Source: a virus
Taxonomy: Duplodnaviria > Caudoviricetes
DNA length: 34,476 nt
Virus record (IMG/VR): IMGVR_UViG_3300044475_000303
Coordinates: 1-34,476 of that record
Reading direction: 5' to 3' (one strand)
The position numbers and the translations under genes were made by a program. The notes below the pieces were generated by a model. It made no database searches and had not been told where the DNA came from. It was given only the letters and a program-made list of their open reading frames with translations. Positions 1 through 34,476 of this stretch are shown here, piece by piece (within the stretch, counting starts at the first letter, position 1; every line of letters starts with the position of its first letter).

Positions 1-53
1 GAGTCGGGTACTCGGTAAAAGACCCGGCCATTATCCCGACTGCACCGCCTGGG

Positions 54-135
54 TGATTAGGACTGAGATAAACCAGTAGGTGTGTGTGAGAAAATCATGG
101 GATACGAAGGGGGATAGCGGGATTCTCTGGGAAGG
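54..135 (+). repeat. Putative prophage left end with transposase-binding repeats
   Basis: TG at 54, then related units TGAGATAAA (64-72), TGAGAAAAT (87-95), TGGGATACG (98-106), GGGGATAGC (110-118), CGGGATTCT (118-126), just beyond the last early-region gene. Confidence 0.6.
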
Positions 136-156
136 AGAATCCAATGCCATTGCAAC

Positions 157-513
157 CTACACAAGAACATCCTTTCTAGCGTCCGTTGTGATAACCCAGT
201 CCACAAGGCTATCAGCTAAATCCAGCAGGCCGACCTGGTCGTCACCCTTGTACAGTCTTGCGGCGATTTCGAGGCACTTCAAACGCATCAGCTCTTCCGA
301 TTCGATGGCGTCTTGACGCAGTTGCTCCGCTGCCAGCTCTCCGTCCCTGTGCATGTTGAGATAGCGATGCAACGACTCCCTGGCAACCGAGTAGCCTTGC
401 TCTCTCAGCCAAACGAGGTGGTCATCAACAGACAGGTGAGTGGAGTTCAGATGCCGATGCAGCAGCTCTGCACGAATTGCTTCTGGCACTGAATTGGAAG
501 TGAATTGAGACAT
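157..513 (-). CDS. Hypothetical protein with a DUF3486 (Mu gp27)-like N-terminal HTH region
   Basis: 118-aa ORF; VPEAIRAELL...WLREQGYSVARESLHRY resembles DUF3486 N-termini; possible own extended -10 (TGGTATGGT, complement of 544-552). Confidence 0.6.
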   Translation of the reverse strand: MSQFTSNSVPEAIRAELLHRHLNSTHLSVDDHLVWLREQGYSVARESLHRYLNMHRDGELAAEQLRQDAIESEELMRLKCLEIAARLYKGDDQVGLLDLADSLVDWVITTDARKDVLV

Positions 514-596
514 GGGTTTCTCATGCGTCTACGAATGTCACTGACCATACCACCAGGACTGCGCTGCCGGTAGGTTGTGGACTCAGTAACGCCCGG

Positions 597-962
597 TCAG
601 TCGTGACCGACCGGGCTGAACATATCACGCTGCCGGCTATTCAAGTCGGCCTTCCTCAGTACCTTGATCACCCGATAGATGAACTGAAGCGAAAAGCCAT
701 ACTTGCGGGCCAGCTCTCGGTGGTTATTGCCTCTCCATTCCTCATAGATCTGATGGTGCATCCGTGAGGCTTCAATCTGCACCCCCTTGGGCATGTACAG
801 CTGCTGACCACCCCACTGTTCGACCATACGCATCGCGACATCAGTACCCAGTGCATTGGCCGCATCGCTCGACACGCCGAAAGCCTCTACAGCGGCGGCC
901 GACACCTGCTCAGCCAGATCGTCCAGCAAGTCTCCGGCGGGGCTACGGTTCATCGCTTTCAT
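597..962 (-). CDS. mor: Mor/C-family middle/late transcription activator
   Basis: WGGQQLYMPKG and GNNHRELARKYGFSLQFIYRVIK are typical Mor-family motifs; ATGA overlap with gemA. Confidence 0.92.
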   Translation of the reverse strand: MKAMNRSPAGDLLDDLAEQVSAAAVEAFGVSSDAANALGTDVAMRMVEQWGGQQLYMPKGVQIEASRMHHQIYEEWRGNNHRELARKYGFSLQFIYRVIKVLRKADLNSRQRDMFSPVGHD

Positions 963-1408
963 TCGGCCTCCTGGTCAAGGCGAGCGATCCACTTTTTGAG
1001 TTCCTCGATCATGTGGCTGGCTTGCTCAGCCGTGAGCCACTGCAGGGCCTTCGCGCCAGTTCGCCGTTCCACAAAACTCACCAGTGCGCTCTCAGAGGCG
1101 TCCCGCAGAGCGCCCAGGTCTCGCAGGGTGAGCCAGAGCGAGCGGATCTTGCGCGACGAGGGATCAGCGGCCGGTGGCCGCTTCTCCTTCCCGTATGGAC
1201 GGACCTTGAAGCCCTTGGTCTTCAGCTCTTCCAAAACACGCTGCAGGTTTGGAATGGTGAGTTTGGCCGACGAGGTTGCGCCTCCAAGCCCCTTCATACC
1301 CGACAGCATCAAGCGGTACGTGTCGTCGTCCATCTGCAGCTCGCGGCGGGCAACATGGATAAGCTTGATTAAACGCAGTCGATCCGGGCTAGACGGTGCT
1401 TTGTTCAC
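959..1408 (-). CDS. gemA: GemA / Mu gp16 (DUF1018) family protein
   Basis: LIKLIHVARRELQMDDDTYR, KIRSLW and WLTAEQASHMIEELKKW motifs; canonical position next to mor. Confidence 0.9.
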   Translation of the reverse strand: MNKAPSSPDRLRLIKLIHVARRELQMDDDTYRLMLSGMKGLGGATSSAKLTIPNLQRVLEELKTKGFKVRPYGKEKRPPAADPSSRKIRSLWLTLRDLGALRDASESALVSFVERRTGAKALQWLTAEQASHMIEELKKWIARLDQEAE

Positions 1409-1626
1409 AGGCTAATACCCCGCTCGTCAGCCAGAGGAGTTGCGAGCTTCTCCAGCCGGCGAATGCGGCTGTTCAGCTTCTTCTCGACCGTCTTCTGCAG
1501 GTGAGGCACGGCAAGCGCGGCACGGCACTCGGCGAGATCGAAAATCTCCAGAGCACGCAGGCGGCTTTCGGTATCCACTGAGCCATATTCTTGGCCCGGT
1601 CGAATGAAAGGGTTGGCTTGTGACAT
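1405..1626 (-). CDS. Hypothetical phage protein
   Basis: 73-aa ORF tightly packed between neighbours (4-nt overlap on one side, 1-nt gap on the other). Confidence 0.75.
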   Translation of the reverse strand: MSQANPFIRPGQEYGSVDTESRLRALEIFDLAECRAALAVPHLQKTVEKKLNSRIRRLEKLATPLADERGISL

Positions 1627-1627
1627 A

Positions 1628-2317
1628 TCACACCCCTTGGGTCAGTCGAGCGACCTGTTGATGACCGATGCCATGGTGCAGCTGCGCGCGCTCACCGGCC
1701 GCGTAACCGGCCTCAGTTGCTACCTCGTCGCGGGCCTTGATCTTGCGGCGCTTCATATCGAACTTGCCCAGGTTGGCGTGGTGCTTAGCCATGTAGGCTT
1801 GGATCGCCTCGGCGATGTTCTCGTCCACTCCGGCAAACTGGTCGACCTTCACGTACACGGCTTCGATCCAGCCATGCGCAAAGGCATCGCCCCGAGCGAC
1901 CTTGGTAGCTCGTTTGCAACGCCTTTGGGTGGCCAGGAAGTCCTTGCGTGCCTTCTTGAGTTGGCGCTCCAGCACCTGATAGGCATACCCGGATAGCTCC
2001 GGTGCAGCGCTGCAGCCTACGAAAGTGAGCGAGGTGCTAGTCAACCAAGATGTGTTGATGATGAGGTGGGTGCCAAAGGCGTGGCAGCACACTTGAGCCA
2101 GGCGTACTCGCCAGGCTGGCGGTGCGCCATCAGAGCCGGCAGGAACCGTCTTCTCGCAGGCCATGCTGGACAGCACATCGCCCATTTGAAGGTTGTACGC
2201 TTCCATCAGCTTGTGAGCCTGGCGCAAGGCAGTCTCAGCTTCGTTCGGGTTTGAGCCTTTGCCCTTGGCCATTTCCAAGCATTTCTTGATCTTGTCGAGC
2301 GCGCGTTCCTGGTCCAT
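1628..2317 (-). CDS. DUF2786 domain protein
   Basis: N-terminal ALDKIKKCLEMA...NPNEAETALRQAHKLMEAYNL and a C-terminal GYAAG motif. Confidence 0.85.
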   Translation of the reverse strand: MDQERALDKIKKCLEMAKGKGSNPNEAETALRQAHKLMEAYNLQMGDVLSSMACEKTVPAGSDGAPPAWRVRLAQVCCHAFGTHLIINTSWLTSTSLTFVGCSAAPELSGYAYQVLERQLKKARKDFLATQRRCKRATKVARGDAFAHGWIEAVYVKVDQFAGVDENIAEAIQAYMAKHHANLGKFDMKRRKIKARDEVATEAGYAAGERAQLHHGIGHQQVARLTQGV

Positions 2318-2318
2318 T

Positions 2319-2954
2319 TCAGACTCCCGCCAGGTTCAGGTTGATTGGCACGTACTGGTCGGTGTTGCCCTGACGCTTGTAGACCCGGATGTAAACGGCG
2401 GTGCCGTTCACCTGAATTGAGTCTTTCAGCGCCTGCATGGCTGTCTTCCACGCCGGATCGTTGATCTCCACCCGCAGCAGACTGAGCACATCTTTAACCA
2501 TGAGCTGTCCTTGGCGGTTCGCCCGGAACGCCCGGTCAACCAGCACGCGTAGATGGTCGTTGGCACCTTCGGACCAAGCGTTGATGCACTGGTTGATTAG
2601 CTCGCGGGCAGCTTGGATTTCTTCTGTGAACACAATTCGGTCCGCATATGCGCGCTCGATCTTGTATTGGCCGTCATAAGTCGTGATCGAAACATTGCCC
2701 TTCTGACCGCCCAGGGTGACGCCGTAGCGCTCAGCCGAAACGGCAATCAGGTCCGCAATATCTGCCAGCGCCTGCTTCTTAAAGCTGGCCAGTCCGAGGC
2801 TGATTTGCTCGGCGGTGGTTCCAAGATCACGCGCCACGCTGTCGCGCAGCTTGTCGTGGTCACGGACCTGGTGCTCGGGAACGAGATGACCTGCTGCGTT
2901 CATGACGAAGCCAGCGGGGATCGCAAGATCCTGAGTTTGTTGGGTATCAGTCAT
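2319..2954 (-). CDS. DUF3164 family protein (Mu-like early region)
   Basis: Start revised to the ATG at 2954 (MTDTQQ, SD AAGGAG); GGQKGNVSITTYDG and YIRVYKR motifs. Confidence 0.85.
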   Translation of the reverse strand: MTDTQQTQDLAIPAGFVMNAAGHLVPEHQVRDHDKLRDSVARDLGTTAEQISLGLASFKKQALADIADLIAVSAERYGVTLGGQKGNVSITTYDGQYKIERAYADRIVFTEEIQAARELINQCINAWSEGANDHLRVLVDRAFRANRQGQLMVKDVLSLLRVEINDPAWKTAMQALKDSIQVNGTAVYIRVYKRQGNTDQYVPINLNLAGV

Positions 2955-3108
2955 GGGGCTGCTCCTTGGCAGGGGAAAAGGTCTTACAACCACAGCGTGG
3001 GCACACGTTGTCACTGCGCCAGGATTCACGTGGATGGGGGCGGCGCTGGAGCGCACTATGTGCGCCAACCCAACGGCAGCGACGACACTGGAGGAGTTGG
3101 CTGCTCAC
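2947..3108 (-). CDS. Small zinc-ribbon protein, 53 aa (absent from the ORF track)
   Basis: Hand translation MSSQLLQCRRCRWVGAHSALQRRPHPRESWRSDNVCPRCGCKTFSPAKEQPHD; two CxxC pairs; GTGA overlap upstream and 8-nt overlap downstream fill the gap exactly. Confidence 0.8.
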   Translation of the reverse strand: MSSQLLQCRRCRWVGAHSALQRRPHPRESWRSDNVCPRCGCKTFSPAKEQPHD

Positions 3109-3419
3109 TGGTCCTGTTCCTTCAGCAAGCCGTACCAGACCACATCCACACCACGGATCGTCACGGTAGAGCGCGTCAACTTGCCTGCAGTCGAATAGCG
3201 AAGCGAGCGCAGCTCATGCCCAAAGCGCCGGGACAGCAGATCGACGCTTTCGGCGTTGATCTGGATCTGGTTATCGGCGAGCTTCAAACCGGTCAGTTCG
3301 ATGCCACAGGAGCGCAGGTCACGGGTCAGCTCGTTGAAGGCAGAGAGCTTCACAGGGAACTCAGCCGCAAGGATGCTCAGCGGTGGTGGGTTATGGGTAA
3401 CCATGATGATCGCAACCAT
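3105..3419 (-). CDS. Hypothetical phage protein
   Basis: 104-aa ORF starting 1 nt after the ATPase stop, in the operon direction. Confidence 0.75.
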   Translation of the reverse strand: MVAIIMVTHNPPPLSILAAEFPVKLSAFNELTRDLRSCGIELTGLKLADNQIQINAESVDLLSRRFGHELRSLRYSTAGKLTRSTVTIRGVDVVWYGLLKEQDQ

Positions 3420-3420
3420 G

Positions 3421-4602
3421 TCACACCCCCTTCACTACGTCGGCAGTGACCAAGGGCTCGCCGATTTGCGCGGCCAGGTTCATCGATGCCTTCACCAGGT
3501 TGCCCAGTGCGAGTGGGTAGAGCTGGCTGGTTTTGTCACGACCACTGGTGCTCAGACGCTCAACAATGGCCCGGACGCCACATTCGCTGATGACCTCCTG
3601 CAGCGGCTTTTGGAGCCGTCCGAAGCGGAAAGCCAAGTGCTGCTCGACAGCATTTATGGGGATTGGCGGCACCGTCACGATCTCGATACGTTGCGCAACC
3701 TCACGTACCTCTCCGTTGCGCGGGCTGAGTTTGATTGCCAGCTCTGGCTGGCCAATCAGGATGATCGAGATCAACTTGGTGAAGCCTCCGACCTCTAGTT
3801 CGCGCAACCGCTTCAACTGCTTGAGCGTCGGGATCGGCAGCGAGTGCGCCTCCTCGATGATCAGTAGGTGGCGGTTCCCTGCGGCGTGGCTGGTCTTCAA
3901 GGCGTTGTGCATCTGGCCGAAACGGGCCTCAGGAGAGGATTTGGTTTTCTCCAGAGGCGCCACAGCGGTCATGATCGCTTCCGCGATATGGGTACTTTTC
4001 AGGGTCTTGCCCTTGGTGTCGTTGTCTTCCATCGCGAGGATGTAGGGCTCGATCACCAACACCGGGGCGTTCTCGGCTTCGAGTCGGTTGCGCAGGTCAC
4101 GGCGCAGCGTGCTCTTGCCCGCACCGGACTCGGCGATCACCGCCATGAACCCATCATGGCGTGCGACCTGGTACATGGACTCACGGACATAGCGGATGTC
4201 GGGGCTCACGTACATTTCATCTGCATCCTGCAGTTCGTCGAGCGGGTCGCGGAACAGACCGAACTGTTTCCGGGCCGCTGGTGTAAGTACCTGTTTGGCC
4301 ATTAGCATGGGCTCGCACTCCTGTTCGTTTACTTGGTCGTTTTCGGGTGGGGATGCTGGAGCCTTGGCGTTGGCGCGCCGAGGCTCCATTTCTTCGAACG
4401 CTGCACCGATGGCAGCGAGATTTGCGCCGCGCTGCGCCAGGAACGCCTCAATCCGGTCCTGCAATGCGGCTTGATCCAGCGACTTCGGCCACTGGTTGTG
4501 GTTGATCAGCTGCGCGATAGCGGCCTGACTGAGATCCACCGCACGGGCCAGGTCGGCCTGCGAGGCTTTGATCGTGGCAAGTACATCCTTGAGCTTCAGC
4601 AT
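3421..4602 (-). CDS. Transposition-associated AAA+ ATPase (MuB-analogous, ExeA-like) with N-terminal XRE HTH
   Basis: Start revised to 4602 (TGATG overlap with the transposase stop); Walker A AESGAGKS, Walker B LLIIEEAH, LIGQPEL; N-terminal SQADLARAVDLSQAAIAQLIN HTH. Confidence 0.92.
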   Translation of the reverse strand: MLKLKDVLATIKASQADLARAVDLSQAAIAQLINHNQWPKSLDQAALQDRIEAFLAQRGANLAAIGAAFEEMEPRRANAKAPASPPENDQVNEQECEPMLMAKQVLTPAARKQFGLFRDPLDELQDADEMYVSPDIRYVRESMYQVARHDGFMAVIAESGAGKSTLRRDLRNRLEAENAPVLVIEPYILAMEDNDTKGKTLKSTHIAEAIMTAVAPLEKTKSSPEARFGQMHNALKTSHAAGNRHLLIIEEAHSLPIPTLKQLKRLRELEVGGFTKLISIILIGQPELAIKLSPRNGEVREVAQRIEIVTVPPIPINAVEQHLAFRFGRLQKPLQEVISECGVRAIVERLSTSGRDKTSQLYPLALGNLVKASMNLAAQIGEPLVTADVVKGV

Positions 4603-6359
4603 CAGGCAGCACCTCCTACAACCCGCAGGCCCGGCCGGGCAGGCATCCGCAGTTGTTGGGCGATGGCGTCGAGCTGGTCTTCCGGCACGCCGTTGGGGTA
4701 GCTGGTTTTGAGCCAGGCCATGGAGTCGGCTGTCCATGCACTACCCAATTGGGCGCGCAGCAGCTTTGCGGCCTCAACATGCGAGAGCGGCAGGATCTCT
4801 ACGGTTGGCTCTGGGATCGGCGAGGCCGTACCACGGCGCGGCATATAGGCTGGCAGTACGGTATCGGTGATGTGCTTGTGCGGGTCGATCTGGCCATTGA
4901 ACGGCAGCGCCCCGGCTTTGCGTGCCGCTGCAGCTTCATCCTGTGAGCCGGTGCCGGTAACCAGTTGCTCAATGGTTTTGCGCGCCTGTTGCGCTGGGGT
5001 TTCTGCGTGCGACTTGAAACTCTCGCCAATCATGGCCGAGGTCACCTTGAAGCCGTTGGCATCTATGCCAATCCGCTCGACCACGTGGAAGGCCTCGCGG
5101 CCATCTTCACCGATAAGCACCACCTGGGCGCTGTCCTCGTCGCGCCAAGGATTACGGGTGATCAGCAAGGTGTCGCCGACCATGATCTGCGGAACAGTCG
5201 AGACATCGAACTGTGCCCCGCGATAGGACACCTGCAGGAAATCATTCACCTTCCGCGTCTGAGGCGCCGTTACCGCCAGCTCCTGGCACACCTCAGGCGA
5301 TGGGGCCAAGCGCAGCTGGTCTGACTGAATGGTGAGCCACTGCCCATATCGGGTGCGGCCGTGGCGCGAGTGAATAGCGGTGGCATTGTGGTAGCGCATC
5401 CATTGGCCGGCCCAGGCGTTGATCTGCTCCAGCGTTTCGGCTTTCTGAAGTTTCAGAGCCGATTCAAACTCCCGCTCTACGATGTTATGGGCCTGCTCGA
5501 CCTGCCCCTTAGCACGGGCATTGCCGACCTTGTTAATGATCAGCTCAATCCCAAGCGCCTTGCAGAGGTTGCGGAAGATCGCGGACGTCATTGCCGCACC
5601 TGGGTCCGTCATGATGATGAACGGCACGCCGTGGAACGGATCATGCTCTCCACGCTTCTGCATGCAGCAGATCAGCACGTTACAGAGGTTCTCAGCCGAC
5701 TCGGCACCCAGAACGTACTGCACGTAGATGGTGCCACTGGTGTGCTCAGTGATCACGTAGCGCCAGAGCCGCTTGCGCTCGATCTTCTTCATGTTGCTTG
5801 GCTTGCCGTCGTAGAACTCTGCCTGACTCATGGTCTTGGCACCGTCGTCGTCCAGGTAGAACTGAGTGGAGATCGAGGCGTCGATTTGCCAAACATGGTT
5901 CGGGTGACGGCTGGCCAAAGACACTGCGGGCTCAGGCTGCAATAGTTGATCAGGGTGCAGGCGATATGCACGCAAGGCGCGAGTGATTGCGCTGATCGAC
6001 AGCGAAGTGAGCTCACCGGTCTTCTCGTCTACACGCCCGGCCAGGATGAGCCCGTTGCTGCGCAGTCGCTCAACGGCACGCTCCACAGTTGAAAGTTGTT
6101 TGTTGTTTGCGCGGATCGACTCCAGAAGCAAAGCCGAAATCAAATAGGCTTCTTCCTGGCTGAGTATCGTCTGGCCTGCGTCGGCACGACGCTTACGAGG
6201 GGTAGTCACTGAGACCTCCCGAAGTTTCCGATAGAGAGTTGGCAGGGACAGGCCCAGCTCAACAGCCGCTGTTCGGCATAGCTCGGTGCGCTGGCCATGC
6301 GGTGCTACTTCCACGGCACGGGCCAGATCTACGAGACGTTGGGTCACAACGGCGTTCAT
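4602..6359 (-). CDS. DDE transposase (B3/BcepMu-type MuA analogue)
   Basis: 585 aa; N-terminal HTH (LGLSLPTLYRKL); catalytic-type motifs WQIDAS, MTDPG, AKGQVE; directly upstream of the ATPase. Confidence 0.95.
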   Translation of the reverse strand: MNAVVTQRLVDLARAVEVAPHGQRTELCRTAAVELGLSLPTLYRKLREVSVTTPRKRRADAGQTILSQEEAYLISALLLESIRANNKQLSTVERAVERLRSNGLILAGRVDEKTGELTSLSISAITRALRAYRLHPDQLLQPEPAVSLASRHPNHVWQIDASISTQFYLDDDGAKTMSQAEFYDGKPSNMKKIERKRLWRYVITEHTSGTIYVQYVLGAESAENLCNVLICCMQKRGEHDPFHGVPFIIMTDPGAAMTSAIFRNLCKALGIELIINKVGNARAKGQVEQAHNIVEREFESALKLQKAETLEQINAWAGQWMRYHNATAIHSRHGRTRYGQWLTIQSDQLRLAPSPEVCQELAVTAPQTRKVNDFLQVSYRGAQFDVSTVPQIMVGDTLLITRNPWRDEDSAQVVLIGEDGREAFHVVERIGIDANGFKVTSAMIGESFKSHAETPAQQARKTIEQLVTGTGSQDEAAAARKAGALPFNGQIDPHKHITDTVLPAYMPRRGTASPIPEPTVEILPLSHVEAAKLLRAQLGSAWTADSMAWLKTSYPNGVPEDQLDAIAQQLRMPARPGLRVVGGAA

Positions 6360-6362
6360 GGG

Positions 6363-7334
6363 TTACGCCCCCGCCAGCGCTTTGGCGACTTGCTGTTCAG
6401 CGTCTTTACGCATCCAGTCAGGCGTCGCATCGGCGTCAGGCATCACAGGAATGCCGTACTCAAGACGGATCGAGGACACCGCGCGCTCGACTTGGGCGAG
6501 CAGTCCGGCGATTACTGCGCGGTGATCAGCGCCATCCTCATCACCATGAGCGACCAGGGCCTCAACGGCTGGCCGTAGCTTGCAGACAACAGCTGCCTCG
6601 GCCTCGGTTGCCAGCTTGGTGGCTTCCTGCCGTACGGCGGCGACCTTCTCGTCAGGAGTGCGACCATTGACCAGGCGTCGAGCCTTCTCTAGCTCCAGCT
6701 TGGTGTCCTGAAGCTTGCCGGATGTGTCCGCAAGCACCTGGCTTTGTGCCTCATAGTCGGCGTTCACGTTGTCCAACTGCTGAGCCAGGGCCTCCTTGTC
6801 CTTGGCGTTTTTGGCGATCAGTTCCTCAGCCAGATCAACGAAGGCGTCCTTGTCACCGGCTTTCGCCGCTTCGAGCAAAGCCGTCTTTTGGTCCTCTGGC
6901 AGCCTGCGGTACTGGCGAAGCTCGCGGTAACCGATGCCCATGCTGCTCATGCTTTCCAGAGCAGCTTCACCAAATGCGCGGAGGTTGTTGATGTCCTCGT
7001 TCACTTTGGGCGCGGACGAGCCGAGCAGGCCGCAGAACTCTTCCCAGGTGCCCTTCAAACCGCGACCGTCGCGGTCTTGCATGCCTGCCAACCCTCGGTA
7101 GAGCTTGTGTTCTTTGACATGAGCCATTTTTGAAACCGCGACGGTCGCGGTGAACTTGCCAATGGCATCTGCCATTTGAGCCTGGCCGAGGAGCTGATTG
7201 ACCAGATCGCGCTCACCTTGCATGCCTTGGGCAATATCGCCCAGAACGGTCAGCGCGCTGGCGTCTTCCTGGAATGCCTGCGAGTTGATCTCGGGCATCG
7301 GGTTGATCTCCGGGTTGCTCGATTTACGGGCCAT
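6363..7334 (-). CDS. Conserved early protein (DUF3102-like region plus coiled coil)
   Basis: 323 aa; GTWEEFCGLLG segment and a long helical region; usual position upstream of the transposase; SD AGGAAG. Confidence 0.7.
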   Translation of the reverse strand: MARKSSNPEINPMPEINSQAFQEDASALTVLGDIAQGMQGERDLVNQLLGQAQMADAIGKFTATVAVSKMAHVKEHKLYRGLAGMQDRDGRGLKGTWEEFCGLLGSSAPKVNEDINNLRAFGEAALESMSSMGIGYRELRQYRRLPEDQKTALLEAAKAGDKDAFVDLAEELIAKNAKDKEALAQQLDNVNADYEAQSQVLADTSGKLQDTKLELEKARRLVNGRTPDEKVAAVRQEATKLATEAEAAVVCKLRPAVEALVAHGDEDGADHRAVIAGLLAQVERAVSSIRLEYGIPVMPDADATPDWMRKDAEQQVAKALAGA

Positions 7335-7349
7335 GTACGTCTTCCTTAA

Positions 7350-7667
7350 TCAGTTAGGGGTGCGGGTGTAGCGCTGGCGGCGTTCGTTCAGTTCGTGTTG
7401 GGCTGACCTCAAGGCTTCATCGAACGCGAAGGAAACCTGCACCAGGCGAGGGCCGAGCAACCAACGGTGATGGTCATGGGGGCTCCGGTCTGCCAAGCCT
7501 GCTGTGCGTAGGTTCTCTAGGGCCCGGAGCGCGTTGTCGTTCGTGCACTCGGCTGCCGTGGCCACTTCCTTCAGGGTCATCCCACGAAACTCATTGCCGG
7601 CCAGGGCAAGCATCACGCGCAGAACGCGCTGGACCTGCTCGGATGTGTACTTGTCGTCTTTGCTCAT
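7350..7667 (-). CDS. IclR-like winged-HTH DNA-binding protein
   Basis: VQRVLRVMLALAG...GMTLKEVA...RALENLRTAGLA...WLLGPRLV matches the IclR N-terminal HTH pattern; no ligand-binding domain. Confidence 0.8.
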   Translation of the reverse strand: MSKDDKYTSEQVQRVLRVMLALAGNEFRGMTLKEVATAAECTNDNALRALENLRTAGLADRSPHDHHRWLLGPRLVQVSFAFDEALRSAQHELNERRQRYTRTPN

Positions 7668-8143
7668 GACGGCTCTCCCAACTCCAACTGCGGATGGGCG
7701 TGCTGTTGCACGTTGCCCCGGTGCCAGGCCAACTCCTCAAGGGCGATCTGAACAGCTGCGAGGGCTGCGCTGGCCTCGGCGTTGTCTGCGTAGAAAGCCA
7801 TCAGTTGCCCGGTGGTTTCATGGAGTGCGGCCTGTAGCGACTGGATGTCGTGTGCAGTGGTGCTCCGACCAGATGGCACATCGATCAACAGCTTTCCGCC
7901 GTTGCCAGCCAGCCAGCGGGTCACCAGATTGATGCCGCAGGCCTGTTCGAATGCGGGGATTAGCACAGCAGGCATGCGCCCATTCGCTATCCACTTGTAA
8001 AGAGCCCAGTGATCCTCCAGGCCCATCAAGGAAGCTATGCGCTCAATGCTGTGATTGGCGCGCTCTTTGGCATGCTGCTGGCACAGCTTCAAAGCGTCAC
8101 GAAGGTTGGTTGGCTGTACCCGTTTCCACTGGCGAGGGCTCAT
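7664..8143 (-). CDS. Putative phage regulatory protein (CII-like HTH)
   Basis: Start revised to the ATG at 8143 (SD GGAGG); SIERIASLMG...LYKWIANG HTH-like segment; ATGA overlap downstream. Confidence 0.7.
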   Translation of the reverse strand: MSPRQWKRVQPTNLRDALKLCQQHAKERANHSIERIASLMGLEDHWALYKWIANGRMPAVLIPAFEQACGINLVTRWLAGNGGKLLIDVPSGRSTTAHDIQSLQAALHETTGQLMAFYADNAEASAALAAVQIALEELAWHRGNVQQHAHPQLELGEPS

Positions 8144-8263
8144 TGGAAGGCCTCCAAAGTCCGCAAGAAGTGGCCTTCCAAACAAAAAGCTGGTTTGACC
8201 ATTGGTAATGTCATTGCGCCATGCACAATGAAATCAGGTAAATTCACTGGGAAGGCAGAAGCG

Positions 8264-8545
8264 ATGGGCAATGACCTACAACGTTTGCAAGCACAAGTTG
8301 AAGCGCAGAGCGTCGTGATCGAAGCGCTGCTGCGGATCTGTGTACAATCCTGCGGAGTAGAACCATTGGCCTTGGCCGCTGAGTGGCGAGCAGTAAGGCA
8401 GAGCCCTACTTTTTTCGCGGCAGACGCGGCGGCAAAGCGGCGTCTTGCTGACGAGCTGGGTGCTTGGGCGGATATGATCATCATGCAACTTCCAGGGCCT
8501 TTGCCGGATCAGTGCAGATCTGTCCAGCCTTCAAGCCCAGCTTGA
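8264..8545 (+). CDS. Hypothetical protein antisense to the early operon (93 aa)
   Basis: ATG at 8264 with GGAAGG upstream; protein-like amphipathic helices (LQRLQAQVEAQSVVIEALLR); overlaps the 3' end of the ner-like gene. Confidence 0.5.
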   Translation: MGNDLQRLQAQVEAQSVVIEALLRICVQSCGVEPLALAAEWRAVRQSPTFFAADAAAKRRLADELGAWADMIIMQLPGPLPDQCRSVQPSSPA

Positions 8546-8705
8546 TTGCGATCTCATGGGCTTGACCGCGCACGCACTTTTTGCGGCCGCCAAGTACCTC
8601 AAACACAAGGTTTGGGGAAAACTGGTTGGCGATTGCCCACTGGGTGATCGAGACGCCCTTGGCCTTCAGCTCCGCACGGACCAGGTCGGGGGTACGTAGC
8701 TTCAT
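8481..8705 (-). CDS. Ner-like DNA-binding protein (BcepMu gp16 type)
   Basis: VRAELKAKGVSITQWAIANQFSPNLVFEVLGGRKKCVRGQAHEIAIKLGLK; first early gene, divergent from the repressor; SD AAGGAG. Confidence 0.88.
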   Translation of the reverse strand: MKLRTPDLVRAELKAKGVSITQWAIANQFSPNLVFEVLGGRKKCVRGQAHEIAIKLGLKAGQICTDPAKALEVA

Positions 8706-8786
8706 GAGGGAAGCTCCTTTCGAGGGGTTATGGCGCCTTTTTTGGTGCCGACTAAATGACCATTCGTGGTGGGATGGTGTGGGTTA

Positions 8787-8816
8787 AATATAGGTACTCA
8801 AATGAGTACCTGTCAA
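8787..8816 (-). promoter_or_regulatory. Early sigma70 promoter with a palindromic operator in its spacer
   Basis: Minus strand TTGACA (8816-8811), 18 bp, TATATT (8792-8787); perfect inverted repeat AGGTACTCA-AA-TGAGTACCT (8792-8811). Confidence 0.8.
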
Positions 8817-8831
8817 TGGATTTGTACCTTT

Positions 8832-9257
8832 ATGGCTTCCATAGGTGATCGCCTTCGCGAAGAGCGCGAGCAGCTAGGTTTCAACCAGACAGCTTTCGGT
8901 GCGATAGGCGGCGTGCAAAAGCAGGCACAGCTCAAGTACGAGAAGGGGGAGCGGTTCCCCGGAGCAGATTATTTGGCTGCGGTGGCCAAGGTCGGTGCAG
9001 ATGTGCAGTACATCGTCACTGGCATCCGCTGCCCTAGCGCGCTATCGGATGACGAGTCCGAGCTGGTGGCTAGATTCCGTAAGGCGCCTGTTGCAGTAAA
9101 GGCATCAGCCTTGGCGGGGTTGGCTGCTGGTGGCCAACCTCTAGGCAAAGATCCGAAGCAGGTTTTCCATGGAAGTGTTGGCCAAGTAGTTGAGGGTTCC
9201 ATTACCAATGAGGCTGGCGTGTCATTCAATTTCGGGGTCAACAAGACCAAGGGGTAA
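8832..9257 (+). CDS. Prophage repressor (XRE HTH), no S24 peptidase domain, Gly/Val/Asn/Gln-rich C-tail
   Basis: IGDRLREEREQLGFNQTAFGAIGGVQKQAQLKYEKGERFP...DVQYIVTG; divergent from the ner-like gene. The start could alternatively be 8802. Confidence 0.9.
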   Translation: MASIGDRLREEREQLGFNQTAFGAIGGVQKQAQLKYEKGERFPGADYLAAVAKVGADVQYIVTGIRCPSALSDDESELVARFRKAPVAVKASALAGLAAGGQPLGKDPKQVFHGSVGQVVEGSITNEAGVSFNFGVNKTKG

Positions 9258-9261
9258 GGCC

Positions 9262-9744
9262 ATGAGTCAGGATTTCCATGGCGATGTAGGCCAAGTGGCC
9301 GGCGAAAAAATCGTCAACAAAGGGGGTAAAACCCGCCTGGAACTACATATCCAGGGAGACAACTACGGCCACATTTCAGTCGGAAGTGAGAGGAATGACG
9401 GAGATGGGTACGAACGGCCGATTCATCTATTCTCGAAACCTGAACTGTATGAGGCCTTGCGCTACTGGCGCGCTCAATGGTGGGGTGCTCATAGGGCCTA
9501 TTGGCTGAACATACCTACTGCACTTTTACTATCCATCATCGTCGGGCTGTGCTACGGCCTTCTCAACGGAGCTTTAGTGAGTTTTAGGTCCGGGCCTACT
9601 TGGGAAATAGTGATTCCATTAATGTTGGCGATGTTCGGTTGTATGGCGTGGCTGGCCAACATACGACGTGTGGAGTCCCTACTCATAGCTGAAAGCGGTA
9701 GTGCAATTGATTTCATCCAAGCGGAGCTCCGCAAGAGAAGGTAA
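9262..9744 (+). CDS. Two-TM membrane protein with an N-terminal motif shared with the repressor C-tail
   Basis: ATG 4 nt after the repressor stop; hydrophobic segments IPTALLLSIIVGLCYGLLNGALVSF and IVIPLMLAMFGCMAWLANI; visibly lower GC than the flanks. Confidence 0.8.
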   Translation: MSQDFHGDVGQVAGEKIVNKGGKTRLELHIQGDNYGHISVGSERNDGDGYERPIHLFSKPELYEALRYWRAQWWGAHRAYWLNIPTALLLSIIVGLCYGLLNGALVSFRSGPTWEIVIPLMLAMFGCMAWLANIRRVESLLIAESGSAIDFIQAELRKRR

Positions 9745-9838
9745 CCAGTCACCTTCCCACACCCTTGGCAGTGCATGTTCGGAGCAATCATGTGCTGCTT
9801 CTGGTTTAGATAGCGAATCGGTAAATATGGAGAAAGCC

Positions 9839-10237
9839 ATGTGGAAGGGGATTTTGGCTGCGGCCCTTGGGATGCTGACTGCTTGTGGTGGAGATGCACC
9901 GAAACAGCCGACTGTTTTCAATGTGCCCACTAAGGACGAACTGGTCCTGGCTTCAATTCCTGCGATCAGGCAGGCCTGCCCTGGCTTGGATAAGTACGCT
10001 GGGAGTTTCCAAGGCACTCGAGTTGAGGACCAGTTCCGAACAACTATTGTCTTCGATGTCAGTGAGCGCAACACGATCCCTGAGCCCTATAAGGCAACTG
10101 GTCACAGCTGCTTCATTGAAATCGAGAAGGATGGCAGTGCAATCCTAATCGAGAAGAAAGCTTGCAAGTCGGTCTGTCTAGATCAGTTAGACGTCCCTGA
10201 TGGGCAGCTAAAAATCTCACTAACACCGATGAAGTAG
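9839..10237 (+). CDS. Lipoprotein of unknown function (accessory)
   Basis: SD GGAG at 9829-9832; MWKGILAAALGMLTA-C lipobox; four further Cys residues. Confidence 0.8.
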   Translation: MWKGILAAALGMLTACGGDAPKQPTVFNVPTKDELVLASIPAIRQACPGLDKYAGSFQGTRVEDQFRTTIVFDVSERNTIPEPYKATGHSCFIEIEKDGSAILIEKKACKSVCLDQLDVPDGQLKISLTPMK

Positions 10238-10259
10238 CTAGGTTAAACCTTCGTTAGAC

Positions 10260-10306
10260 CTCTTTAAACCTGATTAAAAGAACTCCTGCTGCACGCCGCC
10301 GATCAT
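10260..10306 (+). promoter_or_regulatory. Late promoter 1 (lysis/packaging): activator box plus -10-like hexamer
   Basis: CTCTTTAAACCTGATTAAAAG (10260-10280), 20 bp, GATCAT; one of four copies. Confidence 0.8.
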
Positions 10307-10364
10307 GGCGGCGTGTTCGTTTCCGGCGCCCGCAACCTGCGGCGCCAATCCAGCAGGAGGCGCC

Positions 10365-10832
10365 ATGCGGCCCAACTCTCCACGCGGCATCCGCAACTTC
10401 AACCCTGGCAACATTCGCCACGCCAAAGGCACCCGCTGGCAGGGTATGTCTGCCAATCAAAACGACAAGGACTTCGTTACCTTCACGGGCCCGCAATGGG
10501 GCATCCGTGCCATTGCCCGTACGCTGATCACCTACCAGGACAAGCATGACCTGCGCAGCATTCGCAAGGTGATTGGCCGCTGGGCACCGCCCAACGAGAA
10601 CAATACCGAAGCCTACATTCGCCAGGTCGCCACGCGCGTTGGTGTATCGCCAGATGGCCATATCGACATCTACGACTACCGGACCATGCGCGCCCTGGTC
10701 GAAGGGATCATCCGCCACGAAAACGGTGCAGGCCCGCTTCCTGATGGGGGTTGGTACGGAGAGGCGCTGATCAACGAAGGCCTGCACCTGGCAGGCGTGG
10801 TCCCTGGTGCATATCACGGGGAGCAGGCATGA
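10365..10832 (+). CDS. Putative endolysin (lysozyme-like, NPGNIR family)
   Basis: SD AGGAGG; RGIRNFNPGNIR and RWAPPNENNTEAY motifs; first late gene, upstream of holin and spanins. Confidence 0.75.
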   Translation: MRPNSPRGIRNFNPGNIRHAKGTRWQGMSANQNDKDFVTFTGPQWGIRAIARTLITYQDKHDLRSIRKVIGRWAPPNENNTEAYIRQVATRVGVSPDGHIDIYDYRTMRALVEGIIRHENGAGPLPDGGWYGEALINEGLHLAGVVPGAYHGEQA

Positions 10833-11053
10833 AGCTGATCGACAACTGCCATTGCTGCTGGAAGCTTCACAGCGTCCAGCTGGCTATCGTCATCGCCATG
10901 CTCGGTCTCCTGCAGGGCACCATCCTGCCGATGTGGGAGGCCCAGCTGTCTCCGGCGACTTACGCCATGGTGAACAGCGTGCTGGCCGGTGCGTTGTTCA
11001 TCGCCCGCTTGATCAAACAGGGCCCTGAGCAACCAGAGCAAGGGGGCGAGTGA
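10829..11053 (+). CDS. Putative holin
   Basis: ATGA overlap with the lysin; 74 aa, two hydrophobic segments, ends ARLIKQ plus a polar tail. Confidence 0.7.
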   Translation: MKLIDNCHCCWKLHSVQLAIVIAMLGLLQGTILPMWEAQLSPATYAMVNSVLAGALFIARLIKQGPEQPEQGGE

Positions 11054-11241
11054 TGAGAATGCTCGCCCGCTGGTTCATCCACCTGCTGTCCCTGTGTCCC
11101 ATCATCCAGCCAAAGGCAGGTGCTGCGAGCTGGTATGGCCCTCAATCCATGAGCCGCTCGGGCAAGACCGGCATCGCGGCAGCGCGCCGCGCCGCACGCA
11201 AGGTTCGCAATCGCAGGAGGCACCGCCATGGGCGCGCTTGA
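11050..11241 (+). CDS. Small Arg-rich hypothetical protein
   Basis: GTGA overlap with the holin; hydrophobic N-terminus and the tail AARRAARKVRNRRRHRH. Confidence 0.6.
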   Translation: MMRMLARWFIHLLSLCPIIQPKAGAASWYGPQSMSRSGKTGIAAARRAARKVRNRRRHRHGRA

Positions 11242-11833
11242 GTCGTTGCGTCGGTTCATCCCCATCCTTGCAGCCTTTGCCTGGATGGTGACGGTGCTCA
11301 TTGCCTTCACGGCGGGCGATGAAAGCGCCACTGCTCGCGAGCGTGCAGCAGGCCAGGAAGCACTGGCCAGGCTGAAGCAAGAACATGCGGATCAACGTGC
11401 TGAGGTGGCCGAGGCAAACCTAGCCAAGTTCCAGCAGCAAGTTGAGCGCGTTAACCAGGTCGCCCAGCAGCTGCAGCAAACCCAGCAGCAGCTCGCCAGC
11501 GCTCACCTAGAACTCCAGGAGCGAATCCCCAATGTCACTACCGTCTACCTCCCGGAGCCCGCTGGCAAGCCTGCTCCTATCCCTCGCTGCGTGTTCACTG
11601 CTGGCTGGGTGCGCGACTTCAACCTTGCCCTCGGAGGCGCCCCTTTGTCTGCCTCCACCAGTGGCGCCAACCCCGCCAGCTATGACGCAGCCGCCTGGCC
11701 CGCCCCCGGTACTGCGCAAGAACTACTGGAAAGCGGGGTCACCCCCGCAGACATCCTTGCCTTCGCCCAAGACTACGGGCGTTGGGCCCTGGATCTCCGA
11801 GCCAAGCTCGTCGCGTTTCAACGGAAGGACTGA
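11228..11833 (+). CDS. Rz-like inner-membrane spanin
   Basis: N-terminal TM, Gln/Ala-rich coiled coil, position in the lysis cassette; SD AGGAGG. Confidence 0.75.
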   Translation: MGALESLRRFIPILAAFAWMVTVLIAFTAGDESATARERAAGQEALARLKQEHADQRAEVAEANLAKFQQQVERVNQVAQQLQQTQQQLASAHLELQERIPNVTTVYLPEPAGKPAPIPRCVFTAGWVRDFNLALGGAPLSASTSGANPASYDAAAWPAPGTAQELLESGVTPADILAFAQDYGRWALDLRAKLVAFQRKD

Positions 11834-11849
11834 CCGCATATGGATGTAG
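11532..11849 (+). CDS. Rz1-like outer-membrane lipoprotein spanin, overlapping Rz in the +1 frame
   Basis: LASLLLSLAACSLLAG-C lipobox followed by a Pro-rich chain; AGGAG upstream. Confidence 0.6.
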   Translation: MSLPSTSRSPLASLLLSLAACSLLAGCATSTLPSEAPLCLPPPVAPTPPAMTQPPGPPPVLRKNYWKAGSPPQTSLPSPKTTGVGPWISEPSSSRFNGRTDRIWM

Positions 11850-12058
11850 CTGATCTGGCGCAAGACAACGATTTCACCGAAGCAGCGTTACATGCCCACG
11901 CCTCGGGCCTGCATCGCCGCTCCGGCCCTTCGGCCTACCGCTGCGAAGAGTGCGGTGACGCGATCCCCGAAGAACGCCGCCAGGCTGAGCCGGGGGTTGA
12001 GCTGTGCGTGGAATGCAAGACCACCCTTGAACACCTGAGCAAACGGGGGCTGCGATGA
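11840..12058 (+). CDS. TraR/DksA C4 zinc-finger protein
   Basis: MDVADLAQ (DxxDxA) N-terminus and CEECG...IPEERR...CVEC. Confidence 0.9.
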   Translation: MDVADLAQDNDFTEAALHAHASGLHRRSGPSAYRCEECGDAIPEERRQAEPGVELCVECKTTLEHLSKRGLR

Positions 12059-12348
12059 ACCTGAATGAGCTCGAATTCGGTTTCCAGACGGTGCAGTGGG
12101 TCGTGATCACTGTGGTCGGCATCTACACCTGGATGACCAATCGGCAGGCGGCCAGCGCCCAAGAGATGCTGGAGCTGCGCACCCGGATAGTCGCCCTGGA
12201 AGAGCGCATCCGCCACCTGCCAGACCACGGCGCCATCACCGAGCTGCTCGGTGACATGAAAGCTGTCCGCGCCGAACTCACGGCCATGCAAGGCCTGACC
12301 CGAGCAGTGGACCGCATCAACGATTATCTGCTGCGAGAAAAAGCATGA
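12055..12348 (+). CDS. Mu gp25-like (DUF2730) membrane-anchored protein
   Basis: N-terminal TM, RIVALEERIRHLP, coiled coil; synteny. Confidence 0.75.
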   Translation: MNLNELEFGFQTVQWVVITVVGIYTWMTNRQAASAQEMLELRTRIVALEERIRHLPDHGAITELLGDMKAVRAELTAMQGLTRAVDRINDYLLREKA

Positions 12349-12638
12349 CCCAATATTCCGAATTCCTGCGCCAGGACATGCGCCTGGTCATCCTGCGCCT
12401 GCTGGCTGAAATGCCTGCCTACCGTGCCAACAGCTCGGTGCTGAACGCCGCCCTGGACAATTACGGCCACAGCGTCAGCCGTGACCAGGTCAAGACCGAG
12501 CTGCAGTGGCTGTCTGAGCAAGGGGCTGTGTCACTGGACGATATTGGCCCGGTACTGGTAGCCACCCTGACCGAACGTGGCCAGGACATTGCTGCAGGGC
12601 GCGCACGCTGCCCTGGTATCAAGCGTCCGGGGGCCTGA
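12345..12638 (+). CDS. Mu gp26-like winged-helix protein
   Basis: RLVILRLL...ANSSVL...SRDQVKTELQWLSEQG...LTERGQDIAAG...PGIKRP. Confidence 0.8.
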   Translation: MTQYSEFLRQDMRLVILRLLAEMPAYRANSSVLNAALDNYGHSVSRDQVKTELQWLSEQGAVSLDDIGPVLVATLTERGQDIAAGRARCPGIKRPGA

Positions 12639-12640
12639 CC

Positions 12641-13192
12641 ATGGCGGGTAAATCGTCGGTCAACCGCCTGCCTCCAGTGGTCAAGGCGTACCTGCAGAAG
12701 CTGTTGCGAGAAGATCGCATGACCCTCGACGAAATGATCGAGGATCTGCGCAGCCGCTTCCCCAACGAGAAGGTGCCCAGTCGCTCCGCATTGGGGCGTT
12801 TCAAGGTGGGTTTCGAACAGCTCACCGAGAAAGCCCGCCAGCATCGTGAGCAGGCTGAGGCGTTCGTCGGCGCTCTGGGCGAGGATGCGAGTGACAAGAC
12901 TGGTGCCTTGCTGGTGGAGGCTATCTCGACCCTGACCTATCAGGCCGCGATGGGCGCCCATGAGAAGGACGAGGTAACCATCAAGGAGGTGGCCACCCTG
13001 GCCCGTGCGGCCAAAGCCACCATGGAAGCCCGAACCCTCAGCGTCAAAGAGCGCCAGGCCATCGAGAAGGTCGTGCGAGAGCGTGTGCTCCAGGAGCAAG
13101 CGGCCGAGCTGGACAAGGAAGTCCGTAGTGGCGGTATGGACGAGGATCAGGCGCTGTTCTGGCGGCAGAAGTTCCTGGGAGTGAAGGTATGA
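12641..13192 (+). CDS. Terminase small subunit (Mu gp27 / DUF3486)
   Basis: GKSSVNRLPP and PSRSALGR motifs; directly upstream of the large subunit. Confidence 0.82.
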   Translation: MAGKSSVNRLPPVVKAYLQKLLREDRMTLDEMIEDLRSRFPNEKVPSRSALGRFKVGFEQLTEKARQHREQAEAFVGALGEDASDKTGALLVEAISTLTYQAAMGAHEKDEVTIKEVATLARAAKATMEARTLSVKERQAIEKVVRERVLQEQAAELDKEVRSGGMDEDQALFWRQKFLGVKV

Positions 13193-14808
13193 GCCAGCCG
13201 GCAGTAAAGCCCAGCACCAGCACGCTTCGCGTTGTCGAGTGGGACGAGCTGCCGGAGTCGGTTCGCACTATTCCGCAGGGCTACAACCCGATCACCGAAG
13301 GCTTGCTGATGGCGCACCAGGCCGATTGGCTGGCAATTCAGGCGCAGATCAAACTGTGTGAGAAAGGCCGTCGTACCGGGATCACCTTTGCCGAGGCACT
13401 TGATTCCGTAATCACCGCCGCCTCTCGCAAGATCGCGGGCGGCATGGATGTGTTCTACGTCGGTGATACCAAGGAAAAGGGCCTGGAGTTCATCGGCTAC
13501 TGCGCCAAGTTCTCTCGCGTGATCGCCGAGGCCCAGGCATCCGGTGTCAGTGAGATCGAAGAGTTTTTGTTCGAAGACCAGGACGCCTCTGGCAACACCC
13601 GCCAGATTAATGCCTACCGTATCCGCTACGCCTCAGGCTTCAAGATCGTCGCTCTGTCGAGCAACCCCGCCAACCTGCGCGGTTTGCAAGGCAAGGTGAT
13701 TATTGATGAGGCGGCCTATCACCGTAACGTATCGGCGGTGCTCGATGCCGCTACCGCCTTGCTGATCTGGGGCGGTCGCATCGTCATCATCAGTACCCAC
13801 AACGGCAAGTCCAACGCCTTTAACCAGATGATCGCCGACATCCAGGAAGGCCGGTACGGCGATGCGGCAGTGGTTTATAAAGCCACCTTTGACGATGCCG
13901 TGGCCAACGGCTTGTTCGAACGGCGCTGCATGATGCGCGGTGAGACGCCAACCCCAGAGGCCAAGGAGGCCTGGTACAAGAGCATCCGCAATGCCTATGG
14001 CCCACGTAAGGCCCAGATGCGCGAGGAGCTGGACGCCATCCCGCGTGACGGTAATGGCGTGTGCGTGCCTGGCGTGTGGATCGAGGACGCGATGCGCCCA
14101 GATCGGCAGGTATTGCGCTTGGCTTTGGACGAAGGCTTCACCCTGCAGCCGCTTTATCGACGCGAAGCGTGGGTTGATACCTGGATTGAGCAGCACCTGG
14201 TGGGGTTGCTGCAGCAGCTCGATCCTGAGCAGCGCTGGTTCCTGGGCATGGACTACGCCCGCCACCGGGACTTTTCCATCATCTGCCCTATGTCGGTTAA
14301 TCAGCAGCGCCATCGTGACATCCCATTTGTGGTGGAGATGCACAAGGTGCCCACTCGCCAGCAACAGCAGGTGCTCTTCACGATCCTGCGCGCGCTCCCC
14401 AACTTCATGTGCGCCGCCCTCGACGCCTCCGGCAACGGTGAAACACTCGCCGAAGACACCGCCGATGAGTTCGGCCGCGAACGTATTCACCAGGTGAAGC
14501 TGTCGCGGGCCTGGTATGGCGCCTGGATGCCACGCTTCGTCGGCATGTTCGAGGACGGCACCATCACTTTGCCCAAGGACGACTCTCTGCACCAGGACAT
14601 CAGGGCCATCGAGACCGTGGATGGCATCCCCATGATCGTCAAGGCCCGCCAGCAAGACCTCAAGGACCCGGAGCTGTACCGCCATGGCGACTTCGCCGGT
14701 GCTGGTGTGTTGGCCACCTTCGCCACCCTGGAAGCGGCCTCTGGCCCTGTCACAGTCAAATCCCGCCGTCCGAGAATGACGGCCCGTATTACTCAGGGGT
14801 ACACATGA
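13189..14808 (+). CDS. Terminase large subunit (Mu gp28-like)
   Basis: EKGRRTGIT (Walker A-like), VIIDEAA (Walker B), ISTHNG, nuclease motifs GMDYAR and HGD. Confidence 0.93.
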   Translation: MSQPAVKPSTSTLRVVEWDELPESVRTIPQGYNPITEGLLMAHQADWLAIQAQIKLCEKGRRTGITFAEALDSVITAASRKIAGGMDVFYVGDTKEKGLEFIGYCAKFSRVIAEAQASGVSEIEEFLFEDQDASGNTRQINAYRIRYASGFKIVALSSNPANLRGLQGKVIIDEAAYHRNVSAVLDAATALLIWGGRIVIISTHNGKSNAFNQMIADIQEGRYGDAAVVYKATFDDAVANGLFERRCMMRGETPTPEAKEAWYKSIRNAYGPRKAQMREELDAIPRDGNGVCVPGVWIEDAMRPDRQVLRLALDEGFTLQPLYRREAWVDTWIEQHLVGLLQQLDPEQRWFLGMDYARHRDFSIICPMSVNQQRHRDIPFVVEMHKVPTRQQQQVLFTILRALPNFMCAALDASGNGETLAEDTADEFGRERIHQVKLSRAWYGAWMPRFVGMFEDGTITLPKDDSLHQDIRAIETVDGIPMIVKARQQDLKDPELYRHGDFAGAGVLATFATLEAASGPVTVKSRRPRMTARITQGYT

Positions 14809-16304
14809 GCAACAAAGGCGTGTGGGTAAGCCCCACCGAGTTCGTTACCTTCGCCGAGGCCAAGCGCGACAAGAGCCTCACCGATCACATTGCCAGCCGT
14901 GGGCGCAGCTTCGATGCGCAGGCGCTGGGCATGTACTTGCCAAACCCGGACCCGATCCTCAAGGCCCAAGGCAAGGACATCAAGATCTATCGCGATCTGC
15001 GCAGTGCCGCCCTGGTAGGCGGAAACATCCGCCGTCGCAAGGCATCGGTGCTGGCCTTGGAGCGCAACCTCAAGCGTGAACAGGCGCCCGTGCGGGTAGA
15101 GCGTTTCGTCCGAGACTGGCTGGCCGACCTCGATCTGGACCGGATCATCCGCGAGCTGCTCGATGCCGCCTTGTTCGGCTATCAGCCCGTAGAGCTGATG
15201 TGGAAACCAGTCGGGCTGCAGCTGGTCCCCGCAGACTTGCTTGGCAAGCCGGCCGAGTGGTTTCTATATGACCAGGACAACCAACTGCGCTTCCGTGCCC
15301 GCGATGCCGGTATCCAGGGCGAGCTGTGCGACCCGCAACGATTTGTGGTTGCTCGGCAGGATGCAACCTACAACAACCCTTATGGTTTCGCTGACCTGTC
15401 CATGTGCTTCTGGCCAGTCGTGTTCATGAAGGGGGGGCTGAAGTTCTGGGTCCAGTTCACCGAGAAGTACGGCAGTCCCTGGCTCATCGGCAAGCACCCG
15501 CGCGGCGCATCCACCAAGGAAACCGACGACCTGCTGGATAGCCTGGATCAGATGGTCCAGGACGCAGTGGCTGTGGTGCCGAACGATTCCAGCGTAGAGA
15601 TCAAGGAAGCGGCCGGAAAAACCGGCAGCGCAGACGTTTATCGAGAGCTGCTGATGTATTGCCGCAGCGAGATCAACGTGGCGCTGCTGGGGCAGAACCA
15701 AACCACTGAGGCCACCTCGACCCGCGCGAGTGCTCAGGCCGGCTTGGATGTGACAGAGGACATCCGTGATGGTGATGCCAGCATCGTGGCAGCTACGCTA
15801 AACGCGGTGATCCGTCGAGTGGTGGATATCAACTTCGGTGAGAGCGTTGATGCTCCGGTCTACGACCTGTGGGAGCAGGAGCAGATCGACAAGATCCTGG
15901 CTGAGCGCGACAAGTCGCTTACGGACTCTGGCGTCAGATTCACCAACGCCTATTGGCAGCGCACATACAACCTGCAAGATGGCGACATCGAAACGGCCCC
16001 GGCCGCGCAGCCTGGGCCTGAGTTCGCCGAGCCCTCTGCATTGCGCCCGGTGCTCGACCAAGTGGCGTTGGACCAGGCCATCGATGGCCTGGCGCCTACG
16101 GATCTGCAGCTGCAGGCAGAACAAGCGTTGCTGCCGGTGATCGAGGCTCTGCAGAAGGGCCGCGATGAAACCGAGGTGCTTGGCCTGCTTGCCGAGACGG
16201 CCCCCGACCTGGACGCAGCAGCCCTGCAGGCCACGCTCGCCAGGCTACTGTTCATGGCAAACCTTTGGGGCCGCCTCAGCGCTGCGGCTGATCTGGAGGA
16301 TTGA
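14805..16304 (+). CDS. Portal protein (Mu gp29 / DUF935)
   Basis: 499 aa after TerL; LLDAALFGYQPVEL, FTEKYGSP, LLGQNQTT motifs. Confidence 0.92.
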   Translation: MSNKGVWVSPTEFVTFAEAKRDKSLTDHIASRGRSFDAQALGMYLPNPDPILKAQGKDIKIYRDLRSAALVGGNIRRRKASVLALERNLKREQAPVRVERFVRDWLADLDLDRIIRELLDAALFGYQPVELMWKPVGLQLVPADLLGKPAEWFLYDQDNQLRFRARDAGIQGELCDPQRFVVARQDATYNNPYGFADLSMCFWPVVFMKGGLKFWVQFTEKYGSPWLIGKHPRGASTKETDDLLDSLDQMVQDAVAVVPNDSSVEIKEAAGKTGSADVYRELLMYCRSEINVALLGQNQTTEATSTRASAQAGLDVTEDIRDGDASIVAATLNAVIRRVVDINFGESVDAPVYDLWEQEQIDKILAERDKSLTDSGVRFTNAYWQRTYNLQDGDIETAPAAQPGPEFAEPSALRPVLDQVALDQAIDGLAPTDLQLQAEQALLPVIEALQKGRDETEVLGLLAETAPDLDAAALQATLARLLFMANLWGRLSAAADLED

Positions 16305-16306
16305 CG

Positions 16307-17131
16307 ATGTCCAAAGCCAAGCAGGTCAATCCGGCCGACCTCAAAGCCATCTTCGGCCTGGAGCCGGCGGCAGCCATCGACTACCTCAAGCACAAGGGCT
16401 ACACGATCACCTGGGACTGGCAGGACATGCTGGATGAGGCACACAGCCAGTCGTTCACCGTGGCCAAGGCCATGCGCCTGGATCTGCTGTCCGATATCCG
16501 CGAGGCATTGGAGCGGGTACAGAAGGAAGGCAAGACGCTGCAGCAGTTCACCAAAGAGCTGCAGCCCGTTCTTGAACAGCATGGTTGGTGGGGTAAGCAG
16601 GTACTGGTCGATAGCAAGGGCGAGGCTGAGTTAGTCCAGCTGGGCAGCCCGCGCCGCCTCAAGACCATCTACCAAACCAACCTCCAGAGCGCCTACATGG
16701 CCGGGCGACAGGCGACCATGGAGGAATCGGTCGAGACTCACCCTTACTGGCGCTATGTCGCAGTGATGGATGGTAAGACCCGCCCCAGCCATGCAGCCCT
16801 TAATGGCGTGGTGTACCGGCATGATGATCCGGTCTGGTTCACCATCTTTCCGCCCAACGGGTTCAACTGTCGATGCCGAGTGACAGCACTCTCGGCGGCT
16901 GCGGTGAAACGGCGTGGTCTCAAGTTGGTCAGCAGCAATGGCAACGTTCGTACCGAAACCGTCGAAGTCGGAATCAACAAGCGCACTGGAGAGATCCGCA
17001 CTGCCGACATCACTATCGTTAAAGTGACTGACTCTGCAGGGCGATCCCGCCAGTTCCGTACTGACCCCGGTTTCAACCACAGCCCTGGCAATGGTCTGGC
17101 TGCAGCGCTCAAGATTAAGGAGTCCGCATGA
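16307..17131 (+). CDS. Head morphogenesis protein (Mu gpF/gp30)
   Basis: FTVAKA, RLKTIYQTN, DGKTRPSH and PPNGFNCRC motifs. Confidence 0.93.
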   Translation: MSKAKQVNPADLKAIFGLEPAAAIDYLKHKGYTITWDWQDMLDEAHSQSFTVAKAMRLDLLSDIREALERVQKEGKTLQQFTKELQPVLEQHGWWGKQVLVDSKGEAELVQLGSPRRLKTIYQTNLQSAYMAGRQATMEESVETHPYWRYVAVMDGKTRPSHAALNGVVYRHDDPVWFTIFPPNGFNCRCRVTALSAAAVKRRGLKLVSSNGNVRTETVEVGINKRTGEIRTADITIVKVTDSAGRSRQFRTDPGFNHSPGNGLAAALKIKESA

Positions 17132-17610
17132 TTACCGTCGAGCTGGACCACCAACAGTTACAAGAGGCCCTTCGGCGTGTTGAGTGGGCGGTGGGAGATC
17201 TCGCCCCGCTGATGCGTGGCGTCGCTGCTGAGCTGGCCAGCATCACGGAAGAGAACCTGGAGGACGAAGGCCAGTCAGGCAAACCCTGGCAAACACTGTC
17301 TGAAGTCACCACTGCTGTTCGTGAAGCTGCAGGTACGTGGCCTGGGCAAATGTTGCAGATCACTGCCGGGGGCCTGGCAGCCTCCATCACCACCCAAGCC
17401 GACGACAGCAGTGCCCTTGTCGGCAGCAACAAGGTCTATGCAGCGATGATGCATTTCGGGGGCGAGAAGAATGAGTTCACCCACCTGTGGGGTGACATTC
17501 CAGGGCGCCCCTATCTGCCCATGGACACAGAGGGCAAGTTGCAGCCCGAGGCCGGCGAGGCGATCCTGGACCTGGCACTTGCTCACTTGGAAAAGGCCGC
17601 ACGCCTGTAA
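17128..17610 (+). CDS. Virion morphogenesis protein (Mu gpG-like)
   Basis: VGSNKVYAAMMHFGG and IPGRPYLP motifs; follows gpF. Confidence 0.88.
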   Translation: MITVELDHQQLQEALRRVEWAVGDLAPLMRGVAAELASITEENLEDEGQSGKPWQTLSEVTTAVREAAGTWPGQMLQITAGGLAASITTQADDSSALVGSNKVYAAMMHFGGEKNEFTHLWGDIPGRPYLPMDTEGKLQPEAGEAILDLALAHLEKAARL

Positions 17611-17618
17611 CGGCCATA

Positions 17619-17645
17619 GGAGCGCCTGTGCGGCATAGGCGCTCC
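17619..17645 (+). terminator. Strong stem-loop after gpG (possible terminator or processing site)
   Basis: GGAGCGCCTGTG-CGG-CATAGGCGCTCC; only a weak U-tract follows. Confidence 0.45.
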
Positions 17646-17764
17646 GGTTCATCCACTAAGCGCCCGTAACCTCAAATGAGCGCTTTATAGGACTTTATAA
17701 AGGGAAGTCCCGAAGCTCTCCCGCGTAGCACTTCCTGTACCTGGCAAATCCTGCCACCTCAGCA

Positions 17765-17811
17765 CTCTTTAAACCCGATTAAAAGTCTCCGGCCAGGCGT
17801 CGGGGCACGCT
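17765..17811 (+). promoter_or_regulatory. Late promoter 2 (head/tail operon)
   Basis: CTCTTTAAACCCGATTAAAAG (17765-17785), 20 bp, CACGCT; same position as Mu PI. Confidence 0.8.
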
Positions 17812-17843
17812 GTGCGCATCTTCTCTCACTCAGCGCACAGCTC

Positions 17844-18941
17844 ATGAAACCACTGCACATTTTCAAGTCTGGCAAGCATGTCGCCATGAGCGGTGACAGC
17901 TTCAACTTCAGCGAGTCTGATCTGGCCGCCACTGTGCTGGCCTACGATCCGGCCCTGCATGAAGCGCCTTTGGTCATCGGCCACCCAAAGCACGACGCGC
18001 CAGCGGCAGGCTGGGTGCAGTCTCTTACCGCCTCAGCTGAAGGGCTCATCGCGGCCCCTTCACAGGTCGATCCCGCCTTTGCTGAACTGATTGCCAAGGG
18101 CAGCTTCAAGAAGATCTCCGCCTCGTTCTACCACCCTGACGCCGCAAACAATCCAGTGCCGGGCGTGTACTACCTACGCCATGTTGGCTTCCTCGGGGCT
18201 CAGCCACCTTCCGTGAAGGGGCTGCGTGCCATCGAGCTGGCCGATGCAGAGGACGGCGTCATCGAGTTCGCCGACTTCGGCCACGAAACCAGTGCCTCCC
18301 TCTGGCGCCGCCTGCGTGACTGGATGATCGGCGAGCGCGGCCTGGAAGTCGCTGACCAGATCCTCCCCGACTGGCAGATCAAAAGCCTCGCCGAAGCTGC
18401 TCACGACAACGACTCGCGCCCGGCCTTCACCGAACCCAACCCACCCGAAACCGCCGAGGAATCCACCGTGACCCCCGAAGAAATCGCCGCCATGCAGGCG
18501 GAAAACAAGCGCCTCCAAGGCCAGGTGCAGCAGCACCAGGAGCAGGAACGCAAGTCCCGTCAGAGCAACATCCACACCGCCAACGTCGCCTTCGCCGAAG
18601 AGCTGATCGGCGCGGGCAAGTTGTTGCCCAAGCACAGCGCAGCCCTGGTCGCAGCCCTGGACTTCGCCGAATCCAGCGACACACCACTGGAGTTCGGTGA
18701 GGGCGACGAGCGTCAGCCCGTTGTCGCCGGGTTGAAAGCGATCTTCACCGACCTGCCGAAGCAGATCGACTTCGCCGAGAAGGCTCGCAAGGACCGCCAT
18801 GCTGACGGCACGCGCACTGTCGATCTGGAGTTCGCCGAGAAGAACACCGATCCCGACCGGCTGCAGTTGCACGAGCGTGCGACAGCCCTGGCCGCCGAGA
18901 AGAACATCCCCTACGAGTCGGCCGTGCGCCAACTCATCTGA
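17844..18941 (+). CDS. Prohead protease/scaffold (Mu gpI-like)
   Basis: APLVIGHP, PAAGWV, KKISASFY, YLRHVGFLGAQPPSVKGL; coiled-coil C-terminal half. Confidence 0.9.
   Translation: MKPLHIFKSGKHVAMSGDSFNFSESDLAATVLAYDPALHEAPLVIGHPKHDAPAAGWVQSLTASAEGLIAAPSQVDPAFAELIAKGSFKKISASFYHPDAANNPVPGVYYLRHVGFLGAQPPSVKGLRAIELADAEDGVIEFADFGHETSASLWRRLRDWMIGERGLEVADQILPDWQIKSLAEAAHDNDSRPAFTEPNPPETAEESTVTPEEIAAMQAENKRLQGQVQQHQEQERKSRQSNIHTANVAFAEELIGAGKLLPKHSAALVAALDFAESSDTPLEFGEGDERQPVVAGLKAIFTDLPKQIDFAEKARKDRHADGTRTVDLEFAEKNTDPDRLQLHERATALAAEKNIPYESAVRQLI
18468..18941 (+). CDS. Putative internally initiated scaffold (Mu gpZ-like)
   Basis: In-frame GTG at 18468 preceded by GAGGA (18456-18460), after a Pro-rich linker and at the start of the coiled coil. 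Confidence 0.55.
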   Translation: MTPEEIAAMQAENKRLQGQVQQHQEQERKSRQSNIHTANVAFAEELIGAGKLLPKHSAALVAALDFAESSDTPLEFGEGDERQPVVAGLKAIFTDLPKQIDFAEKARKDRHADGTRTVDLEFAEKNTDPDRLQLHERATALAAEKNIPYESAVRQLI

Positions 18942-18956
18942 TCCGCAGGAGCAACC

Positions 18957-19880
18957 ATGGCTGATCGTCTGAAACAACTCCGGGTCGTCGACCCGGTTCT
19001 GACCAACCTCGCACGTGGCTACCGCAACGCCCAGTTCATCGGCGAAGCGCTGTTCCCCATCGCGCTCATGGACAAGGAAGCCGGGACCATCCCGCTGTTC
19101 GGCAAGGAGGCTTTCGATGTCTACGACACCGAGCGAGCCATCCGGGCACAGTCCAACATCATGTCGCCGGACGACCTGGACGGCCTCGATGTCGTGCTGC
19201 GTGAGCACGACATTGCTTACCCGGTCGACTACCGCGAACAGAACGAGTCCATGTTCGACGCAGAAGCGCGGGCCTCGCGCCGTGTCGTTGATGTGATCGA
19301 TCTGCGCCGCGAGATCGCTTGCGCCAAGCTGGCACAGAACCCCAGCACCTACGGCGCGGGCGCCAAGGTAACCCTCGCTGGCTCCAGTCAGTGGAGCAAC
19401 GGCGGCGGCGACCCGGTTGCGGATGTAGAGCGTGGCAAGGAAGTGATCCGTAGCCGTGTCGGCATTCGTCCCAACACCATCACCATGGGAGCCTCGGTCT
19501 ACGCCTCGCTCAAGTTCCACCCCAAACTGCAGGAAGCCCTGGGCAGTAACGAGCGCAAGCTGATCACCCTGGAGCACCTCAAAGCGCTCTTCGGCATCAA
19601 TGACATCTACATCGGTGAGGCCCTGGCCAACACCGGTACGTTCGGTGACATCTGGAGCGACAGTCTGCAGCTCGCCTATGTGGCGAAGCCCCAGAGCGGG
19701 GCGAAAGCCGACTACGAAGATCCGAGCTTCGGCTACACCCTGCGCCGCAAAGGCATGCCCGAGATCGATGCCTACGACACAGCGGGCGGCAAGGTGCGCT
19801 ACGTGCGTAACACCGACATCTACAAACCGGTGGTAGTCGGCTCGGACGCTGGCTATCTGATCTCCGACATCAACGGCTGA
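18957..19880 (+). CDS. Major capsid protein
   Basis: 307 aa after the protease; VDPVLTNLARGYRN start; SD AGGAG; strongly biased codon usage. Confidence 0.88.
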   Translation: MADRLKQLRVVDPVLTNLARGYRNAQFIGEALFPIALMDKEAGTIPLFGKEAFDVYDTERAIRAQSNIMSPDDLDGLDVVLREHDIAYPVDYREQNESMFDAEARASRRVVDVIDLRREIACAKLAQNPSTYGAGAKVTLAGSSQWSNGGGDPVADVERGKEVIRSRVGIRPNTITMGASVYASLKFHPKLQEALGSNERKLITLEHLKALFGINDIYIGEALANTGTFGDIWSDSLQLAYVAKPQSGAKADYEDPSFGYTLRRKGMPEIDAYDTAGGKVRYVRNTDIYKPVVVGSDAGYLISDING

Positions 19881-19888
19881 GGTGCGTC

Positions 19889-20356
19889 ATGGCTAAAACC
19901 CCGACCACAAGCAAGGGCGCACCTGCAGCCGATCAGCAGCAAGAGGCCAAGTCCGATCAGGCCACCAACACTTCGTCTGAGGCCATGGCATCAACTCCAG
20001 CGACAGCCGGGCAACCGTCACTTGGTGCTGAGTCTGGTAGCAGCGCTGAAAACGCAGGTAGCTCGCTGGGCAGTAACGAGCAAGGCCAGGCGTTGAACAC
20101 TCACGCTGATGCGCCGGTAGAAGCAGCAGCCTCACCCACTGCTGGTGCAACTGCTGATGACAACTCAGCGAGCGCTGGCGACCTGGCGAGTCTGCAGGAG
20201 CAGCCAGCGAAACAGGCTTACGCCGTCACCGGCCGCAGCGATGTACTGCACGACGGCAAGCTCTACACCGAGGGCGAGCTGGTCTGGCTGGACTGGGACA
20301 GCGCCCGCCCGCTTCTCAACAACCGCTGTGTCACGGCCACAGGAGGCACCCAATGA
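19889..20356 (+). CDS. Hypothetical head-region protein (disordered N-terminus, small C-terminal domain)
   Basis: Ala/Ser/Thr-rich chain followed by VLHDGKLYTEGELV; SD GAGGTG. Confidence 0.7.
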   Translation: MAKTPTTSKGAPAADQQQEAKSDQATNTSSEAMASTPATAGQPSLGAESGSSAENAGSSLGSNEQGQALNTHADAPVEAAASPTAGATADDNSASAGDLASLQEQPAKQAYAVTGRSDVLHDGKLYTEGELVWLDWDSARPLLNNRCVTATGGTQ

Positions 20357-20685
20357 AGACCAAACAGACCGTCCTGACCACTTCGGTGGTCGCCCTGGTA
20401 GATCTGCGGCGTCATGTGTTCGTCGGGTTCGACGGTGGCCGCTGCGCTGCAGGTGCAAAGTCTCTCGGCCCGGCAGCAGCCGATACCGAAGCGGGCAACG
20501 TCGCTCCGGTTGATGTGCTGGGTATCTGCCTGGTTACTGCCGGGGCCGCCATCACCAGTGGCGCCGAGGTCGAGGCGAACGCCGATGGTCATGCCGTCAC
20601 CATGACCACTGGCAAAAGCAACGGCATCGCCCTGGACGCAGCTGCTGCGGCCGGTGAAGTCATCCGCATCGTGCGCGGGATCTGA
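20353..20685 (+). CDS. Capsid cement/decoration protein (DUF2190-like)
   Basis: 110 aa, Ala/Gly-rich, C-terminal GIALDAAAAAGEVIRI. Confidence 0.78.
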   Translation: MKTKQTVLTTSVVALVDLRRHVFVGFDGGRCAAGAKSLGPAAADTEAGNVAPVDVLGICLVTAGAAITSGAEVEANADGHAVTMTTGKSNGIALDAAAAAGEVIRIVRGI

Positions 20686-20687
20686 CC

Positions 20688-21122
20688 ATGCGCTACTGCA
20701 ACCGCGCGGACATCGGCAACGCCATCCCTGAACTGACCCTGGTTCAGCTCTCCAACGATGACCCGGCTGCCGAGCAGCCCAATGAGAGCGTGATCGAGGA
20801 GGCCGTCCGCCAGGCTGAAGAGCTGGTGGATGGTTACCTTCGTGGGCGCTACGTCCTGCCGCTCGACCCGGTGCCGACTGTTCTGCGGGATGCAGTGGTG
20901 TACCTGGCACGCCATTGGCTCTACCAACGCCGCCCTGAGGGCGTGCTTCCTGACGCGGTTAAGGACAGCCGCAAGGACACGATCAAGCTCCTGGAGAGCA
21001 TCCGCGATGGCGTGGTGACGCTGGGCATGCCCAGTGGCCAGATCGCCCCGGAACCGGGCGAGGTTCGTGTGCGTGCTCGTCGCCAGCAGTTCGGTGATGA
21101 CACCTGGAGCGGCTACCGATGA
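20688..21122 (+). CDS. Head-tail adaptor (Mu gp36 / DUF1320)
   Basis: MRYC...VDGYLRGRYVLPL...LARHWLYQRR. Confidence 0.87.
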   Translation: MRYCNRADIGNAIPELTLVQLSNDDPAAEQPNESVIEEAVRQAEELVDGYLRGRYVLPLDPVPTVLRDAVVYLARHWLYQRRPEGVLPDAVKDSRKDTIKLLESIRDGVVTLGMPSGQIAPEPGEVRVRARRQQFGDDTWSGYR

Positions 21123-21550
21123 GCCAGACAACAACGATCCTGGAGGCTTTCGTTGCTCGCCTCAAAGGTAGTTTCAGCCAGCAGTTGGGCATCGAGCTGT
21201 TCCCCGAGACCCCATCCAAGTACCGGCTGAACCACCCGCGCGGCGCCGTCCTGGTCGCGTTTGGCAGCTCAAAGTTTGGCGACACCGAGGCGCTCGACGC
21301 TGTGTTCCAGGAGCGCAACCTGGTCATTCCATTGACCCTGGTGTTTCGACAGCTCAACGGGCGCGATGGGGTAATCAGCTACCTGGATGCGGTACGTGAT
21401 TGCCTCACCGGTTGGTATCCACCCCACTGCGATAACGCTTGCCGACCCCTTGATGAAACCTTCATTGGCCAGGTCGCCGGCCTTTGGCAGTACACCCAGC
21501 GTTTCGCGATCCGTGCCACCCAACTGCAGCAGACCGGCTTCAGCGGATAG
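21119..21550 (+). CDS. Gp37-family tail completion protein
   Basis: ELFPE...YRLNHPRGAVLV...GLWQY; synteny. Confidence 0.8.
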   Translation: MSQTTTILEAFVARLKGSFSQQLGIELFPETPSKYRLNHPRGAVLVAFGSSKFGDTEALDAVFQERNLVIPLTLVFRQLNGRDGVISYLDAVRDCLTGWYPPHCDNACRPLDETFIGQVAGLWQYTQRFAIRATQLQQTGFSG

Positions 21551-21576
21551 CGGCAATCCCACATCGAGGACACCCT

Positions 21577-21789
21577 GTGAAACTTACCAAGTACATCTAT
21601 AAGGGGCCGCGCAGCTCTTCCACCTTGCGAGTCGGCAAGAATCAGGAAGTGCTGGAGGTCCACCTGATTCCAGGCAAACCGGTGGAATTACCCGCCGAAC
21701 ATGAATACACCCAGGTACTCCTGGAGCTGCAGCACCTGGAGGCGGTTCCGGCCGAGAAGGTTGCCGCCACCAAAGAGGGGGACAAGTAA
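21577..21789 (+). CDS. Small hypothetical protein upstream of the sheath
   Basis: GTG at 21577 with GAGGA SD; 70 aa; TAATG overlap with the sheath gene. Confidence 0.75.
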   Translation: MKLTKYIYKGPRSSSTLRVGKNQEVLEVHLIPGKPVELPAEHEYTQVLLELQHLEAVPAEKVAATKEGDK

Positions 21790-23225
21790 TGGCTGCCAAT
21801 TACCTGCACGGCATCGAGACCCTGGAGGTCGAGCGCGGCCCCCGTGCTATCCGCGTGGTTAAAAGCGCGGTGGTCGCAGTTGTGGGCACTGCGCCTATTG
21901 GCCCAGTGAACTCGCTGACTCTTTGCCAGACCGAGACCGACGACGCTCAGTTCGGCCCTGAGACGCTTACCACCCAAGGCTTCAGCATTCCAGAGGCGCT
22001 GGCGGGGATTCATGCATTCGGCGCCGGGACGGTGCTGGTGATCAACGTCCTGAACCCAGCAGTGCATAAGGCCAACGTGGTCGACCAGGTGCGGACCTTC
22101 GGCGTCAACGACCGCCTGCAGCTTGGTAATGGTGCCGTGCAGAGCATGACCCTGAAACCGAGTGGACAAGGCGATCCATTCGTTGTCGGCACTGACTACA
22201 CCGTCGATCTGATCACCGGGTTGGTCACCCGTGTCGCCACTGGCAGCATCGTGGCCGGGGCCTCGGTCAAGGCGGACTATACCTATGCAGACCCGAGCCA
22301 GGTCACCGCTGCCGATATCATTGGTGCCGTCAGCATTGCCGGCCTGCGCTCCGGTCTGAAAGCGTTCGCAGACAGCTACAACCTGTTTGGCTACTTCCCG
22401 AAATTGCTCATCGCACCAGGCTTCTCGACCCTTCAGTCAGTGAGCGTCGAATTGATCGCTGTTGCCGAACAGCTTGGCGGTGTCGCTTACATTGATGCGC
22501 CTATCGGGACTACCCCTGCACAAGCCATCGCCGGTCGTGGCCCGCTGGGAGCCATCAACTTCAACACCAGCAGTGATCGTGTGCGCCTGTGCTATCCGCA
22601 TGTGCAAGTCTACGACGCAGCAACCGACGGCTCGCGGCTGCAGCCACTGTCGATCCGGGCTGCCGGGTTGCGCGCGAAGGTGGATCTGGACAAAGGGTAT
22701 TGGTGGTCCAGTTCCAACCAGGAGTTGGTAGGCGTACTTGGTTTGGAACGGTCGCTGACCGCTCGCGTCGATGATCCCAGCAGTGAAGTGAATCTGCTTA
22801 ACGAGAACGGCATCACCACGGTGTTCAACTCGTTCGGCACTGGGCTGCGCCTCTGGGGCAACCGAACGGCAGCCTGGCCAACCGTCACCCACATGCGCAA
22901 CTTCGAAAACGTGCGCCGCACGAAGGATGTGATAGACGAATCGATTCGCTACAGCTCACTGCAATTCGTGGACGTGCCGATCAGCAACTCGTTGATCGAC
23001 AGCGTCACTGAAAGCGTCAATCTGTTCGGCCGCAAGCTGATCGGTGATGGTGCGCTGTTGGGCTTCGAGTGTTGGTACGACCCAGCGCGCAATCCTCAAA
23101 CCGAGCTGGAGCTGGGACATTTGCTGTTCAGCTACAAACTGACCGTGCCGCCACCCATGGAACGCGGCACTTTCGAAACCGAGATCACCGGGGAATATCT
23201 GGTAAACCTGGGGGGTAATGAGTAA
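21789..23225 (+). CDS. Contractile tail sheath protein
   Basis: YLHGIETLEV start, LLIAPGF, GYWWSSSN, GLRLWGNRT (P2 FI-like). Confidence 0.95.
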   Translation: MAANYLHGIETLEVERGPRAIRVVKSAVVAVVGTAPIGPVNSLTLCQTETDDAQFGPETLTTQGFSIPEALAGIHAFGAGTVLVINVLNPAVHKANVVDQVRTFGVNDRLQLGNGAVQSMTLKPSGQGDPFVVGTDYTVDLITGLVTRVATGSIVAGASVKADYTYADPSQVTAADIIGAVSIAGLRSGLKAFADSYNLFGYFPKLLIAPGFSTLQSVSVELIAVAEQLGGVAYIDAPIGTTPAQAIAGRGPLGAINFNTSSDRVRLCYPHVQVYDAATDGSRLQPLSIRAAGLRAKVDLDKGYWWSSSNQELVGVLGLERSLTARVDDPSSEVNLLNENGITTVFNSFGTGLRLWGNRTAAWPTVTHMRNFENVRRTKDVIDESIRYSSLQFVDVPISNSLIDSVTESVNLFGRKLIGDGALLGFECWYDPARNPQTELELGHLLFSYKLTVPPPMERGTFETEITGEYLVNLGGNE

Positions 23226-23749
23226 TGGCTGGCTTTGCCGCGCACCGCATCACCAACGCCAATGTCTACCTGGACGGCCAGCAGTTCTTCGCAAAATGCG
23301 AGGAGGTCGACCTGGGTAGCGTGAAGGCGGTAACCAGTGACTTCCAGGGTTTGGGCATGGTGGGCCTCATCGAGCTACCGGATGGCCTCGACAAGATCGA
23401 GGGTAAGATCACCTGGAACAGCTTGTACGCCGACGCGGGCACCAAGCTGGCCAGCCCGTTCAAGGCTGTCCAGCTGCAATGCCGCAGCAACGTCCAGGTG
23501 TTCAACAACGGCGGTCTAGTCAACGAGATCCCGCTGGTCACCTTCTTGACCATCATGCCCAAGGAGTATGCGCTGGGTAGCTTCAAACCACGGGAGGCGA
23601 CCAAGTTCGAGACGCCATTCTCAGCGATCTACGTGCGCCAACTCCTGGACGGTCGCGAGATCCTGTTGCTGGACTACCTGTCCAACATCTTCCGCATTGA
23701 TGGAAAGGATCAGTTGGGGGACTACCGCAGGAATATCGGACAGGTTTAA
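23225..23749 (+). CDS. Major tail tube protein
   Basis: 174 aa after the sheath; ITNANVYLDG, GLDKIE, NIFRIDGKDQL (P2 FII-like). Confidence 0.92.
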   Translation: MAGFAAHRITNANVYLDGQQFFAKCEEVDLGSVKAVTSDFQGLGMVGLIELPDGLDKIEGKITWNSLYADAGTKLASPFKAVQLQCRSNVQVFNNGGLVNEIPLVTFLTIMPKEYALGSFKPREATKFETPFSAIYVRQLLDGREILLLDYLSNIFRIDGKDQLGDYRRNIGQV

Positions 23750-24193
23750 TCAGGTAGGGATGCCGAGTTGTCCGGTTGCAAGCCGAGAACCCAAGGAGAG
23801 TACTTCACCGACCACCCCGCGAAGTACCTCTTTGGCACCTCCCTTAGAGGCGTCGACTAGTTTCTCACCCAAGGATGGGCCTGTTTGTAAGCTGGCTGGG
23901 GTGGCTTTGAGAACCTCCAGTCCCTTGGCTGTGAGTACCGAATCCAGGAAGCCCGTGCCCTGGGCATGACCCCTGTGGGTCAGATAACCCGCGCCAGCTA
24001 GCCAGTCGACACTGGCTAGGAAGAAGCTCCCAGCAGCATTAGGAACTGGCATGCCAAGCTGCTCACTCATTGAAAAGCCGTCCAGCACAAAGTCCGTGAT
24101 AAAAAGCCGGCGGGGGACAGGGAACGTTTCATAGAGTGCACCAAGCACTTGGCCGGTGATTTCGTCAAACTGCTCAATGTTGGAGGCTGCCAT
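23750..24193 (-). CDS. Antisense moron, winged-helix-like hypothetical protein
   Basis: SD GGAG best spaced to the ATG at 24193; SVDWLAGAGYL...VLTAKGLEVL wHTH-like signature; its stop abuts the tube stop. Confidence 0.8.
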   Translation of the reverse strand: MAASNIEQFDEITGQVLGALYETFPVPRRLFITDFVLDGFSMSEQLGMPVPNAAGSFFLASVDWLAGAGYLTHRGHAQGTGFLDSVLTAKGLEVLKATPASLQTGPSLGEKLVDASKGGAKEVLRGVVGEVLSLGSRLATGQLGIPT

Positions 24194-24333
24194 GTCCATG
24201 ACTCCAGGTACGTTGGGTGTGTTGATTTGTCGGATGCAAGCGCCACAGTCGAAGGATTGAAACCGGCAAGAGCAGTAAGCCCGAAAGACTTGAATGATGT
24301 GCTCCAGGAAGGAGCTGCCAGGACTTCAACCGA

Positions 24334-24357
24334 AAGCCCCGCCATCGTGCGGGGCTT
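24334..24357. terminator. Intrinsic terminator-like hairpin, possibly bidirectional
   Basis: AAGCCCCGC-CATCGT-GCGGGGCTT; lies directly after the stop of the minus-strand ORF 24361-24531. Confidence 0.65.
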
Positions 24358-24360
24358 CCT

Positions 24361-24531
24361 CTATCTGATGCGCACCAGTTGGTACTCGGCAGGCCACAGT
24401 GACCTATAAGTGACCTTGCATACGGGATTATTTCGCCATTCCCGCTTGTTGGTCACGACGATAATGGTCCGCCCTGCGACTACCCCACCTTTCACCGCCT
24501 CATGCGGTAAAACCCATACCCATGCTTCCAT
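24361..24531 (-). CDS. Small antisense moron, 56 aa (absent from the ORF track)
   Basis: Hand translation MEAWVWVLPHEAVKGGVVAGRTIIVVTNKREWRNNPVCKVTYRSLWPAEYQLVRIR; GAGGGG SD; terminator hairpin right after the TAG. Confidence 0.65.
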   Translation of the reverse strand: MEAWVWVLPHEAVKGGVVAGRTIIVVTNKREWRNNPVCKVTYRSLWPAEYQLVRIR

Positions 24532-24539
24532 GGCAACCC

Positions 24540-24586
24540 CTCTTTAAACCAGATTAAAAGCCAACACCGCAGCCAAACGCGATACT
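24540..24586 (+). promoter_or_regulatory. Late promoter 3 (tail chaperone/tape measure)
   Basis: CTCTTTAAACCAGATTAAAAG (24540-24560), 20 bp, GATACT. Confidence 0.8.
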
Positions 24587-24624
24587 TGAGACCCATAACT
24601 CATGCACGCTCTGGAGCAACGATC

Positions 24625-24939
24625 ATGGCTGAAGCCCTGCACATCCCACTCAAGTTTCCCTTCACCACGGCAGCGAATGTACGCCTCGACAAGCTGCCGA
24701 TCCACCGCCCGAAGCGCAAGGATATTGCAGCCGGCCAAAGGCAAGCGAAAGACGAAGCAGGACTGGAAGATTACCTGGTTGCAAAGATGACCGGTCTTAC
24801 GCTGGAAGACCTGGGCGAACTCGATATTGCTGACTCGCAAACTGTGACGGCGGTGTTTCGGGAGCTGGCTGGCGGAGGAGACGGTTCTCAGGAGCTGGGA
24901 CGAAGCGCTGCTCCTGGTGCTGCGGATGCAGCCGAGTGA
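24625..24939 (+). CDS. Tail assembly chaperone (Mu gp41 / P2 gpE-like)
   Basis: SD GGAG; IPLKFPF, RPKRKD, GLTLEDLGELDIAD; between tube and tape measure. Confidence 0.87.
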   Translation: MAEALHIPLKFPFTTAANVRLDKLPIHRPKRKDIAAGQRQAKDEAGLEDYLVAKMTGLTLEDLGELDIADSQTVTAVFRELAGGGDGSQELGRSAAPGAADAAE

Positions 24940-25042
24940 GATAGGTGAGCTGGAGATGGAGGACTACTGGCACTGGTGTGAAGTGTGCGAGCGGGAAATT
25001 AGCCGTCGGATCGAGGCTGCCGACCAGCTGAAAAAACCTTAG
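24860..25042 (+). CDS. Frameshift extension of the tail chaperone (gpE'-like), +1 frame
   Basis: The +1 frame reads GSWLAEETVLRSWDEALLLVLRMQPSEIGELEMEDYWHWCEVCEREISRRIEAADQLKKP; PSEI..L....W is typical of gpE'/gpT extensions. Confidence 0.7.
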   Translation, partial: GSWLAEETVLRSWDEALLLVLRMQPSEIGELEMEDYWHWCEVCEREISRRIEAADQLKKP

Positions 25043-25256
25043 CCACCAAGCCCGCCAATATCCCCAGCACGAGAGAGCCACCCGCTGCCAGAGGGGTGGC
25101 CACCAAGGCCAGCAGCGGCAGGCCCATACAGAATGCCAGAACTGCAACCCAGAACGAGAAGTTGGCCAGGCACAGCCAGGCGAACGCAAGTAACCCGCTG
25201 GCAATGACCAGTGCATAAAGGGTGTGGGCAGTTCGGGTAGCGACGATTTCAAACAT
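24999..25256 (-). CDS. Antisense small membrane protein (moron)
   Basis: 85 aa, almost wholly hydrophobic (2-3 TM); candidate promoter immediately upstream. Confidence 0.72.
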   Translation of the reverse strand: MFEIVATRTAHTLYALVIASGLLAFAWLCLANFSFWVAVLAFCMGLPLLALVATPLAAGGSLVLGILAGLVAKVFSAGRQPRSDG

Positions 25257-25262
25257 GATTGC

Positions 25263-25291
25263 AGCGTAGCAAATAACCTATGGCGAACGAA
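25263..25291 (-). promoter_or_regulatory. Candidate extended -10 promoter for the membrane moron
   Basis: Minus strand TTCGTT, 17 bp, TACGCT with TG at the extended position; the ATG lies 6 nt downstream, suggesting a leaderless mRNA. Confidence 0.45.
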
Positions 25292-27832
25292 GTCCTGGTT
25301 GGATTGAAGATCGGTGGCGTCGTCTCAGGCAGCCTGCATGCTGCATTCGGCTCTGCAAAATCCACGGTCCAGCAACTGGGTAGGGCAACTGACAGCCTTA
25401 CAGCCAAACATAAGCAGCTGGGGACCGAACTGTCCGCTTCGCTGGCTAGGGGTGGTACAGGCATCGGCCGCATGCGCCTTCAGTACGAGAGAGTCGGCCG
25501 TACGATTGATCAATTGAAAGGCAAACAAGAGCGCCTCAACGCAAGTATTGCCCGAGGAGAAACGCTCAAGTCTGCTCGCGGTGAGTTGCGTGGCCAATTC
25601 ATGGAAACTGCCGGTACAGCCACTGCGTTGGGCGCGCCCGTGGCACTGGCTGCCCGCACTGCCATCGACTTCAAAGACCGTACAAACGATATCGCCATCA
25701 CTGGCGGTTTTGACACGGCTGAAGAGCTTCGCCTGGGGGCGGTTCTCAGGGCATCTGCCTTGAAGTGGAATCAGACTCAGATGGAGGTTGCGGCCGGAGC
25801 CCAGGTGCTTATTGCTGGCGGGATCTCCAACGTTAAAGAGCTGGAGGCTTACGCCCCTCTGATGTCCAAGTTTGCAACGGCTACCAGGGCTAGCATGGAC
25901 GACCTCGGCTCTGTGGCTATTGCGCTGAACGACAACCTCGGAATAGGTGCTTCGGGGTTCGAGCGCTCAATGAACATGCTCGCCTCGGCAGGTAAGAGTG
26001 GCCAGTTCGAGCTGGCCGATATGGCCAAGTGGCTTCCACAGTTAACGCCGCAATTTGCCGCTCTAGGAATTACCGGAGAGCGAGCAGTCGCGGAAATTGG
26101 AGCATCGCTTCAGATCGCACGACGCGGCGCAGGAAGCAATGATGAAGCTGCTAACAACTTTAAAAACTTCCTTTCGAAGCTCACTGCAAAGGACACTTTG
26201 AAGTCCTTCGAAGGCGCCGGGATCAATCTTCAGGAGAGCATGCAAAACCTAGTTGGTAAGGGATTTACCCCTGTACAGGCGATGCTTGAAGTGATCACAC
26301 AGTACGTCGGAAGCAAAGGGCCTAAGGCGACTCAGGAATTCCAGAAAGCAATGGCTATCAAGGATGATGCCGAGCGTGAAGTTGCTCTGAAACGGTTGAA
26401 GGAAGCCTACAAGCTTGGCGAGCTTTTTGCGGATATGCAGGTGCTTTCCTTTGTTCGCCCGGCATTGGCTAACCGGAACGACTTGAGTGGTATTCAACAA
26501 AAGAGCATCAGCGACGCCGACAAAGGGGTGGGTGATGCCGACTGGCAGAAGCGCATGGAGAGCCCAAAGGAGCAGCTCAAAGCGCTAACGGTCAATCTCT
26601 CCGAGCTTGGGATCAGCATCGGGAGCGTGCTTCTGCCGGCACTTGTCGATGTAACCCAAGCAGCAATCCCGCTTGTCCGTGGTTTCGCTGACTGGGCTGG
26701 CGAGAACCCTGTGTTGGTAAAGTCCATCGTTGGCTTGGTCGCTGGCCTGTTGGCGGGCAAGCTTGCATTCATCGGCGCTGCTTACGGCATCAACCTCATT
26801 ATGTCGCCCTTCGTGGCGATGACCACAACAATCACCTCCTTGTCGGCAAAGTGGACGCTGCTTCGCGCCATGTGGCAGATGGGTAAGTTCGCGCCTGCGA
26901 TCACCGGGCTAACCAGGATTGGCAGCGGCCTGCTCTCAGTCCTGAAGTTCAGTGGATTTTTCCTCCGGGGTATCGGCATGGCCTTCGGTGCCCCACTGAT
27001 GATGATGGCACGCGGCGCGCTGTTGTTGGGCAAAGTCCTGGGCGGGTCTCTGTTGTTCGGCCTTAAGCTCGCTGGCCAGGCCGTGTTGTGGCTCGGTCGT
27101 GCCTTGTTGATGAACCCAATAGGTCTGGCCATCACCGCAATTGCGTTGGGCGCTTACCTAATCTACCGCTACTGGGAGCCCATCAAGGGCTTCTTCATCG
27201 GGTTGTGGGGCGAGATCAAGCAGGGTTTTAACGGTGGTCTCTCCGGGATTCTCGGATTGATCGTTAACTTTTCCCCGTTGGGCCTGTTCTATCGTGCGTT
27301 CGCAGGCGTGATGAGTTACTTCGGGATAGAGCTCCCGGCCAAGTTCAGTGAGTTTGGCGGCATGCTCGTCACGGGCCTGGTTAATGGCATCACGAACATG
27401 GCCGGCCAGGCCAAGGACGCGGTGCTCGGCCTGGGCGACTCGGTCAAGGGGTGGTTTGCCGAGAAGCTCGGCATCCATTCACCCAGCCGGGTTTTCATGG
27501 ACTACGGCGCGAACATCTCCGAAGGTGCGGCACTCGGTATCACTGCCCAGGCCGGGCTCGTCCGCGATGCCGCCCTCGGCATGGCCAATGGCAGCCGCGT
27601 ACCTATGGCTGCACCTGACATGTCAGCAGTCAGTCGAGCCTCAATGGTCGGTGCTCCTGGTGGTGCAGGTGGAGGAATGATCATTAACTTCAACCCAGCC
27701 ATCAATCTGCAAGGCGGGGGTGATACACGAGGCCAGGTACAGCAGGCAATGTCGATCAGCTTCGCCGAGTTTGAGCGGCTTATGCAGCGCTACCAACAAG
27801 GCATGGGGCGTCGCGCCTTTGGAGATATCTAA
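25280..27832 (+). CDS. Tail tape measure protein
   Basis: 850 aa, Ala/Gly/Leu-rich; GKSGQFELADMAKWLP, NPIGLAITAIA and LGIHSPSRVF motifs. Confidence 0.94.
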   Translation: MANEVLVGLKIGGVVSGSLHAAFGSAKSTVQQLGRATDSLTAKHKQLGTELSASLARGGTGIGRMRLQYERVGRTIDQLKGKQERLNASIARGETLKSARGELRGQFMETAGTATALGAPVALAARTAIDFKDRTNDIAITGGFDTAEELRLGAVLRASALKWNQTQMEVAAGAQVLIAGGISNVKELEAYAPLMSKFATATRASMDDLGSVAIALNDNLGIGASGFERSMNMLASAGKSGQFELADMAKWLPQLTPQFAALGITGERAVAEIGASLQIARRGAGSNDEAANNFKNFLSKLTAKDTLKSFEGAGINLQESMQNLVGKGFTPVQAMLEVITQYVGSKGPKATQEFQKAMAIKDDAEREVALKRLKEAYKLGELFADMQVLSFVRPALANRNDLSGIQQKSISDADKGVGDADWQKRMESPKEQLKALTVNLSELGISIGSVLLPALVDVTQAAIPLVRGFADWAGENPVLVKSIVGLVAGLLAGKLAFIGAAYGINLIMSPFVAMTTTITSLSAKWTLLRAMWQMGKFAPAITGLTRIGSGLLSVLKFSGFFLRGIGMAFGAPLMMMARGALLLGKVLGGSLLFGLKLAGQAVLWLGRALLMNPIGLAITAIALGAYLIYRYWEPIKGFFIGLWGEIKQGFNGGLSGILGLIVNFSPLGLFYRAFAGVMSYFGIELPAKFSEFGGMLVTGLVNGITNMAGQAKDAVLGLGDSVKGWFAEKLGIHSPSRVFMDYGANISEGAALGITAQAGLVRDAALGMANGSRVPMAAPDMSAVSRASMVGAPGGAGGGMIINFNPAINLQGGGDTRGQVQQAMSISFAEFERLMQRYQQGMGRRAFGDI

Positions 27833-28719
27833 TGAGCTGGGGAATCCTGGGCGACATAGAGTTCGAGGTGGCCAGCCACCCAAGCGCACAGTCGGAGCGC
27901 ACCACCGCGAACTATGCGGAGCATGCCCGAATTCAAGGGAAGCCGCGTCTGGAATGGATTGGTGAAGGCCTTGATGAGCTGTCATTGGAGGTTTCCCTAC
28001 ACGCATCTGTCGGCGATCCTGAGGCACGAGTGCGCGAGCTGAAAAAAGCCAAGACGGATCACGCACCACTGCCATATGTGCTGGGTAGCGGGGATTTCCG
28101 GGGGATCTACGTGATTGCCGGCCTAGATGTCACCACCCGTAAGACCGATGGCTTCGGTCGTCTCGTCGCGGCCACAGTAAGCCTGACCTTGCGCGAGTTC
28201 ACCGGCAAGTACACCAGGCCGTTGCCCGTTCCGCTTGGGCTGCGCAATAGCCAACAAACGACACTCGCCAGCCTTCCCCTGGAGAAGGTGGCGGCCGATA
28301 GCAAACCGTTGGTAACCAACGCGCAGCTTGCACTGGGCTACGCCCGCACAGCCGGAACCCTGGTGCGGGCAGGCCTGGATACTTTCCAGTTTGTTCGCGA
28401 CTTACGAGAGAACCCGATGGCCTTGCTCAACCGGCTGCCAACGCTCTTGAGCGCAGCGCGGGAAGTGCTGGAACCGCTTGGCGGGCTGGGCGACTCGGCC
28501 GGCCTGCTTGAGGGTGGTGGTGACCTTGTCCGGCTCGGGGTTGATATGGCCGGCGATGTCAATCAGGCAATCACTGCGTTAGATGGAGTGGACAGCGACA
28601 GTGTGGTGAACCAGGTCGGCTACGCCACCACAAGCATGGAGCAGGCAGTGGGGCGGATGGAAAGCGCTAGCCCACGACTTGCCCAAATCGCGGCTGATGT
28701 CATCACCAGGAGGGCCTGA
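27832..28719 (+). CDS. Tail protein, P2 gpU-like N-domain with C-terminal extension
   Basis: YAEHARIQGKPRLEWIGEGLDE...LTLREF; follows the tape measure. Confidence 0.85.
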   Translation: MSWGILGDIEFEVASHPSAQSERTTANYAEHARIQGKPRLEWIGEGLDELSLEVSLHASVGDPEARVRELKKAKTDHAPLPYVLGSGDFRGIYVIAGLDVTTRKTDGFGRLVAATVSLTLREFTGKYTRPLPVPLGLRNSQQTTLASLPLEKVAADSKPLVTNAQLALGYARTAGTLVRAGLDTFQFVRDLRENPMALLNRLPTLLSAAREVLEPLGGLGDSAGLLEGGGDLVRLGVDMAGDVNQAITALDGVDSDSVVNQVGYATTSMEQAVGRMESASPRLAQIAADVITRRA

Positions 28720-28931
28720 TGGAAACTTACCTGCAACATCTGACTACTGCTGGGGAGCTATGGGACCAGCTTGCCTACCGCTACTACGGCTCGGCCTACC
28801 GCTATCAGCCAATAATCCGTGCCAACCCTCACGTACCGTTGATGTCTAGTTTCCCAGCAGGGCTAACCCTGCGCATTCCCGTGCTTGAAGTCGAACCCGC
28901 GACCGAGGATCTGCCACCGTGGATGCGTTGA
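28719..28931 (+). CDS. Tail protein X (P2 gpX, LysM-like)
   Basis: WDQLAYRYYG...IIRANP...GLTLRIP...LPPW. Confidence 0.9.
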   Translation: METYLQHLTTAGELWDQLAYRYYGSAYRYQPIIRANPHVPLMSSFPAGLTLRIPVLEVEPATEDLPPWMR

Positions 28932-30043
28932 CCGAGAACCAGGTGCCAAGCGCCTATTACTTGCTGAGCTACCAGAACAAGAACATCACTCGGGACATCA
29001 GCGAGTACCTCCTGGAGCTGGAGTACGTTGACTTCCTCACCGGTCAGTCCGATGAGTTGAACATCACGCTGGAGGACGTTGACGGGAAATGGATAGACCA
29101 ATGGTATCCAGGTCATGGCGACTCGCTGACCCTGACCCTGGGTTGGGTAGGCCAGACCCCGCGACGTCTCGGTCGGTTTGAGATAGATGAGATCGAGATC
29201 AGTAAAGTGCCTTCAGTGGTGGTAATCCGTGCACTGGCAGCAAACATCAGCACTGCCCTGCGTACTCAAGAGCACCGGGCATACGAGAACATGACGCTCG
29301 CCGCCGTCGCAGCTCAGGTCGCAACTCGACAACGTTTAAAGCTGGTCGGAAAGATTGAGCCCATCAAGTTGGATCGGCTGACGCAGCAGGAGGGCGACTT
29401 GGCTTTCTTGGCCAACCTGGCCAGCGAGTATGACTATGCATTTAAAGTCATCGGTGACCGCCTTGTATTCCATGCTATCTCCGACCTTGCTGATGCCCCA
29501 CCAGTGCTCGCCGTGGCTTTAGGGGAGCTCGACCAGGTGAGCTTGCGCGACCAGATCAAGCAAGTCCCGGCCAAGGCAACGGTCAAGCATAAGAATCCGG
29601 CAAAAAAGCAACTGGTTAGCTACACGGTCGACAACAGCGGCAAAGTCGTAGCGGTACCCAGCAGTGTGAGCAAGACAACAACCAGCGCTGATACGAAGAA
29701 GCGTCGTTCGCGCAGCGCTTCTGCTGAGGTAGCCAAGGCCAAAGCCAAAGCTGAGCTGGCCAAGGCTAACCGCGAGCGTACTACTGGCACCTGGTCAATG
29801 ATGGGCCGACCTTACGTACTCAGCGGTAATGTCGTCAGCCTGCAGGCGCCTGGCGTGCTCGGTGGCAACTACCTGGTAACCAGCAGTCGCCACCGTTACA
29901 CCCGTGATGGTGGCTACTCCTCTGAGCAGCAGGTCTGCCGTGTCAAGGCACCGGTGATCTCGCTGTCACTCGATGCCACTAAGCCTGACCAAGAACTTAT
30001 CGCTTACGGGGTAGACCCCGCAGCCTCAGCAACCACAGTGTGA
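28919..30043 (+). CDS. Baseplate hub (P2 gpD-like)
   Basis: SDELNITLED, GRFEIDEIE, QQEGDLAFLANLASEY; GTG start with GAGGA SD. Confidence 0.9.
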   Translation: MDALTENQVPSAYYLLSYQNKNITRDISEYLLELEYVDFLTGQSDELNITLEDVDGKWIDQWYPGHGDSLTLTLGWVGQTPRRLGRFEIDEIEISKVPSVVVIRALAANISTALRTQEHRAYENMTLAAVAAQVATRQRLKLVGKIEPIKLDRLTQQEGDLAFLANLASEYDYAFKVIGDRLVFHAISDLADAPPVLAVALGELDQVSLRDQIKQVPAKATVKHKNPAKKQLVSYTVDNSGKVVAVPSSVSKTTTSADTKKRRSRSASAEVAKAKAKAELAKANRERTTGTWSMMGRPYVLSGNVVSLQAPGVLGGNYLVTSSRHRYTRDGGYSSEQQVCRVKAPVISLSLDATKPDQELIAYGVDPAASATTV

Positions 30044-30049
30044 GAAGCC

Positions 30050-30601
30050 ATGCCTGTTGAACTTGAGTACGGCGAAGTATCCGCCGTTGATTACATGGGG
30101 TGCCGCATTCGAGTGCGGATCGACGAGCGCGACGGCGTTGAAAGCTATTGGATCAGCGTGCCGCAACGAGCCACAAAAGGCACACAGCGGCGCCAGTTGC
30201 TGCCAGAGATTGGAGAGGAAGTCGCTGTGCTGATTGACGCTGATGGGGTTGGCGGTATCTACCTGGGAGGCATCTATTCCAGCGTAGAGCCCCCACCTGT
30301 GACGGATGAGGATACGGACTTCGTGAGGTTCAGGGACGGCACTGTGGTTGCCTATGACCAGGCGAAGAACCAGCTCGATGTGGATTGCGTGGGCGGCACA
30401 ACGTTGAAATGCGCCAGAGGTCTCACAGTAGAGACCGGCGGGGCCGTGGTGGTAAAGGCGCCCACGGCCTCGTTGGAGGTTCCTGCCGTCAGCTTGACGG
30501 GCAATCTGACCGTCACCGGCAATGTTGAGGTTGTAGGGAACGTCCATGCCACTGGTACGATCCTGGATGACGCAGGAAACTCAAGCAACCACCGCCACTA
30601 G
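30050..30601 (+). CDS. Baseplate spike (P2 gpV-like)
   Basis: LPEIGEEVAVL, FRDGTVVAYD, beta-helix GNLTVTGNVEVVG and terminal HxH (NHRH). Confidence 0.92.
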   Translation: MPVELEYGEVSAVDYMGCRIRVRIDERDGVESYWISVPQRATKGTQRRQLLPEIGEEVAVLIDADGVGGIYLGGIYSSVEPPPVTDEDTDFVRFRDGTVVAYDQAKNQLDVDCVGGTTLKCARGLTVETGGAVVVKAPTASLEVPAVSLTGNLTVTGNVEVVGNVHATGTILDDAGNSSNHRH

Positions 30602-30789
30602 GCGGCAGCAGGCTGCATATTTTGGACGGCCCACGCTTCAGACCTAGTCATGGTTTGGTCTGGCTCAGGGGTGTCGAAGATGATCTTGAGCCCCGTTGCG
30701 TCGACCGCCTCACCAACAACCTTGAAAATGAACCCGGCAGGGTAATCCGTCATGATCCACCTGCTGCCGATTATGAAAATTTCTGACAT
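30598..30789 (-). CDS. Small antisense moron, 63 aa
   Basis: SD AAGGGAG; convergent with gpV (4-nt stop overlap); candidate -10 TAGACT (complement of 30818-30823). Confidence 0.65.
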   Translation of the reverse strand: MSEIFIIGSRWIMTDYPAGFIFKVVGEAVDATGLKIIFDTPEPDQTMTRSEAWAVQNMQPAAA

Positions 30790-30825
30790 TGCACATCTCC
30801 CTTATGTGTGAGTTTCCAGTCTACC

Positions 30826-30872
30826 GTCTTTAAACCTGATTAAAAGCTTGATCCCCGCCGCGCCCACATCAT
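30826..30872 (+). promoter_or_regulatory. Late promoter 4 (baseplate wedge/fibre)
   Basis: GTCTTTAAACCTGATTAAAAG (30826-30846), 20 bp, CATCAT. Confidence 0.8.
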
Positions 30873-30878
30873 GGGCGC

Positions 30879-31256
30879 ATGAACACTCCCATCGCCTACA
30901 CATCCATCAACTCAGCCCACTGGCAGCCTGCTCTTGGCACGCCAGGTGAAGCTGTAGAGGGCCTGCGCGACATCGACCAGGCCATCCGCATCATCCTCAA
31001 AACCCCGCGCGGCAGTGACCCACATCGGCCGGAGTTTGGCAGCGACCTGCACCTTTATATCGACTGGCCGGTTAACCGCGTTGTGCCGTACCTGGTGCGC
31101 GAAGCCGTGACGGCGGTCCGTCAGTGGGAGCCGCGCATGGATGTGGTTCAGGTAGACGCTGTGATCGAGGAGAGCCGAATCAGGCTGAGAGTGAAGTGGA
31201 AGGTGGCCAACGGCGTCGTACAGCAGACCGAGGTGCCTTATGGCAACGCCACCTGA
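30879..31256 (+). CDS. Baseplate wedge protein (gpW/gp25 family)
   Basis: DIDQAIRIILKTPRGSDPHRPEFGS...WEPR. Confidence 0.92.
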   Translation: MNTPIAYTSINSAHWQPALGTPGEAVEGLRDIDQAIRIILKTPRGSDPHRPEFGSDLHLYIDWPVNRVVPYLVREAVTAVRQWEPRMDVVQVDAVIEESRIRLRVKWKVANGVVQQTEVPYGNAT

Positions 31257-32355
31257 GTTCGTGAAGATTGATCCGGCCAGCATCGAGGCTGACCTAGTCG
31301 CCCGCTATGAAGCCAAAAGTGGAAAGACCCTGTACCCGGCACAAATCGAACGTCTGTTCATTGATCAGATCGCTTACGCCAAGACACTGGCCCTGAGTGC
31401 CATACAGAACGCAGGTGAAATGCTCCTTGTGCGTTTCTCCAACGGGCCGATCCTGGATTACCTGGGCGAACTGGTCGGCACCTCACGCCTACAGGCCCAG
31501 CGTGCTCGCCATACTCAGGCATTCATCCTGCCAGCCGCCCAATCCATCCCTGTCATTATTAATGCAGGCACTCGCGTGACAACGGCCGACGGCACGCTTG
31601 CCTTCTACACCGAGTCGGCCATCCAGATCACTGCTGGCCAGCTGGAAGCCCGTGTGACAGCTATTTGTGAGACGGCCGGGACAGTGGGTAATGGCTGGTC
31701 GCTGGGCCAGGTGTCGGCGCTAGTAGCACCGCCAATGGACGGCATGACCACACGCAACGTGACTGTGCCATCAGACGGTGAGGAGCAAGAGGAGGACGAA
31801 CGTTACAAGGAGCGCATCATCCTGGCCCCCGAGGCGTATACAAATGCCGGTAGTCGAGGGGCGTATCGATATCACGCGATGTCTGTCCATCAGTCGATCA
31901 TCGATGTGGCTGTACACGGCCCTGATGATGGGCAGGAAGATGGCCATGTCGCGCTTTACGTGCTTACGGCTCAGGGTGAGCCGTCGACCGAGATGCTGCA
32001 GCTGGTGAGTGAACAAACCAGCGGCGAGAAGCGCCGACCACTGTGTGACGTAGTTCAGGTGCTTCAGCCGAACAAGGTGGAGTTCTCGATCAAGGCGCAG
32101 CTTGAGTTTTACAACGGTGCTGATAGGGCAACCGCCATGGCGGATGCCAAAGCCGCCGTCGAAACGCTGGTAGCGGAAATGCGCAACGGGCTCGGGCGAG
32201 ACATCGTACCGGAGCAGATAACGGCTGCGCTTAAGGTGGCGGGGGTTTACAGGCCGCTGGTTATAGAGCCTGCCGGCTTAACAGTGGTGGCAGGCAACGA
32301 ATGGGCATCCTGCATCACCATCGAGCTGGTAGACGCGGGGCTCGTCGATGGCTGA
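31240..32355 (+). CDS. Baseplate J-like protein
   Basis: LDYLGELVG, EEDERYKERI, AGSRGAY, RPLCDVV. Confidence 0.93.
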   Translation: MATPPEFVKIDPASIEADLVARYEAKSGKTLYPAQIERLFIDQIAYAKTLALSAIQNAGEMLLVRFSNGPILDYLGELVGTSRLQAQRARHTQAFILPAAQSIPVIINAGTRVTTADGTLAFYTESAIQITAGQLEARVTAICETAGTVGNGWSLGQVSALVAPPMDGMTTRNVTVPSDGEEQEEDERYKERIILAPEAYTNAGSRGAYRYHAMSVHQSIIDVAVHGPDDGQEDGHVALYVLTAQGEPSTEMLQLVSEQTSGEKRRPLCDVVQVLQPNKVEFSIKAQLEFYNGADRATAMADAKAAVETLVAEMRNGLGRDIVPEQITAALKVAGVYRPLVIEPAGLTVVAGNEWASCITIELVDAGLVDG

Positions 32356-32932
32356 CCTGCAGATCCCGCCTGTTCTTGCCGGTGACGAGCGATTTTCAAT
32401 GCTCCTGGAGCTGCTGCAGGACGAATTTGACCGGCTCGACCTCCAAGCAATGGCTGTGTATCTGGTCGATCAGGTCAAAACCAGCCTCTTGCCTGTGCTG
32501 GCTGATCAGTTTTCTCTTCTGGACGAAGCCGCCTGGCAACTCGCCGAGTCCGAGGAGGCGCGGCGTGATCTGGTGAAGAACGCAATCCACTTACACCGCG
32601 CGAAAGGGACGCCTTGGTCAATCCGCGAGGTCATCCGCCTACTTGGATTCGGCAAGGTGCGCATACAGGAGGGCCTATCAGGAGTTCGCCACAACGGCCA
32701 GGCAAACCGCGACGGCCGCTACGTCCATGGTGATCCCAAGGCCTGGCCGCTCTATCGCGTGTTCCTCCTGGAGCGCGCAATTACTAATGACCAGGCTGCG
32801 CTTTTGCGCCGCCTGTTGCTATCCATTGCACCTGCTCGATGCCGCCTCGTCTCGCTGGAGTATCGAGAAGTACCAATCCGCCACAACGGCCTTGCCAAAC
32901 GCGATGGCCAATACAACCACGGGAGCAGCTAA
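32348..32932 (+). CDS. Baseplate/tail protein I (P2 gpI-like)
   Basis: LPVLADQFS, AIHLHRAKGTPWSI, APARC; follows J. Confidence 0.88.
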   Translation: MADLQIPPVLAGDERFSMLLELLQDEFDRLDLQAMAVYLVDQVKTSLLPVLADQFSLLDEAAWQLAESEEARRDLVKNAIHLHRAKGTPWSIREVIRLLGFGKVRIQEGLSGVRHNGQANRDGRYVHGDPKAWPLYRVFLLERAITNDQAALLRRLLLSIAPARCRLVSLEYREVPIRHNGLAKRDGQYNHGSS

Positions 32933-34476
32933 TGGCCAACTTGCCTGAACAGGCACAATGGGAAGATGGGATCTATCAGTTGGAGACCTCGGACCCGGTG
33001 CTCGCAGGGCCTGACGGTATCGACAACCGCCAGGCTACCCAACTGGGTAACCGTACTGCCTACCTAAAAGCAGCGGTTGAGCTCCTCAAGGTGGAGTTGG
33101 CGGTACGGGACAAGAAGCCGGTGCGTGTAGTCACCACAGGGGCGATCACCCTATCTGGCTTGCAGACAGTCGATGGTATCGCATTGGTTGCTGGCGACCG
33201 TGTCTTGGTGAACAAACAGGTTAACGGCGCACAGAACTGGATCTACATCGCTGCAGCTGGCAGTTGGTCGCGCGCTCCAGACGCCGATGAAGACGCTGAA
33301 TGCACGCCTGGTCACCTTATCTTGGTGCAGTCTGGCACAGTGGGCAGCGGCTCAATCTGGCAGTTGAGTAACACGACACAACCACAGGTGGGCACCACTG
33401 CTCTGACGTTCGTCCAAGTGTTTGGCAAGATAGGGATTACAGCAGGCACCTATCGCAGCCTCACGGTCGATGCGCAGGGTCGGGTGACCGCTGGCAGCAA
33501 CCCGACCACGCTGGACGGCTACGGGCTGACCGCGCCTGTTTACGACCTGATTCGCAGCCAGATGGCAGCGTTTGGCTTGGGCTCGGCCCATACGCCGACG
33601 GTTGGCGCCGCCGCTGATTTGCCAACCCTGTTATCGGGCAATTACTACTTCGACAACCCGGCTGCCGCAGCCGTTGGTTATCCTGGCGTGATGTTTGCGA
33701 AGCGGCTGACCTTCGGTACGAATCGCGGCTTTGAGCTGGCGAATGCACCGTACGGTCGCCGCACCTTCATTCGTTACAGTAACGGCGATGGTTCTTGGGC
33801 GACTCCCGAGGAGTTGGCATTCCTCAAGAGCCCAATTTTCACCGGCATTCCAGAGGTTCCCACGGCGGGAGCGGGGACCAACACCCAGCAGGTGGCCAGT
33901 TGTGCCTTTGTGCGCGCTGAGATCGCGGCATTGGTCAATGGCGCGCCTGGAACGCTCGACCAGATCAACGAGCTGGCGGCGGCGATCGGCAACGACCCGA
34001 ACTTCGCCGTCACCATCAGCGCGCAGATTTCCACCAGGGCCGCCAAAGCCACTACGCTGGGCGGTTACGGCATTGTCGATGCTTATACCAAGACGCAGAC
34101 CGACGCGCTGATTGCCGCAGCCGTCGCCAACGGGCTGTTTGCCAAAGAGTATGTCAGTTCGCCGATGGCCTTCCCGGTCGGGGTGGTCTACACGCTCGGC
34201 CATAACTTCGGCATGCGTGCGCGCCTGGTCACGTACACGCTGAAATGCATCTCCGATGAGTGGGGCTACGTAGCGGGCGACGAAATCGACATCTCTGCGC
34301 TGCTTACTTACCCCGGCAACAATGGCGCAGACGGCTTTCAAACCAAGATGCAAGGTCTGAATGAGATCGTCGTGAAGGTCGGTGCGGGGCAAATCTTGAT
34401 CACTGACGCTGGCTCTACCGTTACGCGGGTGCTTACTCGAACAAAATGGAACGTTATCGTGAGGGCCTACGCATGA
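32932..34476 (+). CDS. Tail fibre protein (514 aa)
   Basis: Start revised to 32932 (TAATG overlap); IYQLETSDPV, LGNRTAYLK, TLSGLQTVDG, PTTLDGYG, ELAAAIGNDPNF; TGA at the window end. Confidence 0.92.
   Translation: MANLPEQAQWEDGIYQLETSDPVLAGPDGIDNRQATQLGNRTAYLKAAVELLKVELAVRDKKPVRVVTTGAITLSGLQTVDGIALVAGDRVLVNKQVNGAQNWIYIAAAGSWSRAPDADEDAECTPGHLILVQSGTVGSGSIWQLSNTTQPQVGTTALTFVQVFGKIGITAGTYRSLTVDAQGRVTAGSNPTTLDGYGLTAPVYDLIRSQMAAFGLGSAHTPTVGAAADLPTLLSGNYYFDNPAAAAVGYPGVMFAKRLTFGTNRGFELANAPYGRRTFIRYSNGDGSWATPEELAFLKSPIFTGIPEVPTAGAGTNTQQVASCAFVRAEIAALVNGAPGTLDQINELAAAIGNDPNFAVTISAQISTRAAKATTLGGYGIVDAYTKTQTDALIAAAVANGLFAKEYVSSPMAFPVGVVYTLGHNFGMRARLVTYTLKCISDEWGYVAGDEIDISALLTYPGNNGADGFQTKMQGLNEIVVKVGAGQILITDAGSTVTRVLTRTKWNVIVRAYA

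Follow-up and report, generated by a model that had tools for sequence, protein, structure and literature searches.

Bacterial amyloid-signalling pairs are the closest described counterparts of the locus analysed here. In Bell/NLR (BASS1-10) and Bab/Agp (BASS11), as in our pair, a short motif (there about 20 residues, rich in G, N, Q and V) stands at the C-terminal end of one protein and again at the N-terminal end of its neighbour, and the genes are collinear and a few bases apart. As far as the available text of the two reports goes, the N-terminal copy is carried by the receptor and the C-terminal copy by the target (10.1101/2020.01.06.895854; 10.1101/2024.11.07.622273), and Bab/Agp, too, lies in a prophage (10.1101/2024.11.07.622273). 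RHIM/PP/BASS3 and the HET-s HRAM are likewise short motifs of glycine, glutamine and beta-branched residues, unstructured until assembled. In SinR/SinI, the antagonist of an XRE repressor with a C-terminal helix pair is encoded by a neighbouring gene and is homologous to the repressor over one segment; there the shared part is helical and the antagonist soluble, whereas the pair described below has a beta-prone tail and a membrane-anchored partner. To our knowledge, the question of what induces prophages with non-self-cleaving repressors (Mu-like, many P2-like) has long been open. In function, the nearest precedent for sequestration of a repressor is Qtip, the antirepressor of vibriophage VP882, which induces by holding the repressor at the cell periphery (the poles) instead of by cleavage; production of Qtip responds to a quorum signal, its target is the DNA-binding N-terminal domain of a cI that does autocleave, and the available part of the report describes no shared motif (10.1101/2019.12.16.877910).

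The window analysed here is the whole 34,476-base contig of a transposable phage with a contractile tail, in which a transposase (phrog_310), a terminase, a head protease and a tail sheath are all detected. Its immunity region (Table 1) holds an XRE-family repressor, P0001, and, starting 4 nt after the repressor stop, the gene for a small membrane protein, P0002; a 17-residue motif is common to the repressor tail and the N-terminus of P0002. The layout is that of a BASS pair, a shared C-terminal/N-terminal motif on adjacent collinear genes. The C-terminal carrier, however, is an HTH repressor where BASS pairs have a Bell, TIR or CHAT death effector, and the N-terminal carrier is a small membrane protein where they have a NACHT, NB-ARC or TGP receptor. 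Judged on sequence, it is arranged like an amyloid-signalling pair, yet outside the BASS/RHIM families. The pairing is real, selected, widespread and apparently unpublished. A sequence-only reading of this DNA had known of no described repressor-membrane protein pair of such a kind, and none appears in the literature searched, the coverage of which is incomplete (supplementary BASS tables or the BASS11 alignment may list some). The words "repressor" and "HTH" have no occurrence in the available text of 10.1101/2020.01.06.895854 and 10.1101/2024.11.07.622273, and term look-up in PMC12261475 and PMC13506858 returns no such pair.

Table 1. Features of the immunity region, numbered from the first base of the window
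Feature	Positions	Strand	Basis
Ner/Cro-like HTH gene, first of divergent early operon	8481..8705	-	phrog_925, E 2.7e-25
Sigma-70-type promoter-like site, TTGACA-18-TATATT, toward early genes	8787..8816	-	11/12 consensus matches; consensus match only
Perfect palindrome overlapping early promoter-like site	8792..8811	no strand	one copy in window
XRE-family repressor P0001, 141 aa	8832..9257	+	phrog_8, E 1e-11; phrog_4, E 9e-10
Motif copy 1, repressor residues Q110-N126	9159..9209	+	ORF and motif match
Partner P0002, 160 aa, two predicted TM helices (~9511-9567, ~9601-9660)	9262..9744	+	hydropathy, AlphaFold2 model
Motif copy 2, partner residues Q3-N19	9268..9318	+	ORF and motif match
Second G/N-rich beta-prone stretch of P0002 (residues 26-41)	9337..9384	+	conserved in close homologues
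Predicted lipoprotein, third gene of low-GC block, no motif	9827..10237	+	phrog_10002 positions 212-325, E 4e-20

The immunity region and its repressor

Three rightward genes, for the repressor, its partner and a predicted lipoprotein (GC 57, 51 and 51%, respectively, vs 59%), diverge from a ner-like gene that has the position of B3 ORF17 and BcepMu gp16. An XRE HTH divergent from such a gene, with a putative operator over an early promoter-like site, is the arrangement of a B3/BcepMu-type immunity repressor. The palindrome in Table 1 is likely this operator: a GGTA-centred palindrome lies at the same spot upstream of related repressors, with perfect arms of at least 7 bases in 6 of the 10 checked.

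The AlphaFold2 model of P0001 consists of an HTH (residues 4-63), a helix pair (73-100) and an unstructured, low-confidence tail. The C-terminal end reads ...KQVFHGSVGQVVEGSITNEAGVSFNFGVNKTKG; after the motif come a beta-prone stretch, GVSFNFG (to 9236), and a basic C-terminal end. That the repressor lacks an S24 domain, as the sequence-only reading had it, is borne out by Pfam, where P0001 has HTH matches only, and by the AlphaFold2 model, in which no S24 peptidase domain is present; having no C-terminal S24 domain, P0001 is not a LexA/CI-type autocleaving repressor. Its best Foldseek match is the DNA-binding N-domain of P22 c2 (E 2.5e-4), and the SinR-SinI structure 1b0n comes at rank 14 in the same search. 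BcepMu gp17 is 58% identical to P0001, and RepC of Fc02, a tailless relative, is 33% identical over 93 aa. According to the available text of PMC9936078, Fc02 RepC alone confers immunity, so the tail is dispensable for repression; repressor function is demonstrated there for this distant homologue only, and by analogy P0001 is likely the immunity repressor that keeps the Mu-like phage dormant.

The lipoprotein is interchangeable cargo. Its homologues occur at 12 stored loci other than the window's, among them several copies of a single contig, and a search for longer forms of it returned none. Within the early region, an ORF at 8009-8545 (+), antisense to 8140-8484 (-), matches phrog_20710 (E 3e-33). 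It occupies the place of the olg1/gene 10 exclusion genes of Fc02, without sequence similarity to the olg1 stretch, and the window ORF 8264-8542 gives no alignment to that stretch either.

A motif shared by repressor tails and downstream proteins

The two ORFs, their peptide strings, the 4-nt gap and a match of 25 of 31 bases between 9159-9189 and 9268-9298, from which the sequence-only reading had started, were all reproduced. P0002 begins MSQDFHGDVGQVAGEKIVN...LHIQGDNYGHISVG, and the local match of its N-terminus to the repressor tail (BLOSUM62 score 54) exceeds all 200 shuffles (z ~6). Over the rest of their length, which had been called unrelated, the two proteins differ in family and fold by profile matches and models. 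Of all the window's 31-mer pairs with a spacing of 31-2000 bases, only 32685/32877 also reaches 25/31. A direct repeat at 32685-32910 in the tail region (192 bases apart, 26/31 identical) covers the end of ORF 32348-32932 and the start of ORF 32839-34476.

Run against PDB sequences, profiles of the tail and of the N-terminus matched nothing relevant. Both motif copies have low confidence in the AlphaFold2 monomer models, as would be expected if they fold only on assembly; an ESMFold2 complex of three tails and one partner N-terminus scores 0.02, a value outside the calibration of the tool. The likeness to BASS, RHIM and HET-s motifs that had been proposed does not amount to membership. Neither motif fragment has an HRAM or other Pfam match at E<=10, and the RHIM/PP/BASS3 signature G-phi-Q-phi-G is found in 0 of 57 motif copies. 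Where the HET-s HRAM has two 21-residue pseudo-repeats, the internal repeat of P0002 (the weak similarity of its residues 26-41 to the motif) scores only 16. A lead only, taken by eye from the Bab residues that 10.1101/2024.11.07.622273 names, is that Bab G88, S89, V90, Q92 and N100 are spaced as repressor G114, S115, V116, Q118 and N126, which puts 5 of the 7 Bab residues compared (I87-V90, Q92, D99, N100) in register with the repressor tail; I87 and D99 have no match there.

Four scans, two of them contributing their best 80 each, yielded at least 194 loci. The loci listed, together with the window, hold 127 distinct repressor ends, 85 of phage type (84 with a downstream ORF) and 42 controls, the latter being a tailless chromosomal HTH gene of pseudomonads upstream of a gacA-like response regulator. 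A locus is positive if the tail, compared to the first 60 residues of the next protein, scores above all 200 shuffles. Among the loci listed, this holds for 52 of 84 phage-type loci vs 3 of 42 controls, and the 52 fall into 23 clusters at 55% identity; motif pairs, matching within the pair, recur in at least five non-redundant loci, as BASS pairs do. The 32 misses include partners overlooked by the ORF rule or of weak-scoring subtypes (L132, L151, L180, the Pasteurellaceae type) and one locus, L194, whose first partner is frameshifted and second partner intact; orphan tails with no adjacent partner are seen in L008-L011, L150 and L160, and the remaining misses have neither motif copy. As to the controls, the tailless repressor relative found directly upstream of the gacA-like gene (L128, L131, L133 and 39 more, in Pseudomonas putida-group genomes) is possibly a domesticated phage repressor.

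A motif HMM trained on the same loci, which tells where else the motif lies and not that it exists, was run over 13,849 six-frame segments from 131 regions. It matches only repressor C-termini and the N-terminal parts of downstream same-strand ORFs, and it has no match in any of the 42 controls. Ten loci carry two or three motif-bearing partners, the second and third lying 0.3-1.6 kb downstream behind unrelated genes. The same pairing of repressor tail and membrane protein occurs in cultivated transposable and P2-like phages (B3 ORF18/ORF20, BcepMu gp17/gp18, phiE202 gp21/gp22), where the partners are annotated as hypothetical or membrane proteins and the records name no function or motif.

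Since ranking on loci chosen for their cognate match is biased, we rely on an unselected repeat that takes all 84 listed phage-type loci, which form 44 groups at 55%. The score is 36.8 for cognate vs 23.4 for non-cognate pairs (permutation p 5e-5), and the cognate partner comes first for 10 of the 44 tails and within the top three for 17. With presence defined only through non-cognate matches, 29 groups have both copies, 5 the tail only, 2 the head only and 8 neither (Fisher p 2.5e-4). Co-occurrence and co-variation in homologous loci, which the sequence-only reading had proposed as its check, are therefore both seen. Within pairs, the rungs also tend to be of equal length: an ungapped block of at least 14 residues joins 16 of 23 cognate vs 183 of 506 non-cognate pairs, the cognate set being pre-selected for similarity. 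By eye, the subtypes read F-H-G-x-V-G-Q, N-R-x-A-G-R-D and I-x-G-x-N-N-x-Q. One-residue insertions are present on both sides in L046, L051 and L112, and L023 has a subtype mismatch between its copies. To judge from the alignments, B3 is the clearest case of a subtype changing jointly on both proteins: ORF20, a P0002 homologue of 29% identity, combines the 2-TM body with the N-R/I-x-A-G-R-D-F subtype, and the tail of its own repressor, ORF18, matches it. In the B3-like phage Fc02 the repressor is tailless and the downstream gene has no motif.

A tree-based independent-pairs test, made with crude regex labels for subtype, rests on 4 supported pairs when scored for presence (median p 0.5) and on 1 when scored for subtype, and cannot separate co-evolution from co-inheritance. 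About 110 bases separate the motif of the first partner from the tail, and the two move together; this linkage is a partial explanation for the co-presence of the copies, not for their likeness. Both copies could instead be read by one protease, adaptor or chaperone, of host or phage, the two proteins never touching. Terminal position and disorder would suit a degron or chaperone tag, and orphan tails persist, as they would under such a scheme. It is quite improbable all the same: joint divergence of the subtypes would not be tolerated by a host factor, the subtypes differ between B3 and FHG-type phages of pseudomonads, and no third phage gene accompanies every pair.

Close spacing and 25/31 DNA identity would also be left by duplication or conversion at the gene junction, or by a DNA recombination tag, with no function at the protein level. 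Synonymous positions speak to this. Over 22 cognate pairs, 36 of 111 aligned codons agree at fourfold-degenerate third positions (28% expected, p 0.29), and for twofold sites the count is 67 of 105 (54% expected, p 0.06); the window alone has 1 of 5 and 4 of 5, respectively. Because the fourfold sites are saturated, the motif match is no recent DNA copy, and a recent duplication or recombination tag, either of which would have kept these sites, is disfavoured; the slightly elevated twofold sites make some shared DNA ancestry or conversion possible. Such a by-product would also have to account for second and third carriers far downstream, and for a motif that sits on two HTH families and 25 clusters of partner bodies. 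It is already largely refuted, and we give it very little credence. Together with the recurrence in phage-type loci and the cognate scores, the codon comparison shows that protein-level selection maintains the motif match.

A programmed fusion of repressor and partner, by read-through or by frameshift, was considered and rejected, as the offsets vary across reading frames and none is fixed. One family, phrog_17822, joins an HTH part (matching P0001 3-84) and a soluble partner body; a search for longer fused repressor-partner forms returned one unfused protein only.

Motif carriers and the bodies of the partners

A 29-position profile of the window's subtype, run at E<=0.001 against 1.84 billion proteins, matches 101 of them, 33 at the C-terminus, 66 at the N-terminus and 2 internally. 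Among the 33 C-terminal carriers, 29 have an HTH match, the profiles being those of the XRE and Phage_CI_repr families, and 55 of the 59 N-terminal carriers of at least 100 aa have a predicted TM segment by a crude hydropathy rule. Nearly all partners have only the motif and a membrane anchor in common, and the C-terminal carriers only that they are repressors. NACHT, NB-ARC, TIR, CHAT and S24 domains are absent from the 48 of these 101 proteins that were scanned; no Bell domain was found there, and neither an NLR (NACHT/NB-ARC) nor a TPR-GreA/B-PIN receptor in 32 locus partners (Pfam) or in the 13 of 66 N-terminal carriers scanned.

The 111 partner bodies form 25 clusters. The largest (53 bodies, mostly single-TM or tail-anchored) includes the Flk_N-like proteins (atlas score 0.95), the second (26) is the 2-TM family of the window, and the third (8) combines a zinc-ribbon-like Cys pattern with TM helices; soluble carriers are few (P0019, P0114, L183). 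Flk (Fluke) of Salmonella is, in the available text of PMC13344023, cytoplasmic, its membrane anchor lying at the C-terminus, and acts on flagellar secretion. Twenty-one of 30 bodies of the commonest type match the Flk model NF007987 at E<=1e-3 (best 4e-18), at 18-66 bits and over the N-terminal ~130 profile positions only, far below the equivalog cut-off of 353 bits; P0002 has no match and stands outside this family. The commonest body is also weakly like the C-terminal regions of antirepressors (4/32). Flk may share ancestry with the motif-bearing phage partners, given these profile matches and the C-terminal anchor on both sides. The Flk-matching partners are L031:2918-3505, L038:2882-3508 and 19 others, and P0054; the atlas clusters of this commonest family also carry ORF6C.

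Two rarer carriers bear on what the motif can do. P0016 (71 aa, one of the 66 N-terminal carriers) consists of the motif and a copy of the repressor helix pair, with no HTH, as expected of a SinI-like antagonist; it is a candidate dominant-negative antirepressor and could also be a fragment. P0089, one of the two internal matches, has its copy inside a GIN-domain protein, a family of beta-helical build, and the motif can thus serve as one ordinary rung of a solenoid. P0089 would fit a small, defined beta-zipper that holds the repressor at the membrane and tunes its free level or stability, perhaps with operator-bound prophage DNA held there too, and that forms no switch-like polymer. All the co-variation and membrane-anchor evidence fits such a tether equally well. 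It leaves unexplained why both sides have the same sequence and matched length, the mark of in-register stacking, and why there are several partners per operon, and we consider it unlikely.

P0002 itself has hydrophobic segments at about residues 82-102 and 114-134; both hydropathy and the AlphaFold2 model predict the 2-TM protein that the sequence-only reading had called. In the model, 50 low-confidence residues precede a long helical hairpin with both segments, which gives a predicted layout of unstructured N-terminus, helix, two TM helices with a short loop (~10 periplasmic residues) and C-terminal helix; both ends are likely cytoplasmic, to go by charge and the absence of a signal peptide. 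P0002 has no match in Pfam, NCBIfam or PADLOC (the last at E<=0.01), and its fold finds no significant match in BFVD and generic helical hairpins only in the PDB. Its Foldseek SLATT rows have E 0.9-1.0, its VIA rows are generic coiled coils (Z<=9.4), and its best atlas score, 0.88, is to unnamed clusters.

A small 2-TM helical hairpin, which is what P0002 is predicted to be, is the build of several known defence effectors. The motif might thus link the repressor to an abortive-infection effector that the repressor tail caps or nucleates: loss or aggregation of the repressor on superinfection would let the 2-TM protein polymerise and damage the membrane. The co-variation data fit this guard arrangement equally well, and P0002 lies in the low-GC block behind the repressor, a block where relatives have SLATT-like genes (BcepMu gp19, NF033632 E 1e-4). 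Bab/Agp, moreover, is a case of amyloid-gated membrane killing in a prophage hotspot, according to the available text of 10.1101/2024.11.07.622273. The polarity, however, would be opposite to that of Bab/Agp and Bell/NLR, bodies of the largest cluster are mostly single-TM or tail-anchored, some carriers are soluble, and P0002 matches no PADLOC model. On this evidence an effector role is rather unlikely; were it true, the pair would be a new repressor-guarded defence system. The SLATT-like gene recurs in the block behind the repressor, at L196:3938-4474 (the BcepMu gp19 gene) and, alike by eye, in L001, L020 and L194, and it is often preceded by a short acidic ORF.

Proposed capture of the repressor at the membrane

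The sequence-only reading had the motif couple the repressor to a membrane protein. This coupling is likely because the two motif copies are conserved, occur together, vary jointly and are maintained at the protein level; an assignment to the BASS, RHIM or HRAM families is not supported. Direct contact between repressor and partner is very probable. That both sides carry the same motif, matched in length, suggests that the copies stack in register, and we lean toward cross-beta stacking rather than a simple strand zipper. A signal that runs from the membrane protein to the repressor is, on balance, the better guess: if the polarity of known amyloid pairs is taken as a guide, the receptors would be the membrane proteins, which are variable and multi-copy, and the target the single repressor.

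Our preferred reading, to which we give a probability of roughly 40%, is that the partners act as sensors in the membrane, capturing and inactivating the repressor and so inducing the prophage independently of RecA. The motif copies of partner and repressor would stack as matched beta-strands into a predicted amyloid-like polymer; a cue from the envelope or from infection would cluster the membrane partner, and the clustered partner would pull the repressor off its operator, with induction requiring neither RecA nor the usual DNA-damage signal. Both this capture and the effector role had been offered by the sequence-only reading, and we rank capture only modestly above the other. It is favoured by the commonest body, which usually has one tail anchor and would be a poor design for a pore, and by P0016, in which motif and helix pair occur without the HTH; it would also be relevant to a prophage whose repressor has no autocleavage route.

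Several results count against capture. The ~10-residue periplasmic loop of P0002 offers scant space for a sensor, fewer than a quarter of the tails have their cognate partner at rank one, and some tails are orphans. The tree test is uninformative and the two copies are closely linked, and in Fc02 immunity does without the tail. The available text of PMC9936078 has repc-e4 of Fc02 co-expressed in the lysogen; if the window's pair behaves alike, a brake that keeps repressor and partner apart would be required.

A stronger version, in which S24-less repressors of temperate phages form a widespread class switched off by amyloid templating from arrays of interchangeable motif-tagged membrane sensors, is doubtful. 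If true, it would allow induction that is RecA-independent, possibly heritable and able to cross between phages, and it would be the first amyloid signal to target a virus's transcriptional switch. Short of templating, the motif pair is a concrete candidate for an inducer route, a 17-residue tag on the repressor together with swappable membrane proteins, and B3, which is in cultivation and can be grown on the laboratory strain PAO1, has it. Should the tag be amyloid, amyloid signalling would extend from cell-death effectors to the lysis-lysogeny switch. Either reading, capture or effector, gives a role to the large unannotated phage families phrog_5825, 6521 and 17537, and matched motif pairs would be orthogonal parts.

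The four orphan repressors of L008-L011 (3001-3405; 2914-3318 in L008) have the canonical tail and no partner within the fetched flanks. Their tails might respond to the partners of other prophages.
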